From a bacterium (GTDB lineage Bacteria; JAHJDO01): a DNA stretch of 64,000 nucleotides. Numbering within the stretch: position 1 is the stretch's first letter; every line of letters starts with the position of its first letter. The notes under the pieces are model-generated. The model worked only from the letters and a program-made list of their open reading frames with translations. It ran no database searches and was not told the DNA's origin. Below are positions 1 through 64,000 of this stretch, piece by piece. The DNA lies in NCBI GenBank assembly GCA_043824255.1, contig JBDRTG010000043.1:47644-111643 (forward strand). Direction: 5' to 3'. Both the position numbers and the translations under genes were made by a program.

Positions 1-4
1 AGCT

Positions 5-397
5 ATGTTCTTCTACCTGCTTCTGCTCTTTACGCTACTTCCAATGACAGAGCTGGTTTTGCTAATAAAAATCGGCCGTCACATTGGCCTCTTAAATGCA
101 ATTTTAATTGTTATTGCAACAGGTATTTCCGGCGCTTCACTTGCAAGATGGCAGGGATTGACAGTAATTAGAGAGGTTCAAAACCAGCTTTCTGTTGGTA
201 TTATGCCAAAGGAAGAAATTCTGGATGGAATAATGATACTAGCAGGAGGACTTCTCTTGCTCACCCCTGGCTTAATCACAGACTTTATTGGATTAGTAGC
301 CATAATCCCTATTACAAGAAAATGGATAAAGTATTTAGTGAAGAAAAAACTTGAACGGATGATAGATGAAGGAAGGTTTCAAATAAACAGGTTTTGA
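5..397 (+). CDS. fxsA: FxsA family membrane protein
   Basis: 130 aa, hydrophobic; FxsA-like motifs 'ELVLLIKIG', 'GASLARWQG', 'LAGGLLLLTPGLITDFIG'. Confidence 0.9.
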   Translation: MFFYLLLLFTLLPMTELVLLIKIGRHIGLLNAILIVIATGISGASLARWQGLTVIREVQNQLSVGIMPKEEILDGIMILAGGLLLLTPGLITDFIGLVAIIPITRKWIKYLVKKKLERMIDEGRFQINRF

Positions 398-401
398 TTA
401 T

Positions 402-1556
402 ATGAAAATAGCTTACCTCTGTGAAGATAGCCAAATTCCAATAATGGGAGTAAAGGGCGCTTCTATTCATATACGCGAAGTTATTAATGCTTTAATTAAA
501 TTGAATCACGAGGTATTTGTAATCACAACAAATAAGGGCGCAAAAAACCATGAAAATGGTCAATATACGATCCACGAAGTATCGCCATTTACATCAAAGA
601 AATTGGGCTCTGATTTAAGAATGACATTTACAAGCGGCAAGCTCTACAAAAAAGCCAGTATCCTATTTAACAATGCAAAGCCTGATTTAATCTATGAACG
701 ATATGAGCTTTATGGAAGCGCAGGGATGAAGTTAGCTCAAAAATTCAACATACCTTTTATATTAGAGGTTAATGCAGCACTTTTGTGGGGTCCTAAGCGG
801 AGATTAAATTTTAGACCTTTAGCCAGATATGTGGAAAATAATATATTCAGAAGTGCTGGAGCAATAATTATAACGACAGATAATCTTAGAGACTATGTTA
901 TCAGAAAAGGGGTAGATAAAAACAAGGTTTTTGAAGTCCCTGATGGTGTAGATTCCGAAAAATTCAATCCGGAGATATCCGGAATTCCAATTAGAAAAAA
1001 ATACAAACTTGAAAAAAAACAAATTGTTGGATTTGTTGGAAGTCTCAGTAAAAGACAGGGCCTCTCTCTACTTCTTGATGCAGCAGAAAAATGCAAACAG
1101 CAAATACCGGATATTCACTTCCTTATAGTTGGAGAGGGATTTGAAGAACATAAATTAAAAAAATTTGTTAAAAATAACAAATTAGAGAATATTGTTACTT
1201 TTACTGGCGCTGTTTCACATAATGATATACCCACACATATTGCAGCAATGGATATAACAGTTCTTCCCAATATGAGCATTTACAGCTCTCCCGTTAAAAT
1301 TTTTGAATATATGGCAATGGGTAAAGCGACTATTGCTCCGGCACAAGGCCAAATGAATAGATTCTTTGAAAATGAAAAAGAAATATTATTAATTAAACCC
1401 GGGGATAAAGGACAGCTTGCAAACAACATTATAAAACTCTTTAGCGACCCTGCGCTCAGGAAAGGATTGGGCTATAACGCAAGGTATAAGGTATCAAATT
1501 CTTATACATGGAAACACAATGCAAAGCGTATTCTAGATATTTATGAGATAATTTAA
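402..1556 (+). CDS. Glycosyltransferase family 4 (GT-B)
   Basis: 'GASIHI', 'DLIYERY', 'VGFVGSL', 'FLIVGEG', 'SPVKIFEYMAMGKATI' (GT4 E-x7 region). Confidence 0.9.
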   Translation: MKIAYLCEDSQIPIMGVKGASIHIREVINALIKLNHEVFVITTNKGAKNHENGQYTIHEVSPFTSKKLGSDLRMTFTSGKLYKKASILFNNAKPDLIYERYELYGSAGMKLAQKFNIPFILEVNAALLWGPKRRLNFRPLARYVENNIFRSAGAIIITTDNLRDYVIRKGVDKNKVFEVPDGVDSEKFNPEISGIPIRKKYKLEKKQIVGFVGSLSKRQGLSLLLDAAEKCKQQIPDIHFLIVGEGFEEHKLKKFVKNNKLENIVTFTGAVSHNDIPTHIAAMDITVLPNMSIYSSPVKIFEYMAMGKATIAPAQGQMNRFFENEKEILLIKPGDKGQLANNIIKLFSDPALRKGLGYNARYKVSNSYTWKHNAKRILDIYEII

Positions 1557-1572
1557 AAAAGAGGAGAAAATT

Positions 1573-2397
1573 ATGAAAATTTATATAATGACTGATTTGG
1601 AAGGAGTTGCTGGGATTCTTAATTTTGAGGAGTGGTGTAGTCCTGAATCTAGATATTATGAGCTTGCAAAGGAATTTTTAACGATGGAAGTAAATGCAGC
1701 TGTTAGTGGATTTCTTGAAGATGGAAACAAGGAAATAGTGGTAGCAGACGGACACGGACCCGGAGCAATTAATCCGAAGCTTCTGGATTCACGGGTTATG
1801 CTTATGAGAGGCTGGCCAACTGGATTCCCATATGGATTAGATAAGTCATATGATTGGGTTGCATGGGTTGGACAACATGCAAAAGCAGGAACCGAATATG
1901 CGCATCTACCACATACAAGTAGTTTTCGACGTCTTGATTTATCAGTAAACGGTATATCTATTGGAGAATTCGGTTACTTTGCCATATGTGCCAGCGAGCT
2001 TGGAGTGAGATCTATATTTGCTTCAGGAGATGAGGCTTTTACAAAAGAGGCAGAAAAACTTGTTCCAGGAATTGAGACAGTAAGTGTTAAAAAGGGAACA
2101 ACACCAGGCAAAGGCGATGATCTGCCTACAGAAGCATACGGGAAACGTAATCTAGGAGCAATTCATTTTCATCCTGATAAGGCATGCAAGCTCATTAAAA
2201 AGGGGGCGTTAAAAGCCATAAAACGCGCGCAGACTGAAGAATTCGGATTGATAAAATTAAAATCTCCGTTTAAACGCACATCAACATTTCGCTCGAACCA
2301 AAATAAGCCAAAAACTATTTCGGTTGAGACTCATCCATCAAGCGTTATTGATTTAATGAATATGCCATACAATGCAAAGCCAGTGATAGATGGATAG
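1573..2397 (+). CDS. dppA: M55 family D-aminopeptidase (DppA-like)
   Basis: 'MKIYIMTDLEGVAG', 'VVADGHG', 'VGQHAKAG', 'HT', 'IGEFG', 'SGD' metal-binding motifs of M55. Confidence 0.85.
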   Translation: MKIYIMTDLEGVAGILNFEEWCSPESRYYELAKEFLTMEVNAAVSGFLEDGNKEIVVADGHGPGAINPKLLDSRVMLMRGWPTGFPYGLDKSYDWVAWVGQHAKAGTEYAHLPHTSSFRRLDLSVNGISIGEFGYFAICASELGVRSIFASGDEAFTKEAEKLVPGIETVSVKKGTTPGKGDDLPTEAYGKRNLGAIHFHPDKACKLIKKGALKAIKRAQTEEFGLIKLKSPFKRTSTFRSNQNKPKTISVETHPSSVIDLMNMPYNAKPVIDG

Positions 2398-2406
2398 TAA
2401 TTGATG

Positions 2407-4542
2407 CTATTCATTCCTCAAATTCGCATATTTAACTAATAAGGTTTTTCTAATATTTCCCTTCCAGAAATGAACTGTAAGCTTTGTCCTATCTCCCTGC
2501 CCGGTTTTACTAACAACTGTTCCTCGTCCCCATTTTGTATGCATAATTCTCTGTCCAACCTTGTATGCGCAAGTATCGTCTTCTAAGCTTTCATATCTTA
2601 AACTATTATCTATGGAATTATTTAACGCAGTTCTTTTATATGTTTTAACCAATAAATTGTCGGGAATTTCGTCTATAAATCTTGATGTTACGGTATTTCT
2701 CCATATACCGTGAATTCTTCTTCTTAGAGCTGATGAAAGATGCAGCTTTTCTTTCGCTCTTGTCATACCTACATAGCAAAGACGCCTTTCTTCTTCAAGA
2801 TCACTAGTCTCAAGTGAAGAATTTATATGCGGGAAAATATCCTCTTCCATTCCTGCCATAAAACAAACCGGGAATTCTAATCCCTTAGCGCCATGGACAG
2901 TCATTAATGTAATTGCATTACTTTCGGAATCCCAGTTATCAATATTAGATAGAAGCGCAACCTGATCTAAAAAATCTTTAAGTCTCGGATTCTGTGTGTT
3001 TTCCTCATATTCTGCAATTGCAGAAACAACCCCAAACACATTCTCCTCTCTTTCATGCGCAGTGACTGGGTCTATACCATGGAGATAGTCTGTATAATTT
3101 ATCTCTGCTATTAGATCTCTCGCCATTTTAGTAATGCTTCCTTTAAAACTCTGATATTTTTTAATAATATTCACAAACGTTTTTATCTTATTTCTTGTCC
3201 GCAAAGTTATATCAGAAACGTTATCAATCCTATCCAAAAGACTGAATATAGATAATTTCATTTCACTTGCATGCTTCGTCAACTTTTTTAACGTTGTGTC
3301 TCCAATGCCTCTTGGAGGTAGATTGATAATTCTTTTTATGCTAATCAAGTCATCTTGGTTTGATATTACTCTCAAATAACCAAGTATATCCTTAACTTCC
3401 GCTCTATCATAAAATCTTACTCCGCCAATTATTTTATATGGTATGCTTTCGCGTCTGAAACTATCTTCAAGCAGTCTTGATAATGCATGTACACGATAGA
3501 ATATTGCAATATCCTTATAGGTTTTATTATTCATAAGCAAATTTTTTATCTGCTCTGAGATAAACTTTGCTTCTTCAATTTCGTCATATGCCTGGTAATA
3601 TATTGGATTAGCTCCTTTAAGATTACGAGTCCACAAATTTTTTTCTTTTCTATTTGTGTTATTTTTAATCACACTATTTGCCGCAGATAAAATTGCCTGT
3701 GTTGAACGATAATTCTCCTCAAGCTTTATTATCTTAGCTCCTGCAAAATCCCTTTCAAAATTCATGATATTAGAAATATCTGCTCCACGCCATTTATATA
3801 TTGATTGATCAGGATCCCCTACAACAGATATGCTTTCGCATCCAGCAGAAAGAAGCCGGATTAGTTCATATTGGGCATGGTTTGTGTCCTGATATTCATC
3901 AACAAAAATATGCCGGAATTTATCATGATATTTATCTAAAATATCAGGGAAGTCATTAAATATTCTAACTGTATCCATTATAAGATCCCCGAAATCAAGA
4001 GCTTTTATTTCTCTAAGACTAGTTTGGTATTCTTTATAGATATCAGCAACTTTTCTATCGTAAAAATTCCCGCAAAATTCGCTATATTCATCAACATCAA
4101 GGAGATTATCCTTGGCTCTGCTTATCTTTTCCAGAACGACTTTAGCCCGAAATTGTTTATCGCTTAGATTCAATTTCTTAATACATTCCTTTATGAGTTT
4201 AGTTTGGTCTGTTTCATCATATATTATGAAATCCGGCACTGTCTTTTCACTCTTCAGAATTCTAAGACAGACAGAGTGAAATGTACCTATCCACAATCCC
4301 CTTTCAAAGGATTCGGATACAAGAGAGCTGATGCGTTTACGCATTTCCTCTGCAGCCTTATTTGTAAATGTTACTGCTATCATAGCGTTAGAGCGTACTC
4401 CTTCCTTAATAAAGTATGCAATCCTATGGGTCAGTACGCGTGTCTTGCCGCTGCCGGCCCCAGCCAGTATAAGAAGCGGAGCTTTATGATATACAACAGC
4501 TTCTTTTTGAGCAGGATTTAAGGAACGCAAGATTGTATCCAT
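2407..4542 (-). CDS. pcrA: ATP-dependent DNA helicase PcrA/UvrD (SF1)
   Basis: Walker A 'LAGAGSGKTRVL', 'VDEYQDTN', 'VGDPDQSIY', 'LEENYRS', 'TVHGAKGLEF', C-terminal Tudor-like domain. Start moved to ATG 4542 (MDTILRSLNPAQ). Confidence 0.95.
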   Translation of the reverse strand: MDTILRSLNPAQKEAVVYHKAPLLILAGAGSGKTRVLTHRIAYFIKEGVRSNAMIAVTFTNKAAEEMRKRISSLVSESFERGLWIGTFHSVCLRILKSEKTVPDFIIYDETDQTKLIKECIKKLNLSDKQFRAKVVLEKISRAKDNLLDVDEYSEFCGNFYDRKVADIYKEYQTSLREIKALDFGDLIMDTVRIFNDFPDILDKYHDKFRHIFVDEYQDTNHAQYELIRLLSAGCESISVVGDPDQSIYKWRGADISNIMNFERDFAGAKIIKLEENYRSTQAILSAANSVIKNNTNRKEKNLWTRNLKGANPIYYQAYDEIEEAKFISEQIKNLLMNNKTYKDIAIFYRVHALSRLLEDSFRRESIPYKIIGGVRFYDRAEVKDILGYLRVISNQDDLISIKRIINLPPRGIGDTTLKKLTKHASEMKLSIFSLLDRIDNVSDITLRTRNKIKTFVNIIKKYQSFKGSITKMARDLIAEINYTDYLHGIDPVTAHEREENVFGVVSAIAEYEENTQNPRLKDFLDQVALLSNIDNWDSESNAITLMTVHGAKGLEFPVCFMAGMEEDIFPHINSSLETSDLEEERRLCYVGMTRAKEKLHLSSALRRRIHGIWRNTVTSRFIDEIPDNLLVKTYKRTALNNSIDNSLRYESLEDDTCAYKVGQRIMHTKWGRGTVVSKTGQGDRTKLTVHFWKGNIRKTLLVKYANLRNE

Positions 4543-4608
4543 ATGCCTGATTCTACCAATGCTGCAAAGAATTTGCAAAAACAATTACTTGTGTGTTATG
4601 TTGATTTT

Positions 4609-5001
4609 ATGATTTTTGAATTATCTGTTAAGAGTCATAAGAGAGCGGAATTTATCAATATTACTTCAGATATCGAAAACAAAGTTAAAGAATCTGGAAT
4701 AAGCAGCGGGCTCTGTCATATATTTATCCCTCACACTACAGCTGGTGTTACTATAAACGAAGGAGCTGATCCGGATGTTTTAAGGGATCTAGAATATGGT
4801 CTGGATAGATGTGTTCCTTATGATGGCAAGTATCGCCATATGGAGGGCAACTCCCCAGCTCATATAAAATCAAGTATAGTAGGCTGCAACAAAACAGTTT
4901 TTATAGATAATGGGCGCCTTGTGCTTGGAACATGGCAGTCTGTTTATTTCTGCGAATTTGACGGGCCAAGAACAAGGAGAGTACTGGTTAAAATAAAATG
5001 A
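4609..5001 (+). CDS. yjbQ: YjbQ / UPF0047 family protein
   Basis: 'PHTTAGVTINE', 'YRHMEGNSPAHIKS', 'LGTWQSVYFCEFDGPR'. Start set at ATG 4609 to avoid crowding the divergent pcrA start. Confidence 0.9.
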   Translation: MIFELSVKSHKRAEFINITSDIENKVKESGISSGLCHIFIPHTTAGVTINEGADPDVLRDLEYGLDRCVPYDGKYRHMEGNSPAHIKSSIVGCNKTVFIDNGRLVLGTWQSVYFCEFDGPRTRRVLVKIK

Positions 5002-5579
5002 CAAATTTAAGATTTCGGATTTTTCTTTTTTGTCTGTGCTTTTTATTGTCTGGCGTATTTATCTCCGGATGTTCCACACGAAGGGGTCTTATCAGAAATT
5101 CATATAAGCCGGATGCAAAACTTTATATAAACCCATGTGTTAAGCTCAGAAATTATGAGATAGCATATATACAGACGCCAGAAAAAAACGGCGAAAATCT
5201 AACAGCGGACGACAGAATAATGCGGAACTATATAAAGGGGGAGATTGGTATGGCTTTTGAAAGAGCTGGTTTTTTCAAATCCGTTACATACGATAAAAAG
5301 ATGCTAAACAAACCCAATGCGCTAAAAATTACATCCAATTTCACAGTTGATTATGGAAATCAGTTATGGAGATCTCATCTTGGATTTCTGGGTTTTGGTA
5401 AGACAAAAATTTTGCTGGAGATAAAATTAAAGGATGCAAAAACCAATACTATTCTCTCAAAATATAAAGACTCTCTAATAGGAACAGGTTGGCAATCTAT
5501 AGCAGGCGGAGACCCAAAGTTCCTTATAAAAAAAGGCATAAGAAAAATAGTCAGATCTTATGTTGATCTATTACAATAA
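4998..5579 (+). CDS. Putative lipoprotein (DUF4410-like)
   Basis: Lipobox 'FISGC' after a hydrophobic N-terminus; 'DYGNQLWR...GFGKTKI..EIKLKD' pattern. Confidence 0.55.
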   Translation: MTNLRFRIFLFCLCFLLSGVFISGCSTRRGLIRNSYKPDAKLYINPCVKLRNYEIAYIQTPEKNGENLTADDRIMRNYIKGEIGMAFERAGFFKSVTYDKKMLNKPNALKITSNFTVDYGNQLWRSHLGFLGFGKTKILLEIKLKDAKTNTILSKYKDSLIGTGWQSIAGGDPKFLIKKGIRKIVRSYVDLLQ

Positions 5580-6399
5580 AATTCCTCTGCCTGCGGTACT
5601 GAAGGGGACTAACACCTGTGATCTTTCTGAAAATCCTGCAAAAGTAATTTGCTGAGTTGAAACCGGTTTCGCCTGCAATACCCTTTACGGTTGATGTGGT
5701 TGTTCTCAATAAGTAAGAGGCCTCCTGTACTCTGTTCTTCTGGAGCAGATCAAAAGGAGAAATACCGTAGTATTTTTTAAAAAGACGGCTGAAATGCTCT
5801 CTTGAATAATCAAAACGTGCTGCTATCTGTTCCACTCCGATTGGTTCCATATAATGCTCTGCCATAAAGACTGCAGCATTATTAATAGCCATTTTCTGGC
5901 TTTTCTGAACAGACGGATAGTTTAAAAACCTCAATATTGACATCATGAGCCGATAGATGAGTTCTGAGGAAGTATATCTGTTAAATATGCGATGTTTTTT
6001 ATATCTTTCCTGTAGATTGCAAAGGATGCTTATTGGTTCACTATCTTTAGGAAAATGAACTACAGAACCAAATTTTTTCCTGATGGAATTCCATATCTTG
6101 TCTGCGTATTCTCCAGTAAATGCGATCCATATAAATTCCCATGGAATTTTTCCTCCTGGGAACCGATACCGATGATCGCTTGGAACAGACAGCAGCATTG
6201 CATGTTCTGCAGGCACCGGGAAGGAACCTTTGGGATCTTCATAAAGCCCTTCTCCTGAAACTGTATATTGCATGATACAGAGAAGGTTGTCACTTCTCTT
6301 TAATCCATGCCAGTCATAGTTGGTAGTTGATTGAATCTCATGTCCTGCGCAAAGAAGACGACATAGTAATTGGTTATCTGTTAATATATCTTTTTTCAT
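5551..6399 (-). CDS. AraC family transcriptional regulator
   Basis: N-terminal cupin-like domain ('QYTVSGEG', 'PWEFIWIAF'); C-terminal double HTH 'SREHFSRLFKKYYGISP...GFNSANYFCRIFRKITGVSPLQYR'. Confidence 0.95.
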   Translation of the reverse strand: MKKDILTDNQLLCRLLCAGHEIQSTTNYDWHGLKRSDNLLCIMQYTVSGEGLYEDPKGSFPVPAEHAMLLSVPSDHRYRFPGGKIPWEFIWIAFTGEYADKIWNSIRKKFGSVVHFPKDSEPISILCNLQERYKKHRIFNRYTSSELIYRLMMSILRFLNYPSVQKSQKMAINNAAVFMAEHYMEPIGVEQIAARFDYSREHFSRLFKKYYGISPFDLLQKNRVQEASYLLRTTTSTVKGIAGETGFNSANYFCRIFRKITGVSPLQYRRQRNFIVIDQHKI

Positions 6400-6427
6400 A
6401 TCACAAAAATACCATTATTTATCACAA
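6399..6427 (+). promoter_or_regulatory. Candidate AraC-family operator: direct repeat TATCACAA x2, 21 bp apart
   Basis: tatcacaa at 6399-6406 and 6420-6427, directly upstream of a -35 at 6436 and next to the divergent araC-family gene. Two-turn spacing is typical of AraC/XylS half-sites. Confidence 0.5.
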
Positions 6428-6435
6428 TCTTAATA

Positions 6436-6464
6436 TTTACAGTCATCTAATTTTATAATATTAT
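6436..6464 (+). promoter_or_regulatory. Sigma70-type promoter of the PKD gene
   Basis: TTTACA-17 nt-TATTAT; 25/29 identical to the promoter at 17514-17542. Confidence 0.6.
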
Positions 6465-6548
6465 GAAACTAAATAATAGCATAATAATGCTATTAGGAGA
6501 AGAAACTCATGTGGGTTGCCAAAAAAACAATAAAAATGGAGGTGTGAT

Positions 6549-9500
6549 ATGAGAAGAGGAATGTATATGAGAGTAGTTATTCTGTTTTGTTTAGGTTTGT
6601 TATTATTATCCGGCTTCGGGTTAAGTCAGTTGCAGGCTGAAGATAATGCCATTATGTGTTTTGAGACAGGCTGGAGTGATTTCGGCAACTCCAGAGCGCT
6701 TGAACGATTTAAAGAGGCTAAATGTCATTTCAATTATCCTAATATAATACATTGGGGGTGGGTAAGTGGTCAGGATATAGATTATACCCAAAAGGTTGAA
6801 CCAGAACTTCTCTTGAAGGATAATTTTCGCCTTAACTATTTATATCAAAATCATATTCAAATAATTGCAAGGTTGATGGCTGTTTTTGCCAACCCGTTCT
6901 CCTTTCAAATCAGTCCATCTATGAGGACGGCAAATCTTACCTTTGACCAATGGCGGGAACTATGGCTGGAGAATTATGCAAAACCTCTCGTACAATCATG
7001 TTACGAAAATGGTATCTATATTATAGATTTAACTCAGGAAGTTTGTTGGTATGACCATTCCTGGCTGGGGCCAAAGGGCCCCTTCAGGGATGACGATACG
7101 TGGCATCCTTTTACTACTCTAAATAGTGCAATTTATGATCCTAATCTGACAGTAGGCGAATTTAAACCAAAATTTCATGATACCATGCAGAGATTATACA
7201 CATGGAAAAACGCCAATTTTCCAAAAGTAATTTTCGGGTCTTCCATGTCTGTCTTTACAACTGTGGGTGATGCGGCCAAATTGACGACGTATTTAAATGA
7301 TTGCATAGACTGGATGGGGACAGATGTTGCCGGACATATAAATTATCAGCCAGATCCGGCCTATCCGTGTGGCACATGGGAAGATCATTATCTTCATACC
7401 TTTGTCCCTGTTATTGAGGATCCAACCAGCGTCTCGTGGGCAACTGCTATTTTTGAATCCTATGGCTGGAAAAATGGCTCAGAAGATTATTATGGCCCTC
7501 CAGGCACGCCTTATGCAGATAAAAAATGCTATTCTTACGGGTCTTTTCAGGATGCAATGGACACAGTTGTTGCGTACGACGGTGGAAATAACTACTTAAA
7601 ATTGCTAATAAATTCAAGCTGGGTTGCCAAGTTTTCGGAGTGTTATACGCATAATAATCCTTGCACCCCTTTGAGTTATGCTAATGACTTAGGCGCTCTC
7701 CCGCCATGGGACCCTGCCCAACTTCCATTCCCTTATAATTATACTTTGGCTCCTATCTATAACCGCTGGGGAGATACAGCGCCGCATCCTTCAGATGATC
7801 CAATATATAGTTCATTTGCATACATCCGCGATGTAATGCATGCGGATTCCAACACATACTGGGACAACTCTCCAAGCACTCCTTTAGTAGTAAACCGGGA
7901 GGATATTAGAGTTATTCCTGATGAAGGGAAAATATATATTCGTATGCGCAATCTTTGTGCTCCAGACGCTATTTCTTCCAATATTCATGTATATCAGACT
8001 CCTCAAGGGGTGACCCCGTGGGATCGTTCAACGTATATAAAGGCTACTCCTGAAAACGTCAGGAATTCTCTCCAGCAGGCTTATGAGATAGCCTTTATTC
8101 CGGCAGGTTCTTTCAGTGTGCCGGGTAATGGTAATCTGGATACAGAAAATAATGTCGTTGAACTTGAAGTGTCTTCTTCTGTCCCGTTAGAAAATGGCAA
8201 GGATATCCATGTGTATATTGAAGATTCAGATACTGTTAAAGGATGGACAGCATACAATGATATACCTGTATGCAATAATTTCGATATAGATGGGAATGGA
8301 TATTATAAATTTGACTTTTATCCAGCTGGAATCTCTATTGGCAATATCTATCTCCGTGCTCGGGCAAGGGATATATTCGGGGCTTGCTCAAAATATACAG
8401 ATGCATTGGAAGTAGAAAAACAATATAAACTAAATCTAACCTGTAATGCCTCTGATAACGATGGTATCAATGAGATAGAGTATCAGTATTCAGATGATGG
8501 TATAACCTGGTATGATGTTTCAAGGCAAAACTATTATTGTCTGACAGCAAATGATAAAGAGTTTAAGCGAAATTCGCGCTTTGCCCCGGATACTACGGAT
8601 ATGGGGCATTATCCGGTTATAGAGAGCGTTAGTGGAACGCCACTCAAAGGTGTAGTGCCGCTTTCAGTTAATTTTAATGTTGTGGCTTCTGATCCAGTAG
8701 GAACAATTACCTCAATCGAATGGGATTTTAATAGAGATGGGACAATCGATGCTACAGGAGAGTCAGTAAGCTGGACGTTCACACAGGTAGGGGTATATAA
8801 TTCTCTTGTTAAAGTCACGAATAATGAAACTTTCAGCAGTTTTGGAGAGATCGAGGTTGAAGCACTTGATGGCTCTCCTATTGCAGAAATAAGTGCCGAC
8901 CCGGAGAGTGGTAGTGCTCCATTAACTGTTCAATTTCAAGGGAGTGGAATAGACTATGATGGGACAATAGTATCTTATGAATGGGATTTTACAAGTGATG
9001 GAGTAATTGACTCCACACAACAGAATCCAACCTTTATATACACTCAAATTGGGAATTATACAGCTCGTTTGACTGTAACTGATAATTCCAGTCTCATTGG
9101 TTCTGCTACTGTCAGTATAAAAGCTGTAGACCCAGGCGCAGTTGCCTCATGCACTATCATTGCATCCATTACAGAAGGTGATGCGCCATTGAGTGTAGAT
9201 TTTTCTGCTGATATCAGCGGAGGTACTGTGTCTTCTTATGCGTGGGATTTTGATAATAATGGCGTGATTGACTCGACAGAAGCGGCGCCATCCTATGAAT
9301 ATACTTCATCCCGCCTTTATACTGCAAAATTGACTGTAACAGACACGACAAGTCATGAAGTTACAGATTATGAGTATATTGTAGTTAAAGCTGTAGGATT
9401 GCCAGTGGCTGATTTTACGTTTTCTCCTGATGGAGGCGTTGCACCGCTTGAAGTGAGTTTTCAACCTACAGCAAGTGATCCTGGTGGTACTATTGTCAAT

Positions 9501-12224
9501 TACTTGTGGGATTTTGGTGACTGTACGTATTCTAACCAGGCAGTACCACCTCCCCATGTGTATACTTTAAACAATAATTACCTGGTAAGACTCACAGTAA
9601 CTGATAATGATGGAAATGAGGTTACTGTCCGAAAAACAGTTTCATTTCAAAGTGGCTCAGGAAGGCTTTATGGCGACGGAAATGAATACAAGGATATTGC
9701 CGTTATTCAGGATTTGTTAATAGGCGGTTATTACACCTACTCAGTAGATCCTGATAAATTTGGAGAAGAATGTGGAAGAACTGGTGTTCCTATATATTTC
9801 AGAGGACCGGATGGCAATAGTGATGGGAACGGTGTAGCTAATGCGCATGGTGATCTGACAGACGGGAATTTTGGATATGCCGAAGATGAGGGAGTCATGT
9901 GGTCTGGTAGCATTGGCCCGGAAATCACATTTGACCTTCAGGGGAAATATGCGCTGAATAATATTGAGATCTGGCAGGATCCAGTATACGATTTTGAATC
10001 TGTTACCTGCTATTTGAGCCAGGATGGTATTGCCTGGGATGAAATTGGCGCTTTCGATTCTGATGGATTAAATAAAGTACGTCTTGACCTTAGGAACCAT
10101 TCAGCCAGAAAGATAAAATTATCTTTCGAGAATTCTGCCGGTTCATCAAATGCCTATTTAGCTGAAGTCCAGATATGGGGGACACCCTTTGAAGAAAGCT
10201 TGATGGATTGGGTGGATGATTTCGAATACAGTACTTCTCCTGAAGAACATGGCTGGCAGATTAACTGTGGCAGCGGAACTTTGAGTACTGAATATGATGA
10301 TTTTCTGAATAGTAATGTAATGAGAGTTGACTCTTCTCAGGGCTGGAATTTTGGCATAATCAGAAGGCCAACTGATGATCCTGAAAAAAATTATGCAGAC
10401 CTTGAGAAAAGATATCTCTCATATACTGTTAAATCAGAGGGAACCGTGTGGGTGTATGTATTGGTTCATGGAGATGATAATCAATGGTATTATTTGGTAT
10501 ATAGGCCTTCAGAGGGTGATGATTATGTAGGGGGAATGTATGTGTATTACAGTCTTCCAATAGTTTATGAGGGCAATCAAAATTGGAATACTATAAGTAG
10601 GGATTTGGACAAAGATCTTTTCACTGCAACAGGAAAGCACCTTAAAGATGTAGGATTTGTGCTTATCCGGGGTGGAAATTACTGTCTGGATGAGTTGACA
10701 TTCAGTTCTTCAGCTCCGCCGACCTTGGGCTGGGGACTTTTAAAAGATAGTGTTTTAAGTTCTGATGGGTCCATGCTTAAGGTTATGGATTATGAGTTGG
10801 AACGGGAAGTAATAAAAGTTCATTCAGATGACTGGAGTTTATTTGCAATAAGGAGCGATAAAGAAACCGGTATAAATAAGAAATGGGCTCATTTTAATTT
10901 TAAAACAACTTCGGGTATAGAATTTAGAATTTTGGTAAAAGGTTCTGATAACAGATGGTATTATCTTAGTTATCCTCCACTCACAGGAAGCTATCAAGTT
11001 GAAGAAATTGTTAACGAGACTGGCAGCTGTAGGACTGTATATCACTATCTTGGAGAGGATCTAAAAAATGGGAAATGGGTTGATGTGTATAGGGATCTTG
11101 ACAGAGACTTATATGTTGCCTGGGGTGTCCATCTTGAAGAGGTATCCAACGTCCTTATTAGAGGCGGCAGTATCTACCTGAATCTGGCAGAATTCAGTGA
11201 AGAGCCGTTTAATGAAATACAAATACCCTTGAATTATGGATGGAGTATTTCCCAAGGTGAAGGGACAGTGGAGTCTGTTTACGATTCTGATATTCAAAGC
11301 CAGGTAATGAGAGTTAACTCTGCTGATGGCTGGAACTTCCAGATTATGGGACCACAAATAAATGCAGGTTATCCTAATATAGATGCAAGGTATTTATCAT
11401 TTATGATAAAAATGCCGGAAAGAGCATCAGGAGAGACAACATGGATATATGCGTATGTATATGGAGAAGACAATCTGCCATATTGCCTGATTTACCGCCC
11501 GGAAGATGGCGAATGCCATGTAGGTGGTGATGGTAAGACAATCTACCATAACATTGGGAGCGACTTAGAAAATAACAAGTGGCACTACGTTATGCGAAAT
11601 CTGGATAGAGACCTTCAGGAAGGCGTGGGGGTGAATGTAAAAGAGGTTCGGTGTTTTGTTATGAGGGGAGGAGGGTATTCCCTGGATAATCTAATTCTTT
11701 ATAAAGATGCTCCTCCGGAAATTTCTATTCCTTTATCAGCCGGTGATTGGCGGAGTCCTAATCAGTTTCCCTGGACTGGAGATGGTGAATTTACAAACCA
11801 TTACGATACTGAGCTAGGCAGGCAGGTATTACAGATAAATTCTGCTGGTGGGGAGAATTGGTGGCAGAATTGGTACTGTTTGTCACTATATCCAAAAGTA
11901 GGCTATTTAGACGTTACGAAAAACAATGTTAAACTTAATTTAAAAAGTGAATTGGCAGTTGGATTAAGGTTCTATATCCGTGGAGTAGATGCAACACTCT
12001 ACCAGATAATATATATTACTGGAGATGGAGTAGATTCAATAAATGGGACTACAGCTTATACATATCTCGGCTCAGAGTTCAAAGATGGGAATTGGCATGA
12101 GATATCGCTCAATCTGGAAAATGACCTTTATGAAAAATTTGGACAGCATTTGAGAGAGACTATTCTCATTGGTATTCACGGTGCGAATGTAGAAATAGGT
12201 AATTACAAATTTTTTAATTATTAA
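6549..12224 (+). CDS. Large secreted multidomain protein: unknown N-terminal (possibly GH-like) domain, 4 PKD domains, discoidin/F5-8-like domain, 4 tandem ~165-aa beta-rich repeats
   Basis: Signal peptide; RBS ggaggt; PKD motifs 'G.APL.V.F...WDF..DG' four times (~8610-9640); 'LTDG...ITFDL...AEVQIWG' (~9860-10190); C-terminal repeats 10203-12221. Confidence 0.8.
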   Translation: MRRGMYMRVVILFCLGLLLLSGFGLSQLQAEDNAIMCFETGWSDFGNSRALERFKEAKCHFNYPNIIHWGWVSGQDIDYTQKVEPELLLKDNFRLNYLYQNHIQIIARLMAVFANPFSFQISPSMRTANLTFDQWRELWLENYAKPLVQSCYENGIYIIDLTQEVCWYDHSWLGPKGPFRDDDTWHPFTTLNSAIYDPNLTVGEFKPKFHDTMQRLYTWKNANFPKVIFGSSMSVFTTVGDAAKLTTYLNDCIDWMGTDVAGHINYQPDPAYPCGTWEDHYLHTFVPVIEDPTSVSWATAIFESYGWKNGSEDYYGPPGTPYADKKCYSYGSFQDAMDTVVAYDGGNNYLKLLINSSWVAKFSECYTHNNPCTPLSYANDLGALPPWDPAQLPFPYNYTLAPIYNRWGDTAPHPSDDPIYSSFAYIRDVMHADSNTYWDNSPSTPLVVNREDIRVIPDEGKIYIRMRNLCAPDAISSNIHVYQTPQGVTPWDRSTYIKATPENVRNSLQQAYEIAFIPAGSFSVPGNGNLDTENNVVELEVSSSVPLENGKDIHVYIEDSDTVKGWTAYNDIPVCNNFDIDGNGYYKFDFYPAGISIGNIYLRARARDIFGACSKYTDALEVEKQYKLNLTCNASDNDGINEIEYQYSDDGITWYDVSRQNYYCLTANDKEFKRNSRFAPDTTDMGHYPVIESVSGTPLKGVVPLSVNFNVVASDPVGTITSIEWDFNRDGTIDATGESVSWTFTQVGVYNSLVKVTNNETFSSFGEIEVEALDGSPIAEISADPESGSAPLTVQFQGSGIDYDGTIVSYEWDFTSDGVIDSTQQNPTFIYTQIGNYTARLTVTDNSSLIGSATVSIKAVDPGAVASCTIIASITEGDAPLSVDFSADISGGTVSSYAWDFDNNGVIDSTEAAPSYEYTSSRLYTAKLTVTDTTSHEVTDYEYIVVKAVGLPVADFTFSPDGGVAPLEVSFQPTASDPGGTIVNYLWDFGDCTYSNQAVPPPHVYTLNNNYLVRLTVTDNDGNEVTVRKTVSFQSGSGRLYGDGNEYKDIAVIQDLLIGGYYTYSVDPDKFGEECGRTGVPIYFRGPDGNSDGNGVANAHGDLTDGNFGYAEDEGVMWSGSIGPEITFDLQGKYALNNIEIWQDPVYDFESVTCYLSQDGIAWDEIGAFDSDGLNKVRLDLRNHSARKIKLSFENSAGSSNAYLAEVQIWGTPFEESLMDWVDDFEYSTSPEEHGWQINCGSGTLSTEYDDFLNSNVMRVDSSQGWNFGIIRRPTDDPEKNYADLEKRYLSYTVKSEGTVWVYVLVHGDDNQWYYLVYRPSEGDDYVGGMYVYYSLPIVYEGNQNWNTISRDLDKDLFTATGKHLKDVGFVLIRGGNYCLDELTFSSSAPPTLGWGLLKDSVLSSDGSMLKVMDYELEREVIKVHSDDWSLFAIRSDKETGINKKWAHFNFKTTSGIEFRILVKGSDNRWYYLSYPPLTGSYQVEEIVNETGSCRTVYHYLGEDLKNGKWVDVYRDLDRDLYVAWGVHLEEVSNVLIRGGSIYLNLAEFSEEPFNEIQIPLNYGWSISQGEGTVESVYDSDIQSQVMRVNSADGWNFQIMGPQINAGYPNIDARYLSFMIKMPERASGETTWIYAYVYGEDNLPYCLIYRPEDGECHVGGDGKTIYHNIGSDLENNKWHYVMRNLDRDLQEGVGVNVKEVRCFVMRGGGYSLDNLILYKDAPPEISIPLSAGDWRSPNQFPWTGDGEFTNHYDTELGRQVLQINSAGGENWWQNWYCLSLYPKVGYLDVTKNNVKLNLKSELAVGLRFYIRGVDATLYQIIYITGDGVDSINGTTAYTYLGSEFKDGNWHEISLNLENDLYEKFGQHLRETILIGIHGANVEIGNYKFFNY

Positions 12225-12239
12225 AAATGGAGGTGTAAG

Positions 12240-12857
12240 ATGAGAAAAGGTATGTTTGTTGGGTTAGTTATTTTGGCTGTTTGTAGTTATTTAAGTTCAG
12301 CTCAGGCAGAGAATCTTATCATAAATGGGAGTTTTGAGGAGATATCAGAGAAGACCGGTTTGCCGGTGGACTGGGGATTTAGCCCCCCAACAAGTACTTA
12401 TGGTAAGGTAGACGATACGACATCGGTGGATGGTAAGTATTCGGTCAAGGTTACTGTTCCTCCAGATGCGCTGGGAGTATATATTTTTCATCAACGTAAT
12501 CCTAAGATTTCCATTCCTGCCGGCACCCGTATAAAATTATCCGGCTGGAGTAAGGTGGACAATTACATAAAGGGCAAATGGCAGAAAGATAAATTTCCAC
12601 GTCATGCAATTGCGCTAGCTATCCAACTTGCCGATGGTTCCAGAAAGTATCCAGAGGTCTCCTTTTCCTCTTCTGAGGAATGGGAATATAAAGAGCAGTT
12701 TTACACGTTTGATAAGGAAGTTACTGCTATCAGTTATGTCTATCTATGCCATTACTACAGTTCAGGCACAGTCTGGTACGATGATATCTATTTTGGGCCT
12801 GTAGAGGAAGTAGATGTAAAGCTTCCAAAAACCGATTCCGCCACTTTACTTGGATGA
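12240..12857 (+). pseudogene. Truncated duplicate of the N-terminus (signal peptide + CBM4/9-like module) of the 13895-17455 gene
   Basis: Near-identical DNA to ~13895-14470; stops at 'PKTDSATLLG*' where the paralog continues 'PKTNLAPILDG'. May still make a stand-alone CBM. Confidence 0.75.
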
Positions 12858-12859
12858 AT

Positions 12860-12934
12860 CACTATCTCTACTGTGCATTAGATAACCGCCATAATGGAGG
12901 AAGTAATCTTCTCTTCTGTGATGGACATGTCAAG
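12860..12934 (+). pseudogene. Fragment of a prepilin-type (H-X9-DG) C-terminal motif
   Basis: Translates [25 protein letters not shown], paralogous to [25 protein letters not shown] at ~13722-13795; no start codon. Confidence 0.8.
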
Positions 12935-12938
12935 GTGA

Positions 12939-13045
12939 GAGTATGATACTGACAAGTTATACAGAAACTCAAAAAAACTTAAGATTACAGTTCCTCCCAA
13001 TGATGTTAGAGTTTACTTTTTACTCCAAGAAAGCGTTGATGCCGC
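12939..13045 (+). pseudogene. Fragment paralogous to the 3' end of the 13895-17455 gene
   Basis: gagtatgatactgacaagttatacagaaactcaaaaaaacttaagattacagttcctcccaatgatgttagagtttac matches 17348-17425; a 1-nt deletion follows. Confidence 0.85.
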
Positions 13046-13086
13046 CGCTTCTAATTAATAATCCAAAAAATTGGCGCAGTGAGGTA

Positions 13087-13114
13087 TTGACAAAAATCAG
13101 GTTTAGATTATAAA
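13087..13114 (+). promoter_or_regulatory. Putative sigma70 promoter of the prepilin gene
   Basis: TTGACA-16 nt-TATAAA, about 75 nt upstream of ATG 13188. Confidence 0.45.
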
Positions 13115-13187
13115 CTTGTAACAGTTTAGTTACAAAAAGTAATGAGAGAAATTGATGATGTGAAAAGTAGAAGGGGAAAGAAAAAAA

Positions 13188-13865
13188 ATGTTAAATAAAA
13201 TAAGAAAAATTTGGGGAAGCAGAAGCTCATTCACGTTAATAGAGTTACTTGTTGTAATAGCCATTATAGCCCTGCTTGCATCAATGCTTTTGCCAGCACT
13301 TGTAAAAGCAAGGGAAATGGGGAGGAGGATAAAATGCGTGAGCAATCTGAGGCAGGTTGGATTGGCTTTTAGAATGTATGCCGATGATTACGATGGGTGG
13401 CTCCCTAAAGTAAACTTTGGGGACTCCGTAATATGGTTTCATAAAGTTTTACCCTATGCTGATAATAACTATAAAGTCTTTAACTGTCCTTCACAGAAGA
13501 AAGGACAGATCACTGACCCCACTGCCTATAATAACCTTATGCCTTACGGGATGAATTACTATCTCCAATGGGAAGATGCTGACTATTTGAACCCAAGATG
13601 GCAAAAATTGGATAGTATAGCCAAGCCATCACAAATATTATTAGTGGCTGATTCAAGATATTATGACGATGGTGGATATTTGTTTGTATACCATCGAAAA
13701 GGTTACACTCCAGCGTCATCATATTATTATCTCTGCTCTCTAGATACCAGACACAGTGGAGGAAGTAATCTTCTCTTCTGTGACGGTCATGTCAAATGGA
13801 TGGATAGAACTGAAGCCGATAATACCTGGGATGAGGCAGACGAAATCTGGAGACCATGGAGATAG
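13188..13865 (+). CDS. Prepilin-type N-terminal cleavage/methylation domain protein (DUF1559/H-X9-DG type)
   Basis: '[45 protein letters not shown]' and C-terminal '[17 protein letters not shown]'. Confidence 0.92.
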
Positions 13866-13894
13866 AGAAATATAAAATAAAATGGAGGTGTGAG

Positions 13895-16800
13895 ATGAGA
13901 AAGAAGATGTTTGTTGGGTTGGTTGTTTTTTTGGCTGTTTGTAGTTATTTAAGTTCAGTTCAGGCAGAGAATCTTATCATAAACAGCAGTTTCGAGGAGA
14001 TATCAGAAAAGACCGGTTTGCCAGTTGGGTGGAATTTTTCTCCTCCAAAAAGTGATGCTGGACAGGTGGATAACACTACATCGGTGGATGGTAAGTATTC
14101 GGTCAAGATTACTGTTCCTCCAGATGCGCTGGGAGTATATCTGTTTCATCAACGTAATCCTAAGATTTCCATTCCTGCCGGCACCCGTATAAAATTATCC
14201 GGCTGGAGTAAGGTGGACAATTACATAAAGGGCAAATGGCAGGAAGATAAATTTCCACGTCATGCAATTGCGCTAGCTATCCAACTTGCCGATGGTTCCA
14301 GAAAGTATCCCGAAGTCTCCTTTTCCTCTTCTGAGGAATGGGAATATAAAGAGCAGTTTTACACGTTTGATAAGGAAGTTACTGCTATCAGTTATATCTA
14401 CCTGTGCGACTACTATAGCTCAGGCACAGTCTGGTACGATGATATCTATTTTGGTCCCGTAGAAGAAGCAGAAGAGGACAAACACCCTTTAGTAAGGATA
14501 CCTAAAACTAATTTAGCTCCAATTCTTGATGGAAATCTTGATGATACCTGTTGGCAGGAAGCAGCAGTCCTCTCTGGCTTTACTCTTTTAGGGGAAAAAA
14601 GTTTTCCCTCTAATAAAACCTTGACCTATCTGACCTATGATGACAAGAATCTCTATATTGCCACTCGTTGTTATGAGAAGATACTTGATCCTGTGCAGCA
14701 GCAGCTATACAAGTTTAAAGCCAATGTAAAAGAGAGAGATGGCTCAGTCTTTAGCGATGACTGTGTGGAACTGTTTATCTCATCAAGCGAAAGGCAAGGA
14801 TATTCCCATCTTGCCTTTAATTCCCTGGCAACACAATATGATGGTTTTAAATTTGATAAAACATGGAATGGGCAGTGGAAGGTGGCAACTTCTGTTGGGG
14901 GAGATTCATGGAAAGCAGAGGTTTCTATTCCTTTTTCAGAAATAGGTATCAAACCAGAAGATGGCAGTAAATTTAGATTAAATGTATGTCGTGAGGAAAA
15001 ACCATTTTCTGAGAATAGCAGCTGGTCACCAATAAAAGCAGGATTTCATGAGCCGGATAGTTTTGGGATGGGGGTGCTGTATTCAAAAAGTCTTCAAATT
15101 GTTCCCCAAGACTTCCCAAAAGCAACTATAGGTCTTGGCAAACAATCTATTACCTTTAAGGTCAATAATCCGCACTTATCCTTAAATCTTAAGCTAAATG
15201 CCAATATTTACAAAAAAGAAAAAGTCATCCTCTTTTCCCAATCATATGACATTCCTGCCCAGACTACTTATCCCATTGAGTTTCCCGTTGTGCTAAAGGA
15301 ACCAGGCACATATCAAATCTCTTTCTCGCTTTTCGATAAGGCAAAAGGAGTTCTGCTCTATCGAAGTCCTGAATATTCTGTTTCCAGTGATATGCTTTTA
15401 AAAGCTTCTTCCCAAATCTCATTTCCTGGTGAAGTTGAATTCTGGGTAAATGAAAATCGTATTTTAGAAAAAGAATTCTATCTAAAGAAGGGTATTAACG
15501 TCCTCTGTTATAAGGCTAAGAAGAAAGATTTATCCGATAAGGGTATTAAAGGACTGACAAAGGTTCAGGAGAGTTCCTTTTCTCCAGGGGAAGAAATAAA
15601 ACTTGATAATTGTTGGAAGGTTTCAGCAATAACAGAACCTGATTGGCAGAAGGATGATTTTGATGATCGGAAATGGGACTATGCTGTCATCCAGGAAGAT
15701 GGTTCAATATGGGCTTCAGATACGTCTAAGAGTGAAATATTTTTAAGGCGGATAATTCTAGCAAAAGAGAGCAATTTCTGGCCAATAAATATAGAAAATG
15801 GATTATATATTGCCAAGGGAACAGCACAGCATCTTCCTCTAGTAGTTACCAGCCCGATGAAATATAAAATGAAAGATTTAAGTTTCAGCATTCAAACGCC
15901 CGTAGAGATTGAACTAATTCCTGGGAATAAAGCAGAAATTAAAGGAGGAAAATATTACGAGTATTTCAAACGTGTTGGGCTTGAAGATATTGAGAAGAAA
16001 GAGATTACTAAAAATAAAAAGAACTATAATCTTTATACCTTTCGCTTCAAAGATACCCCCCCATTTACTGGCACAGGTTACGAAGTAAGGAAACATTTAT
16101 TTGGTTTAATTTTAAACTTGTCCGATAAAGTTTCTTCAGATAATTCTAATATCTATTTTCGTTTTCAAGGGCAGGAAGATAATAAAAACATTACTGAGGT
16201 CTGGAATAAAATTCCTGTATATTATTTGCCTCCACTTTTGAATAAAAGGCCCAAAGAATTAGAGATTCAACTCTGGTATGCATTCGTTACAAGCTTCCAT
16301 AAGACTGGAATTCAGGAATTGTTCAAAACCTGGCATCAGGCAGGATTTAATACTTACTGCGACAGGGAACGCCATTATGCAAATAATGATTGGTTTGATG
16401 TCCTTTCGGAAAATAGATTGTTTAAAATAGTTTCGGAATATCAATTCAAAAATACACTTCCTCCTCTTGCTAGAAAATGTCCAGAAATGAGATCAATAAA
16501 TTTTGAAGGTAAAACGTGTAGTGCTCTTCCCATTTCTCCAGCTTTTCTGATAGAAGAAGGGAGGCAAGAGTTTAAAGACCTTGTCGCTAAATATGTGAAA
16601 GAAACTGGAGTTGAGGCCATTCAATGGGATTTAGAATTTGATCCCTTTGGAGGAGATGTTTCTTCCCACAGCCTTAAAAAATTCGTCAAGTTCGCTCATT
16701 TAAGCAGCGTACCGACAGAGAAGGAAATAAAGGAGAAATATCGTGATGAATGGATTGACTTCCAGTGCTGGATACTGGCAGAAGTGGTAAAAGTAGCCCG

Positions 16801-17455
16801 AGAAGGAGTAAAGGCAGCCAATCCGGAAGCCCAGATGCAGATTTATAGTGCCTATCAGAGTAAGAGAAATAAAGCGCATTACTCCATTGACTGGAATTAT
16901 ATGAGAGACGCAGTAGATGTAGCAATAGCTGGTTATGGAAGACACCCTATGGAAGAAACTTTAAATGCTTTATCCGGTATCCCGTTTATCGGTGGTGTCC
17001 TTTTTTACAATGGAAGTCCTCCTGAAGGATGGAAAAGTCTAAAAACGCGATTCCTACGCCGAATCACCGATGGCGCAGAAGGGGTGTTTCTTTGTGATTG
17101 GTCTACACTAGATGGACGCGCTTATGAGAAAATTTCTCAGGCCTGTGCTATTCTGGCTGATTTTGAAGAATTCTTCTTGAAGGATAAAAAAATTGACACT
17201 TTCCAGCTAAAAGGTGGTATCCACAGAGATGATGTAGTTGTGCTCTCAAAAGGTAAAGAAAGGTTACTGTTAGTTTTCAATGAAGGAAGTAAATCCAAAA
17301 CAGGAACCGTCGTAAATCAGGGCTTAGCTGAAGATATAGTCGCTGTGGAGTATGATAGTGACAAGCTATACAAAAACTCAAAAAATCTTAAGATTACAGT
17401 TCCTCCCAATGATGTTAGAGTTTACCTTTTTACTCCGAAAAAGGTTTCGATGTAG
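13895..17455 (+). CDS. Secreted multimodular glycan-active protein (CBM4/9-like + CBM9-like sugar-binding + C-terminal putative GH TIM barrel)
   Basis: RBS atggaggtgtgag then ATG 13895; 'NLIINSSFEE...VWYDDIYF'; 'PILDGNLDD..WQEA...YDDKNLYI...DDCVELFI'; C-terminal 'EWIDFQ...REGVKAANP' reminiscent of GH42/GHL10-like barrels. Confidence 0.7.
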   Translation: MRKKMFVGLVVFLAVCSYLSSVQAENLIINSSFEEISEKTGLPVGWNFSPPKSDAGQVDNTTSVDGKYSVKITVPPDALGVYLFHQRNPKISIPAGTRIKLSGWSKVDNYIKGKWQEDKFPRHAIALAIQLADGSRKYPEVSFSSSEEWEYKEQFYTFDKEVTAISYIYLCDYYSSGTVWYDDIYFGPVEEAEEDKHPLVRIPKTNLAPILDGNLDDTCWQEAAVLSGFTLLGEKSFPSNKTLTYLTYDDKNLYIATRCYEKILDPVQQQLYKFKANVKERDGSVFSDDCVELFISSSERQGYSHLAFNSLATQYDGFKFDKTWNGQWKVATSVGGDSWKAEVSIPFSEIGIKPEDGSKFRLNVCREEKPFSENSSWSPIKAGFHEPDSFGMGVLYSKSLQIVPQDFPKATIGLGKQSITFKVNNPHLSLNLKLNANIYKKEKVILFSQSYDIPAQTTYPIEFPVVLKEPGTYQISFSLFDKAKGVLLYRSPEYSVSSDMLLKASSQISFPGEVEFWVNENRILEKEFYLKKGINVLCYKAKKKDLSDKGIKGLTKVQESSFSPGEEIKLDNCWKVSAITEPDWQKDDFDDRKWDYAVIQEDGSIWASDTSKSEIFLRRIILAKESNFWPINIENGLYIAKGTAQHLPLVVTSPMKYKMKDLSFSIQTPVEIELIPGNKAEIKGGKYYEYFKRVGLEDIEKKEITKNKKNYNLYTFRFKDTPPFTGTGYEVRKHLFGLILNLSDKVSSDNSNIYFRFQGQEDNKNITEVWNKIPVYYLPPLLNKRPKELEIQLWYAFVTSFHKTGIQELFKTWHQAGFNTYCDRERHYANNDWFDVLSENRLFKIVSEYQFKNTLPPLARKCPEMRSINFEGKTCSALPISPAFLIEEGRQEFKDLVAKYVKETGVEAIQWDLEFDPFGGDVSSHSLKKFVKFAHLSSVPTEKEIKEKYRDEWIDFQCWILAEVVKVAREGVKAANPEAQMQIYSAYQSKRNKAHYSIDWNYMRDAVDVAIAGYGRHPMEETLNALSGIPFIGGVLFYNGSPPEGWKSLKTRFLRRITDGAEGVFLCDWSTLDGRAYEKISQACAILADFEEFFLKDKKIDTFQLKGGIHRDDVVVLSKGKERLLLVFNEGSKSKTGTVVNQGLAEDIVAVEYDSDKLYKNSKNLKITVPPNDVRVYLFTPKKVSM

Positions 17456-17513
17456 TTCGGAAGTTAGCCCTTTGGTAAGAATAGGACATTTCTACTTTGG
17501 TTTGACAGTAATG

Positions 17514-17542
17514 TTTACAACAATCTAATTTTATAATACTAT
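17514..17542 (+). promoter_or_regulatory. Sigma70-type promoter of the GH4-araBD operon
   Basis: TTTACA-17 nt-TACTAT; near-identical to 6436-6464. Confidence 0.6.
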
Positions 17543-17584
17543 AGAAGTAAACAATAACATAACTATACTATCGGAGGAAAAATC

Positions 17585-18907
17585 ATGGCAAGAATAGTTT
17601 TTATTGGAGCTGGAAGTTTCGGATTTACGCGTAGCTTGGTAAAGGATGTTTTAACATTCCCTCTTCTTAAGAATTCAACATTGGTTCTGATGGACATTAA
17701 TAAGGAACGTCTGGAATTTTCCAGAGCGTCTGTTCAGCGCATAGTAGATGCAGGAAAGTATCCGGCGAAGGTCGTAACAACCATGGACAGAAAGAAAGCC
17801 TTAAAAGGCGCAGATGCCGTGCTCTGTACAATTCTGGCTGGTGGTGTAGATGTATGGAGACATGACATTGAAATCCCTAAAAAATATGGAGTGAATATAA
17901 ATATAGGGGATACACGCGGTCCATCCGGTATTTTCAGAGCAGCCCGCACAATTCCGACTATGCTTGATATTTGTAAAGATATGGAGCGTCTCTGTCCTGA
18001 TGCAATCTTACTTAACTACACAAATCCCATGGCAATGCTATGCAGAGCCATGCAAGCCAATACATTTATCAAGGTTACAGGATTATGTCATAGCGTTCAG
18101 GGAACAGCCCGGATGCTGGCAAAGTGGATAAATGTCCCTATGGAAAAAATCACCTATCTTTGTGGGGGAATAAACCATCAGGCATGGTATCTTGAATTTA
18201 AAAAAGACGGAAAAGACGCATATCCTCTTATCCGTAAAGCAATAACAAGAGATAGAAAGATATATATGGAAGAAATTGTGCGCAATGAAATGTTCCTGCA
18301 TCTGGATTACTATGTTACAGAATCCAGCGGACATAATTCCGAATATAACTGGTGGTTTCGCAAAAGACCGGATCTTATCAAGAAGTACTGTACTCACGGT
18401 ACTGGCTGGAATCCGGGTAGGTACGCATATATAGTAAAGCATTATTTAAAAAGAGAAAAAAACTGGAAGAATGAGGTTAAAAAGTGGTGGAAGAGACATG
18501 TCAAGCTGGAGAGAGGACACGAATATGCTGCATCTATTATCAATGCCTACATGGGCGGCGAGCCGTTTCAGTTTAACGGCAATGTCCCGAATAATGGAAT
18601 TATTAGTAATCTGCCACCTGAGGCATGTGTGGAAGTACCCGTTTTTGCAGACAGAAGAGGTTTTAACACTGTGTATGTTGGCAAGCTGCCTCCACAGCTT
18701 GCTGCTTTGAATAATATAAGTATTGCTGTTGAAGAAATGGCTGTCGAGGCAATACTTACAGGAGACCCGAAACTGCTATTTCAGGCTATTGCATATGATC
18801 CGCTCACTGCCTCTGTTCTTTCCCTTGCAGAAATTAAAAAGATGGTAAGCGAGATGCTGCGTAAGAATAAAGAATACTTACCTCGATTTAAACATATTGG
18901 AATTTAA
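17585..18907 (+). CDS. melA: Family 4 glycoside hydrolase (alpha-galactosidase MelA-like, NAD+/Mn2+-dependent)
   Basis: '[11 protein letters not shown]' Rossmann start, '[15 protein letters not shown]', 'LNYTNPM', 'GLCHSVQG', 'GINHQAW', '[11 protein letters not shown]'. Confidence 0.88.
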
Positions 18908-18933
18908 TGAGCTAATAATGCAGGAGAAGTAAT

Positions 18934-20001
18934 TTGAATAAAAACTGGGAGGAAATAAAAAAATACTATATAGCTTGGTGGGAGTATGGAGTTCTGGATA
19001 AAATAGCTCTTATGGTGACAGCTCCACGCAAAGGTGCTCAGCGGGGTGAAACACCTATCGGGGCAACAAAGGACAGGTTTAATAAGGGAAAGGTTCTTAA
19101 TATTGAAGAGAGAAATATTAAGAATACCTTTTACGGCGGTATGGCCTTTCCTCAATATTGGCCGAACTTCGGGCCTGATGTCTTTTCCGCTTATATGGGT
19201 GCAACCATAGAATTTTCTCCGCTTGGTGACTATCCTGTCTCTTGGGTAGACTGGAAAAAACCAGTTCTCAAGGATTATTCTGACTTATCTGATCTTGAGA
19301 TCAAAGAAGATAATTTCTACTGGCAAAAAACCAAAGAGTTCACATCATACGCTCTGGAGCGCTCTAAGGGGAACTATTTTGTCGGCATAACGGATATTCA
19401 TCCTAATATGGACGCATTAGCGGTTTTAAGAGGGGGGCCTGAGACATTATGTATAGATATGATTGACAATCCTGACGGAGTAAAAGAAGCAATGAAATTA
19501 CTTTGGAGAGCATGGCATAAAATCTATGAAGAAACCTATCAGATCGTAAAAAAACAGGAAGGAACCTGTGGGTGGATAAATCTCTGGTCTCCAGGAAAAA
19601 CATATCCGGTTCAGAATGATTTTACATGCCTCATCTCTACTAAAATGTATGAAGAATTTTTTCTACAAGAGATACTCAATGAAATCAATTATCTGGATCA
19701 TTCTATTTATCATCTTGACGGGCCAGACGCTCTAAAACATCTCGATATGCTTCTTGAAATTCCTCGTCTTAATGCAATTCAATGGGTTTGTGGTGCCGGG
19801 CTTAGGAAAGAAGGCATTGCAAAGTGGATACCAATTTATAAAAAGATTCAGGCAAAGAAAAAGGCAATTATTGTTTACTGCGAGTCAGATGAGATTAACT
19901 TTGTCCTGAACAATCTTTCCCCTAGAGGGCTACTGATTTGCACTAGATGCTCATCTCAACAAGAAGCTGAAGAGCTGCTTCAGCATTATGGCTGGAACTA
20001 A
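18934..20001 (+). CDS. URO-D/methylcobamide-methyltransferase-like TIM-barrel protein of unknown function
   Basis: TTG start; 'PNFGPDVFSAYMG', 'TDIHPNMDALAVLRGGPETLCIDMID', 'QNDF', 'YHLDGPDAL.HLD.LLEI..LNAIQW..GAG'. Confidence 0.65.
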   Translation: MNKNWEEIKKYYIAWWEYGVLDKIALMVTAPRKGAQRGETPIGATKDRFNKGKVLNIEERNIKNTFYGGMAFPQYWPNFGPDVFSAYMGATIEFSPLGDYPVSWVDWKKPVLKDYSDLSDLEIKEDNFYWQKTKEFTSYALERSKGNYFVGITDIHPNMDALAVLRGGPETLCIDMIDNPDGVKEAMKLLWRAWHKIYEETYQIVKKQEGTCGWINLWSPGKTYPVQNDFTCLISTKMYEEFFLQEILNEINYLDHSIYHLDGPDALKHLDMLLEIPRLNAIQWVCGAGLRKEGIAKWIPIYKKIQAKKKAIIVYCESDEINFVLNNLSPRGLLICTRCSSQQEAEELLQHYGWN

Positions 20002-20004
20002 CAA

Positions 20005-21684
20005 ATGATAAATAAATTTACAATAGGTATTGATTATGGAACAAATTCTGTCCGTGCCATACTAATAAATACAGCTAATGGCAGAAATACTGCATCGGCA
20101 GTTTTTAATTACAGGAGAGGAGAAAATGGTATTCTGCTGGATAAGGCAGATGCGAATGTTGCAAGGCAAAGTCCCCTGGACTACATAGAAGGGTTTGAAT
20201 ATGTGGTTGCAAAGCTTCTCAAACAAGCAAAAAAAATTAAGAATTTCTCTCAAGATAAGATTATAGGAATAGGAATAGACACTACAGGTTCTACCCCTAT
20301 ACCCGTTACAAAAGAACTTGTTCCTCTGGCACTGGTTCCAGAATTCAAGAATAATCTAAACGCTCAGGCATGGCTCTGGAAGGATCATTCATCCATGGAA
20401 GAGGCTCAGAAAATAACTAAGATAGCAGAATGTATAAGACCCCAATATCTCAGAAAATGCGGTGGTACATATTCCTCTGAATGGTTCTTTTCAAAAATAT
20501 GGCACTGCCTGAATATCGACAAGAAAGTGTTTGATGCTGCTTATTCGTGGGTGGAGCTTGCTGACTTTATGCCTGCATATATCTGTGGAATCACAGATGT
20601 AACTAAAATTAAAAGATGCATATGTGCCGCAGGTCATAAAGCAATGTATAGTGACCAGTGGCAGGGGTTGCCTGATAAAGAATTTCTCTCAAAGCTTAAT
20701 CCTCAAATGACAGATTTACGCGCAAGACTATATGAGAAAGCGTATGCTTCAAACACAAAAGCGGGGGATTTATCTAAGGAATACAAAAAAAAATTCAGGC
20801 TTCCTAGTAGAATTCCTGTTGCAGTAGGCGCATTTGACGCACATATGGGAGCAGTCGGCGCAGGTATTGGTAAAGATATTCTTGTCAAAATAATAGGAAC
20901 CTCATCATGTGATATAATGGTCTCACATAAGGGCCAGAGAATAGATGATATTCCGGGTGTGTGTGGGATTGTTGATGGGTCAGTGCTGCCAAATTGCCTG
21001 GGCATAGAAGCTGGCCAATCTGCTGTTGGAGATATTCTGAACTGGTTTGTGACCAAGGTATGTGAAGAAAATTCAAAATACCATGATAAATTAACCAGAC
21101 AAGGTTCTCGAGCGAAACCAGGACAAACCGGGCTTCTGGCACTTGACTGGAACAATGGCAATAGGACAATACTTATTGATGCAGAACTTACAGGACTACT
21201 TATAGGTCAGACTCTTCAAACCACACGATGGGAAACATACAGAGCTCTTATAGAGGCTACTGCTTTTGGTGCTCTAAAAATTATTGAGAGAATAGAAGAA
21301 TATGGAGTCAGGATTTCAAAAGTAATTAACTGCGGAGGCATAGCGACAAAAAACCCAATGTTTATGCAGATATATGCGGATGTAATTGGGAAGCCGATGT
21401 TAATAGCAAAGTCTCAGGAGACCTGTGCGCTTGGTGCTGCAATATTTGCTGCTGTTGTTGGAGGAGCCTATTCTGAAGTTAAAAATGCCCAAAAGAATAT
21501 GTGTAGTACTAAAAAGAAAACGTACTACCCAAATAAGAGAAATCATTTAATCTATAAGCAGTTATATACACTTTATAAAAATTTGCATGATAGTTTTGGA
21601 ACAAAAGAATACAAAGAGAATCTATATCATGTTATGAAAGAACTGTTACAAATTAAGAAAGGAGTTCTTCTTGAAAATGTTTAA
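20005..21684 (+). CDS. araB: L-ribulokinase
   Basis: 'IGIDYGTNSVRA', 'GIDTTGSTP', 'LWKDH', 'YSSEWFFSK', 'FDAHMGAVG', 'GIEAGQSAVGD', 'LDWNNGNRT'. Confidence 0.95.
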   Translation: MINKFTIGIDYGTNSVRAILINTANGRNTASAVFNYRRGENGILLDKADANVARQSPLDYIEGFEYVVAKLLKQAKKIKNFSQDKIIGIGIDTTGSTPIPVTKELVPLALVPEFKNNLNAQAWLWKDHSSMEEAQKITKIAECIRPQYLRKCGGTYSSEWFFSKIWHCLNIDKKVFDAAYSWVELADFMPAYICGITDVTKIKRCICAAGHKAMYSDQWQGLPDKEFLSKLNPQMTDLRARLYEKAYASNTKAGDLSKEYKKKFRLPSRIPVAVGAFDAHMGAVGAGIGKDILVKIIGTSSCDIMVSHKGQRIDDIPGVCGIVDGSVLPNCLGIEAGQSAVGDILNWFVTKVCEENSKYHDKLTRQGSRAKPGQTGLLALDWNNGNRTILIDAELTGLLIGQTLQTTRWETYRALIEATAFGALKIIERIEEYGVRISKVINCGGIATKNPMFMQIYADVIGKPMLIAKSQETCALGAAIFAAVVGGAYSEVKNAQKNMCSTKKKTYYPNKRNHLIYKQLYTLYKNLHDSFGTKEYKENLYHVMKELLQIKKGVLLENV

Positions 21685-22369
21685 AGAACTAAAGAAACAG
21701 GTTTATCTCGCAAATATGGAGATTTATAAGAGAGGGCTTGCTCTCTATACATGGGGAAATGTAAGCGCTATTGACAGAGAAAAACAAGTTATTGCTATAA
21801 AACCAAGTGGAGTAGCTTATGAAAACTTGAAACCAGAACATATGGTATTAATAGATATGAAAGGGAATATTATTGAAGGTAATTATAATCCTTCTTCTGA
21901 TACAAAAACACATCTGATTCTATATGACAAGTTCCAATCAATCGGTGCTGTTGTGCATAATCATTCCTGTTATTCAACAATCTTTGCACAAGCAATGAAA
22001 AACATACCTTGTCTTGGCACAACACATGCTGACCAGTTCTATGGTGAAATACCAGTTACTGATATAATTTCCGATGAACATATAAAAGAAGATTATGAGA
22101 CTGAAACTGGCAATTTAATAGTTAAAACATTCTCTGAAAGGAAAATTAATCCTGTAGAAATATCAGCAGTTCTTGTAGCTTCACATGGCCCATTTATCTG
22201 GGGAAAGGACATAGACAGCGCTGTTAAGAATGCAGTAGCCCTGGAAGAGATTGCAAAAACTGCTCTTTTCACCAAGCTCCTTAATCCGAATATAACACCA
22301 ATGAAACAAACACTTCTGGACAAACATTATCTGAGAAAACATGGTAAAAATGCGTATTATGGACAATGA
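21671..22369 (+). CDS. araD: L-ribulose-5-phosphate 4-epimerase
   Basis: 'TWGNVS', 'IKPSGV', 'PSSDTKTH', 'GTTHAD.F', 'SHGPF.WG', 'LLDKHYLRKHGKNAYYGQ'. Confidence 0.96.
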   Translation: MKMFKELKKQVYLANMEIYKRGLALYTWGNVSAIDREKQVIAIKPSGVAYENLKPEHMVLIDMKGNIIEGNYNPSSDTKTHLILYDKFQSIGAVVHNHSCYSTIFAQAMKNIPCLGTTHADQFYGEIPVTDIISDEHIKEDYETETGNLIVKTFSERKINPVEISAVLVASHGPFIWGKDIDSAVKNAVALEEIAKTALFTKLLNPNITPMKQTLLDKHYLRKHGKNAYYGQ

Positions 22370-22391
22370 TAATGCAGCAATACTGCGAAGC

Positions 22392-23525
22392 TTAGCTGCC
22401 GAATTTGGATTTAAGCTTCTCCATGAAGCTCTTGCGTCTAGGAGTTAAATTCTCGCCGCTTATCTCAGCAAACTTTCTGAGAAGTTCTTCCTGCTCATTA
22501 TTCAGTTTTACTGGTGTTTCTACTATGACTCTAACGAGTTCATCTCCTTTACCATATCCGTGTAGACTTGGAACGCCCTGTCCGCGTAAGCGGAACACTT
22601 TCCCGGACTGTGTGCCATGGGGAATCTTCATCTTTGCTTTGCCTTTAAGAGTGGGAACCTCTATTTCTGCACCTAGCGTTGCCTGTGTTATGCTTACAGG
22701 AACTTCACACAGGATATCATCATCATGCCGAGTAAAAAGTTCATCATCCTCTACATGAATTACTACGTATAGATCTCCCGGGCTTCCACCTCTTGTACCA
22801 GCTTCTCCTTCTCCTTTGACCTTTAATTGGGAACCCGTATCAACTCCAGGGGGTATCTTAACAGTAAGTTCACGAGACTTATTTACTCTTCCAGTGCCTC
22901 TGCAGGTCTCGCATGGGTCCGTTATTATCGTACCCTCTCCACCGCATCTATCACATGTCCTGTTTATACTAAAAAATCCCTGAGAATAACTTACCTGTCC
23001 GCTGCCTCCACATTGAAGACAGTTGATGCGTTTTGTTCCTTTTTTGGCGCCGGATCCATTACATACCTCACATGTTTGCGGTCTGGAGATACGTATCCTT
23101 CTATCTATACCAAATGCAGCTTCCTTTAGAGTAATCTGCAGGTCATATCTAAGATGTTCTCCTCTGTTATGTCCATCGCTTCTTCCTGCGCCTTGAGAGC
23201 CCCTGCCAAAAAATCCTTCAAATATATCCCCAAAATCACTGAATACATCACTGCTGAATATGTCTGAGGCGTTTCTGAATCCGCTAAAACCTCCTCCCTC
23301 TAACCCGCTGTGACCAAACTGATCATAGGTTGCTCTTTTTTGAGGATCACTCAGTACTGCATAAGCTTCAGATGCTTCTTTGAATTTTTCTTCAGACTCT
23401 TTATTCCCCTGATTCTTATCTGGATGATATTTATGTGCGAGTTTCCTATAAGCACGCTTTATCCCATCTATTGCCGCGTGTTTGTCAACACCAAGTATTT
23501 CATAATAGTCTCTTTTACCAGCCAC
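22392..23525 (-). CDS. dnaJ: Chaperone DnaJ
   Basis: J domain with HPD, G/F-rich linker, four CxxCxGxG repeats; GTG start. Confidence 0.98.
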
Positions 23526-23549
23526 TACTTATCTCTCAAATTTTTAGTA

Positions 23550-23633
23550 TTAAGTTGTAAGAATTAAGAATTAAGTAAAAAAACATCCACTACAAACTTA
23601 ATCCTTAGAGCGAAGCGTCTTAATCCTTAATCC
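23550..23633. repeat. Short inverted heptamer-repeat element between dnaK and dnaJ
   Basis: (t)aagaattaagaattaag facing cttaatccttag...cttaatccttaatcc; imperfect inverted repeats made of 7-nt units. Confidence 0.45.
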
Positions 23634-25507
23634 TGCTTTTTCTTTTCGTCATCCTCCACCTTATAGTCTGCATCTATTACATCTTCTTCTTTATCAGACT
23701 TTTTCTTTTCCTGCTTTGGTTCTGCCTGTGGTCCTGCCTGTGCCTGACCTCCTGCACCTGCTTGCTGCTCTTTTGCAGCTTGCTGATACATGACTTCAGC
23801 TAATTTATGAGCAGCCTGCTGCAGGCTTTCAGAAGTCTTTTTCATCTGCTCAATATCATTAGCCCCTAAAGCCTTTTTAGCTTCGTCCAGAGCAGATTGT
23901 ATCTTGTCTTTCTCAGACGAATCTATCTTGTCTCCATGGTCCTTCAGAGATTTCTCTGTTGTATAAATCAGAGAATCCAATTGATTATGAACTTCAACTG
24001 CCTCTTTTTTCTTCTTATCCTCTTCTGCATGGGATTCGGCATCCTTAACCATCTTTTCTACCTCTTCTTCACTCAAACCCCCAGAGGATTTTATTACAAT
24101 TGACTGTTCCTTACTTGTAGCTAAATCCTTGGCAGACACATGTGTGATTCCGTTTGCATCAATATTAAAACTTACTTCTATTTGAGGCACTCCGCGTGGA
24201 GCGGAAGGGATGCCTACCAGATCAAACCTGCCAAGAGTTTTATTATACTGCGCCATTTCCCGCTCTCCCTGCAGCACATGTATGTTTACAGCAGGCTGAT
24301 TATCCGCAGCAGTGCTGAATATCTGAGATTTCTTTGTTGGAATGGTTGTATTTCTTTCTATAAGTCTTGTGCAAACTCCCCCCAATGTTTCGATCCCGAG
24401 AGAAAGAGGAGTAACATCAAGAAGCGTTATATCTTTAACATCTCCTGAAAGCACACCGGCCTGTATAGCAGCTCCAACAGCAACAACCTCGTCCGGGTTA
24501 ACGCCCTTATAAAGTTCTTTGCCAAAAAACTTCTTTACGGCTTCCTGAACCTTTGGAGACCTTGTCTGCCCGCCAACCAATATTACATGATCAATATCCT
24601 TTGTTTCCATTTTTGCATCAGCCAGCGCTTGTTTACACGGACCAATCGTGCTGTCTACAAGCTCCTGTGTCAGTTTTTCCAACTGTGCACGCCTAAGTGT
24701 TATATCCAGATGCTTTGGTCCGCTTTGATCCGCTGTTATGAATGGAAGGTTTATGTTTGCTGTCTGAGCAGTAGAAAGCTCTACTTTTGCCTTCTCAGCG
24801 CCTTCTCTCAATCTCTGCATCGCCATCTTATCATTACTCAAATCCATACCATTGGACTTTTTAAATTCGCTGACCAGCCAGTCAATAATCTTCTGGTCAA
24901 AGTCATCTCCTCCTAATTGCGTATTACCGTTAGTTGCCTTAACCTCAAAAACTCCATCTCCAATATCAAGTATGGATATATCAAATGTTCCGCCGCCGAG
25001 ATCGTACACTGCAATAATCTGTTCCTTTTTTTTATCAAGCCCGTATGCCAGAGAAGCCGCAGTCGGCTCATTTACTATTCTAAGCACTTCAAGACCTGCA
25101 ATCTTTCCAGCATCCTTGGTAGCCTGTCTCTGGCTGTCGTCAAAATATGCAGGAACAGTAATAACCGCTTTTTCAACTTTATCTCCCAGATAGCTTTCCG
25201 CATCCTGTTTGAATTTCTGAAGTATTGCGGCAGAGATTTCAGGAGGAGTATATTCCTTATCACCGGCCTTTACCTTTACCTTTTGTCCCATCTTTCTCTT
25301 TATTGAGCTTATTGTATTCTCCGGATTTGACACTGCCTGCCTTTTAGCAATCTGTCCAACTAATCTTTCTCCTGTTTTGGATATTGCTACAACAGACGGA
25401 GTAGTTCTGCTTCCTTCTGCATTAGCAATAACAACGGGTTTTCCCCCTTCCATAACTGCCATGCAGGAATTAGTCGTTCCCAAATCAATACCTATCACTT
25501 TACCCAT
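23627..25507 (-). CDS. dnaK: Chaperone DnaK
   Basis: '[10 protein letters not shown]', 'TVPAYF', 'DLGGGTFD', 'NPDEVVA.GAA', '[11 protein letters not shown]'. Confidence 0.99.
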
Positions 25508-25531
25508 TACCAGTCCTCCTTTTTTATTCCA

Positions 25532-26032
25532 TTATTTATTTTGTTTTTTTGACACCTTTACAAGAGACGGCCTTATAACCTTTCCATGCAGCTTGTAACC
25601 TGTACTAACTTCTTCAACTACCGTGTCTTCAGGATATTTATCAGTTTCTACCTGCATAACCGCTTCATGCTTATCAGGATTAAATTGAGTACCATGAGAC
25701 CTGATTTCTTCCAGCCCATTTTGTCTCAAGATATCCTCAAATTGCTTTAGAACTAATTCAATACCCTTTTTGAGATCTTTGATATTACTTACCTTATCCG
25801 CTGAGTCTACTGCTCTTTTAAAATTATCAACAACAGGTAATATCTCATTGATTAATTTCTCATTTGCAAATTTAGCAAGAGATTCATATTCTCTTGCAGT
25901 TCTCTTCTTGAAATTATCAAACTCTGCATGCAGTCTTAAAAGCTGATCATGCCTTTCATCGCATAAACCGGATTTTTCTTCCAGCTTCTTCAGCTCTTTT
26001 TCGGTATATTTTGTTTTTTCCCGTGTCTTCAT
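25532..26032 (-). CDS. grpE: Nucleotide exchange factor GrpE
   Basis: 'LLRLHAEFDNFKKR', 'LPVVDNF.RA', 'FNPDKHEAV', 'GYKLHGKVIRPSLVKV'. Confidence 0.97.
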   Translation of the reverse strand: MKTREKTKYTEKELKKLEEKSGLCDERHDQLLRLHAEFDNFKKRTAREYESLAKFANEKLINEILPVVDNFKRAVDSADKVSNIKDLKKGIELVLKQFEDILRQNGLEEIRSHGTQFNPDKHEAVMQVETDKYPEDTVVEEVSTGYKLHGKVIRPSLVKVSKKQNK

Positions 26033-26046
26033 TTTTTTCTTCCTGC

Positions 26047-27099
26047 CTATTCAAGCAAGAGCTTTTTCATAATATCGCTAAGTTTACTCGCGGTATAATT
26101 TAATTTACTTATTACTCTTGAATATGCCATCCTTCTTGGACCTATTATGCCTAATGATCCCATTGGAGATCCAAACAGGCCATACCTTATAGTAAGCAAA
26201 CTACAATTTTCTATGTCGCTGTCCGCTGTTTCCCTGCCAATAAGAACTTTTATCCCGTTGCTGTCAATGGGCATATTAAGGATTTTAGATAAATATCTTG
26301 TATTCAACGCCCTGAACATAGCCTGTGCTTTATTAATATCACTAAATTCAGGATACTGCATAAGATATTCATAGCCGTCAATGAAAACCGTTTTTTCTTC
26401 CTCAAAAGAAAGAATTACATCCAGTATATCCATCACACAGTCATATACTGTTTCATCAAGATGGGAATATTTCTCTTTAAAAATCTCTCTGAAATCTGAG
26501 CGTATGTGAATAAAGTCAAGCCCTTCCAGGTTCTCATTCAGAAATGCACATATTCTTTGCATATCAGCACCAGATACTTCATCCCTGAAACAAACTACCT
26601 TTTTTTTCATGTCTCCTGAACGCATAATAATAATAATCATAATTCTGTGACCTTGAAGGGCTATGAGCTCCAAATGCTTGAATGTTCCGCTATCATGAAA
26701 TCTTGGCAGTTCTGCAAATCCCATATAACTGGTTGTAAAAGACAACAGCTTTATTGTCTCTTTAATTATTGACTCAATATCGTAATTAAGACTTGAATAT
26801 GCATCGTCTATAAAGTTTTTTTCTTCATCCGTAAGCAGTTCTGTCTTTATAAGAAAATTAACATAAAAGCGGTACCCTTTATCAGTAGGGACTCTGCCTG
26901 CAGAAGTGTGAGGCTGTATCAAATACCCTTGCTCCTCCAACTTCACCAGAATATTCCTGACAGTAGCTGATGATACATTTAATTTACAATTCCTAACCAG
27001 TTTTTGTGAAGCAATAGGCTCTCCGGTATTAATATATGAATAAATTGCTGCCCTTAAGATATTTGCTTCTCTGTTGCCATCTACTGCTTTTCCAATCAT
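26047..27099 (-). CDS. hrcA: Heat-inducible transcription repressor HrcA
   Basis: 'YINTGEPIAS', 'SSATVRN', 'QPHTSAGRVPTDKGYRFYV', 'GIIGPRRMAY'. Confidence 0.97.
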   Translation of the reverse strand: MIGKAVDGNREANILRAAIYSYINTGEPIASQKLVRNCKLNVSSATVRNILVKLEEQGYLIQPHTSAGRVPTDKGYRFYVNFLIKTELLTDEEKNFIDDAYSSLNYDIESIIKETIKLLSFTTSYMGFAELPRFHDSGTFKHLELIALQGHRIMIIIIMRSGDMKKKVVCFRDEVSGADMQRICAFLNENLEGLDFIHIRSDFREIFKEKYSHLDETVYDCVMDILDVILSFEEEKTVFIDGYEYLMQYPEFSDINKAQAMFRALNTRYLSKILNMPIDSNGIKVLIGRETADSDIENCSLLTIRYGLFGSPMGSLGIIGPRRMAYSRVISKLNYTASKLSDIMKKLLLE

Positions 27100-27112
27100 T
27101 CCTGCTCCTTTT

Positions 27113-27139
27113 TTAGCACTCTAAAGCGGAGAGTGCTAA
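27113..27139. promoter_or_regulatory. CIRCE element (HrcA operator)
   Basis: Exact TTAGCACTC-N9-GAGTGCTAA, 14 nt upstream of the hrcA start. Confidence 0.98.
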
Positions 27140-27149
27140 ACTTAAGCAT

Positions 27150-27178
27150 AAAATAGCAATTGAAGTGACTTTTGTCAA
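27150..27178 (-). promoter_or_regulatory. Sigma70 promoter of the hrcA-grpE-dnaK-dnaJ operon
   Basis: Minus strand TTGACA-17 nt-TATTTT with an extended TG, just upstream of CIRCE. Confidence 0.7.
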
Positions 27179-27256
27179 GTTGAAAAAATCACCTTGATGA
27201 CTGCGTATATTCAGCCCAATCTCCTATTCAATCGGGGAATTCGGGTGGTTGAGAAA

Positions 27257-28246
27257 CTATATCAATAGATTCAATATTACCTTAATCATTGTCTCCTTTT
27301 CAGATGCTTTAGTTGCTGCAATCATAAGTGTTAAGGCTACAAGCGTATTATCATCAATCCGTTTATCTCCATTTTTACGGACTAAAAGCCCATTGCCTTG
27401 CAAGAAGCAAATAAAAAGCGCTGCTGCAATGCGTTTATTTCCATCCACAAAACTGTGGTTCTTAGTAACAAAATATAATAAATGAGCTGCTTTATTCTCA
27501 ACTGTTGGATAAAGATCTGCGCCGTCAAATGTTTGGTAAATCGTTCCTATTGAACTTTTGAAACTTTTATCTTTTTCCTGTCCAACAAGTACGGAATCTT
27601 TAAATTTTCGCTTCATAGCTTCAATGATTTTTCTAGCTTCTTCGTAAGTGAGCTTAAATTTTGACTGTCTTGTTCCTTTTGGCACAGAAAGCCGCTCATG
27701 ATCAAAATCATCCAGGATATCAAGCGCATGTGAGTATTCGGTTATCACCTGAATAAGTCCTTTTGTCTCACCAGAAACTGCTTCAACCTGAATAACGTTG
27801 CCTAAAAGTCTTAACGATTTCTGTAATTCCTGATATTTATGCTGGGCAGACTTTAACCGTTTCTCATTGATTGTATATCCGTTAACCAAATGCTGCTTAA
27901 GCACATTTGTTGCCCAGATTCTAAATTGTGTGCCTCTCTTGGAGTTAACCCGGTATCCTACGGAAATAATAATGTCAAGATTATAAAACTCTATATCCCT
28001 TTCTACTTGTCTTCCACCTTCGGTTTGAACCATTCGGAATTTCCGAATAGTTGAATTTTTATCCAGTTCTTTCTCTTTGTAAATATTTTTAATATGTTCA
28101 TTTATCGTTGGAATTCCCTTTTCAAAAAGAATAGCCATCTGCTTTTGTGTAAGCCAGACAGTTTCTTTTTCAAGCCTGACTTCGACTTTATTCCTATATA
28201 CTATGACCTGCCCTTTAGACAAATCCTTAACGCTCATCTTATTCAT
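27257..28246 (-). CDS. RhuM-family N-terminal domain fused to a Fic/Doc domain
   Basis: 'ETVWLTQKQMAILF', 'YNLDIIISVGYRVNSKRGTQFRIWAT' (RhuM); Doc-type motif 'HSFVDGNKRIA'. Confidence 0.88.
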   Translation of the reverse strand: MNKMSVKDLSKGQVIVYRNKVEVRLEKETVWLTQKQMAILFEKGIPTINEHIKNIYKEKELDKNSTIRKFRMVQTEGGRQVERDIEFYNLDIIISVGYRVNSKRGTQFRIWATNVLKQHLVNGYTINEKRLKSAQHKYQELQKSLRLLGNVIQVEAVSGETKGLIQVITEYSHALDILDDFDHERLSVPKGTRQSKFKLTYEEARKIIEAMKRKFKDSVLVGQEKDKSFKSSIGTIYQTFDGADLYPTVENKAAHLLYFVTKNHSFVDGNKRIAAALFICFLQGNGLLVRKNGDKRIDDNTLVALTLMIAATKASEKETMIKVILNLLI

Positions 28247-28349
28247 AACACCGTATTATAACACTCTTTAAAGAAAATTTGAAACTCGTATCTTCAGCCC
28301 AATTCCACTTTTCTGTCATTGCGAACGGAGTGAAGCAATCTCGTTTGTC

Positions 28350-28505
28350 ATTCCGCCGTTCGTATTCTTTGGCTTTTGCTTGCTTTACCCCGACAGCTGA
28401 AGCTATCGGATGCCCTCTCCATCGCAACCGCCTGCTTTAGCTGGCGGTTATCTGTAGATTTGGTGAGAGCAAGAATTTTGTCAACGAGATCAACAAATGT
28501 TGTTG
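28350..28505 (-). pseudogene. Relic of the C-terminus of a type IIG/TaqI-like restriction-modification enzyme, interrupted by palindromic repeats
   Basis: Minus strand reads FVDLVDKILALTKSTD, then after a ~64-bp insert KQAKAKEYER in another frame. Resembles the recurrent 'F..LVDKILA.TK...KQAKVKEYE' tail of such enzymes (from recall). Confidence 0.5.
28426..28449. repeat. REP-like palindrome
   Basis: aaccgcc-tgctttagct-ggcggtt (7-bp stem); a second palindrome gtcattgc...gaagcaatctc lies at 28315-28342. Confidence 0.55.
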
Positions 28506-28611
28506 AGGGGTTTGGGGAAAGGGTGATGAGTCAGATTTTGCCTCGTTTGTAGATTGCCATTATTAGTTATCAGAATTTGTGATAAGTTACTTCCACAACA
28601 TAAACTTTGTG

Positions 28612-29235
28612 TTACCCCTTGTTGCGATGTTGCAACCATTTCGGCCAGAAGTGCCATACCTCGTTCAATTTATCCAACTCTTCCCTCTTTGATATAAACT
28701 TATCTTTAACCCTTTTTATGACTTTCGGCCTCATGAAAGATACTTTTCCAACCTCCGAGTAAATATGACGAGGTGTTTTTAGGAAATGTTGCTCGTCCCA
28801 TTCAGTTTTCCGGCGGGTATAGTCTACGATGAATTCACTGAAAGCGCCTATATCATCAATATCAACTAGCGAATAATTCCGTTCCAAAATTTCTATAATT
28901 TTGTCGTTGTTATTTTCAACCTGCTCGATATAAGCATTGGCAAGATTTAGAGTACGGGTTGATTCTTCGTTTAAAACTTTACGGGTTTCCTCATCATTGC
29001 TCCACTTTGGATCTCCATACACTTTGCGGTATGCCTGATGAAATTTGTCATTTATCTTAAATAGTCTCTTGTTTTGGGAAACAAAAAAATAGAGAGGTCC
29101 ATAAAGATGCTGAAGTTGATCTCGCAGATTAGCGACTCTTCGTTCTACACATTTAGACTTCCAGTGTATTATTGCGACAATAATACCGGCAACCGCACCA
29201 CCCCCAATAAAACTCTGAAATATGTCAGTCCACAT
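28612..29235 (-). CDS. Hypothetical protein with N-terminal membrane anchor
   Basis: 207 aa; hydrophobic 'FIGGGAVAGIIVAII', then a helical charged domain. Confidence 0.65.
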   Translation of the reverse strand: MWTDIFQSFIGGGAVAGIIVAIIHWKSKCVERRVANLRDQLQHLYGPLYFFVSQNKRLFKINDKFHQAYRKVYGDPKWSNDEETRKVLNEESTRTLNLANAYIEQVENNNDKIIEILERNYSLVDIDDIGAFSEFIVDYTRRKTEWDEQHFLKTPRHIYSEVGKVSFMRPKVIKRVKDKFISKREELDKLNEVWHFWPKWLQHRNKG

Positions 29236-29331
29236 ACTTATTACTCCCTATTCCCCTTTTCCGCTCCCAAACCCATTCCACAATCCCCTCCTATTCTCTC
29301 TTGCTTCTTTTTCGTATTTTCTAAACTGTTT

Positions 29332-29754
29332 TTACCATCTATATCTAGCTTTAAAACCCATTGACTTGTGTCTATGCCCGATTAATTTTAGCATTGGGCC
29401 AATGCTCGTCGCTCCATACTTATTTTGAAGTGTGGTTCTAACTACAATAGCAGATACATACCACCTTTTCTTACGCTTGCTAGTGCGTTGTATATAGTTC
29501 AATCCCGCTGTTTTAAATTCAGCATAAATACTATTTCCGTGCTCGTCCCACAAGGTTGCACAGTAAGTTCCTTTATCTACTTGAGATATATCTGTTGCGT
29601 AATTAAATTCAATTCTTATTATTTTGTTTTCATAGTCTGCCCAACTTAATTTAAGTTGCGAGATACTCATTCTTGTTTCTCCAGCTCTCACAGATGTCTC
29701 CGTTCCACAAAATAAAATCAAAAAGCAAACAATTAATAATATTTTAGTTCTCAT
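29332..29754 (-). CDS. Hypothetical exported protein (possible OB fold)
   Basis: RBS aaggggtgg before ATG 29754; signal peptide 'MRTKILLIVCFLILFC'; short beta-strand pattern. Confidence 0.55.
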   Translation of the reverse strand: MRTKILLIVCFLILFCGTETSVRAGETRMSISQLKLSWADYENKIIRIEFNYATDISQVDKGTYCATLWDEHGNSIYAEFKTAGLNYIQRTSKRKKRWYVSAIVVRTTLQNKYGATSIGPMLKLIGHRHKSMGFKARYRW

Positions 29755-29779
29755 TTTGCACCACCCCTTTTTCATATAT

Positions 29780-30160
29780 CTATTGCGGAGGCTTACATCT
29801 TTTACAAGGTCTATATAGCTTTCGTGCTTCGCTTAACTTCATTGGAATTTTGGATTTTCTGAGATAACTACAACTGTCTCTATGATAACATTTGCCTGTT
29901 CGTGTAACATAAACTATAGGATCATTTCTATTTGCGTCAGATGATACTCTAGTTGCTGATGAAGGAACATAATCTGATGATAGACTTTCCGCTTTACCTG
30001 AGTTATAGGTATTTACAATAGTCCCTTCTACTGTTACATATTTGCCGTATAGTTCTCCTGAATGAAGTTTAGAATCATCCCACTGATAGACTCTGTCCTG
30101 TGCATAGCAGAGTGTTGTAAATAGAGTAATGATTAGGATTAGATATATTAGCTTTTTCAT
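29780..30160 (-). CDS. Exported protein with truncated OB-like segment and C-terminal Ada-type Zn-binding domain
   Basis: Signal peptide; 'YVTVEGTIVNTYNSGKA'; 'VYVTRTGKCYHRDSC..L......ARKLYRPCKRCKP'. Confidence 0.7.
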   Translation of the reverse strand: MKKLIYLILIITLFTTLCYAQDRVYQWDDSKLHSGELYGKYVTVEGTIVNTYNSGKAESLSSDYVPSSATRVSSDANRNDPIVYVTRTGKCYHRDSCSYLRKSKIPMKLSEARKLYRPCKRCKPPQ

Positions 30161-30168
30161 AACGCCTC

Positions 30169-30612
30169 TTATCTATTTATTAAAAGTTGATTATTTGCAA
30201 ATATAGAATCGACAACTTGTTGCACCTTTTTATTTGGATTAGGCCAACTATGTAGCCAGCGGTTATGGAATGCTCCGACTGCCAATAATTCATTAGTTTT
30301 ATTATCATATATCATTACATCTAGTGCTTGAAAGTATATCGTTAAATCCCACTTCCACATGTCAACATAAGTAACGTAGACATCCACACTATCCGGCTTT
30401 TCGCCCAAAGGCCCATAACTCGTTCTTATTCCTCTTCTAGATATAGCTTTTTGAATATAAAGTCCTATGTTTCTCGTTGATTTATCATTCTTTACTACAT
30501 AAGCCGTTTTGATGCTCTGTATTTTGTCGTAGTTATATGCTTGAGGTATTCTAACTACTGAACAGCCACTAAGAAGTGATAGAGCTAGTAATATGGTTAT
30601 TGGTTTTGTCAT
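30169..30612 (-). CDS. Putative lipoprotein
   Basis: Start moved to ATG 30612 (MTKPITILLALSLLSGC, lipobox LSGC); 'YVDMWKWD' pattern. Confidence 0.65.
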   Translation of the reverse strand: MTKPITILLALSLLSGCSVVRIPQAYNYDKIQSIKTAYVVKNDKSTRNIGLYIQKAISRRGIRTSYGPLGEKPDSVDVYVTYVDMWKWDLTIYFQALDVMIYDNKTNELLAVGAFHNRWLHSWPNPNKKVQQVVDSIFANNQLLINR

Positions 30613-30959
30613 TTTGATTTTCTTAATCTGTTTATAATAGCTCTTATTCCATAGAAGATGCCAGATATAATTCCTATTAATATAATAAAAGTAACATATC
30701 CCAATCCTCTTGATAATGCCCCCTTCATTCGACCTGGTGCTATAATCCAGACCCACAAAAATAAAAACAATAACGAAATAATACCTATAATTTTTAATAT
30801 AATTTTGGTCTTTTTTACCTTTGCTCTTTGTTTATCATATTGGATCTTTTCTTCTGCCACTTTTTTAGTTCTTCCACATATAGAACAAAAGTATTCGTCA
30901 TGAGAGAATTCATATTCAACCATTTTTTGACATGTGGGACAATAATTTTTCGAATCCAT
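30609..30959 (-). CDS. Zn-ribbon membrane protein, function unknown
   Basis: 'CPTCQK...FCSICG' then two TM helices. Confidence 0.65.
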   Translation of the reverse strand: MDSKNYCPTCQKMVEYEFSHDEYFCSICGRTKKVAEEKIQYDKQRAKVKKTKIILKIIGIISLLFLFLWVWIIAPGRMKGALSRGLGYVTFIILIGIISGIFYGIRAIINRLRKSK

Positions 30960-30966
30960 TTTTGTT

Positions 30967-31530
30967 TTATTTATTCCTTTTCTTTCTTGAATATTCTTCT
31001 AATTCTTTAACAACAATTGCACGTTGTTTAGTATCAGGAATTGCAATAATTAATAATTCGTTCAACCGATCCATAATTCTTTCATGATAAGGATTGGGGA
31101 AAACATTTCTGCCAATATATGTAAGATACTGTATTTCAACAAGACCTCTCTCCAATTTGACCAAATCACCCTCGATACCTATAACACTATTTTTAACTTG
31201 ATCTATATCATTTTCACTTTTCTTTACGCTTTGTACAGCTTTTGATAATTCTTTTGCTTGGGATTCAATCGATCGTCGGAGAGTATTTATAATTTCAGCA
31301 TCTTGACGTGCTTCTTCCTTTTTTTCTTTTATAAATTTTACATCGGCCCATTTGCTGCTAAAAATAAAGGAGCCAAGCTCCCCAAATTGGAAGAGGTAAA
31401 CTGCACTTAAGATAATAAGGGTAAAAAAGAAAAGAAGTTTATATGTCAAATTTTCCTTTTTGCAAACTTGCCATAGTAATATGCTAAGCATGATAACCGC
31501 AAAAATTAAAAATATTATTTGTTCATTCAT
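30967..31530 (-). CDS. Hypothetical membrane protein with coiled coil
   Basis: Two N-terminal TM segments and a long heptad-rich region. Confidence 0.65.
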   Translation of the reverse strand: MNEQIIFLIFAVIMLSILLWQVCKKENLTYKLLFFFTLIILSAVYLFQFGELGSFIFSSKWADVKFIKEKKEEARQDAEIINTLRRSIESQAKELSKAVQSVKKSENDIDQVKNSVIGIEGDLVKLERGLVEIQYLTYIGRNVFPNPYHERIMDRLNELLIIAIPDTKQRAIVVKELEEYSRKKRNK

Positions 31531-31560
31531 TTTTTAGGCCCAACATTCATCACTAACCAC

Positions 31561-31626
31561 CCACTTCTACTTTAATACTACCCTATCTCAAATTGCCTAA
31601 AACCTCAATAAAGACTTGACCCTTTT
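31561..31626. repeat. 66-bp direct repeat, copy 1
   Basis: ccacttctactttaatactaccctatctcaaattgcctaaaacctcaataaagacttgaccctttt; 3 mismatches against 31995-32060. Confidence 0.9.
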
Positions 31627-31657
31627 TTAGTAGCGAATTGTTAGGCATTTTATTAAG

Positions 31658-31987
31658 TTATGATCGAATCATTGTTAGCAACATTTTGAAATTTTCTGTA
31701 GCCTTTAATGCATGAGGCTTATTTGCTGGCATAACAATCATCTGACCTGATTCTAAAGTATTTGGATTACCCGAAATTGTGATTTCTGCTTTGCCATCAA
31801 GAATATAAACCATAGCATCAAATGGAGCTGTATGTTCACTTAATGCCTGTCCTTTACTAAATGCAAACAATGTTATCGTTCCAGTTTCTTTTTCTATTAA
31901 AGTTCTACTTACAACTGATTCATCTTGGTAATTCACTAAGTCATTTACAGTTTCTGGTTTCGCTTCTTGATTCATGTTTTCCTCCAT
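31658..31987 (-). CDS. Cupin domain protein
   Basis: 'SVVSRTL', 'ITLFAFSKGQALSEHTAPFDAMVYILDG', 'MPANKPHAL'. Confidence 0.9.
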   Translation of the reverse strand: MEENMNQEAKPETVNDLVNYQDESVVSRTLIEKETGTITLFAFSKGQALSEHTAPFDAMVYILDGKAEITISGNPNTLESGQMIVMPANKPHALKATENFKMLLTMIRS

Positions 31988-31994
31988 ATAACAG

Positions 31995-32060
31995 CCACTT
32001 CTACTTTAATATTACCCTACCTCAAATTACCTAAAACCTCAATAAAGACTTGACCCTTTT
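31995..32060. repeat. 66-bp direct repeat, copy 2 (abuts the gltX stop)
   Basis: ccacttctactttaatattaccctacctcaaattacctaaaacctcaataaagacttgaccctttt. Confidence 0.9.
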
Positions 32061-33529
32061 TATGTTGAAAATTTTTGAATTCTTTTCAGGCAGGTTTGTT
32101 TTCCCAGAACATCCATAACATCAAATATCGGCGGGCTTGCGGCGCGGCCGGTGAGTACAACTCTTACAGGATGAATGACGTCTCCCGGCTTCAGACCTTT
32201 TTTCTCAATAAATGCTCTTACTGCGCTTTCAAGTGTTTCTATATCAAATGATTTTACTCCTTCTATTACTCTGCATAACTCCTGTAGCATTTCTAAAACA
32301 CCATCTTTCTTCAAGAACTTATTAACTGCTTTCTCCTCATATATCGGAGTGTCCATAAAAAAGTAATTTATAAGCTGTGGAATTTCAGAGAATTTTTTAA
32401 GCCTTTCCTGGATTAATCCAACTATTTTGGAAATTTTATCAATACTAACTTCCCTGGTGTCTTTTATAAACTTCGCCTTTTTTAACTCTTCCAAAGCGAT
32501 GTCAGCAAGTTTTTCCAGAGACATTTTTCTTATATATAAACCATTCATCCAATCAAGCTTCTGGCTGTCAAAAACAGCATTTCTGTCATTTATCTTTTCT
32601 ATTGAAAAGCTCTCTATAATTTCATCTTTGCTCATAACTTCACGGTTATCTCCGGGAGCCCAGCCAAGCAGGGTAAGAAAGTTGAGTAATGCATGAGGAA
32701 GATAGCCCATGTCTCTATATTCAAGAGGAGAAGCTGCGCCATGGCGTTTGCTCAATTTTGCCTTATCAGGTCCGAGAATCAAAGGAATATGCGCAAATTC
32801 AGGGGAATTAATTCCTAATGCCTTGTATACAGCAATCTGCTTCGGTGTGTTTGAGATATGGTCGTCCCCTCTTATAACATGAGTTATCTTCATTTCTATA
32901 TCATCAACTACACACGCAAAGTTGTACGTTGGACCGGCATTGGATTTAACAATAACAAAATCATCCAGAACCGAGTTATCAATACGTATTTTCCCGTGAA
33001 TAAGGTCTTTAAATTCTGTAGTGCCGGCAGTAGGTACTTTAAATCGCAAAACATGTTTTATGCCCTGCGAGGCTAGATGCTCTATTTCTTCTTTGCTTAA
33101 ATTCCTGCATTTACCGTCATATCTGGGCGGCAATTTTTTCTTTTGCATCTGATGCCTCATCTCTGCAAGCCTTTCAGTAGTGCAGAAGCATGGATAAACC
33201 ATATTTTTCTTGATCAATATATCTGCGTACTTTTTATATTTATCCAGTCTTTGCATCTGATAATAAGGGCCGAAATCTCCTCCAACATCAGGTCCCTCAT
33301 CCCAATCCAGCCCAAACCATCTTAAGCTTTCAAGTATTAGACTTACTGATTCAGGAGTTGAGCGCTCTTTGTCAGTGTCCTCTATTCGAAGTATGAATTT
33401 CCCTCCTGTATGCCTTGCAAAAAGCCAGTTGAATATGGCAGTCCTTGTATTGCCAAGATGAAGGGAACCTGTTGGGGACGGAGCAAAACGAACTCTTACA
33501 TTCTTTAAATCAGCGTTGTTGTTATGCAT
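32060..33529 (-). CDS. gltX: Glutamate--tRNA ligase
   Basis: 'RVRFAPSPTGSLHLGN' (HIGH), 'ILRIEDTD', 'HVIRGDDHISNT', 'KLSKRHG' (KMSKS). Confidence 0.97.
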   Translation of the reverse strand: MHNNNADLKNVRVRFAPSPTGSLHLGNTRTAIFNWLFARHTGGKFILRIEDTDKERSTPESVSLILESLRWFGLDWDEGPDVGGDFGPYYQMQRLDKYKKYADILIKKNMVYPCFCTTERLAEMRHQMQKKKLPPRYDGKCRNLSKEEIEHLASQGIKHVLRFKVPTAGTTEFKDLIHGKIRIDNSVLDDFVIVKSNAGPTYNFACVVDDIEMKITHVIRGDDHISNTPKQIAVYKALGINSPEFAHIPLILGPDKAKLSKRHGAASPLEYRDMGYLPHALLNFLTLLGWAPGDNREVMSKDEIIESFSIEKINDRNAVFDSQKLDWMNGLYIRKMSLEKLADIALEELKKAKFIKDTREVSIDKISKIVGLIQERLKKFSEIPQLINYFFMDTPIYEEKAVNKFLKKDGVLEMLQELCRVIEGVKSFDIETLESAVRAFIEKKGLKPGDVIHPVRVVLTGRAASPPIFDVMDVLGKQTCLKRIQKFST

Positions 33530-35037
33530 ATGACTACTTCCGTCTTAATATTAATGTCTCTTTTATGCTTAAACAAATATCCCAGTATTGGAATATCTTT
33601 CAATAGAGGAATGCCGTGTTCAATGGTTTTTTTATCCTCCTTAAAAAGACCGCCTATAACCAGAGTATCCCTATCCTTCATGCTCACAGTTGTATCCGTT
33701 GATCTATTGCTAAAAATTGGCGTGTCATATTCGCCTTTGTATCCTATAATATATTTTACCTCTGGTTTTACGTTCAGAACAATTAGTTCATTATTTCTAA
33801 CATGGGGTGTAACAGTCAGGGTTATACCTGTCTGCAGAAAATCAGTTATAAAATATCGTGTCCCTGCTCCTACTCCTGCTGCTCTATTATCATAGTTTTC
33901 TTTTCTGTACGGTATACTATCTCCGGATGTGATAACCGCTTTTTGATTATTGAGAACAACCACCTTTGGCCGCGCAACTATCTTTGCTCTTCCTTCACTG
34001 ACCAGAGCATCTATTGTTGCAAAAAGGGCGTCTCTCTTGTATTTTTCTCCCAGAAGGCCTCTTACTATAAGTTCTGTTCCCCTTGTTTCTTTTACTGCTG
34101 TATTTAATCCATGTCCAATGGTTGCTTTTACGGACGGACGAGTAAGGCTCCAGTCAATACCTATCTCAGTTTCCTTATCATAGCTGATCTCGAATATTCG
34201 CGCTTCAATAAGCACCTGAGGTACTTTTATATCAATATTTTCAATAAGCTTTCTTATACTTCTAATGTATGAAACTGTATCAGTTACTATTAATTGGGAT
34301 TTGTCCAGATAGACCTGTACTCTTCCTCTTGATGAAAGCTCATTTTCAACAATTGTTTTCGCTGTAGCAGGGTCAATATGTTGTAAGGGAAATACGGCCG
34401 TGATAAAATCATCAGGCAGCATCTTCTTCAGCATTTTCTCATCAATATTTGCCCCGGTTCCTTTTGATAAAGGATTGTCGAACTCCTGAGAAGTTATATC
34501 AATAATGCTGGGAGTTTGTAAGCTTAGATCTTGTTTTTTAGACGCTGTAATTGTGATTGTAATTTCAACATCTCCGTTTTTCTCCTTGCTAACAGTATTA
34601 ACAGTTACCGTTTTATTTGTGATTACATCAATCAGCGTAGAATATACAGGCGTGCCATCATTTGTTGCCTGTATGCTCGGATTTGCGATGCTTCCTGAAA
34701 TTCTGGATATCTTCAGATTTGATATAAGCTGGTCTTTTTTATGACAAAAGCCTGTTTTCTTTGCCGGATTCACTCCATCCAGATAGATTTTTGTTTTTCT
34801 ATCTAATTGACCAGTTTCTACAGATATCGTTTTTGATTGATCAAACGAAACATTATTTTCTTCGTTTTTATCAAGCACCATATCTATTTTTGATGTCTTG
34901 CTATCAATATCTGTTACAGTTATTTTTGATATAGCTCCTGTCCATAAATCCTCAGAGAAACAAATTCCACCAGATATAACAGAAACCGTCAAGATGAATA
35001 TCGTAACCAATATCCTAAGAACATTTTTATTTAACAT
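33505..35037 (-). CDS. Secretin (GspD/PilQ family)
   Basis: Signal peptide; N3-like domain; 'PQVLIEARIFE', 'ARPKVVVLNNQKA.I..G', 'GITLTVTPH', 'LVIGGL', 'IPLLKDIPILGYLF'. Confidence 0.88.
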   Translation of the reverse strand: MLNKNVLRILVTIFILTVSVISGGICFSEDLWTGAISKITVTDIDSKTSKIDMVLDKNEENNVSFDQSKTISVETGQLDRKTKIYLDGVNPAKKTGFCHKKDQLISNLKISRISGSIANPSIQATNDGTPVYSTLIDVITNKTVTVNTVSKEKNGDVEITITITASKKQDLSLQTPSIIDITSQEFDNPLSKGTGANIDEKMLKKMLPDDFITAVFPLQHIDPATAKTIVENELSSRGRVQVYLDKSQLIVTDTVSYIRSIRKLIENIDIKVPQVLIEARIFEISYDKETEIGIDWSLTRPSVKATIGHGLNTAVKETRGTELIVRGLLGEKYKRDALFATIDALVSEGRAKIVARPKVVVLNNQKAVITSGDSIPYRKENYDNRAAGVGAGTRYFITDFLQTGITLTVTPHVRNNELIVLNVKPEVKYIIGYKGEYDTPIFSNRSTDTTVSMKDRDTLVIGGLFKEDKKTIEHGIPLLKDIPILGYLFKHKRDINIKTEVVICITTTLI

Positions 35038-35476
35038 AAAACCTCCATCTGATTACAGAAGACGATTTTGTAAACTTATACTGCTTAAAGTATTCCTGAT
35101 ATGCTTGGAAATACTTCCTTTCAGAAGACACATCTACAATTCTTCCATCATTGTCATAGCTTAATAGATATATTGTTCTATATCCCTGTTCCTTATTAAG
35201 ATTTTTCGTGCTCATATTAACAGTGTAGTTTGTCCCTTCCTTCCATGTGCTGATAATTGTCAACTTTACATTCGGCCCCTTTGCTTCTCCATGAAGTATT
35301 TTCTCAAGCTCTTTATCTATCTTTTTCACAAGAGGCGGTCTCTGGAATACTGCTATTTCAGGAGCTGACATTCTGTTACCAGAAGGTGCGTTCTCTCCAT
35401 AAACATGTCCTGTCCAAAATCCACATAAAATCCAAATACAAGACAAAATCCAAAATTCAAATTTAGAACTTCTCAT
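35027..35476 (-). CDS. Hypothetical exported protein
   Basis: 149 aa with a signal-like N-terminus; overlaps both neighbouring genes. Confidence 0.55.
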   Translation of the reverse strand: MRSSKFEFWILSCIWILCGFWTGHVYGENAPSGNRMSAPEIAVFQRPPLVKKIDKELEKILHGEAKGPNVKLTIISTWKEGTNYTVNMSTKNLNKEQGYRTIYLLSYDNDGRIVDVSSERKYFQAYQEYFKQYKFTKSSSVIRWRFYVK

Positions 35477-38145
35477 ATTGAATCACTTTTCTCATCCCAA
35501 TCGCTTTCTACGGTTGCTGAAACAACTCTTGGCCGAATATTACAGGTTTTACATCCGTCAAAATTCTTCATTTTCCCTTTAAGAAATTTCTCAATTACCA
35601 TTCGACAGTCTTTCATTCTAAAAATTAAGACTTGAGCATTTCCTATCTTCCCTTCTTTGACTAACCCTTTTTCCTTCATTACTTTTAAGTATGCTCCTTT
35701 ATCTGTAATCGGACAGGCTCCATCCCGCCAGCCCCATGTACGGCACTTTACCATCTGTCCATTTGTAAGCTTTACCGGATGTTCCTCAGTCCTTTTTCCT
35801 AAGCATGGAACATTATTGGTCATTTCAACTACATGGTGGAAAGTATTAGCGCCTGGAACGCTTATCAAGATTACTTTTCCTTCTTCCTTTTCTAAAAGAG
35901 CTAAGGGAGAACTTTCTCCCATAGTAAGGACTTTATGGTGATTTTCCACAAATCTTTTTGCTTTATTGCCCCAGACAGCAAAAGCGTGGGTAGGATTCAA
36001 AGACCTGTAAACACCCTGCATCCTCCAGAAAGTATCAGGAACGATACCATTGGTGGTGGATGTTTCTTTTGGGCTGTAATAACCGTGAACATCCCTGAGA
36101 AATGGAGCATCATGATTAAAAGACGGCATCATTAGAACTCCCTCTTTGCCTACGCTCTCCATTAAGACTTTACAGACTGTTTCCGCTCCGCCTTCCACAT
36201 AACCGATACTGGAAAGAGAACAATGAACCATAATTCGGTCGCCCTTCCTAATACCTAACTTTCTTAAGTCACTCCTAATATCTTCCTTTCTCAATCTAAC
36301 TTTATAATGAATCTTTATGTAGCCGTATTTATCTAAAAGAAGAAAATACCTGAGCAAATTTCTGGTTTCCTCTTGACTTAATCTTTCTCTCAATTCATAT
36401 CCAACCAGTTTGAAGATTTGATAAAGATCCCTTTCCCCATCTGCCCAATTCAATGCCTCATCAGCTGCTTTGGGCTTTTCTCTTCTCTGGTTAAAAGGCA
36501 CTTTAGCCAGGGAAAAAGGAAAACCCACGCTCTTTCTTTCTATAATCATATTTTTGGCTTCTTTTTCTTTGACAGTCATGGAAAGCAGTGCTTCTTCTGC
36601 AATTTTACTCTTTTCTTCCTTAGCTATTTTTTCTATTTCTTTTTCAAAATCATCTGTCTTTTCTTTAGGATTTATTTTTCTCAGGGAGAGAAATCTCTTT
36701 TTCTGCCATGAGCACAAAAAGTCAAACCTTTCCCCTTTTTCCTTTGTAACTTCACCCATTAATTTTTTGCTCTCTTCCAAAATCTTTATTTTTGCTTCTC
36801 TTAAGGCAAGATTTTTCAGATATTTCATCTCTTCTTTATCCGCAGCAGCCAGAAAGTAGGCATAGGAAGCTACTAGGGTGATTATCTTCCCTGCTAAGTT
36901 CCAGTCAATAATCCGGTCAAAGGCATCCATGGAATTATGATGGTATTTCCCAGGATGTATCCAGACCCAATTCGTTGGAATGCCAATGGTCTTATCAGGC
37001 ATGTGAGTATCATCAGAAAAGTTTCCTCTTCCTATCTGGCAGTGATAAGAAGAAAGATAGGATTTCGCCATGTTCTCAAGAAGAAAATCTCCAAAAAAAG
37101 GCTGGCTAGCCGGGTTCATTCTTATATTGACAGGGAAACCTGTTTTTTGAGGGTCGTTACCTATGCCATCCAGACTTACAGCCGCAATTATCTTCTCTCT
37201 TTTTCTTTTATCAGCAAAAAAATGGGCAAAGCCATATCTTTCTGATGATGCTAAAAATCTAATTCCTCTCTTCAAAGGAGAAAGTTTGCCTTTCTTTACC
37301 AGGTTGGAGAGTAGTCTGCTTATCTCAATTAAAGCCGCTCCTCCGATAGCGTCATCTCCTAAAAATGGTTCGTAGAGATGGGCTAAAAATAAGATTTCTC
37401 TGTCTTCCTTTCCTTGAATGAGCCCGGTAACCTCTGCAATTGAACCATCATAAATCCTGCTTTTTACCGCAGCCTTTACCTTTACGTTTTTCTCTCTGAG
37501 TAATTTTGCCAGATAATCCCCCTTACGCGGAGAGATACAGAAACAAAAAATCTTTTTATCCTCTATGGTGTGGTACCACCCGGGACCTCCGCTCCAGCCA
37601 TTTGCCCAGCTAATGCCGTCGGGCAGGTCCAGATAACCTTCTGAATAAGAGGAGATAATACCTATGGCTCCTTTTTGGATCGCTTCTTTTTCTATTGCCT
37701 GAGGAGGAAAATATTGCGTAAAGATAACACTTCCTTTTACATCTTCCCCCTTTTTCATCTTTTCCTCTGAAATTACCTCAGCCGTTATTCCTTCTTTAGG
37801 AGTTGGAGCACAGCGATTGGCAACACAGAAAGGCTCTTCTTTATGGCTCGCTAAAAGTTTTAAAGGGACCTCTTCTGGTTCAACTATTTCAAGTGTAGCG
37901 CTTTCAACATCAAAGGCTTGCGGCATAATATGATCCAGATAGGTTGTTTTACCATCAGCAGGTAAATCCTTCTTTTCTACTCCTAAAGCCCCGGCCCTTT
38001 TAAGTTCCTGAGCAAAATAGAGAGCCGATTTCTGAAAATCCTTATAGCAAAAATGTCTTTCAAAATTATAGATCTGAGTACTTGTTCTCTTCAAATTCTC
38101 CAGATCAAGTTCTCTTTCTACAACCTCCAATATTCTACGATACAT
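35473..38145 (-). CDS. Fusion: M28-family (DUF4910-like) peptidase + AAC(3)-family N-acetyltransferase
   Basis: N-terminal PA/M28 motifs 'FLAHLYEP', 'GDDAIGG', 'SERYG', 'SLDGIG', 'YHHNSMD'; C-terminal 'LRKLGIRKGDRIMVHCSLSSIG', 'GVLMMPSF', 'RSLNPTHAFAVWG', 'NTFHHVVE'. Confidence 0.8.
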   Translation of the reverse strand: MYRRILEVVERELDLENLKRTSTQIYNFERHFCYKDFQKSALYFAQELKRAGALGVEKKDLPADGKTTYLDHIMPQAFDVESATLEIVEPEEVPLKLLASHKEEPFCVANRCAPTPKEGITAEVISEEKMKKGEDVKGSVIFTQYFPPQAIEKEAIQKGAIGIISSYSEGYLDLPDGISWANGWSGGPGWYHTIEDKKIFCFCISPRKGDYLAKLLREKNVKVKAAVKSRIYDGSIAEVTGLIQGKEDREILFLAHLYEPFLGDDAIGGAALIEISRLLSNLVKKGKLSPLKRGIRFLASSERYGFAHFFADKRKREKIIAAVSLDGIGNDPQKTGFPVNIRMNPASQPFFGDFLLENMAKSYLSSYHCQIGRGNFSDDTHMPDKTIGIPTNWVWIHPGKYHHNSMDAFDRIIDWNLAGKIITLVASYAYFLAAADKEEMKYLKNLALREAKIKILEESKKLMGEVTKEKGERFDFLCSWQKKRFLSLRKINPKEKTDDFEKEIEKIAKEEKSKIAEEALLSMTVKEKEAKNMIIERKSVGFPFSLAKVPFNQRREKPKAADEALNWADGERDLYQIFKLVGYELRERLSQEETRNLLRYFLLLDKYGYIKIHYKVRLRKEDIRSDLRKLGIRKGDRIMVHCSLSSIGYVEGGAETVCKVLMESVGKEGVLMMPSFNHDAPFLRDVHGYYSPKETSTTNGIVPDTFWRMQGVYRSLNPTHAFAVWGNKAKRFVENHHKVLTMGESSPLALLEKEEGKVILISVPGANTFHHVVEMTNNVPCLGKRTEEHPVKLTNGQMVKCRTWGWRDGACPITDKGAYLKVMKEKGLVKEGKIGNAQVLIFRMKDCRMVIEKFLKGKMKNFDGCKTCNIRPRVVSATVESDWDEKSDSI

Positions 38146-38171
38146 ATTTGCTTCATCCTTAACTAAAAAAC

Positions 38172-39206
38172 TTAAGTTTCACTTGAAAATAGTTCTTTTT
38201 GAGGAGCTTCCTTATTTGGCATGACACCAAGATGTTTATATGCAAGTGTAGTTGCTTTTCTACCACTTGGTGTACGTTTGATAAATCCCTGCTGTATGAG
38301 ATATGGTTCATAAATCTCTTCTATTGTGTCCTGCTCTTCACCTATAGCAACAGCAATTGTTCCTATTCCTACAGGACCGCCATTAAATTTATGGATGATT
38401 GTTTCTAGAATTTTTTTATCCATATCATCAAGTCCATATTTATCTACCTCCAGCATCATTAAAGCCTTATCAGCAACTTCATTAGTAATCTTCCCGTCTG
38501 CTTTTACTTCCGCATAATCCCTTACACGCCTGAGGAGTCTATTCCCTATTCTTGGTGTACCGCGTGACCTTTTTGCAATCTCCATAGCTCCTTCAGATGT
38601 TATCTCAACACGAAGAATCTTTGCAGAGCGAATGATAATATCATATAGATCATCCTGTCCGTAAAACTCTAATCTGGACACGATACCAAATCTCGACCTT
38701 AGAGGGGAAGTAAGAAGCCCGGCGCGCGTTGTTGCTCCAATAAGTGTAAAAGAGGGAAGATCGAGCTTTACTGACCTTGCACTTGGGCCTTTGTCAATCA
38801 TAATGTCTATCTTATAGTTCTCCATAGCTGGATATAAATATTCCTCTACAACGTGACTAAGGCGATGCACCTCGTCTATGAATATAACATCTCCATCGTC
38901 CAGATTTGTGAGAACGCCAGCTAAATCACCAGCTCTCTCAATAACAGGCCCTGAACTGGTTCTAATATTTACATCCATAGTTCTGGCAATTATATTTGCA
39001 AGTGTTGTTTTTCCAAGTCCGGGCGGCCCATACAAAAGGACATGGTCAAGTGATTCGTTTCTCTTTTTTGCAGCTTGAATGCAAATCTGAAGATGTTCCT
39101 TGATTTTATTTTGACCAACAAATTCCTCAAACCTTCCAGGTCGCAGAGTAACGTCAAACTCCTTATCTTCGTCCCGCAGATTTGGGGTTGTTATTTTGTT
39201 TTCCAT
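38172..39206 (-). CDS. ruvB: Holliday junction branch migration helicase RuvB
   Basis: 'LRP..F.EFVGQ', '[14 protein letters not shown]', 'FIDEVHRL', 'GATTRAG', 'SRGTPRI'. Confidence 0.98.
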
Positions 39207-39373
39207 ATAATATAACTATAATCAATTTATCAGAAAAATACAACGGGATTGTAAATGAGAAAGTAGTTGATTCGTCTGGCAAAATATCCTACATTAAACT
39301 CTACCAACATGTATGATATTATATCGGCAATATTTAGTATTATAGCTTAAATGATAACAAAAGGAGTGAAGAA

Positions 39374-40624
39374 ATGATCGAAACAAATCTGTTTAAAATT
39401 ACACAGAACCAATTAGATGAAGCTGTTGAGAAGTTGGGTCTCAATAAGGCTGCTCACGAGCTTCTTCGGTGGCCTCAACGGGAATTCACGTTCACTCTTC
39501 CAGTAAAGATGGATGATGGAACTACCAAGATCTTTCATGGATTCAGAATTCAATATAATTCAGCTCTTGGTCCCACAAAGGGAGGAGTGCGCTGGCATCC
39601 TGAAGAAACTATAGATACTGTGCGCGCTCTAGCTGCGTGGATGACATGGAAGTGTGCTCTTGTAAACATCCCTCTTGGAGGGGGTAAAGGCGGTATAATT
39701 TGCAATCCTAAGATAATGTCCGAAAGGGAAAAAGAATATCTTGCAAGGGCTTATATCAGAGCTATTGCTTCTCACATTGGCGTCCACAAAGATGTACCTG
39801 CTCCTGATGTTTACACAACACCGCAGATTATGGCTTGGATGATGGATGAGTACGAGGCTATAGTGGGGGAATCTCATCCAGGGATGATCACAGGCAAACC
39901 GCTGTCATTGGGAGGCAGTGAAGGACGTGGAGATGCAACAGCTCGTGGAGGAGTCTTTACTGTAAGAGAGGCATGCAAAGCTTGTGGTATTAGCTCCAAA
40001 GGCACCTTTGCAGTTCAGGGCTTTGGAAACGCAGGACAATTCGCAGCACTGCTTCATCCGGAAATACTAGAAGAAGGAAAACTTATTGCAGTATCTGACT
40101 CAAAGGGAGGAATATATAAGGAATCCGGAATTAATCCTAGAGATATAGTAGACCATAAATTAAAAACAGGAAGTGTAGCCGATTTCCCCGGAACAAGTTC
40201 TATCAGCAATAAAGAGATTATTGAGCTTGATGTTGATGTTTTCTATCCAGCAGCTATGGAGAACGTTATTACTGAGAAAAACGCGCAAAATATCAAAGCC
40301 AGAATAATCTGTGAGCTTGCAAACGGACCTACAACTCCTGAAGCAGACGCAATACTTTATGCAAAAGGCGTTCACATTATACCGGATTTTCTTGCCAATG
40401 CCGGAGGAGTAACTGTCAGCTATTTTGAACAGGTTCAAAATACATATAACTATTACTGGACATTGGATGATGTGCATAAACAGCTGGATGCCAAAATGAC
40501 CACTGCTTACCACTCAGTATATAAAATGCATAAGGAAAAGAATGTTCATATGCGTTTAGCTGCATATATGATTGCCGTTTCCCGCGTTGCCGAGGCTGTA
40601 AAACTTAGAGGCTGGATATCGTAA
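39374..40624 (+). CDS. gdhA: Glu/Leu/Phe/Val dehydrogenase (glutamate dehydrogenase)
   Basis: '[11 protein letters not shown]', 'MTWKCA...PLGGGKGG', 'DVPAPDV', 'GRGDATARG', 'QGFGNAG', 'ELANGP', '[16 protein letters not shown]'. Confidence 0.93.
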
Positions 40625-40649
40625 AAGACAAGTTGGTGTTTTTTAGCTA

Positions 40650-40679
40650 TTGTCAACTATATTTGTACTATGATATAAT
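40650..40679 (+). promoter_or_regulatory. Sigma70 promoter of the carB-purF-DUF1846-purL-hisF operon
   Basis: TTGTCA-18 nt-TATAAT with extended TG (TGATATAAT). Confidence 0.7.
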
Positions 40680-40807
40680 TCCGTCCCATGAGATTCTCAA
40701 TGGGATTTTCGATCGCCTTTTCAGTATGGTCTGTTCAGCGATGTCTGTTCTCTAGTAATATCATGTTTATAATGCCTAACATATCAAAGCGCTAAGGAGA
40801 TTATTTT

Positions 40808-43800
40808 ATGCCAAAAAGGACTGATATCCATAAGATTTTAATTATAGGTTCCGGCCCCATAATTATAGGTCAGGCATGTGAGTTTGACTATTCAGGCACT
40901 CAAGCATGTAAAGCACTTAAGGAAGAAGGGTATGAAGTGGTACTTGTAAACTCTAATCCTGCTACTATTATGACAGACCCTGACACAGCTGATAAAACAT
41001 ACATAGAACCGCTTACTGTGGAAAGTCTTGAAGAAATTATCAAGAAGGAAAAGCCTGATGCGCTTCTTCCCAACCTAGGAGGGCAGACAGGACTTAATCT
41101 TGCATCCAGTCTTTACAGCTCAGGAGTATTGAAAAGATATGGAGTTGAACTCATTGGCGTTAAAGCAGACGCTATTGAGCGAGGAGAAGACAGGATTGCA
41201 TTCAAGAAGACAATGAATAAATTGGGCATATCTCTTCCTAGATCTGAGCCATGTTATTCTGTTGAGGAAGCTGAAAATATAGCAGAGAAACTTGGATATC
41301 CTGTCGTATTGCGGCCTGCTTATACATTAGGCGGAACAGGAGGAGGAATTGCATACAATGTAGAAGAGCTGAAAACTATTGTCAGCAGAGGTCTTGCAGT
41401 AAGTCTCGTACATCAGGTTCTGGTTGAAGAATCTGTTTTGGGATGGGAGGAATTAGAGCTTGAGGTTGTAAGGGACCAGAAAAATCAGAAGATTACAGTC
41501 TGTTTTATTGAAAATATTGATGCTATGGGCATACACACAGGAGATAGCTTCTGCTCCGCACCTATGCTCACGGTCCCACAAGCTTTGCAAAAGCGTATGC
41601 AGGAGATTTCTTATAAGATTGTTGATGCTATTGGCGTTATAGGCGGTACAAATGTTCAGCTTGCGCATAATCCTAAGGATGACAGGCTGGTGGTAATAGA
41701 GATCAATCCACGAACGTCGCGCTCATCTGCTCTTGCCTCTAAAGCAACTGGATTTCCAATAGCCCGTATCTCTACAAAGCTTGCTGTTGGTATTACAATG
41801 GACGAGATTCCATATTGGAAGAAAGGAACCCTTGAGAAATATGAACCCAGTGGAGAGTATGTAGTAATTAAATTTGCGCGCTGGGCTTTTGAAAAGTTTC
41901 CAGGAGCAAAGGATATACTTGGAACACAAATGAAGGCCGTAGGCGAAGTAATGAGCATAGGAAAGACATATAAAGAATCCTTTCAAAAAGCCATCCGCTC
42001 TCTTGAGATAAACAGATGTGGTCTTGGCGGAGCTAAGAACTTTAAAACACTTTCCCTTGAAAGATTGAAAGAGAAATTAGCAACCCCCTCCAGCGAACGT
42101 ATTTTTCTGATGTATGAGGCGCTGCGCAAGGGTATGAGTGTAGAAGAACTTTACCAGATGACCTATATTGGACGCTGGTTTATTAAAGAGATGAAGGAAC
42201 TTGTAGATTTTGAGGAAGAATTAATCAAAAACATATGGAAAAATCTTCCTGAGAGAAAATTGGCAAAAGCAAAAGAGTGGGGGTTTTCAGATAAATATCT
42301 GGCAGGCCTTTTTGAAGTAAAAGAAAAAGAGGTCAGACAAAAGAGAATCGCCATAGGCAAATGCGGCTGTTTTGAGGCTGTCCCCGTAAGCGGAGTAGAG
42401 AATGCTGCTTATTATTATTCCACTTACAACGGTAAAGATTCAGTTCCTGTATCATCAAAAAAGAAGATAATGATTTTAGGCGGCGGACCTAATAGAATTG
42501 GGCAGGGTATTGAATTTGATTATACGTGTGTACACGCAGCTTTTGCTTTGCGGGATGAAGGATATGAGTCAATTATGGTTAACTGCAATCCTGAAACCGT
42601 ATCTACTGATTATGACACTTCAAACAAGCTTTATTTTGAACCTTTAACAGTTGAAGATGTACTCACAATTTACGAAAAGGAGAAGCCGGAAGGTGTTATT
42701 GTTCAGTTTGGCGGACAGACTCCTCTGAATATTGCTCAGGAATTAAAGAATAACGGTGTGAAAATTCTTGGGACAACGCCTGAAAGCATACATCTTGCAG
42801 AGGATAGAGAGCGTTTTAGAGAAAAAATGATTGCTCTTAATATCCTACAGCCGGAGAGCGGCATAGCGCGTTCATTAGACGAAGCTCTTATAACCGCTAA
42901 TAAGATAGGATATCCTCTTATGGTACGCCCATCTTATGTGTTAGGAGGGCGTGGAATGCAAATTATTTATGATGAAGCTATGCTGCGGGATTATGCCATT
43001 GAAGCTATTCAGGTCAGTCCGGAACATCCAATGCTTATTGATAGATTTCTTGAGCAGGCTGTAGAGGCAGAAGTTGATGCTATTTCCGATGGAGAAAATA
43101 CATTTGTAGCAGCTGTTATGGAACATATAGAATTAGCAGGTGTTCATTCGGGAGATTCTGCATGCGCCATCCCATCAAGAACTATTAAAAAAGAGCACTT
43201 AAATACAATAGAGAAATATACATCAGCAATTGCAAAGGAATTAAATGTCGTAGGTTTAATGAATATTCAATATGCAATATGTGATAATAAGGTTTATATA
43301 CTGGAGGCTAATCCAAGAGCTTCGCGTACAGTTCCAGTAGTCTCTAAAGTAACAGGCATAGCAATAGCCCATATAGCAACTCAAATAATGCTGGGTAAGA
43401 AGATAAGAGATTTTCCTGAACTAAAACCTCGCAAGCTTCCTTATGTAGCCGTTAAAGAAGCTGTTTTCCCGTTTAATATGTTTCCGGAAGTAGATCCTTT
43501 ACTAGGTCCGGAGATGAGAGCTACAGGAGAGGTTATGGGAATTGGCGATACATTCGGACTTGCTTTTTATAAGGCATCAGAAGCAGCCGGTTCAAAGCTT
43601 CCGCTTAAAGGTAATATGCTTTTGACAATAGCTGATAAAGATAAACCTTTTTTGATTCCCATTGCTCAGCGGATTAAGAAACTTGGTTTTAATATTTATG
43701 CTACAAAAGGCACAGCTAAATTTTTAAAAGAGAATAGCATACAGAATACAGAAATAAAAAAATTACATGAAGGAAGGCCAAATATAACTGACGCAGTCAA

Positions 43801-44029
43801 AAACAAAGAGATCAATCTTATTATCAATACACCTGTTGGACGCAGCGGGAAGCATGATGACAGTTATATTCGCAGAACTGCAATACAGCACAGGATTCCC
43901 TATATTACTTCGATAACGGCTGCAGAAGCCAGTATTGAAGGGATTGAATCTGTGACTAAAACCAGAAGTTTACCAAGGTCACTTCAGGATTATCTCAAGA
44001 AACTTATTAAAGTTAGAGAACAAGAATAA
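40808..44029 (+). CDS. carB: Carbamoyl-phosphate synthase large subunit
   Basis: 'IIGSGPIIIGQACEFDYSG', two ATP-grasp domains ('GIHTGDS', 'GVHSGDS', 'EINPR', 'EANPRASRTVP'), C-terminal MGS-like domain. Confidence 0.98.
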   Translation: MPKRTDIHKILIIGSGPIIIGQACEFDYSGTQACKALKEEGYEVVLVNSNPATIMTDPDTADKTYIEPLTVESLEEIIKKEKPDALLPNLGGQTGLNLASSLYSSGVLKRYGVELIGVKADAIERGEDRIAFKKTMNKLGISLPRSEPCYSVEEAENIAEKLGYPVVLRPAYTLGGTGGGIAYNVEELKTIVSRGLAVSLVHQVLVEESVLGWEELELEVVRDQKNQKITVCFIENIDAMGIHTGDSFCSAPMLTVPQALQKRMQEISYKIVDAIGVIGGTNVQLAHNPKDDRLVVIEINPRTSRSSALASKATGFPIARISTKLAVGITMDEIPYWKKGTLEKYEPSGEYVVIKFARWAFEKFPGAKDILGTQMKAVGEVMSIGKTYKESFQKAIRSLEINRCGLGGAKNFKTLSLERLKEKLATPSSERIFLMYEALRKGMSVEELYQMTYIGRWFIKEMKELVDFEEELIKNIWKNLPERKLAKAKEWGFSDKYLAGLFEVKEKEVRQKRIAIGKCGCFEAVPVSGVENAAYYYSTYNGKDSVPVSSKKKIMILGGGPNRIGQGIEFDYTCVHAAFALRDEGYESIMVNCNPETVSTDYDTSNKLYFEPLTVEDVLTIYEKEKPEGVIVQFGGQTPLNIAQELKNNGVKILGTTPESIHLAEDRERFREKMIALNILQPESGIARSLDEALITANKIGYPLMVRPSYVLGGRGMQIIYDEAMLRDYAIEAIQVSPEHPMLIDRFLEQAVEAEVDAISDGENTFVAAVMEHIELAGVHSGDSACAIPSRTIKKEHLNTIEKYTSAIAKELNVVGLMNIQYAICDNKVYILEANPRASRTVPVVSKVTGIAIAHIATQIMLGKKIRDFPELKPRKLPYVAVKEAVFPFNMFPEVDPLLGPEMRATGEVMGIGDTFGLAFYKASEAAGSKLPLKGNMLLTIADKDKPFLIPIAQRIKKLGFNIYATKGTAKFLKENSIQNTEIKKLHEGRPNITDAVKNKEINLIINTPVGRSGKHDDSYIRRTAIQHRIPYITSITAAEASIEGIESVTKTRSLPRSLQDYLKKLIKVREQE

Positions 44030-44047
44030 ATAAAAGGAGCACATAAA

Positions 44048-45439
44048 ATGGATGGGATATTTGGAGTTGCCTTAAAAGAGGATTGTCAGGAGGTTTTATT
44101 TTACGGAACAGATTATCATTCTCATTTAGGAACAGAATATGGAGGGCTGGCAGTATTAGGAAAAAGATTGGTTAGAAAGATTCACGCAATTAGCGGAGGA
44201 CAGTTTAAAAGCAGATTTTATGAAGATTATAAGAAAATGAAAGGGAAATCCGGCATTGGGGTGATATCTACAAGAGAAGAACAGCCTATATATCTAAATT
44301 CAAAATTTGGCCACTTCTGTATTGTTAGTAATGGTTTAATCACTAATTCGGATGGTTTGACTAAGGATTTGCGCAGGCAGGGAATTTCATTTAGTGAAAC
44401 AGCTAAAAAAGGAGTAAACAGTACAGAACTAGTTGCAAAATTAGTAAACCAGGGCAGGAGTTTAGTGCATGGAATAGAAAATTACTTTAAAAGAATTAAG
44501 GGCTCCTGTTCTATCCTAATCTTACATAAGGACGGTATCTATATTGCAAGGGATAAACTAGGATATTCTCCTTTAATTATAGGTAAATCAAAGGAAGGCT
44601 GGGCAGTAACTACAGAAACTTCTGCTTTTTTTAACTTAGGGTTTAGTATAGAAAGATATGTTAAGCCGGGTGAAATACTGCTTTTAAAGCCCACTGGATT
44701 TAAGGTTCTCAAAGAAGAGGAGCCGCATCAAAAGACAGATACGTTTTTATGGATCTATACTGGTTTTCCTGCATCAAATTATGAGGGTATAAATACAGAA
44801 GAAGTAAGAGAGCGTTGCGGAAAATTTTTGGCAAAAAGGGACAACGTTGAAGCAGATTTGGTAGCAGGAGTTCCGGACTCAGGAACTACGCATGCTATTG
44901 GTTATTCCATTGAATCAAGAATACCTTTTAGGCGTCCTCTGGTTAAATATAATCCCGGCTATGGCAGAAGCTACATTCCGCCGTCTCAAAGCATAAGAGA
45001 CCATATTGCTAAAATGAAGCTGATTCCAATTAAAGAGATAATTAAAGGGAACAGGATCATTTTATGTGAAGATTCAATTGTAAGGGGTACTCAGCTTAAA
45101 AACTATACTATCCAGAAGTTGTGGGAAAGCGGGGCAAAGGAAATTCATGTCAGGGTTGCGTGCCCGCCTTTATTGTTTCCTTCTAAATTCGATTATTCTA
45201 CCAAGAAGAAAGAAGAACTGGTTGCCAGACGTACAATAAAAGCTTTAGAAGGCAAGGATATTAAAGATATGAGCGAATACATTGATTCCAATTCAAAAAA
45301 ACACAAAAAAATGGTAGATTGTATTGCAAAAGAATTGGACGTTACCAGCTTAAAATACCAAACCCTTGAAGACATGGTAAAAGCAATAGGATTGCCCGAA
45401 GAAAAACTTTGTCTTTATGTATGGACTGGGAAGGTTTAA
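44048..45439 (+). CDS. purF: Amidophosphoribosyltransferase-like protein lacking the N-terminal catalytic Cys
   Basis: Ntn fold starting 'MDGIFG' (not MCG); 'GVPDSG'; PRPP motif '[11 protein letters not shown]'; 'RVACPP'. Confidence 0.85.
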
Positions 45440-46956
45440 TGATTAAAAAAATAGGTTTTGATAATGAGAAGTATCTAAAGGAGCAGACTAAGGCTATTCT
45501 TGAGAGAGTTGAGAGGTCTGATAATAAATTGTATCTTGAGTTTGGCGGAAAGCTTGTCTTTGACTTTCATGCTTCAAGGGTTCTCCCAGGCTTTGACCCC
45601 AATGTGAAGATACGGCTCTTGCAGCAATTAAAGGATAAGGCAGATATATTGCTCTGTATTTATGCCGGTGATATTGAAAGAAAAAAAGTAAGAGCAGACT
45701 TCGGAATTACATACGATGCTGCGGTACTCAAATCAATTGATGATTTAAAGGATTGGGGTATTGATATACTGGCAGTTGTAATAACACGTTTTGAAGATCA
45801 GCCGGCAACTATAATATTTAAGAACAAATTAGAGCGCAGAAACATAAAGGTTTATACCCATACATTTACAAAGGGATATCCCACGGATGTAAATTTAATT
45901 GTAAGTGATAAAGGTTATGGGGCAAACGCGTATATTAAGACTAAAAAACCTCTTGTCATAGTTACCGGGCCAGGCCCCGGCAGTGGGAAATTAGCAACGT
46001 GTCTTTCTCAATTGTATCATGATTATAAGAGAGGGATGAAAAATGGATATGCAAAATTTGAAACATTTCCTATATGGAATCTACCGCTTAAACATCCGGT
46101 GAATGCGGCTTATGAAGCAGCAACAGCAGATTTAAGGGATTTTAATATGATAGATTCCTTTCATCTTGAAGCATACAACAAGGTAGCTGTGAACTATAAC
46201 AGGGATGTAGAGGTGTTTCCTGTGCTTAAGAGAATATTAGAGAAGATAACCGGATCTGAGTCAATATATAAGTCACCTACGGATATGGGTGTAAACAGAG
46301 CTGGTTTTGGAATTATAGATGACGAAATAGTAAAACACGCTGCAGAGCAGGAAGTAGTAAGAAGATATTTTAGATGTGCCTGCGAATATGTAATGGGTCT
46401 TGTGGATAAGGAAACTGTGCAAAGGGTGGAGCTCATTATGGAGGATCTTAATCTTAAGCCGGAGGATAGGCTGGTGGTTGTGCCAGCACGAAAGGCTATT
46501 GAAGATGCTCAACAAAGAGGAGAGGGTAATGAAGGAGTCTTTTGCGGTGCGGCAATAGAATTAAAAGACGGCTTAATCATTACAGGGAAAAACTCCTCTC
46601 TTATGCATGCAACATCAAGTCTTATTCTGAATGCTGTAAAAGAGCTGGCGGAAATTCCCGATAAGATACATCTTCTGTCTCCGAACATAATAGATTCCAT
46701 AGGTAATCTTAAAAAGAATATTTTAAATACGAAAGCAGTGAGCCTGAATCTGGAAGAAACCTTAATTGCCCTTTCTATAAGCGCAACTACGAACCCAACC
46801 TCTCAGCTGGCTATGGAGAAGCTAGGGGAACTTAAGGGCTGCGAAATACATATGACACATATTCCAACCCCTGGTGATGAAGCAGGGTTAAGAAAATTGG
46901 GGGTTAATACTACCAGCGACCCCGATTTTTCCACAAAGACGCTTTTTGTTGAATAA
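45439..46956 (+). CDS. DUF1846 (UPF0371) domain protein
   Basis: '[10 protein letters not shown]...I.ER', '[21 protein letters not shown]', P-loop '[19 protein letters not shown]', 'YAKFETFP', 'SPTDMGVN'. ATG overlaps the purF stop (TAATG). Confidence 0.92.
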
Positions 46957-47006
46957 AGTAATTTTTTTAGAATAGGAATAAAAATTTAAAAAAAGGAGGG
47001 CGCATA

Positions 47007-49247
47007 ATGGAGAGTGCAGTTAAAGTTGATGTGGAAGTAGCAAAGGATTTAGGGCTTACTGAGCAGGAGTTTGAACAGATCAAAAAACTTTTAGGCAGAG
47101 AGCCGAATTTTACAGAATTAGGGGTTTTTTCAGCTATGTGGAGCGAACATTGCAGTTACAAGAATTCACGCAAGTTGTTCAAACTTTTCCCAACTAAAGG
47201 TAAACAGGTGTTAATTGGTGCAGGTGAGGAAAATACCGGAATTGTTGATATAGGCGACGGATTGGGCGTTGCCTTCAAGATAGAATCGCATAACCATCCT
47301 TCGGCAGTGGAACCATTCGAGGCATCTGCTACAGGTATAGGCGGATGTTTGAGGGACATATTTACAGTAGGAGCAAGACCTGTTGCAGTGTTAGGTGCAT
47401 TGAGATTCGGAAGTTTGGATAATGAAAAAGTTAAATTCTTATTTAAAGAGGTAATCAGGGGACTGGCTCATTATGCTAATACTGCAGAGGTTAGTGCTGT
47501 TGGTGGTGACAGCTATTTTGACGAAAGTTATGAAGGTAATCCTTTGGTTAATGCTTTTGCTGTAGGTATTGTAAAACATAAAGATATTGCAAGAGGCGCT
47601 GCGTCTGGAATAGGGAATCTCATATATTACATAGGAGGAGACACAGGCAGAGACGGGGTAGGTGGAGCGAGTTTTGCATCCCAGGAAATTACTGAGGAAT
47701 CTGCCTCTGATACGAGCAGTGTTGCTATAGGTAACGCAGAGCTTGGGAAACGCTTGAGAGAGGTGTGTCTGGAACTAATAGAAAAAGGCCTCATTGTTGG
47801 AATGCAGGATATGGGAGCGGCAGGGCTTACCTGCTCATCCTGCGAAACAGCCTCAAGAAGCAGGACTGGTATTGAGATAGATGTTGCCTTAGTTCCTCAA
47901 AGAGAAAAAGGAATGACCCCTTATGAAATCCTTTTGTCTGAATCTCAGGAAAGAATGCTTGCTATATTAAAAGACGGAAAGGAAAAAGAGGCATTAGATA
48001 TATTGAAAAAATGGAACATCAACGCAGTAAAAATCGGGAAGGTTACAGATGATAGAATGATGAGGGTTAAAGAAAACGGAATAGTGGTTTGCGAAATTCC
48101 GCCACAGGCTCTTACAGAAAGAGCGCCTTTGTATGATAGAGATGCTAAAGAGCCTTCTTACTTAAAAGATGCTCAAAATCTGGATAGAAAATCCATAATC
48201 GAACCTGACGATTTTAATAAAGTGTTGTTGCAACTGCTTGATTCTCCGACTATTGCAAGCAAAGAATCAGCATATAAAAACTTTACTGCTATAGACAAGG
48301 ATGAAGTTATAGTAGGAGCAGGTTCAGATGCAGCTGTAGTTAAAATTAAGGGCACTAAAAAGGCTTTAGCAATAAGTGTGGATTGCAACGGGAGATATTG
48401 CTATCTAAATCCTTATAATGGTGCGATGATGGCTGTTGCAGAAGCAGCGAGAAATATAGTCTGTTCTGGTGGAAGACCTCTTGCTATCACCGACGGCTTG
48501 AATTTCGGTAGCCCGATGAAGCCTGAAAATTACTGGCAATTTAAAAAATGTATAGAAGGACTTTCCTCCGCGTGCAGAGCTTTAGACACACCTGTTGTAA
48601 GTGGTAATGTAAGTTTCTATAATGAGAATCCTAAAGGAGCGATAGATCCGACCCCCATGGTAGGTATGGTAGGATTGATAGACGATGCAAACAAGCATAT
48701 TACCCAGGAATTCAAGAATGAGGGCGATGTAATAGTTCTTTTAGGTGAAAACAAGGCCGACCTTTCGGGAAGTGAATATTTATATCTGATTCACAACCAG
48801 AAAAAAGGCAACCCTCAGATAGATATACAAATAGAGAAGTCCGTTCAGAAAGCATGCCTTGAGGCAATTGAAGCAGGTATTATTAATTCCGCTCATGATT
48901 GTTCGGAAGGTGGACTGGCTGTAACTTTGACTGAATCATGCATCTCAAATTTAAACAAAATGCTTGGTGCTGTAATAGAATTGGATGGCTTAAAAAACAA
49001 TGATATAAGAATGGATGAAATTTTATTTGGAGAAGCGCCTTCCAGAATAGTGGTTTCTCTAAATAAGGATAAAATGGAGCTTCTTGAAAAAATAGCTCAG
49101 AAACATTCTATTGCATACACTATTCTTGGAGAGGTCAGTGGAGAAAATCTGGCAATCAAAGACAATCAGGAAAACATAGTAGATATTTCTGTTAAAGTAT
49201 TAAGCAATACATGGAGGAACGCAATTCCTTCAAGATTAGAAAAATAA
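47007..49247 (+). CDS. purL: Phosphoribosylformylglycinamidine synthase subunit PurL (small type)
   Basis: 'MWSEHCSYK', 'FKIESHNHPS..EP', 'QDMGAAGL', 'LLSESQERM', 'GNVSFYNE', 'SAHDCSEGGL'. Confidence 0.96.
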   Translation: MESAVKVDVEVAKDLGLTEQEFEQIKKLLGREPNFTELGVFSAMWSEHCSYKNSRKLFKLFPTKGKQVLIGAGEENTGIVDIGDGLGVAFKIESHNHPSAVEPFEASATGIGGCLRDIFTVGARPVAVLGALRFGSLDNEKVKFLFKEVIRGLAHYANTAEVSAVGGDSYFDESYEGNPLVNAFAVGIVKHKDIARGAASGIGNLIYYIGGDTGRDGVGGASFASQEITEESASDTSSVAIGNAELGKRLREVCLELIEKGLIVGMQDMGAAGLTCSSCETASRSRTGIEIDVALVPQREKGMTPYEILLSESQERMLAILKDGKEKEALDILKKWNINAVKIGKVTDDRMMRVKENGIVVCEIPPQALTERAPLYDRDAKEPSYLKDAQNLDRKSIIEPDDFNKVLLQLLDSPTIASKESAYKNFTAIDKDEVIVGAGSDAAVVKIKGTKKALAISVDCNGRYCYLNPYNGAMMAVAEAARNIVCSGGRPLAITDGLNFGSPMKPENYWQFKKCIEGLSSACRALDTPVVSGNVSFYNENPKGAIDPTPMVGMVGLIDDANKHITQEFKNEGDVIVLLGENKADLSGSEYLYLIHNQKKGNPQIDIQIEKSVQKACLEAIEAGIINSAHDCSEGGLAVTLTESCISNLNKMLGAVIELDGLKNNDIRMDEILFGEAPSRIVVSLNKDKMELLEKIAQKHSIAYTILGEVSGENLAIKDNQENIVDISVKVLSNTWRNAIPSRLEK

Positions 49248-49267
49248 AAAGAAAGGGTGATATAACA

Positions 49268-50038
49268 ATGCAACAAGTAAAAGTAATCCCATGTCTGGAT
49301 ATAAAAGACGGACGAGTAGTTAAAGGCGTAAAGTTTGTTGAATTAAAAGATGCACGTGATCCTGTAGAAGCAGCAACTGCTTATTGTGACGCAGGTGCGG
49401 ATGAACTTGTTTTTTTAGATATAGCCGCTTCTGTTGAAACAAGAGCCACACGCATGGATTGGGTAAAGAAGGTAAAAGAGGTAACAACCGTGCCCTTTTG
49501 TGTTGGTGGGGGCATAAGGAATTTAGACGATATGCAAACTCTTTTTGATATAGGAGTAAACAAAGTCTCTATTAATACATCTGCTGTTAAAAATCCCTCT
49601 TTAATCAAAGATGCTGTTGAAAAATTTGGCAAAGAAAGAATTGTTGTTGCTATTGACGGGAAGAAAAATCCACCTGAGGGTAGCCGTCCGAGATTAGAGC
49701 TCCTGATTATGGGGGGAGTGGAGTCGACTGGTCTGGATGTGGTTGAATGGGCAAAAAAGGTGGAACAGTTAGGCGCAGGAGAAATTCTCCTGACCAGCAA
49801 GGATGTGGATGGTACAAAAGAAGGGTATGATATTGAGATGACCAAGGCAGTAGCAGAAGCCGTCTCAATTCCTGTTACCGCCTCAGGCGGGGCGGGGAAA
49901 TTAGAGGACCTTTATGAAGTCATAATCCAGGCTAAAGCAGCCAATGTCCTATGCGCTTCAGTATTTCATTTTGGAGAGCTCACAATCCAAGAAGTAAAAA
50001 AATATCTAAAGGGAAGAGGTATAGCGGTCAGGGCATAA
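49268..50038 (+). CDS. hisF: Imidazole glycerol phosphate synthase cyclase subunit HisF
   Basis: 'IPCLDIKDGRVVKG' (Asp11), 'DELVFLDI', 'VGGGIR', 'VAIDG' (Asp130), 'GEILLTS', 'ASGGAG'. Start moved to ATG 49268. Confidence 0.93.
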   Translation: MQQVKVIPCLDIKDGRVVKGVKFVELKDARDPVEAATAYCDAGADELVFLDIAASVETRATRMDWVKKVKEVTTVPFCVGGGIRNLDDMQTLFDIGVNKVSINTSAVKNPSLIKDAVEKFGKERIVVAIDGKKNPPEGSRPRLELLIMGGVESTGLDVVEWAKKVEQLGAGEILLTSKDVDGTKEGYDIEMTKAVAEAVSIPVTASGGAGKLEDLYEVIIQAKAANVLCASVFHFGELTIQEVKKYLKGRGIAVRA

Positions 50039-50066
50039 TAGCTACTATACTTGCAACTTTTTTACA

Positions 50067-51191
50067 CTAAAATATTTCATCTACGATTGTTTTTACATAT
50101 CTACCAATTGCAGGTGAAGATGTTAGCCCTGGAGACTCAATCCCGATAAGGTTAATAAGACCAGGTAATTTTCTCTCTTTCTCATGTACAATTACAAAGT
50201 CCTTTATTGGCTCTCCACGTTTTTGGATCTTGGGGTGGATACCCGCCATATCAGGAGATAGATCGCTTAGTTTAATAAAAGGCAAGAAAGTTTTCGTTGA
50301 TTCATAAAATAGTTGTTTGTTGGTTTCGTCTACATCGTAATCAATGGTGTCAATAAAGTAGTCATAGGGGCCTAATTTTACCATCCCTTGCAGGTCAGGA
50401 ACAGTATGGATCCCTACATAACCTGGCTTTGGAGGAGAAGGATAGATAAGCCTGTGAGCAAGTTTATCTTTAGATCCACTAACGCTGAAGTATTCTCCTT
50501 TGCAATAATTGATACGATAGTTTGCGCTATCAATATCAATACCAACAAGCGCGGCAATATTCCCTGATTCTAATCCTGCGCTATTAATGAGAATTCTCGT
50601 AAAGAGATTTAGCATTTCTCCATCTGTATCCTGAATGCCTACCTGATAGCCTCCAGATACTTTCTCTATCAACTTGACTTCACAACTGTAGGCAATTGTT
50701 GCATTATTATTATTAGCTGTAGTCTCAAAATATCTCATTAAGCTATGAGAGTCAATAATTCCTGAGGAAGGGCAAAGGATTGCCGCCTTGGCTCTAACAT
50801 TGGGCTCAAGGTCATGAACTTCCTTTGAAGATATTATTCTTAAGTCCCTTGCCCCATTTTCTCTTCCTTTTTCTAAAAGTTCTTCCAGATCTCTTATCTC
50901 CTTTTCATTTGTGGCAACAATTAACTTACCAATAGGATTATAGGGAATATTATTTTCTTTACAGATTTGATAGAGCAAAATGTTCCCTTCTACGCAGAGT
51001 TTGGCTTTAAGAGAACCCTTGGGATAGTAAATTCCGGCATGAATGACTTCGCTATTACGACTACTTGTCTCTTTCCCAAAACCAATATGTTTTTCTACAA
51101 TAAAAACATTTCTATCCTTCTTTGCCACTTGCGCCGCAATAGACAGACCAACAACGCCTGCTCCGATTATTATAATATCTGTTTCTTCCAT
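50067..51191 (-). CDS. FAD-dependent oxidoreductase (LhgO/L-2-hydroxyglutarate oxidase family)
   Basis: 'IIIGAGVVG', 'ETSSRNSEVIHAGIYY..GSLKA', 'GKLIVA', 'KGEYF', 'GIESPGLTSS'. Confidence 0.85.
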   Translation of the reverse strand: MEETDIIIIGAGVVGLSIAAQVAKKDRNVFIVEKHIGFGKETSSRNSEVIHAGIYYPKGSLKAKLCVEGNILLYQICKENNIPYNPIGKLIVATNEKEIRDLEELLEKGRENGARDLRIISSKEVHDLEPNVRAKAAILCPSSGIIDSHSLMRYFETTANNNNATIAYSCEVKLIEKVSGGYQVGIQDTDGEMLNLFTRILINSAGLESGNIAALVGIDIDSANYRINYCKGEYFSVSGSKDKLAHRLIYPSPPKPGYVGIHTVPDLQGMVKLGPYDYFIDTIDYDVDETNKQLFYESTKTFLPFIKLSDLSPDMAGIHPKIQKRGEPIKDFVIVHEKERKLPGLINLIGIESPGLTSSPAIGRYVKTIVDEIF

Positions 51192-51211
51192 TTGCTCTCT
51201 TCTATTTTAGT

Positions 51212-51565
51212 TTAGGTGAGTTCCTCTTCGGATTTTACAATATCATTAACAGGCACAGTAAACATTATTCCTGTACCCGGTTCTGTAAAATCAATCCCTT
51301 CTTCTTTCAAAATTTTCTCTAACTTGGAAAGAAACTTATCTCCCTCAATCAAAGCAAATATAGTTTTTGACGGAGTTTTTTCTTCTCCCATAAGCTGTCT
51401 TAATCCGGCGAATATCGGCACTTCATACGCCAAAAACTGGCCCAACCCCATGCTGTCTATAATTGTTGCTCCGCTAACTCCCAGTTCCACAAGAATGGAC
51501 AGAACATCCTCCAGGTGCTTTTCCTTATTTAAAACAATGAATAAAAGTTTCGTCCCGTTCGACAT
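51212..51565 (-). CDS. PII-like regulatory protein
   Basis: 'LFIVLNKE..LEDVL', 'GATIIDSMG.G', 'GTGIMFTVPV'; RBS ggaggag before ATG 51565. Confidence 0.75.
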   Translation of the reverse strand: MSNGTKLLFIVLNKEKHLEDVLSILVELGVSGATIIDSMGLGQFLAYEVPIFAGLRQLMGEEKTPSKTIFALIEGDKFLSKLEKILKEEGIDFTEPGTGIMFTVPVNDIVKSEEELT

Positions 51566-51590
51566 ATCATTCTCCTCCCCCAATAAAGCC

Positions 51591-52799
51591 CTAATAACGG
51601 CTTGTTTTTTTCTTGCCTATTTCTCCTGCTTTTGATATTGCAATTTTTGTTGTTATCGGGCCTATTATTTCAAAGAAAATTGTGGTTGCAGCAATTGTAT
51701 TTATAACAAGGACTGCTAAATGCGCTCCTGCTTCTCCCAAAGCGCTAAATTCCTTTGTAGCCAGAATAGCAAGCCCTATAGCAACGCCTGCCTGAGACAG
51801 AATGCCAAATCCCAGATATTTTTGAATTATTGCTGACATTTTCGATATTTTTGCGCCAAAAAAAGCTCCACCTATTAGTCCAACACTTCTACACAGAATA
51901 TATATCAATCCAATGAGTCCCATTGCCGGAAGAAGCTTTATCTGAAGATGAGCTCCTGCTATAACAAAAAAGACTATAAATATAGGCGTAGTAATAAAAT
52001 TAATTGCATCATAAGATCTTTTATTTGCAAACAGAAATAGATTAGTAAACACCATGCCCATGCTTAAATTTGCCATAATAAGCGAGAAATGCAGATAATT
52101 TGATAAACCGCTACAAATTAAAATTCCCCCTAAAGATACAGCTAATACTTCATGCTTTCTATGCAGCTTTCTTAAAAGATACCCAATAATAATTCCTATC
52201 AATCCGCCTAAAAGAATTGAGCCAAATATTTCAAATACAGGTCCTTTTACAATCCCGGCAAAAGATATTGAATTACCTGTCAAAAACATCCTTGCAATAG
52301 CAGCAGCAAACGCGTAAATCATAATCGCTAATCCATCATCCAGACCTACAACGGCATATAACATAGATGTTAGAGGCCCTTTTGATTTAAGTTCTTTCAA
52401 AACTGCCACAGTACCTGCGGGAGCGCTTGCTGGAGCCATTGCCCCAAATATAAGGGCTGTAGGTAGGTCATGTGTAAGTAGATATACTCCTAAAAAAACT
52501 AATAAAAATGCTCCGAATGATTCTGCAAGAATAATAACTAAAAGCCCTTTCCCCATTTTTCGCAGCAGCGCTATTCGCATCTCGCTTCCGATTATAAAGG
52601 CTACAATGCCCAGAGCTATATCGCTCAAGACATTCATCTTATCCAATGTTGCAAAGTTTATAATGTTAAAAAATGAACTGCCTAAGAAAAGCCCTGCAAG
52701 AAGATAGCCCACTACTGACGGAAGTTTTATATAGTTGACAAGTTTACCTATATAAAAGCCGAATATAATTGCCAGCCCTATAAAAAACAATATGTCCAT
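51591..52799 (-). CDS. Cation:proton antiporter (CPA/Na+-H+ exchanger family)
   Basis: Multi-TM; 'LPSVVGY', 'ASAPAGT', 'VGLDD', 'FFVIAGA', 'SQAGVAIGL'. Confidence 0.88.
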   Translation of the reverse strand: MDILFFIGLAIIFGFYIGKLVNYIKLPSVVGYLLAGLFLGSSFFNIINFATLDKMNVLSDIALGIVAFIIGSEMRIALLRKMGKGLLVIILAESFGAFLLVFLGVYLLTHDLPTALIFGAMAPASAPAGTVAVLKELKSKGPLTSMLYAVVGLDDGLAIMIYAFAAAIARMFLTGNSISFAGIVKGPVFEIFGSILLGGLIGIIIGYLLRKLHRKHEVLAVSLGGILICSGLSNYLHFSLIMANLSMGMVFTNLFLFANKRSYDAINFITTPIFIVFFVIAGAHLQIKLLPAMGLIGLIYILCRSVGLIGGAFFGAKISKMSAIIQKYLGFGILSQAGVAIGLAILATKEFSALGEAGAHLAVLVINTIAATTIFFEIIGPITTKIAISKAGEIGKKKTSRY

Positions 52800-52816
52800 A
52801 CCAAATTAGGCTGCGT

Positions 52817-53371
52817 TCAGCAGCAATTATTAATTTTCCTAAACATACCCGCAAATTTCTGCTTTGGAAATGATCTATCAAATTCCTTGAGCCACTTTAT
52901 TATATAGTCCTTATCAATCTTTGAGTTTTTCAAGAGAATATTTTTCACATCTTCAATGTCTTGGGGTCTATGAGCAAAAACTTTGTGAATTATTACGTCT
53001 TCAACAGACGCATAAGATACTCTGGTCTTACCTATTAGTATTTTCTTTGCCCTTTTTATGGCTTCCCTTTCATATGTAGTAAAGGAAAAGATGAAGTCAA
53101 CCCTTATACCAGTATTTTTGTCCATAGCGGGCAAGACCATTGTTTTCTTAACAAAAGAGTCTATATTCTCTGGAAGAATCTGAAGTGAAATTTGGTTTAT
53201 TATAGATAGAATGTCCTGCAACCTCTCATTTCCAACACCAAGTGTTATGTCAATATCTCTTGTAAATCGAGGTTCTCCATAAAGAATAACTGCATGTCCG
53301 CCTATTATCATGTAAGGAATTTTGTTCGTACTTAAAACTCGTCCTATTTTTGATATTAATCTTCTGAACAT
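52817..53371 (-). CDS. Nucleotidyltransferase (DUF6036/AbiEii-like), putative toxin
   Basis: 'YMIIGGHAVILYGEPRFTRDID' (GG...DxD NTase motif), 'VDF', 'EDVIIHK...R.QD..D'. Confidence 0.8.
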   Translation of the reverse strand: MFRRLISKIGRVLSTNKIPYMIIGGHAVILYGEPRFTRDIDITLGVGNERLQDILSIINQISLQILPENIDSFVKKTMVLPAMDKNTGIRVDFIFSFTTYEREAIKRAKKILIGKTRVSYASVEDVIIHKVFAHRPQDIEDVKNILLKNSKIDKDYIIKWLKEFDRSFPKQKFAGMFRKINNCC

Positions 53372-53562
53372 GAATTTAAAACCTTTGCTATCCTTAAGCT
53401 AACATCTATGCCTTCCAATGGGTCTTTTCGTGATAGAACACCAACACTCAGAGCTTCGTGCCACATGGATTCCAATATTCTTAGTGCTTCTTCATAAGTC
53501 AATTTTTGTTTTGAGTTAAAATCATCTTCAAAGCGTCTTAAATATTCAGCATCTTTAATCAT
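53356..53562 (-). CDS. Small protein coupled to the nucleotidyltransferase, putative antitoxin
   Basis: 68 aa; overlaps the NTase start by 16 nt; 'DPLEGIDV.LRIA..LN' pattern. Confidence 0.6.
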   Translation of the reverse strand: MIKDAEYLRRFEDDFNSKQKLTYEEALRILESMWHEALSVGVLSRKDPLEGIDVSLRIAKVLNSCSED

Positions 53563-53590
53563 ATTACTATTAATTCAGCTCTATATTTAG

Positions 53591-54046
53591 TTAGTCCTCA
53601 ACTTGTCTTATGGCACTCAGTATCTCGCCTGCGTTTTGCGCTTCCAAAAGCTGCTGTCTGAAAGATTCTTTTTTTAATAGTCTTGTAAGGTGAGCTAAAA
53701 CCTGAAGGTATTTATTGATATCCTTTTTTGGAGTGCCCATTAAAAAAACCAGTTTTACAGGTTTGTTATCTATTCCATTAAAATCAACGCCTTGAGAGAC
53801 CCTTCCAAACGCAATAATAATATTATTCACAGCATCTGTTCTGGCATGCGGGATAGCTATTTCATTGCCTATTCCTGTAGCACCCAATTTCTCCCGCTCA
53901 AAAACATCCTTTAAAAACATATCAAAATCAGTAACATCTTCAGAATCTTTTAATAACTCAGCTAGTTCTCTTATTACACCATCCTTTGTTGTATTTTCTA
54001 AAGCTAAACAAATCATTTTTTCTGAGATATGGTCTGATATTCTCAT
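53591..54046 (-). CDS. PTS system EIIA-type (fructose/nitrogen-like) protein
   Basis: 'REKLGATGIGNEIAIPHAR' (phospho-His), 'FNGIDNKPVKLVFL'. Confidence 0.9.
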   Translation of the reverse strand: MRISDHISEKMICLALENTTKDGVIRELAELLKDSEDVTDFDMFLKDVFEREKLGATGIGNEIAIPHARTDAVNNIIIAFGRVSQGVDFNGIDNKPVKLVFLMGTPKKDINKYLQVLAHLTRLLKKESFRQQLLEAQNAGEILSAIRQVED

Positions 54047-54117
54047 GTTTAAAATCTCCTTCTTGATTTAAAAATTTCCTATATTCTACTGCAAACTAGT
54101 TTTTTGTAAAGCATTTG

Positions 54118-56634
54118 TTACGGCTTAACAACAACTGTTGAGGATGCGCTTTTTCTGAAGTATTTTTGTGCAATTTCTTTTATGCTTTCTTTAGTTACAG
54201 CCTTTATCCTGCGTTCATATTCATAGAAATTTTTGTATCCCAAGTCATACAATTCGCTCATAGCTAGGGAAAAGCAAAGCGCTTTGTTTGACTGATGTGC
54301 AATTCTATGTTTCCCTATAAGATTATTCTTAGCGAGTTCCAACTCGCGATTGCTAACAAAAGCATGTCTAAGTAATTGAATTTCTTCAAACAGGGCTTGT
54401 TTAGCCTCTGTGATTTTTTGTGGAATTGTTCCAGCATAAAACGCATACATCCCAGGGTCAAACCCCTCCCGGGAAAAAGATCCAACATAATATGCCAAAC
54501 CTCTCTTTTCTCTTATATTCATAATTAGCCGCGACCCAAGATCAGATAGGATTGCAGTTAATACATCAAATGTGTATCTGTGTGGAGTGTTAGCTGAAAT
54601 AGTTGGAAATCCTATCATAACAAGAGCCTGCTCTCCTTGCTTTTTCTTCTCTTCCTCTCTTTGTTCCTGCTGCATTGGTTCAGTTATATTTATCTCTGGA
54701 ATAAAGTATCTTGCATTAAATCTATTAAAATACCTGGTGAAAGAATCAAAAATTTTATTGCATTCCATATCTCCTACAATAGTAATGTAGGTATTTTTGG
54801 GTATACACATAGTTTTATAAAAATTTATGAGACTTAATTTATTTATGTTTAAGAGAGACCTTTCAGTGCCCAGGTTCTGAAACCTGTATGGATGCTTTTT
54901 ATAGATGGTTTGGCGCATTATATCCATGCCAAGATTAATTATCTCATCTCTTCTTGCTTTTATTTCAGCCAGAACAATAGATCTTTCCTTTTTTATCTGA
55001 TCTGGTAAAAATGTTGGATTAATTATTACATCAGCTAAGATATCCAATCCATGTACAAAGTTTTCTTTCAATATATCCATTGAAAATCCGAAGCTGTTAT
55101 CCCCGGAAAATCCGCTAAAGTCTCCGCCTGTTGCCTCAAATTCTTCTGCAATTTGGAATGCATTCCTATTTTTTGTTCCTTTTTGCATTACGCGCTGCAT
55201 CAGATTGCAAATACCATTATTACCGTTGTTTTCATGCCTAATGCCGCCTTTAAATAACGCGCAAACAGAAATAATTGGCGTGGTGTGTTTTTCTATCGCT
55301 ACAACAGTCATGCCATTTATTTTTTTAGTTTCTATATTCTGCCTTTTTGCAGACCTTCTTGCTAGACTTATTGTTGCGGGCATTTTTTGTTTTAATGTAA
55401 TTATAGACATATTATTTTCTACAAGATAAATTTCAGCAGCCCTTTGAATGTCTCCTAGAGTAATTTTATTTATTTCTTCTACATATTTTTCAGAGAAATA
55501 CATATCGCCTGTTAAAAACTCATTTACTATGACACTTCCTGCTATGCTATCTACTGTTTCCATATGACAATAATGATCAAAAATAACCATTCTCTTTGCT
55601 TTAAAAAGATCTTTTTTGGAGAGTCCGTCTCCTTTAATGAGTTCTATTTGTTTTCTGGTTTCTTTAATTGTTCTTTCAATACTTTCTTCCGCTAAAACAT
55701 AAGTTATGCCAAAAACTCCTGTATCTTTTGGAATATGCGAAAAACTTTCTACGGAAGAAACTAATTGCTTTGTCTCAATAAGAGCTTTGTATAAAAACGA
55801 ACTGTGTCCATGACCAAGTATTATTGAAAGCACATCAAGAGCATAAGTGTCAGGATGAATAATGCCCGGGATATGAAAGCACATAAACATACGTGGTATA
55901 TTTACATCTTTCTCTGTATGCAAAATTCTTTTATTAAGTTGTTTTGGCTCTTCGGGAATAATTGTTGGATTTATAGATTTTCTTTTAAAATCCTTAAGTG
56001 CTTTCCTTGCCATTCTCAGCGCGTTCTCATGAGTAATATCTCCTGCAATAGCAAGTATCATGTTATTTGGAACATACATCCTTTTATAATATGCAATTAA
56101 ATCTTCTCTTGATAAGCTCTCAAACAGTTCTCTGTGTCCTATTATTGGCTCCTTGTAGGGATGAGTCTTATACATTGTTTCCCATGCCAGTTTCTGCAAA
56201 AGAGTTTCAGGTTCGTCTATACACATATTTATTTCTTTAAGAATAACCTGATTTTCTTTTTTGCATTCTAAGGTGTCGAATGAGGAGTTCATAATAGCAT
56301 CTGCCTGAATTTCCAGCGCTTTATCAAGGGATTTAGAAGGAACAGTAACATGGTAAACTGTCCGGTCATAGGTTGTATATGCATTAAGCACTCCTCCCAG
56401 GTTTCTTATTTGGCGGGAGATTTCTCCTACTTTTCTTTTTTTTGTGCCTTTGAACAGCATATGCTCAATATAATGAGACACTCCAGATCCCATAAACTCT
56501 GCTTCTGTAATACTGCCAGCTTTTACTAAGATATAGATAGACACTATTGGAACACTATCCTTTTTACATGTAATCACTGTCGTTCCATTTTCTAGAGTAT
56601 GTTTCTCTAAATCTAACGCATGAGTATTCTTCAC
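54118..56634 (-). CDS. M16 family zinc protease (pitrilysin-like, two-lobed)
   Basis: Inverted zinc motif 'HYIEHMLFKGT', 'NAYT..DRTVY'; degenerate second half with 'REKRGLAYYV'. Confidence 0.92.
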   Translation of the reverse strand: MKNTHALDLEKHTLENGTTVITCKKDSVPIVSIYILVKAGSITEAEFMGSGVSHYIEHMLFKGTKKRKVGEISRQIRNLGGVLNAYTTYDRTVYHVTVPSKSLDKALEIQADAIMNSSFDTLECKKENQVILKEINMCIDEPETLLQKLAWETMYKTHPYKEPIIGHRELFESLSREDLIAYYKRMYVPNNMILAIAGDITHENALRMARKALKDFKRKSINPTIIPEEPKQLNKRILHTEKDVNIPRMFMCFHIPGIIHPDTYALDVLSIILGHGHSSFLYKALIETKQLVSSVESFSHIPKDTGVFGITYVLAEESIERTIKETRKQIELIKGDGLSKKDLFKAKRMVIFDHYCHMETVDSIAGSVIVNEFLTGDMYFSEKYVEEINKITLGDIQRAAEIYLVENNMSIITLKQKMPATISLARRSAKRQNIETKKINGMTVVAIEKHTTPIISVCALFKGGIRHENNGNNGICNLMQRVMQKGTKNRNAFQIAEEFEATGGDFSGFSGDNSFGFSMDILKENFVHGLDILADVIINPTFLPDQIKKERSIVLAEIKARRDEIINLGMDIMRQTIYKKHPYRFQNLGTERSLLNINKLSLINFYKTMCIPKNTYITIVGDMECNKIFDSFTRYFNRFNARYFIPEINITEPMQQEQREEEKKKQGEQALVMIGFPTISANTPHRYTFDVLTAILSDLGSRLIMNIREKRGLAYYVGSFSREGFDPGMYAFYAGTIPQKITEAKQALFEEIQLLRHAFVSNRELELAKNNLIGKHRIAHQSNKALCFSLAMSELYDLGYKNFYEYERRIKAVTKESIKEIAQKYFRKSASSTVVVKP

Positions 56635-56646
56635 ATCAATCCTCCT

Positions 56647-57798
56647 CTATTCACATAAAAAAACGCATTTTCGCATAAGCCATTTAAACCTGCTGATTCT
56701 ATCAATACTTTCCTTGGCAACCACGCTTGCTTCAGCCATTGTCTTTTTGTCCATTTTTATCAACATGCATCCAATCCTCTGGTCTTTTTCAACAGGAGCT
56801 TGTATTCTATTAAACAAGATCTTTTGCATGACAATCTTCTTTTTGTCACTTTTTCTTATGACCAATGTTATGTCTTTATTGCTTATGCCATTAATGCATC
56901 TTTTGTTCCCCATTATTATAGGAGCATTCTCAAATACAATATCTCCTTCTTTCACCAAATTCAATTTAGCAAAATTTTTAAACCCCATATCCAAAATTTC
57001 TTTTGTTTTATCAAACCGCAGTTTCTTCGTAGGAGCGCCCATAACTACAGAAATGAGCCTCATGTTGCCTTTTTTTGCAGTAGCAGTGAAGCTCCAGCCT
57101 GCCCTTCGGTAATAACCTGTTTTCAACCCGTCAAGCTCAGGAAATGTTTTAAGAAGCTTGTTCGTATTGGTCAAAATAAACTTGTCATTTCTGAATGTGT
57201 CTGTTTTTGTATTAGTCCATTCAAGTACTGTTGGATATTTAACAAGTTCTCTTGCCAGAATCACCATGTCATAAGCAGAGGACATGTCTCCGCTATGACC
57301 ATTCTGGACTTTTGGAAGCCCGTTTGTAGTTTTGAATATAGTATCGTGCATTTTAAGTTCAGATGCTCTCTTATTCATTAATACAAGAAACTTCTTGGTA
57401 CTGCCGCTTATATGTTCACTAACAGCAACAGCCACGTCACACGCAGATTTTATCATAATGGCTTTCATCATATCTCTTAACGTAAAAACTTCTCCCTCCT
57501 TCAGATATACTTGTGAGCCTCCTATCATGCTCGCATGTCTTGATACTTTTATTTTATCACTTAGACTAATCTCTCCTTGTTTGACCTTTTCCATAACAAT
57601 GAGTGCAAGCATCATTTTAACCATTGAAGCAGGAGGCAATCTTCTGTGTATATTCATGGCAAAGAGTATCTTTCCTGTCTCTGCTTCCATAAGTATTGCT
57701 GATTTATATTTTCTCGTAGCAGAATAGGCTGGGTTTAAGCTGCAGAAGCTCAGGAACAAGAACGCTAAAACTACAGATTTAAAGACTAAATTCTTCAT
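56647..57798 (-). CDS. D-alanyl-D-alanine peptidase (S11, PBP5/DacA family)
   Basis: SxxK 'ASMVK', SxC 'SAC', KTG 'GLKTG', C-terminal PBP5_C domain; start moved to ATG 57798. Confidence 0.88.
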   Translation of the reverse strand: MKNLVFKSVVLAFLFLSFCSLNPAYSATRKYKSAILMEAETGKILFAMNIHRRLPPASMVKMMLALIVMEKVKQGEISLSDKIKVSRHASMIGGSQVYLKEGEVFTLRDMMKAIMIKSACDVAVAVSEHISGSTKKFLVLMNKRASELKMHDTIFKTTNGLPKVQNGHSGDMSSAYDMVILARELVKYPTVLEWTNTKTDTFRNDKFILTNTNKLLKTFPELDGLKTGYYRRAGWSFTATAKKGNMRLISVVMGAPTKKLRFDKTKEILDMGFKNFAKLNLVKEGDIVFENAPIIMGNKRCINGISNKDITLVIRKSDKKKIVMQKILFNRIQAPVEKDQRIGCMLIKMDKKTMAEASVVAKESIDRISRFKWLMRKCVFLCE

Positions 57799-57809
57799 AT
57801 CGTAATCAC

Positions 57810-59048
57810 CTACCTTGACCAAGCTGGCTCTAACGCATTATGTTCTGGAGAAGTTAATCTATATTTCTCTCCTGTTATGACATCAATTACTTCCATGTAT
57901 GATATAAAATTCTTTGTAACACTGTAAACAATATGTCTCCCATCGGGAGCCCAAGAAGGATTCTCATGATGATGCGGTTCATATGTCAACTGATAAACTC
58001 CATAAGCATCCAAATTTGCTACATAAATTTGAAAATTCCCATTTTTCACTGACGTATAAGCAATCTTATTAGAGACTGGGGACCAACATGGGTCAGTGTT
58101 GTATGATCCTTCAAATGTGAGTCTGATAGTTTTATTATCTAATAAATAAGTTATGTATATTTGCGGGGTTCCAGTGCGATCTGAGACAAAGGCTATTTTT
58201 TGGTTATCTGGGGACCATGTTGGAGCTGATTCTACAGCTCTGGAAGTTGTCAGGCGCTTAAGAAGTAAATCAGGGAAAGAAACTTTATATAATTCCGGAT
58301 TTCCATCCTTGCTGAGTATTAAGGCTATATTTTTGCCATCATTTGAGACAACAGAGGCTGCATTAACGCCTGGATAACAAATCAAAGCTCCTTTCTTGTG
58401 ATTCTTCAGATTGCAGGTAAATATTTCAGGAGACCTATTCTTATATGAGGTGTATGCAATCTTAGTGCAATCAGGGAACCAGCAAGGTTCAATGTTATTA
58501 TAATTTCCAGAAGTAATTTGCTCTCCGTTTTCTCCATCATAATCCATTACATATATTTGTTTTATGCCCGCCTTATCAGAAGAAGTATAGGCAATCTTTG
58601 AGAATACAATGCTTTTTTCTCCAGTAACCTTTTCTATGATATCGCTGGTAACAGTTTTTATTAATAAGCTGGACTGAGGGATTAGCCCTCGATATTTTTT
58701 GGCAAATATTTCCTGGTTTGCTGATGGAGAATATATCTTTGTTATAAGAACAAGTTTCCCCTTTTTTGTTTCATAAGAGCCTTTAATTACTAATTCTGTG
58801 TCTTTTAAAACTAGCTTTTGTATGGAAAAATGCCCGGAGTACTTCAGATGTTTTGACAAATCAGCATAAATTACTTTCTCTAATTCTGTATCAGGCTCGG
58901 CTCCTTCAACAGCGAAAGCCTCAATAAACAGATTTACTTTTTTTGCAGATTCTTTAGATATGCTTAATTGAACTTCTGAGGAAAAGCATGGATTAGAATA
59001 AAATATAGACAAGCACACAAACACAAAGAGTAAATTTTTAATTTTCAA
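57810..59048 (-). CDS. tolB: TolB-like beta-propeller protein
   Basis: Signal peptide, TolB_N-like region, PD40 repeats 'PTWSPD...IAFVSDR.G.PQIY', 'PSWAPDG'; downstream of tolQRA. Confidence 0.85.
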   Translation of the reverse strand: MKIKNLLFVFVCLSIFYSNPCFSSEVQLSISKESAKKVNLFIEAFAVEGAEPDTELEKVIYADLSKHLKYSGHFSIQKLVLKDTELVIKGSYETKKGKLVLITKIYSPSANQEIFAKKYRGLIPQSSLLIKTVTSDIIEKVTGEKSIVFSKIAYTSSDKAGIKQIYVMDYDGENGEQITSGNYNNIEPCWFPDCTKIAYTSYKNRSPEIFTCNLKNHKKGALICYPGVNAASVVSNDGKNIALILSKDGNPELYKVSFPDLLLKRLTTSRAVESAPTWSPDNQKIAFVSDRTGTPQIYITYLLDNKTIRLTFEGSYNTDPCWSPVSNKIAYTSVKNGNFQIYVANLDAYGVYQLTYEPHHHENPSWAPDGRHIVYSVTKNFISYMEVIDVITGEKYRLTSPEHNALEPAWSR

Positions 59049-59465
59049 TTTCTAATTTCCAATGAATTACTAATTTTTGTTATTGTACAAACCCAATTCT
59101 TCTTTTAGGTTTTTCTGGCACCGGTGGTGGTTCTAGCAACTGACTTATAGTTTCAAAGACAATCTTGAACTGCTTATCGTATTTACTTTCCATATCTTTA
59201 ATCTTTCACTGTAAATCTTTATGAGTTGCAAGGAGTTCTCTGAGTTTTGCGAGTTCCACCCCAACTTGATGTTCCAAAATGGAATATCAAGAATATCTTT
59301 TTCTCAATTCTCTCTTGTAAAACTAGAGCCGAATTTACCGCATCCTTCTTATTTCCCATAACGCTCTCACCTTCTTTACTCATCATTTTTACGTTTATTA
59401 TATTTATACTTAAAAATTAAAGCATTAAAAATTGATTAATAATTGAAAATTTAAAATTAGAAATT
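59040..59465. mobile_element. AT-rich element with terminal inverted repeats, carrying a decayed ORF6N gene
   Basis: aatttctaattt (59047-59058) vs aaattagaaatt (59454-59465); both ends recur in a short copy at 60198-60320. Confidence 0.55.
59080..59386 (-). pseudogene. ORF6N-domain protein pseudogene
   Basis: Minus-strand fragments 'QERIEKKIFLI', 'GTSSWGGTRK', 'KLRELLATHKDLQ*KIKDMESKYDKQFKIVFETISQLLEPP..EKPKRRIGF'; internal deletions, a frameshift and an in-frame TGA. Confidence 0.75.
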
Positions 59466-59471
59466 TTCTTT

Positions 59472-60146
59472 TCATAGTGTTTTAAAAATAATGCTAACAT
59501 TTAAATATTCTTCTTTCCATTCTGAAGGAAGAGCAGGTAAAGTTCCTGCTGACTTTATGGCATTTAGTGCTGAATTATCAAGCAATTTCATACCAGAAGA
59601 ATGCTTTACCTTCACATTGTCTATAATGCCATTTTTACTAACTGTAAAACTAACTGTAACATATGTACCCTCTTTTGGTATTATATATTCACTCGGAGGT
59701 GTCCATGCATTTGATAACTTAGTCTTTATTACAGTCAAATACCATAAATAAGGAAATCTCCCTGCGCTGATATGCACATCTTCTTTGCTTATAGACTGTA
59801 GGGATTTTGCTGTCTTCTCTTTTTTAATAGGAATATGTTTTGCTGAATCAGATTTATCCATAGTTTTAAGTTTTGTAAGTATTTTTGTCCTTAGTTTGCG
59901 TGTGTCTAATATCTTTTTCGGCTTTTGAGTGGTTTTAGGGGGCGAAGATCGCTTTAAAGTTTTAACCGGTTTTTCAACTTGTTCTATATCCGGAGTTAAT
60001 TGAACGAATTGCGGAACTTCAAGCTTTGATGTCTTGTGTTTCACAATTGCAATAAGAACTATTAATAAAATGATGCTTATGTGAACGCTTAGAGATATTA
60101 GAAACGCCTTCGTATTCAGCGTGTTAGGTTTATCGTAAATATTCAC
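59472..60146 (-). CDS. TonB/TolA-family energy transducer
   Basis: N-terminal TM with 'SLSVH', Pro/Lys-rich linker, TonB_C 'SSG..LLDNSALNAI'. Confidence 0.88.
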   Translation of the reverse strand: MNIYDKPNTLNTKAFLISLSVHISIILLIVLIAIVKHKTSKLEVPQFVQLTPDIEQVEKPVKTLKRSSPPKTTQKPKKILDTRKLRTKILTKLKTMDKSDSAKHIPIKKEKTAKSLQSISKEDVHISAGRFPYLWYLTVIKTKLSNAWTPPSEYIIPKEGTYVTVSFTVSKNGIIDNVKVKHSSGMKLLDNSALNAIKSAGTLPALPSEWKEEYLNVSIIFKTL

Positions 60147-60197
60147 AGACCCCCCGTCCTATAAAAAATCCAAAACAAATTTAAAGACTGCATTCTT

Positions 60198-60320
60198 AAT
60201 TTTCAATTTCCAATGAATTACTAAATTTTAGAATTTCTATTTATTTCTTTGTGCCTTTTGCAATTAAAAATTAAAGCATTAAATAATTGATTAATAATTT
60301 AAAATTCAAAATTAGAAATT
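60198..60320. repeat. Empty copy of the AT-rich element at 59040-59465
   Basis: Shares aatttccaatgaattactaa (60205-60224 = 59054-59073) and a ~55-nt right end (60265-60320 ~ 59411-59465). Confidence 0.8.
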
Positions 60321-60324
60321 GTTC

Positions 60325-60738
60325 TTAACGGCGTATATTACGAACTCTGGTTGGAAGGCCAACTCTTGAGATGCCTGACTCTCTGACTATATCAAGGACT
60401 TTAATTACTTCACCATACTTAACGGATTTATCAGCTTTGATTATTACAGATGTATTCTGAGTTGATTCAACAATTATTTTAAGCCGTTTTCTTAAGGATT
60501 CATAAGTTACCTTGGTATTATCCAGATACAGACTACCATACCTTGATATACTGATTGTAACAGCATCCTTTGAAACATTCATCCTTTCAGATGATGCTTG
60601 CGGAAGTTGAACATTGATTCCATGAAGCATAATTGGAGTAATCAAAATAAAAACAATTAAAAGAACCATCGTAACATCAACAAGACTTGTAATATTTATC
60701 TGGCTGATCGGAGCGTATGAATATAATCTGCTTTTCAT
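60325..60738 (-). CDS. tolR: ExbD/TolR family protein
   Basis: 'QINITSLVDVTMVLLIVFIL', 'IKADKSVKYGEVIKVLD'. Confidence 0.88.
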   Translation of the reverse strand: MKSRLYSYAPISQINITSLVDVTMVLLIVFILITPIMLHGINVQLPQASSERMNVSKDAVTISISRYGSLYLDNTKVTYESLRKRLKIIVESTQNTSVIIKADKSVKYGEVIKVLDIVRESGISRVGLPTRVRNIRR

Positions 60739-61409
60739 AGGTTCTGTGCCCTAACTAATTTCCTTTCTGCAAGAGAAAGGAATTCCCCTACAAAATTATC
60801 TGTTTCTATTGATAACACTCTCAGCTGGTTTGAGAAGAAATTGTATGCAACAAGAGCCGGGATTGCTACTATCAGTCCTGCTACAGTTGTTATCAGTGCC
60901 TCAGCAACTCCTGGAGCAACAGTTCCTATACTTGCAGTTCCCTGCAAACTGACCTGCAGGAAGACATTGAGTATGCCCCATACAGTGCCTAACAATCCTA
61001 TAAAAGGGCTGACTCCTGCAGTTGTTGCAAGAAATCCTAAAAATCTCTCGAGCTTGAAGAATGAATCACTAACTGAACTTAACAGTGTTTTCTCTACGTA
61101 TTTTAAATCTGAGGCAGTAATATTCTCTCCTATAGAATTAACTTTCTCACACCCTTGTTTATAGACTTGAAATACAGGAGAAAACTTGTACTCTTCAGTG
61201 CTTTTGATAGACAGATTAAACACAGTTTCAGAAGAAGAGTTTCTGAATATTCTTAAGAATTGTTTAGACGTTCTTTCTGCTTTTCTAATTGCCCCGAATT
61301 TTATGATGATTACATACCAGGCTACTACAGAAATTGCAAACAATAAAAGCACAATTATTCTCCCAACCCAGCCTGAATGTTGAAATGATAGAATCAAATT
61401 GCTACTCAT
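60735..61409 (-). CDS. tolQ: MotA/TolQ/ExbB proton channel
   Basis: 'LATTAGVSPFIGLLGTVWGI', 'VAPGVAEALITTVAGLIVAIPA..AYN'. Confidence 0.92.
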   Translation of the reverse strand: MSSNLILSFQHSGWVGRIIVLLLFAISVVAWYVIIIKFGAIRKAERTSKQFLRIFRNSSSETVFNLSIKSTEEYKFSPVFQVYKQGCEKVNSIGENITASDLKYVEKTLLSSVSDSFFKLERFLGFLATTAGVSPFIGLLGTVWGILNVFLQVSLQGTASIGTVAPGVAEALITTVAGLIVAIPALVAYNFFSNQLRVLSIETDNFVGEFLSLAERKLVRAQNL

Positions 61410-61711
61410 TGCTCTTAATACTCCTTCTAGATGACAATAAAAATATACTATAAATTGTCATAACACACAAGTAAGTAATTTTATGACAAAAAGTGTATGT
61501 GTCCAGCCAGCACAAGTATTTGACAGAAATGTGTATAGTATGCGACAATTAGACAAATAAATTTAGAAATCGAAGAGGTGGGATACGAAAATGTTAAGAT
61601 TTTTTAGAAGATTCAGAGGATTCATCTTTGTAGGGACATGTGGATAATCGGACACGTATCTTAATCAGCGAACTGTATTAAAATATTCTTATAAAATAAC
61701 AGGAGGATAAG

Positions 61712-64000
61712 ATGAGAAAAGGTATAGTTGTTGGGTTGGTTGTTTTGGCTGTTTGTAGTTGTTTAAGTTTGCTAAATGCAGAAGAAAAAGGCAAGAATCT
61801 TGCTCCCAATGCATCCTTTGAACAGGGAGAAGGGAATAAAGTAATTGGCTGGGCTTTCTGGGCCTGGGCACCTAAAGGAGTGAAAGCGACATCCAAAGGC
61901 ATCTGGGATAATACGGTTGCTCACACCGGCACCCATTCCTTGAAGATTCAGGGTACTGAAGCCAAGCAGGTAGGTGATTGGGATAATAAGCACGGCGGGG
62001 AACTTATCCCGGTAGAGGAAGGGAAGGTATATACGGTCTCGGTCTGGATTAAGACACAGACTATTCCCAATGAGGGCGTGGTAAAGAGATTCGGAATCGG
62101 TTTTTATGATGAGCAGAGCCAGGGGCTCAAAAAAGGTGGCAAGACTTATAAGCCGGATTTAACCGGAGAGAATGACTGGACTCAGGTGCGTTTTTTTATC
62201 CGTACCCCGGAGAAGGCTAAATTTGCCAGGATAGACTTCTCCTTTGACGGTATCGGAAGCGCCTGGTTCGATGATGTGGAGGTGATAGAAACTTCCTCTT
62301 TATCAGATCAGAGGCAATGGGAAGAAGGGGTAATCAGCTTTAAGGCACCCGGTCTCAACGTTGCCCTGGGCAAAACCTACGAGTGGAATGTCAAGCCCAC
62401 GTATAAGCATTGCAGTGATTCTGATGATGCCAAGCAGCTTACAGACGGGAAGTACGTGCCTGGATGCAATTGGACCAAAGAAGGAACGGTGGGCTGGAAC
62501 CAAATGAGAGAATTGCTCTCCATCACCATTGACCTCGGGCAGGTGGAGCCGATCACCGGCCTGTCTTACAACACTACTGCTGGGAGCGCAGGCATCTACT
62601 GGCCCAACGCAATCGTAATTCTTGTCAGTGACGATGGCAAGACTTTCTATAATGCGGGCGAGTTGACCGAGCTCTCCGCCCTTCACGCTGCGGTTCCAGT
62701 CAGTGGCGTTCACCGCTACTATACCGATCGGTTAGCGACCTATGGACGGTACGTGCGTTTGCTGATTAGCGCCTCATCATACATCTTTTGTGATGAGATC
62801 GAGATCTATCGGGGCGATGACAAACTTCTGAAGCAGTCACATGTCGGGTCACCCGTAACCGACGTAAAGCAGTTTATCTTAAAGAATGCCACACGCACGG
62901 GTATCCGTAAGCGTATGCTGGGGGACATCGCCGATATGAAGAAGAGCGTGGCCAACTCAAGCCTGTTGCCTTCGCAGAAACAGAACTGCCTTAAGAGACT
63001 AAAGGAGCTCATTGAGCCGGTAATGAAACTTGAAATTGCCAACGAGAAAACGTTTCGCTGTATTCTGCCACTGAATTCTCTTCACGCTGAGGTGTACGCA
63101 GTGAATGCGCCGCTCCTGCGTGCGCAGGGGGTCAAAAACTTCACGGTCTGGCACACATGCCGGTGGGACCCGCTGGCGCCGCTGGACGTTCCAGCAGGAC
63201 AGACAGGCACACTGACAATCCGCGCAATGCGTGGCGAGTATCGCGCTGAGACGCTGAACCTGACCAACCCAGCCGACCGCACCAAGAATGTGCTTATCTC
63301 GTTTAAGGGTTTGCCAGAATCTCCAACGCCGGACTGGATTGAGCCGCATGAGGTCCTTTACACAGATTCATTGTATGGCCGGGTGATTGCTGACGCACTT
63401 AAGCCATTGTCACCGAATGGAGGAGCATACAAACTGACAATCCCCGCGGGAATGACCAAGCAGATATGGTTGCGATTCCATCCGACGACAACCCCGCCCG
63501 GGAAGTACGAGGGTGAGATTATTCTTGCCACAGAGACAGTCACCCGCTCCGTGCCCCTGCGTGTCCACATCTCCAAAATTCGCTTCCCGAAGCAGGTACG
63601 ATGCACCCAGCTGTTGTGTGACTACTCGGATTCTCCGAGCTACGACTTTAAAATTCTCGGCGACGCAGGAATCGACGTGGCCATCAAGAATATGCAGGAG
63701 CATTTCGTGAATCAAACCTGGGCGCATGCGGGGGCAGCGGCGATTCCTAATGCAGGCTATTATAATGACAAGCATGAACTTATTAAACCCCTGAACTGGG
63801 CGCGATTCGACCGCTGGGTCCAGCGCTGGGGTGGAACACCCCGCTACTACGTGGTGTTCCTTGCCTTCAAAGGGGAGCGCTTTGCGGGCACAACGATGGG
63901 AACGTCTGCTTTTGACGCAAGACTCAGCGTCTGGACGGCCGCCTGGCGAAAACATGTTATTGATATTGGGCTGAATCCCGGAGAAATTGCGGTTCTCGTG
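61712..64000 (+). CDS. Secreted multimodular glycan-active protein (CBM4/9-like + discoidin-like + GH123/DUF4091-like region), partial at the window end
   Basis: Not in the ORF track. Manual translation from ATG 61712 (RBS aggagg) stays open to 64000 (763 codons): MRKGIVVGLVVLAVCSCLSLLNA; 'NASFEQG...AWFDDVEV'; 'LTDG...ITIDLG...CDEIEIY'; 'PGKYEGEI...VPLRVHISKIRFP'. Confidence 0.85.
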   Translation, partial: MRKGIVVGLVVLAVCSCLSLLNAEEKGKNLAPNASFEQGEGNKVIGWAFWAWAPKGVKATSKGIWDNTVAHTGTHSLKIQGTEAKQVGDWDNKHGGELIPVEEGKVYTVSVWIKTQTIPNEGVVKRFGIGFYDEQSQGLKKGGKTYKPDLTGENDWTQVRFFIRTPEKAKFARIDFSFDGIGSAWFDDVEVIETSSLSDQRQWEEGVISFKAPGLNVALGKTYEWNVKPTYKHCSDSDDAKQLTDGKYVPGCNWTKEGTVGWNQMRELLSITIDLGQVEPITGLSYNTTAGSAGIYWPNAIVILVSDDGKTFYNAGELTELSALHAAVPVSGVHRYYTDRLATYGRYVRLLISASSYIFCDEIEIYRGDDKLLKQSHVGSPVTDVKQFILKNATRTGIRKRMLGDIADMKKSVANSSLLPSQKQNCLKRLKELIEPVMKLEIANEKTFRCILPLNSLHAEVYAVNAPLLRAQGVKNFTVWHTCRWDPLAPLDVPAGQTGTLTIRAMRGEYRAETLNLTNPADRTKNVLISFKGLPESPTPDWIEPHEVLYTDSLYGRVIADALKPLSPNGGAYKLTIPAGMTKQIWLRFHPTTTPPGKYEGEIILATETVTRSVPLRVHISKIRFPKQVRCTQLLCDYSDSPSYDFKILGDAGIDVAIKNMQEHFVNQTWAHAGAAAIPNAGYYNDKHELIKPLNWARFDRWVQRWGGTPRYYVVFLAFKGERFAGTTMGTSAFDARLSVWTAAWRKHVIDIGLNPGEIAVLV

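Follow-up and report, generated by a model that had tools for sequence, protein, structure and literature searches.

A gdh-headed operon of five synthase-only enzymes, probably supplied with free ammonia

Why would a bacterial operon gather synthases for purine, pyrimidine, arginine, and histidine formation and none of the glutaminases that usually feed them? Ammonia for these reactions is ordinarily released from glutamine by CarA, the Ntn domain of PurF, the GATase domain of PyrG, PurQ/PurS, or HisH. In the window, a 64,000-nucleotide stretch of bacterial DNA (GCA_043824255.1, JBDRTG010000043.1:47644-111643), genes for CarB, a Cys-less PurF-like protein (PurF*), a DUF1846 protein (PyrJ), PurL, and HisF are co-oriented on the + strand and tightly packed within positions 40808-50038, with intergenic gaps, from the ORF coordinates, of 18, -1, 50, and 20 nt. 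A first-pass annotation had proposed this gene order, the gaps, and the family assignments, and ORF calls together with profile and Pfam matches confirm them; its claim that no glutaminase gene lies alongside the operon also stands, as tblastn of the window's contig with the genome's own copies as queries did not find carA, purS, purQ, or hisH. We consider it probable that the window carries a high-ammonium nitrogen-transfer operon, composed of gdh and five synthase-only enzymes that are fed free NH3.

The operon and its enzymes

The gene directly 5' of the operon, which heads the locus and is missing from the first-pass gene list, is gdh (39374..40624, + strand), whose product matches PF00208 and PF02812 and scores 598 bits on NF040817; glutamate dehydrogenase assimilates ammonia at low affinity and without spending ATP. 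The gdh-carB neighborhood is kept in the related genomes G001, G004, and G006, at locus L087, and at the Omnitrophota locus L139, and the operon is present in G004 and G007 with 91-99% amino-acid identity. All six genes are under purifying selection (dN/dS 0.04-0.15; 0.06-0.08 for carB_B and 0.05-0.11 for purL_B). A promoter ahead of the operon had been predicted, and a near-consensus sigma-70-type candidate (40650..40679, + strand; TTGTCA-18-TATAAT with an extended -10 TG, 11 of 12 positions matching) does lie between gdh and carB, and is the top-scoring site within the 12.5 kb scanned; this call and the sigma-54 call described below were both made by consensus matching alone. The leader of ~130 nt ahead of carB matched no Rfam family.

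CarB_B, PurL_B, and HisF_B belong to the same synthase families as the CarAB, PurLSQ, and HisHF enzymes of E. coli, B. subtilis, and T. maritima, with equivalog cut-offs passed and catalytic residues retained, but those enzymes have glutaminase subunits, whereas the operon encodes none and the whole genomes of three sister species (G001, G004, and G007) encode none. CarB_B (40808..44029, + strand) scores 1540 bits on NF003671 (cut-off, 599) and has two ATP-grasp halves and an MGS-like domain by Pfam; there is no CarA partner in the window, and carA is absent from the whole genomes of the three sisters, of G008, and of the Omnitrophota G041, G051, and G105. PurL_B (47007..49247, + strand), a small-type FGAM synthetase, scores 849 bits on TIGR01736 (cut-off, 526); PurS and PurQ are absent from the window and from the whole genomes of the sisters, G041, G051, G105, G055, G075, and G100. 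Among 71 Omnitrophota species, 6 have a PurL of this type (71-78% identity), and none of the six has purS or purQ.

HisF_B (49268..50038, + strand) scores 320 bits on TIGR00735 (cut-off, 294.5), and also 246 bits on the WbuZ model, below the WbuZ cut-off. The whole genomes of the sisters, G041, G051, and G105 lack hisH, and at loci L138 and L139 a purL-hisF pair occurs without it. In alignment, HisF_B keeps the catalytic Asp11 and Asp130 and carries Asp98->Asn, Gln123->Glu, and Arg5->Lys, with Asn98 in the context GVNKVS as opposed to GADKVS in solved HisF structures; both Asp98 and Gln123, which we take to be the HisH-coupling residues of T. maritima HisF, are thus replaced. The Asn that the first-pass annotation had read as a loss of glutaminase coupling is indeed present, but it is not a general mark of HisH loss: 103 of the 120 closest HisF_B homologues keep Asp98, including the HisF of a single-record chromosome without hisH. 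Asn98 is specific to the genus, does not characterize HisF proteins without HisH as a group, and is weak evidence for lost coupling.

PurF* (44048..45439, + strand) departs furthest from its canonical counterpart, scoring 210.9 bits on TIGR01134, below the cut-off of 350, versus 526.6 bits for the canonical PurF of the same genome. Its N-terminus, MDGIFGV, places Asp at the Cys1 position, as had been noted, and relative to B. subtilis PurF (1AO0) the protein has Leu for Arg26 and Ser for Asp127 and lacks the Arg73/Tyr74 loop, so that neither the N-terminal Cys nucleophile nor the residues that bind glutamine, Arg73 and Asp127, remain; the DSG and EDSIVRGT motifs of the PRTase are retained. Judged by these residues, the glutaminase site is dismantled and the PRTase site intact. 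PurF* shares the features of Cys-less PurF' proteins, namely Ser, Asp, or Gly at position 1, GTDYHSHLG, and the PRTase motif C[ED]DSIVRGT. The Cys-less family comprises at least 598 confirmed loci in many phyla, and its N-domain shows strong conservation and no decay, with ~150 invariant positions that include GTDYHSHLG; in the subgroup of the window's genus, three of four Fe-S cysteines have been lost. An archaeal PurF' that likewise lacks the N-terminal Cys has been described (Brown, Hoopes, White and Sarisky 2011, PMC3261824) and was proposed to be an ammonia-dependent PRPP aminotransferase, and E. coli PurF with Cys1 replaced retains NH3-dependent activity, according to work cited there. 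The archaeal protein was regarded there as an unexplained duplicate, whereas PurF* is linked to CarB, PyrJ, PurL, and HisF, and is the only PurF homologue in the three sisters, which retain purM, and in G008.

The DUF1846/UPF0371 protein (45439..46956, + strand) scores 565 bits on PF08903, 192 bits on PF20921, and 783 bits on NF010184 (cut-off, 631), and matches PDB 7F00 (UPF0371 protein SPRM200_0309) over residues 2-501 of 505 (E = 2e-160). The purified S. pneumoniae homologue, Spd_0310/PyrJ, makes CTP from UTP with ammonia and not with glutamine, and removing both pyrJ and pyrG strongly impairs growth, the two being a likely synthetic-lethal pair (bioRxiv 10.1101/2024.09.24.614635, a 2024 preprint). 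By analogy with this homologue of the same family and full length, an ammonia-only replacement for the glutamine amidotransferase PyrG, the window's protein is PyrJ, a predicted ammonia-dependent CTP synthase and an enzyme of the ammonia set. Pneumococcal PyrJ is a lone back-up beside PyrG; the window's PyrJ differs in belonging to an operon with four glutaminase-less enzymes, and in the sister species, where pyrG is missing, it is the only CTP synthase.

A glutamine-type locus and the sister species

The genome-wide search for glutaminases and second copies suggested by the first-pass annotation finds both in the window's genome (G000). A separate contig (C29) carries a ~25-kb glutamine-type locus in the order sigma-54 activator (a GAF-domain EBP), glnA, nadE, GOGAT, carA, murI, carB, purF, pyrG, guaA, purS, purQ, purL, hisH, hisF, and glmS, in which carB, purF, purL, and hisF are canonical copies, pyrG takes the slot that pyrJ has in the operon, and the genome's one carA adjoins carB_A. 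Amino-acid identities between the two sets are 54% for CarB (CarB_A being carA-linked), 33% for PurF, 50% for PurL (PurL_A being linked to purS-purQ), and 56% for HisF. Single-copy enzymes in an unconserved cluster would have spoken against the first-pass proposal; we find paralogues in G000 and the operon in relatives. The candidate promoters are of different types, with a sigma-54-type motif (TGGCATACTATTTGCT) 43 nt upstream of glnA and downstream of the GAF sigma-54 activator gene, versus the sigma-70 consensus before carB_B. The NadE encoded on C29 is of the ammonia type (244 aa), and the locus is thus not purely glutamine-type. Because paralogues at >=45% identity exist for only 136 of 1686 ORFs and GC content is uniform over the contigs, G000 is not a mixed bin.

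The window's genus, which is its own GTDB phylum, is represented by draft MAGs throughout. Its three sister species, each 95-96% complete, have the window-type set only, holding one copy each of carB_B, purF*, pyrJ, purL_B, and hisF_B and, over their whole genomes, no carA, purS, purQ, hisH, canonical purF, or pyrG. They keep purM, hisB-hisA, pyrB, and a second transcarbamoylase, so the window-type CarB, PurL, and HisF are the only ones present next to these pathway genes. In G004 and G007, guaA and glmS sit at other, well-assembled syntenic sites, and the genes that flank them abut in G000; because of this synteny we regard the absence of glutaminase genes in the sisters as real and not as a binning gap. 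Among the Omnitrophota, the 1.14-Mb single-record chromosome CP070655.1 (G041) carries purL-hisF but lacks all four glutaminase genes, G051 and G105 have the same genotype, and purS, purQ, and carA are missing from another five species.

Competing explanations

The most serious competitor, which we nonetheless think unlikely, is that the synthases are fed from glutamine or another amide by an unrecognized or noncognate glutaminase, such as TrpG, the GATase domain of GuaA, or the N-domain of PurF*, the last remodeled, with its invariant DYHSHLGT motif, to act on another donor. GS-III, TrpG, GuaA, and GlmS are kept in all of the genomes, the strong conservation of the PurF* N-domain would fit such a role, and G000 has a second, spare hisH at the end of contig C22 that could serve HisF_B. 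However, position 1 of PurF* varies among Ser, Asp, and Gly, so there is no conserved nucleophile, the 193-aa GATase lies within a trpE-trpG-trpD operon, and on the single-record chromosome there is only one weak GATase cross-match; moreover, HisH-HisF coupling requires closely matched partners (PMC3896937). It is very improbable that the window genes are instead diverged paralogues with other functions (for example, HisF_B as a WbuZ-type sugar-amidation cyclase, or CarB_B and PurL_B in a secondary-metabolite pathway) that form no primary-metabolism set. The WbuZ match of HisF_B, the PurF-like protein scoring below the PurF cut-off, and the full canonical set already present in G000 could be read in this way, but HisF_B lies above the HisF equivalog cut-off and below that of WbuZ, catalytic residues are retained, the S. 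pneumoniae orthologue of PyrJ is a proven CTP synthase, and the genes are sole copies in three sisters that have purM, hisA/hisB, and pyrB.

We also give little credence to the glutaminase genes being missing from the relatives through incomplete MAGs. All six of these genes lie in one 25-kb locus of G000, which a binner could lose at once, and the genus is known from draft MAGs; yet three independent species show the identical pattern, guaA and glmS of the sisters lie at different syntenic positions with conserved flanks, second copies of carB, purL, and hisF are missing there as well, and the single-record chromosome shows the same absence. Hardest to sustain is the alternative raised in the first-pass annotation, that DUF1846 is a shared source of ammonia for its four neighboring synthases. 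Its mid-operon position would suit this, but the idea is already contradicted: the S. pneumoniae orthologue makes CTP from UTP and ammonia and is a genetic back-up of PyrG, pyrG takes its place in the paralogous locus, and at L138 and L139 the glutaminase-less purL-hisF pair has no DUF1846 gene within 10 kb.

A direct-ammonia route for nitrogen transfer

The reading that we favor thus remains an operon organized by nitrogen-donor chemistry, a glutamine bypass as the first-pass annotation had proposed, and the mirror-image locus, the chemistry of PyrJ, and the glutaminase-less relatives all support it. Because the sisters live on the glutaminase-less set alone, bacteria of this kind most likely use free ammonia directly in making purines, pyrimidines, arginine, and histidine. 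Each enzyme would catalyze its usual reaction, yielding carbamoyl phosphate (CarB), phosphoribosylamine (PurF*), CTP (PyrJ), FGAM (PurL), and imidazole glycerol phosphate (HisF), with free NH3 entering the acceptor site directly; for CarB_B, PurF*, PurL_B, and HisF_B this ammonia dependence is our inference. The bypass is partial, as the glutamine-dependent enzymes GuaA, GlmS, and TrpG persist, along with a GS-III, in genomes that have the ammonia set only.

Nitrogen classically enters through either GDH or GS-GOGAT, depending on how much ammonium is available and on the cost in ATP; isozyme pairs of which one member uses ammonia and the other glutamine also exist (AsnA/AsnB, and short and long NadE). 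The duality here differs in reaching five downstream amide-transfer steps and in being laid out in two gene clusters, with gdh at the head of one and sigma-54 activator-glnA-GOGAT at the head of the other. Since the ammonia set coexists with a complete glutamine set in G000, this cell can probably switch between the two routes. The glutamine route (GS-GOGAT and amidotransferases) would be favored when ammonium is scarce, and the direct route (GDH and the operon) would spare the cell the ATP cost of GS for each amide nitrogen; both the regulatory switch and the energetic benefit are our inference.

In model organisms these enzymes use ammonia only weakly, as a side activity; the HisF of E. coli and Salmonella, when on its own, requires ammonia at unphysiologically high levels and a pH >8, and hisH mutants are auxotrophic (PMC3896937). 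A C. glutamicum hisH deletion is prototrophic (Kulis-Horn et al., PMC3896937), so HisF can make imidazole glycerol phosphate in vivo with ammonia and without HisH, as proposed for HisF_B. Unlike the genomes with the ammonia set only, from which hisH is gone, C. glutamicum retains a gene for a working HisH. Because the activity of the model enzymes is weak, the B enzymes would need either better use of ammonia or a very ammonium-rich cytoplasm.

More tentatively, and at somewhat less than even chances, whole lineages (the window's genus and several Omnitrophota) may have no cognate glutaminase at all for purine, pyrimidine, arginine, and histidine synthesis, and rely on dedicated free-ammonia enzymes encoded in swappable cassettes. 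CarB, PurF*, PyrJ, PurL, and HisF would then be free-ammonia enzymes and not crippled amidotransferases, the choice between GDH and GS-GOGAT would extend to every downstream amide transfer, and PurL and HisF that have abandoned ammonia channeling would be seen in nature for the first time. The cassettes, each in a glutamine or an ammonia version, would be a head (carB, purF, and CTP synthase) and a tail (purL and hisF) that species mix, and G000 would express the glutamine cassette from the sigma-54 promoter and the ammonia cassette from the sigma-70 promoter. Mixed arrangements do occur: gdh-carB_B-purF*-pyrJ is joined to purS-purQ-purL_A-hisH-hisF_A in L087 and G008, G006 has guaA-purL_B-hisF_B, and L084 has purF*-carA-carB. 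Such mixtures count against a strict division of the two sets by nitrogen donor.

The window operon and a glutamine locus on contig C29

Gene calls from a six-frame ORF list and two profile libraries place five same-strand genes at 40808-50038 (plus strand), in the order carB-purF*-DUF1846-purL-hisF that the first-pass annotation had read. The first gene, carB_B (the suffix _B denotes the window-type copies without glutaminases), matches NF003671 with 1540 bits; it is followed by the purF-like gene at 44048-45439, whose product, PurF*, scores 210.9 bits against TIGR01134, below the cut-off of 350, and by the DUF1846 gene (pyrJ), with a likely start at 45439. The fourth gene codes for a small-type PurL (PurL_B; TIGR01736, 849 bits) and the fifth, hisF_B, with a likely start at 49268, scores 320 bits against TIGR00735 (cut-off, 294.5). 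These two starts give intergenic gaps of 18, -1, 50, and 20 nt, as annotated. A glutamate dehydrogenase gene (gdh) lies 183 nt upstream of carB_B, and the gap between them holds the region's best sigma-70-like site (TTGTCA-18-TATAAT with a TG, matching at 11 of 12 positions). Immediately 3' of this candidate promoter, the leader at 40683-40712 has short hairpin potential (GUCCCAUGAGAUUCUCAAUGGGAU) followed by UUUU, a possible attenuator, and the whole carB leader folds no better than shuffled sequence (z = -0.41). A riboswitch or known leader RNA was rejected, with no Rfam family found upstream of gdh or carB at E values up to 1. The reported lack of carA, purS, purQ, and hisH nearby extends to the whole of the window's contig.

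The genome (G000; 2.02 Mb in 51 contigs, the window being on C43) also has second copies of the synthases, which tblastn with the window proteins located on contig C29 (CarB, 54% identity; PurF, 33%; PurL, 50%; HisF, 56%). They lie in a tightly packed block of ~25 kb and roughly 20 genes at about 21151-46154 (loci L123 and L001), beginning with a GAF-domain sigma-54 activator and continuing with glnA (glutamine synthetase [GS] type I), a short, ammonia-type nadE, a split GOGAT (parts of an archaeal-type glutamate synthase), carA, murI, and carB, then a canonical purF (MCGIFG, 527 bits), pyrG, and guaA, and ending with purS, purQ, purL, hisH, hisF, and glmS. A sigma-54-type motif, TGGCATACTATTTGCT, is located 43 nt ahead of glnA. 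The block unites most of the glutamine- or glutamate-using enzymes of the cell, with the caveat that an ammonia-type NadE is encoded inside it. The genome thus carries two sets: the C29 set includes every glutaminase and sits beside GS and GOGAT, whereas the window set has no glutaminase and sits beside glutamate dehydrogenase (GDH). The glutaminase genes and second carB, purF, purL, and hisF copies sought genome-wide are all on C29, together with glnA. We considered that G000 might be a mixed bin, but rejected this because an all-against-all comparison found only 136 of 1,686 ORFs with a paralogue of ≥45% identity, these are scattered among contigs of uniform GC content.

Features of PurF*, PyrJ, and HisF_B

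PurF* begins MDGIFGV, bearing out the annotated Asp in place of Cys1; among its 120 closest homologues residue 1 is Ser in 115, Asp in 4, Gly in 2, and never Cys. Relative to Bacillus subtilis PurF and the canonical PurF of G000 itself, Arg26 is changed to Leu and Asp127 to Ser, and the loop with Arg73/Tyr74 is lost; the PRPP-site motifs are kept, and GTDYHSHLG is invariant across a 17-sequence PurF* alignment. A scan of one genome per species confirmed at least 598 PurF*-family loci, the matches listed including Omnitrophota, Planctomycetota, Desulfobacterota, Bacteroidales, Hadarchaeota, Asgard archaea, and others; canonical purF, pyrJ, window-type CarB, and guaA are frequent neighbors. The PurF* proteins of this genus lack three of the four Fe-S cysteine positions kept by most family members, reading 13 residues not shown here plus LCLYVW where the family consensus is ICxFLWIY, FPCKF, and LCLYCW. 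A Cys-less PurF' was described in archaea and proposed to have an ammonia-dependent role by Brown et al. (2011, PMC3261824), who also recall that Escherichia coli PurF without Cys1 retains ammonia-dependent activity.

The DUF1846 protein matches the UPF0371/DUF1846 structure 7F00 over its full length (E = 2e-160), and its gene directly follows purF*, the slot that pyrG occupies in the C29 locus. In Streptococcus pneumoniae, depletion of the DUF1846 protein Spd_0310, renamed PyrJ, causes a strong growth defect in a pyrG deletion strain (likely a synthetic-lethal pair) that is rescued by cytidine, and the enzyme, once purified, makes CTP from UTP with ammonia and not with glutamine (10.1101/2024.09.24.614635, a 2024 preprint). 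The chemistry of this homologue, the structural match, and the pyrG slot together indicate that the DUF1846 protein is a further member of the set, and contradict the initial suggestion that it is a shared ammonia source.

HisF_B has GVNKVS where solved HisF proteins have GADKVS, so that Asp98 is replaced by Asn; compared to canonical HisF, Arg5 is also replaced by Lys and Gln123 by Glu; Asp98 and Gln123 are HisH-contacting residues. Asp11 and Asp130, the catalytic residues, are retained, as are the phosphate-binding motifs. The first-pass annotation took Asn98 as a loss of glutaminase coupling; the residue is indeed there, but its diagnostic value does not hold, and Asn98 was rejected as a signature of the clade because it occurs in only 13 of the 120 closest homologues and the hisH-less genome G041 (Omnitrophota) keeps Asp. 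From these alignments, Asn98 is best read as relaxed constraint rather than as a diagnostic residue. E. coli HisF works alone when ammonia is high and the pH exceeds 8, and a Corynebacterium glutamicum hisH deletion is prototrophic (PMC3896937).

Species with and without glutaminase partners

Searches with concatenated queries of eight other species of the genus revealed four genotypes. G000 (87% complete) has both sets in full. G004 and G007 (96% and 95% complete) have (gdh-)carB_B-purF*-pyrJ-purL_B-hisF_B in window order at 91 to 99% identity, and G001 (95% complete) has the same genes spread over several contigs. G008 (90% complete) and metagenome loci L087 and L088 combine gdh-carB_B-purF*-pyrJ with purS-purQ-purL_A-hisH-hisF_A (the suffix _A denoting canonical copies of the C29 type), and G006 (91% complete) has guaA-purL_B-hisF_B, purF_A-pyrG-gdh-carB_B-purF*, and pyrJ-purS-purQ-purL_A-hisH-hisF_A. 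Given these hybrids, sorting of the cassettes by nitrogen donor is not strict. A relative at 94% identity carries a three-gene insertion between carB and purF* (L087 8198-9947 and L088 2554-4303), whose products are proteins of 144 and 67 aa and a DUF1016/YhcG nuclease-like protein, the last of which has a 74%-identical counterpart on G000 C22.

Whole-genome searches found no carA, purS, purQ, hisH, canonical purF, or pyrG in G001, G004, or G007. Class-I glutaminase matches in these genomes are limited to the GuaA domain and to a protein of 193 aa, which we rejected as a shared glutaminase since it corresponds to trpG within trpE-trpG-trpD of G000. The remainder of the pathways is kept (hisB-hisA, purM, and pyrB plus a second transcarbamoylase), such that CarB_B, PurF*, PyrJ, PurL_B, and HisF_B are the sole enzymes for their steps in these three species. 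The bypass is partial, because GuaA, GlmS, and TrpG stay glutamine-dependent.

Because a single locus of G000 holds all of the genes in question, loss of one contig could mimic their absence. However, guaA and glmS, which are inside the C29 locus in G000, are kept in G004 and G007 (93 to 96% identical) at other sites: guaA is flanked by orthologues of G000 C16_2865-3503 and C16_3506-4450, and glmS by orthologues of C44_6760-7848 and of the second gdh, and the flanking pairs of the guaA site (C16) and the glmS site (C44) abut in G000. This synteny argues that the glutamine locus is truly absent or built differently in G004 and G007, and thus against a binning artefact, as does the same pattern outside the genus. 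Both genes are clean single-gene differences between conserved neighbors in the sister species (loci L140-L143: G004 C73 and C127, and G007 C21 and C92, versus G000 C16 and C44). The 1.14-Mb single-record chromosome CP070655.1 (G041, Omnitrophota) has a purL-hisF pair with HisF 84% identical and no purS, purQ, hisH, or carA. Among 71 Omnitrophota species of ≥90% completeness, six have the PurL_B type (71 to 78% identity; the next-best PurL is ≤56%). With six candidates scored per genome and absences retested with a shorter query, all four glutaminase genes are absent from G051 and G105, and purS, purQ, and carA are absent from G055, G075, G100, G049, and G069, which keep hisH. The phylum of G000 consists of this genus alone (nine species) in the GTDB set used, and its amidotransferase genes are closest to those of Omnitrophota.

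Predicted ammonia use and further amidotransferase genes

Each of these synthases is normally supplied with NH3 by its glutaminase through a tunnel, and glutamine amidotransferases are the standard case of ammonia channelling; cells are usually assumed not to depend on free ammonia at these steps. CarB and small PurL in isolation use ammonia in vitro, and with the partner absent, free NH3 would enter each synthase directly. The reading of the window synthases as an ammonia-using, glutamine-bypass set is supported by sequence and gene context, and the initial proposal that the operon is organized by nitrogen-donor chemistry gains support from the mirror C29 locus, the chemistry of the PyrJ homologue, and the species with the predicted ammonia set alone. 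Pairwise dN/dS values of 0.04 to 0.15 for gdh, carB, purF*, pyrJ, purL, and hisF (G000 versus G004, G007, G001, or G006) show that all six window genes are under purifying selection, including in G000 with its glutamine set. From the pairing of gdh with an operon behind a sigma-70-like promoter and of GS and GOGAT with sigma-54, we infer two regimes in G000: the sigma-54 activator, GS, GOGAT, and the glutamine set would serve at low ammonium, and GDH and the sigma-70 operon at high ammonium, where each transfer by the ammonia route would save the ATP of GS.

The window enzymes belong to known families, and what is new is at the system level: a conserved five-gene glutaminase-less operon, a mirror glutamine locus, and species on the predicted ammonia set alone. 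In the literature searched, which covered ammonia-type amidotransferase operons, PurQ-less PurL, and Omnitrophota amidotransferases, we found no prior description of this system. Natural genomes lacking CarA, PurQ/PurS, HisH, the PurF nucleophile, and PyrG together, with the pathways retained, challenge the textbook account, and a genus with glutamine-set, ammonia-set, both, or hybrid species offers direct study of the costs and benefits of channelling. If the enzymes prove ammonia-dependent, they would include the first stand-alone PurL and HisF adapted to ammonia, the PurF-like family, which is very large and mislabelled, would gain a function, and the context in which PyrJ occurs in genomes would be explained; metabolic reconstructions in which such organisms count as auxotrophic or glutamine-dependent would be corrected.

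G000 has further amidotransferase genes. On contig C51 (L002 7098-10289, minus strand), a third carB with 71% identity to the window copy begins close to the contig end; after it come genes for a purB-like lyase (318.8 bits versus a cut-off of 326.2), a tyrosine-type invertase, and a Tn3-family transposase. Amidotransferase genes may travel on mobile DNA. On C22 (L003 108-3037, minus strand), a 40- to 45-aa remnant of the PurF* C terminus precedes another complete guaA (71% identical), an ORF of 119 aa, and an additional hisH (63% identical) that runs up to the end of the contig, with RadC and DUF1016 genes beside them. These genes resemble a third cassette in decay, whose spare HisH is a possible partner for HisF_B. 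Finally, a 322-aa protein encoded at C26 15293-16261 (L122 5294-6262) has the ATP-pyrophosphatase half of GuaA only (TIGR00884, 306 bits versus a cut-off of 339) and is a candidate for a GMP synthetase that depends on ammonia; the related locus L084 has a GuaA-half gene at 9052-9990, between pyrJ and purF*.

Follow-up and report, generated by a model that had tools for sequence, protein, structure and literature searches.

CTP synthesis from free ammonia has been described for one member of the DUF1846 family. In Streptococcus pneumoniae, Spd_0310 was identified as PyrJ, and the purified protein converts UTP to CTP with ammonia, not with glutamine (bioRxiv 10.1101/2024.09.24.614635). The same preprint reports that pyrJ and pyrG are synthetic-lethal in the pneumococcus, that cytidine rescues the double defect, and that about 31% of the genomes with pyrJ lack pyrG. 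It describes the family as mostly from Firmicutes and Actinobacteria and calls the C-terminal domain CDA-like. SPD_0310 had earlier been assigned a hemin-binding role (PMC9238395), and the DUF1846 gene of C. difficile is given as essential in the literature. The biochemistry of the family comes from this one preprint on one Firmicute orthologue, 51% identical to the protein analysed here, and Pfam, NCBIfam, NCBI and JGI still label the family DUF1846.

The other relevant precedent concerns another enzyme with another reaction, the orphan carbamoyl-phosphate synthase CarB2 of B. thetaiotaomicron. This bacterium requires CarB2 when ammonium is high and CarAB when it is low (PMC8121099), i.e. a glutaminase-free enzyme is paired with a glutamine-dependent counterpart and ammonium supply chooses between them. 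The PyrJ described here would be paired in the same manner. The genes of B. thetaiotaomicron are scattered, whereas six such functions stand here in one operon that mirrors a glutamine-using cluster.

We analysed a stretch of 64,000 nucleotides (the window) from an uncultured bacterial lineage represented by a single genus in its phylum, in contrast to the hosts of the characterised PyrJ proteins. We put at roughly 0.85 the probability that its DUF1846 gene (Table 1) encodes a PyrJ orthologue, i.e. a CTP synthase without glutaminase that makes CTP from UTP, ATP and free ammonia. This assignment rests on membership of the family, on gene order and co-occurrence, and on the biochemistry published for the pneumococcal orthologue; the activity of the window protein itself is predicted by analogy. 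An earlier note on this sequence had regarded DUF1846 as a family of no assigned function, a view made outdated by the 2024 preprint, and had proposed that the protein supplies ammonia to its neighbours. Given the biochemistry of PyrJ, the synteny with the pyrG slot, the adjacency to pyrG and the co-occurrence with PurF*, the gene is best read as an ammonia-consuming, glutaminase-free synthase, and neither as an ammonia donor nor as a regulator.

Table 1. Features of the pyrJ operon and of its predicted product (positions in the window).
Feature	Position	Strand	Basis
gdh, glutamate dehydrogenase, 416 aa, head of the cluster	39374..40624	+	Pfam ELFV_dehydrog_N E 3e-54, ELFV_dehydrog E 2e-74
Candidate sigma70-like promoter, TTGTCA-18-TG-TATAAT	40650..40679	+	upstream of carB'; 11/12 consensus matches
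carB', CarB2-type carbamoyl-phosphate synthase large subunit, 1073 aa, no adjacent carA	40808..44029	+	PRK05294 1540 bits
purF*, PurF paralogue without the Cys1 nucleophile (MDGIFG, Cys1 -> Asp)	44048..45439	+	TIGR01134 211 bits, cut-off 350
TAATG, stop of purF* and start of pyrJ, 1-nt overlap	45437..45441	+	TAA 45437-45439, ATG 45439-45441
pyrJ (DUF1846/UPF0371), predicted ammonia-dependent CTP synthase, 505 aa	45439..46956	+	Pfam, NCBIfam, Spd_0310 alignment
N-terminal domain (residues 5-337)	45451..46449	+	nearly all family-invariant residues of the 23-sequence alignment; AF2 pLDDT 91.4
Glycine-rich P-loop GPGPGSGK (residues 177-184)	45967..45990	+	Lys184 invariant in the 23-sequence alignment
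C-terminal domain (residues 342-503), diverged cytidine-deaminase-like fold	46462..46947	+	AF2 pLDDT 87.6; Foldseek
17-residue motif (residues 370-386)	46546..46596	+	sequence
Codon of His471	46849..46851	+	one of only two C-domain invariants in the 23-sequence alignment
purL', FGAM synthase II, 746 aa, no adjacent purQ/purS	47007..49247	+	PRK01213 925 bits
hisF', cyclase subunit, D98N (GVNKV), no adjacent hisH	49268..50038	+	TIGR00735 320 bits

Family membership and domains of the predicted PyrJ

The protein carries both family domains, PF08903 (DUF1846 N, E 6e-170) and PF20921 (DUF1846_C, E 7e-57), in one chain and with full profile coverage. It scores 782.8 bits against the NCBIfam equivalog model PRK13663 (cut-off 631), spanning residues 3-503, and aligns end-to-end with Spd_0310 (PDB 7F00), with 254 identical residues among 500 aligned (51%, E 2e-160). 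With Spd_0310 and DIP2346 of C. diphtheriae (3BH1) it shares the two-domain architecture, the length, the P-loop and the invariant residues. We aligned 23 sequences, 36-65% identical to the window protein, and all the family-invariant residues are present in the latter: E34, D42, H44, K57, K184, N222, D239, R255, T281, N286, E305, R309, H471 and T492. The ratio dN/dS of pyrJ against the orthologues of the genus is 0.04-0.06. The family as a whole comprises 3335 representative clusters at E <= 1e-3.

The Pfam search of the product gave no match to CTP_synth_N or to GATase, and the genome's sole PF06418 match is on another contig (C29). The window protein would be PyrG-like in action, yet not a member of the PyrG-type CTP synthases. 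Its predicted net reaction, UTP + ATP + NH3 -> CTP + ADP + Pi, is that of PyrG running on NH3, whereas PyrJ has neither sequence nor fold similarity to PyrG. It also lacks a glutaminase domain and hence cannot use glutamine.

The N-terminal domain is likely the catalytic core. Its model superposes on 7F00 and 3BH1 at TM 0.91-0.95, and Foldseek found nothing above TM 0.25 outside the family, P-loop families included; PyrG was absent from the matches. Ties to PyrG/dethiobiotin-synthetase-type, PP-loop or kinase folds are therefore unsupported. The P-loop pointed out by the earlier note is a glycine-rich loop of the NTP type, placed by the AF2 model with Lys184 between a strand and a helix, but it deviates from Walker A (GxxxxGK[ST]), Lys184 being followed by Leu and not by Ser/Thr.

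The model of the C-terminal domain superposes on the same two structures at TM 0.80-0.86. The echo of the deaminase fold that had been noticed from the sequence is consistent with the structural comparison and with the preprint: almost all Foldseek matches beyond the family's own are deaminase-fold proteins, mostly guanine, cytidine and dCMP deaminases, with guanine deaminase on top, at weak scores (E 0.02-0.8, TM 0.33-0.41). The HMM profile of the domain retrieved no deaminase among PDB sequences, only chance matches to TFIIB. Judging from the model, the likeness is visible at the fold level only. The overall fold of the domain and its strand-turn-strand-helix motif (GAAIEL-DG-IITGKNS...H-A-x) are reminiscent of the deaminases, but the domain lacks the catalytic Glu (HAT) and has GCExH in place of PCxxC. 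When the deaminase-motif positions are matched by eye, H/C-A-E and P-C-x-x-C read H390-A-T and G-C468-E-I-H471 in the window protein, and G-P-T and G-S-E-A-H in Spd_0310. Hence, the remark that zinc ligands are not evident holds for these motifs, but the clade of the window protein does conserve C369, H390, C468 and H471. Only H471 among these four is invariant family-wide, where the domain has one other invariant, Thr492. C369, H390 and C468, together with a short insertion of ten residues, set the clade apart from Spd_0310.

In the mechanism that we propose, ATP would be bound by the GPGPGSGK loop (Lys184) of the N-terminal domain, this domain would activate the uracil O4, and ammonia from solution would then displace the phosphate. 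The deaminase-like C-terminal domain may provide pyrimidine binding and/or His471, plus contacts within a tetramer.

The operon and its counterpart on contig C29

Six genes of the same orientation (gdh, carB', purF*, pyrJ, purL' and hisF') make up the operon, and the central position claimed for the DUF1846 gene is thus correct: it is the fourth. The claimed tie to ammonia-dependent amidotransfer also holds at the level of context. The other synthases of the operon are glutaminase-free like PyrJ, a setting that is not described for the characterised members of the family. The products of carB', purL' and hisF' are predicted to depend on ammonia, judging from missing or mutated glutaminase interfaces. 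CarB' shares 55% identity with the CarB of contig C29, which is linked to carA, and 63-81% with the CarB copies located close to pyrJ in other phyla; PurL' shares 50% with the PurL of C29, which is linked to purS-purQ, and PurF* shares 33% with the Cys1 PurF of that contig. All 19 sampled orthologues of PurF* in other genomes start with MSG or MGG. The longest ORF of hisF' begins at 49211, and we adopted the start called in relatives (256 aa). The operon is conserved within the genus, and pyrJ is present in 9/9 species of the phylum. Glutamate dehydrogenase is an ammonia-dependent route to glutamate, and in one relative (G006) gdh accompanies carB'-purF*-pyrJ.

The best promoter-like site of the region lies ahead of carB' and is a putative promoter by consensus match only. 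Between 38900 and 50400, Rfam gave no riboswitch and no leader RNA at E <= 1, and the carB' leader (40680-40810) folds no better than shuffled sequences (z -0.41). A small hairpin with a U-tract is visible in this leader.

The same genome encodes, on contig C29 and behind a sigma54-type promoter, the cluster glnA-nadE-GOGAT-carA-murI-carB-purF-pyrG-guaA-purS-purQ-purL-hisH-hisF-glmS. The order carB-purF-pyrG-(guaA-purS-purQ)-purL-(hisH)-hisF is identical to that of carB'-purF*-DUF1846-purL'-hisF' in the window, with DUF1846 in the slot of pyrG. As in the pneumococcus, PyrJ and a PyrG are thus found in one genome. Since carA, purQ/purS, hisH and the Cys1 PurF are all encoded on C29 with their own synthase paralogues, the four glutaminases that had been called missing are absent from the window operon but not from the genome. 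Between purF and purQ, the C29 cluster has two genes (pyrG and guaA) and the window operon has one.

Position alone would also be compatible with a GuaA-like role of DUF1846. The protein of this lineage could be an ammonia-dependent aminating enzyme for another nucleotide, e.g. from XMP to GMP, and replace GuaA or both GuaA and PyrG. This is suggested by the one gene facing two on C29, by guaA being next to or near pyrJ in three loci of other genomes (L016, L018, L026), and by guanine deaminase being the best match of the C-terminal domain outside the family. We consider it improbable, because the protein matches an equivalog-type model over its full length and keeps all invariants at 51% identity to an enzyme making CTP from UTP, the rescue in the pneumococcus is specific to cytidine, and direct adjacency of pyrJ to pyrG is more common than to guaA. 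GuaA-type enzymes are able to use NH3 themselves, so that their replacement is less needed.

Neighbours of pyrJ in other genomes

We fetched 80 pyrJ loci from other phyla, with flanks of up to 10 kb, and searched them for amidotransferase, gdh and murI genes. A role of PyrJ in CTP synthesis is consistent with its direct adjacency to pyrG in 5 of the 80 loci (L029, L040, L044, L061, L086), for a chance expectation of about 0.1. PyrJ resembles PyrG both in holding the genome's own pyrG operon slot and in adjoining pyrG in several phyla. Outside the genus, 12 loci have pyrJ clustered with an orphan CarB2, and 6 have it clustered with a Cys1-less PurF. At the genome level, the profiling against Cys1-less PurF proposed by the earlier note gave a positive result: among genomes that encode a close homologue of PyrJ, 36 of 50 also have this PurF, as against 1 of 32 in the background.

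This co-occurrence, the deaminase-like C-terminal domain and the translational coupling to PurF* could all suggest the role originally proposed, i.e. an NTP-dependent partner that replaces the glutaminases of CarB', PurF*, PurL' and HisF' by generating or delivering ammonia, or a regulator responding to nitrogen status. The coupling is real, as the 1-nt overlap of TAATG can be read directly, and a Shine-Dalgarno-like run (GGGAAGG, 45428-45434) precedes the ATG of pyrJ. Start/stop overlaps of 1 and 4 nt are routine in the operons of this genome (the gaps in the C29 cluster include -1, -4, -4 and -10), and TAATG therefore reflects operon packing and no special partnership. We rejected the idea that it betrays a complex between PurF* and PyrJ, as such overlaps are generic here and pyrJ overlaps or abuts other partners elsewhere: a normal Cys1 PurF (L018, L030), HisF (L013) and PyrG (L044, L061, L086). 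Approximately 56 of the 80 loci have none of the searched amidotransferase or gdh genes within the flanks, one genome encodes pyrJ with only a canonical PurF (G017), another has pyrJ and no PurF match (G021), and a third has PurF* without pyrJ (G023). Hence, the partnership between pyrJ and PurF* is not obligate. The zinc and catalytic motifs of deaminases are not kept, and the glutaminases to be replaced exist elsewhere in the genome. By itself, the purified orthologue makes CTP and uses up NH3 in doing so, and nothing that we found points to its supplying ammonia. We therefore regard a donor or regulator as very unlikely. The least credible reading, that of a primarily cytoplasmic protein for hemin binding or iron homeostasis as proposed in 2022 for SPD_0310 from SPR and other assays and from iron-related phenotypes of the pneumococcal mutant (PMC9238395), is opposed by the direct genetic and enzymatic data on CTP synthesis, by the invariant P-loop lysine, which argues for an enzyme, by the lack of haem or iron genes in the operon and, at the 80 loci, among the neighbours identified (amidotransferase, gdh and murI genes), and by consistent associations that are instead with pyrG and with ammonia-dependent nucleotide enzymes.

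For the gene itself, these results are mostly tidying: the DUF1846 family can be read as PyrJ, and the window adds independent, non-pneumococcal support for this assignment through the synteny with the pyrG slot and the adjacency to pyrG.

A putative nitrogen-donor switch

The function of PyrJ is known from the pneumococcal member, whereas the mirrored operons appear undescribed in the literature that we searched. On PurF that lacks Cys1 or depends on ammonia, and on ammonia operons of several enzymes, this search returned nothing relevant save CarB2 of B. thetaiotaomicron. PyrJ would supply the CTP synthase of an ammonia-mode operon (gdh, CarB2, Cys1-less PurF, PyrJ, PurL' and HisF'), which parallels the sigma54-controlled glutamine-mode cluster of C29, where PyrG is in the equivalent position. 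When ammonium is plentiful, nucleotides, arginine and histidine precursors would be made directly from NH3, and when it is scarce, via glutamine. The balance tips slightly towards PyrJ being part of a nitrogen-donor switch that is hard-wired in the genome, in which a glutamine-mode cluster under sigma54 and a GAF activator has a gene-for-gene parallel in an ammonia-mode operon with a promoter of sigma70 type. The core of this operon (CarB2, PurF* and PyrJ) is found again in many anaerobic phyla, with its genes linked or unlinked. Alternate use of the two clusters, if true, would be a clean natural example of nitrogen-donor switching for whole pathways, and such a switch would extend the single-enzyme precedent of CarB2 in Bacteroides.

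The recurrence of the core module suggests a widespread, undescribed strategy by which nucleotides would be made without glutamine in ammonium-rich conditions. Nor are close homologues of PyrJ confined to Firmicutes and Actinobacteria: they are common well beyond these phyla, in MAGs labelled Omnitrophota, Planctomycetota, Spirochaetota, Syntrophales, WOR-3 and Cloacimonadota.

The pyrJ gene and its operon

The DUF1846 gene (pyrJ) encodes a product of 505 amino acids and lies among genes for GDH and paralogues of CarB, PurF, PurL and HisF (see the table). The earlier note had singled it out for its TAATG overlap with purF*, its P-loop and its position in the operon, and these observations were correct. 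The PurF-like ORF before it ends in a TAA that has one base in common with the ATG of DUF1846 (45437-45441), and a GGGAAGG run lies 4 nt 5' of this ATG. Such an overlap is ordinary, since the gaps in a second cluster of this genome (contig C29) include -1, -4, -4 and -10 nt and pyrJ abuts or overlaps normal PurF, HisF or PyrG genes in other genomes. The P-loop (GPGPGSGK) covers residues 177-184, and the 17-letter C-terminal segment of the earlier note covers residues 370-386. The gene has dN/dS values of 0.04-0.06 against its orthologues in the genus.

Coordinates of the operon genes and of selected PyrJ codons in the window
Feature	Position	Strand	Remarks
gdh	39374-40624	+	
carB'	40808-44029	+	
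purF*	44048-45439	+	start MDGIFG; TIGR01134 211 bits, under the cut-off of 350
DUF1846 (pyrJ)	45439-46956	+	
purL'	47007-49247	+	
hisF'	49268-50038	+	GVNKV = D98N
C369, H390, C468, H471	46543-46545, 46606-46608, 46840-46842, 46849-46851		Cys/His/Cys/His set, by-eye match to deaminase zinc-motif positions

A strong sigma70-like promoter candidate precedes carB'. Directly after its predicted -10 box, a small hairpin (UCCCAUGAGAUUCUCAAUGGGA) is followed by UUUUCG (40683-40710); it may stabilise the 5' end or act as an attenuator. Taken as a whole, the carB' leader folds no better than shuffled sequences and has no Rfam match.

Published function and domains of the family

Pfam assigns residues 5-337 to DUF1846 N (E 6e-170) and residues 342-503 to DUF1846_C (E 7e-57), and the protein reaches 783 bits (cut-off 631) with the NCBIfam equivalog model PRK13663, which bears the name 'hypothetical protein'. 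The statement that DUF1846 has no assigned function thus holds for databases, but it is outdated with regard to the literature, because a 2024 preprint deals with S. pneumoniae Spd_0310, which is 51% identical to the window protein over 500 aligned positions. There, spd_0310 and pyrG form a synthetic-lethal pair whose defect is rescued by cytidine and by no other nucleoside; the purified protein, renamed PyrJ, converts UTP to CTP with ammonia and not with glutamine, and pyrG is absent from about 31% of pyrJ genomes (bioRxiv 10.1101/2024.09.24.614635). Hemin binding had earlier been proposed for the same pneumococcal protein (PMC9238395). The DUF1846 gene is essential in C. difficile.

Two structures of the family have been solved, 7F00 (S. 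pneumoniae SPD_0310, E 2e-160) and 3BH1 (C. diphtheriae DIP2346). The AF2 model of the N-domain (pLDDT 91.4) matches both at TM 0.91-0.95, and a structure search found no other match above TM 0.25. We aligned 23 full-length representatives, 36-65% identical to the window protein. Invariant N-domain residues are F7, Y32, E34, G37, D42, H44, A45, K57, K184, P211, N222, A224, A228, D239, R255, P280, T281, M283, N286, I292, E305 and R309; the C-domain has only H471 and T492. This concentration makes the N-domain most likely the catalytic core.

The earlier note had heard an echo of the deaminase fold in the C-terminal part, and at the level of the modelled fold (pLDDT 87.6) it appears to be real: beyond 3BH1 and 7F00, nearly all structure matches are guanine, cytidine, dCMP or tRNA deaminases. 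These matches are weak (E 0.02-0.8, TM 0.33-0.41), and a sequence profile of the C-domain retrieved no deaminase. When aligned by eye, the H/C-A-E motif corresponds to H390-A-T and PCxxC to G-C468-E-I-H471. C369, H390, C468 and H471 are conserved in the PyrJ clade of the window (81 sequences) and could form a clade-specific metal site. Spd_0310, in contrast, retains H471 alone; with three of the four residues absent there, a Zn-dependent 'reverse deaminase' is not a mechanism of the whole family.

Genomic context and the role of PyrJ

The earlier note took DUF1846 to replace four missing glutaminases, but these are present elsewhere in the genome (a MAG of 2.02 Mb, 87% complete), which encodes seven class I glutaminase domains and one PyrG. 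A cluster outside the window (C29:21151-46154; loci L099, L100 and L103) holds glnA, nadE, four GOGAT pieces, carA, murI, carB, purF (MCGIFG), pyrG, guaA, purS, purQ, purL, hisH, hisF and glmS, in this order, all in one direction and with gaps mostly below 25 nt. In effect, a large share of the glutamine-using enzymes of the genome is gathered in one place. A GAF and sigma54-activator gene lies directly 5' of the cluster, and 43 nt 5' of the glnA start is a TGGCAT-N5-TTGCT element, one of 10 strict matches genome-wide; the window has none. Without its glutaminase and accessory genes, the cluster reads carB-purF-pyrG-purL-hisF and the window carB'-purF*-DUF1846-purL'-hisF'. Given this matching order, DUF1846 holds the pyrG slot of the window operon. 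The paralogues are 55% (CarB), 33% (PurF), 50% (PurL) and 56% (HisF) identical.

We then considered 80 pyrJ loci from other genomes (PyrJ identity 67-94%). About 56 had none of the searched amidotransferase or gdh genes within the fetched flanks. pyrG directly adjoins pyrJ in five (L029, L040, L044, L061 and L086), a CarB2-type gene is nearby in 12 loci outside the genus, and a Cys1-less PurF (position 1 Ser, Gly or Ala) is clustered with pyrJ in six. One pyrJ-pyrG pair (L029, JBHPEY010000010.1; PyrJ 75% identical to that of the window) comes from a record that bears the label of a Nanoarchaeota single-cell genome; horizontal transfer could explain it, as could a SAG that is mislabelled or contaminated.

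At the genome level, the co-occurrence with Cys1-less PurF that the earlier note predicted was retrieved: 36 of the 50 genomes that encode a close PyrJ (G041-G090) have PurF* as well, usually unlinked and spread over many phyla, against one of 32 background genomes, a contrast that is indicative rather than a corrected statistic because the two sets differ in phylogeny and habitat. The co-occurrence is strong but non-obligate, since one background genome has PurF* without pyrJ (G023) and two have pyrJ with only a canonical PurF match (G017) or no PurF match (G021). PurF* forms a distinct paralogue clade in which Cys1 is replaced by Ser, Gly, Asp or Ala; all 19 sampled N-termini (L108-L126) start with MSG or MGG and have a common 13-letter motif. 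A Ser at position 1 might, in principle, still serve as the Ntn nucleophile. In the literature searched, neither an ammonia operon of several enzymes nor a clade of PurF proteins devoid of Cys1 turned up.

The window protein is best explained as a glutaminase-free, NH3-dependent CTP synthase, an activity presumed for this particular protein. This reading accounts for the co-occurrence, the adjacency to pyrG, the synteny in the pyrG slot, the solitary position of most pyrJ genes and the published biochemistry. The role proposed in the earlier note, an ammonia donor or regulator for glutaminase-free synthases, covers only the first of these five observations, is at odds with the last two, and is wrong. 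The ammonia theme of that proposal stands; two of its premises were outdated or incorrect. PyrJ groups with GDH, CarB2, PurF*, PurL' and HisF' because all would draw on free ammonia as a common substrate. We infer this dependence for the neighbouring paralogues, as we do the roles of the two PyrJ domains and a reciprocal regulation of the window operon and the C29 cluster. A precedent for an enzyme pair whose donor choice is set by ammonium is found in B. thetaiotaomicron, with glutamine-dependent CarAB and ammonium-dependent CarB2 (PMC8121099). The function of PyrJ is already known, and the window gene is most likely another PyrJ. What seems new and deserves follow-up is the mirroring of an ammonia cluster and a glutamine cluster, together with the association of PyrJ, PurF* and CarB2.

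Same-genus relatives and additional copies

pyrJ is present in all nine species of the phylum, which consists of one genus. The window operon is intact in two relatives (GCA_018812485.1 and G007). A third, G006 (L101 and L011), has a hybrid cluster, purF-pyrG-gdh-carB'-purF*-pyrJ-purQ-purL-hisH-hisF, with gdh-carB'-purF*-pyrJ at the position of guaA-purS in the genome of the window. This suggests recombination between both clusters, with the four genes moved as a module. Two same-genus genomes have an unannotated 1.0-1.5 kb between carB' and purF* (L010, 1954-3477; L098, 3539-4581), against 18 nt in the window.

Further copies lie on other contigs of the window's genome. Contig C51 (10.4 kb, GC slightly higher at 0.399) has the genome's third CarB (C51:7101-10289), a CarB2-type protein that shares 71% identity with the copy in the window. 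Its neighbours are a purB-like gene, an ORF resembling an integrase and one of 966 aa that is transposase-like by eye (the observation also spans C51:1827-5302). This CarB may be mobile, or the contig may contaminate the bin. An extra guaA (71% identical) and an extra hisH (63%) adjoin each other on a contig of 10.7 kb (C22:108-2727), and a second gdh is 47% identical (C44:7864-9099). Either paralogy or contamination by a related organism may account for these copies.
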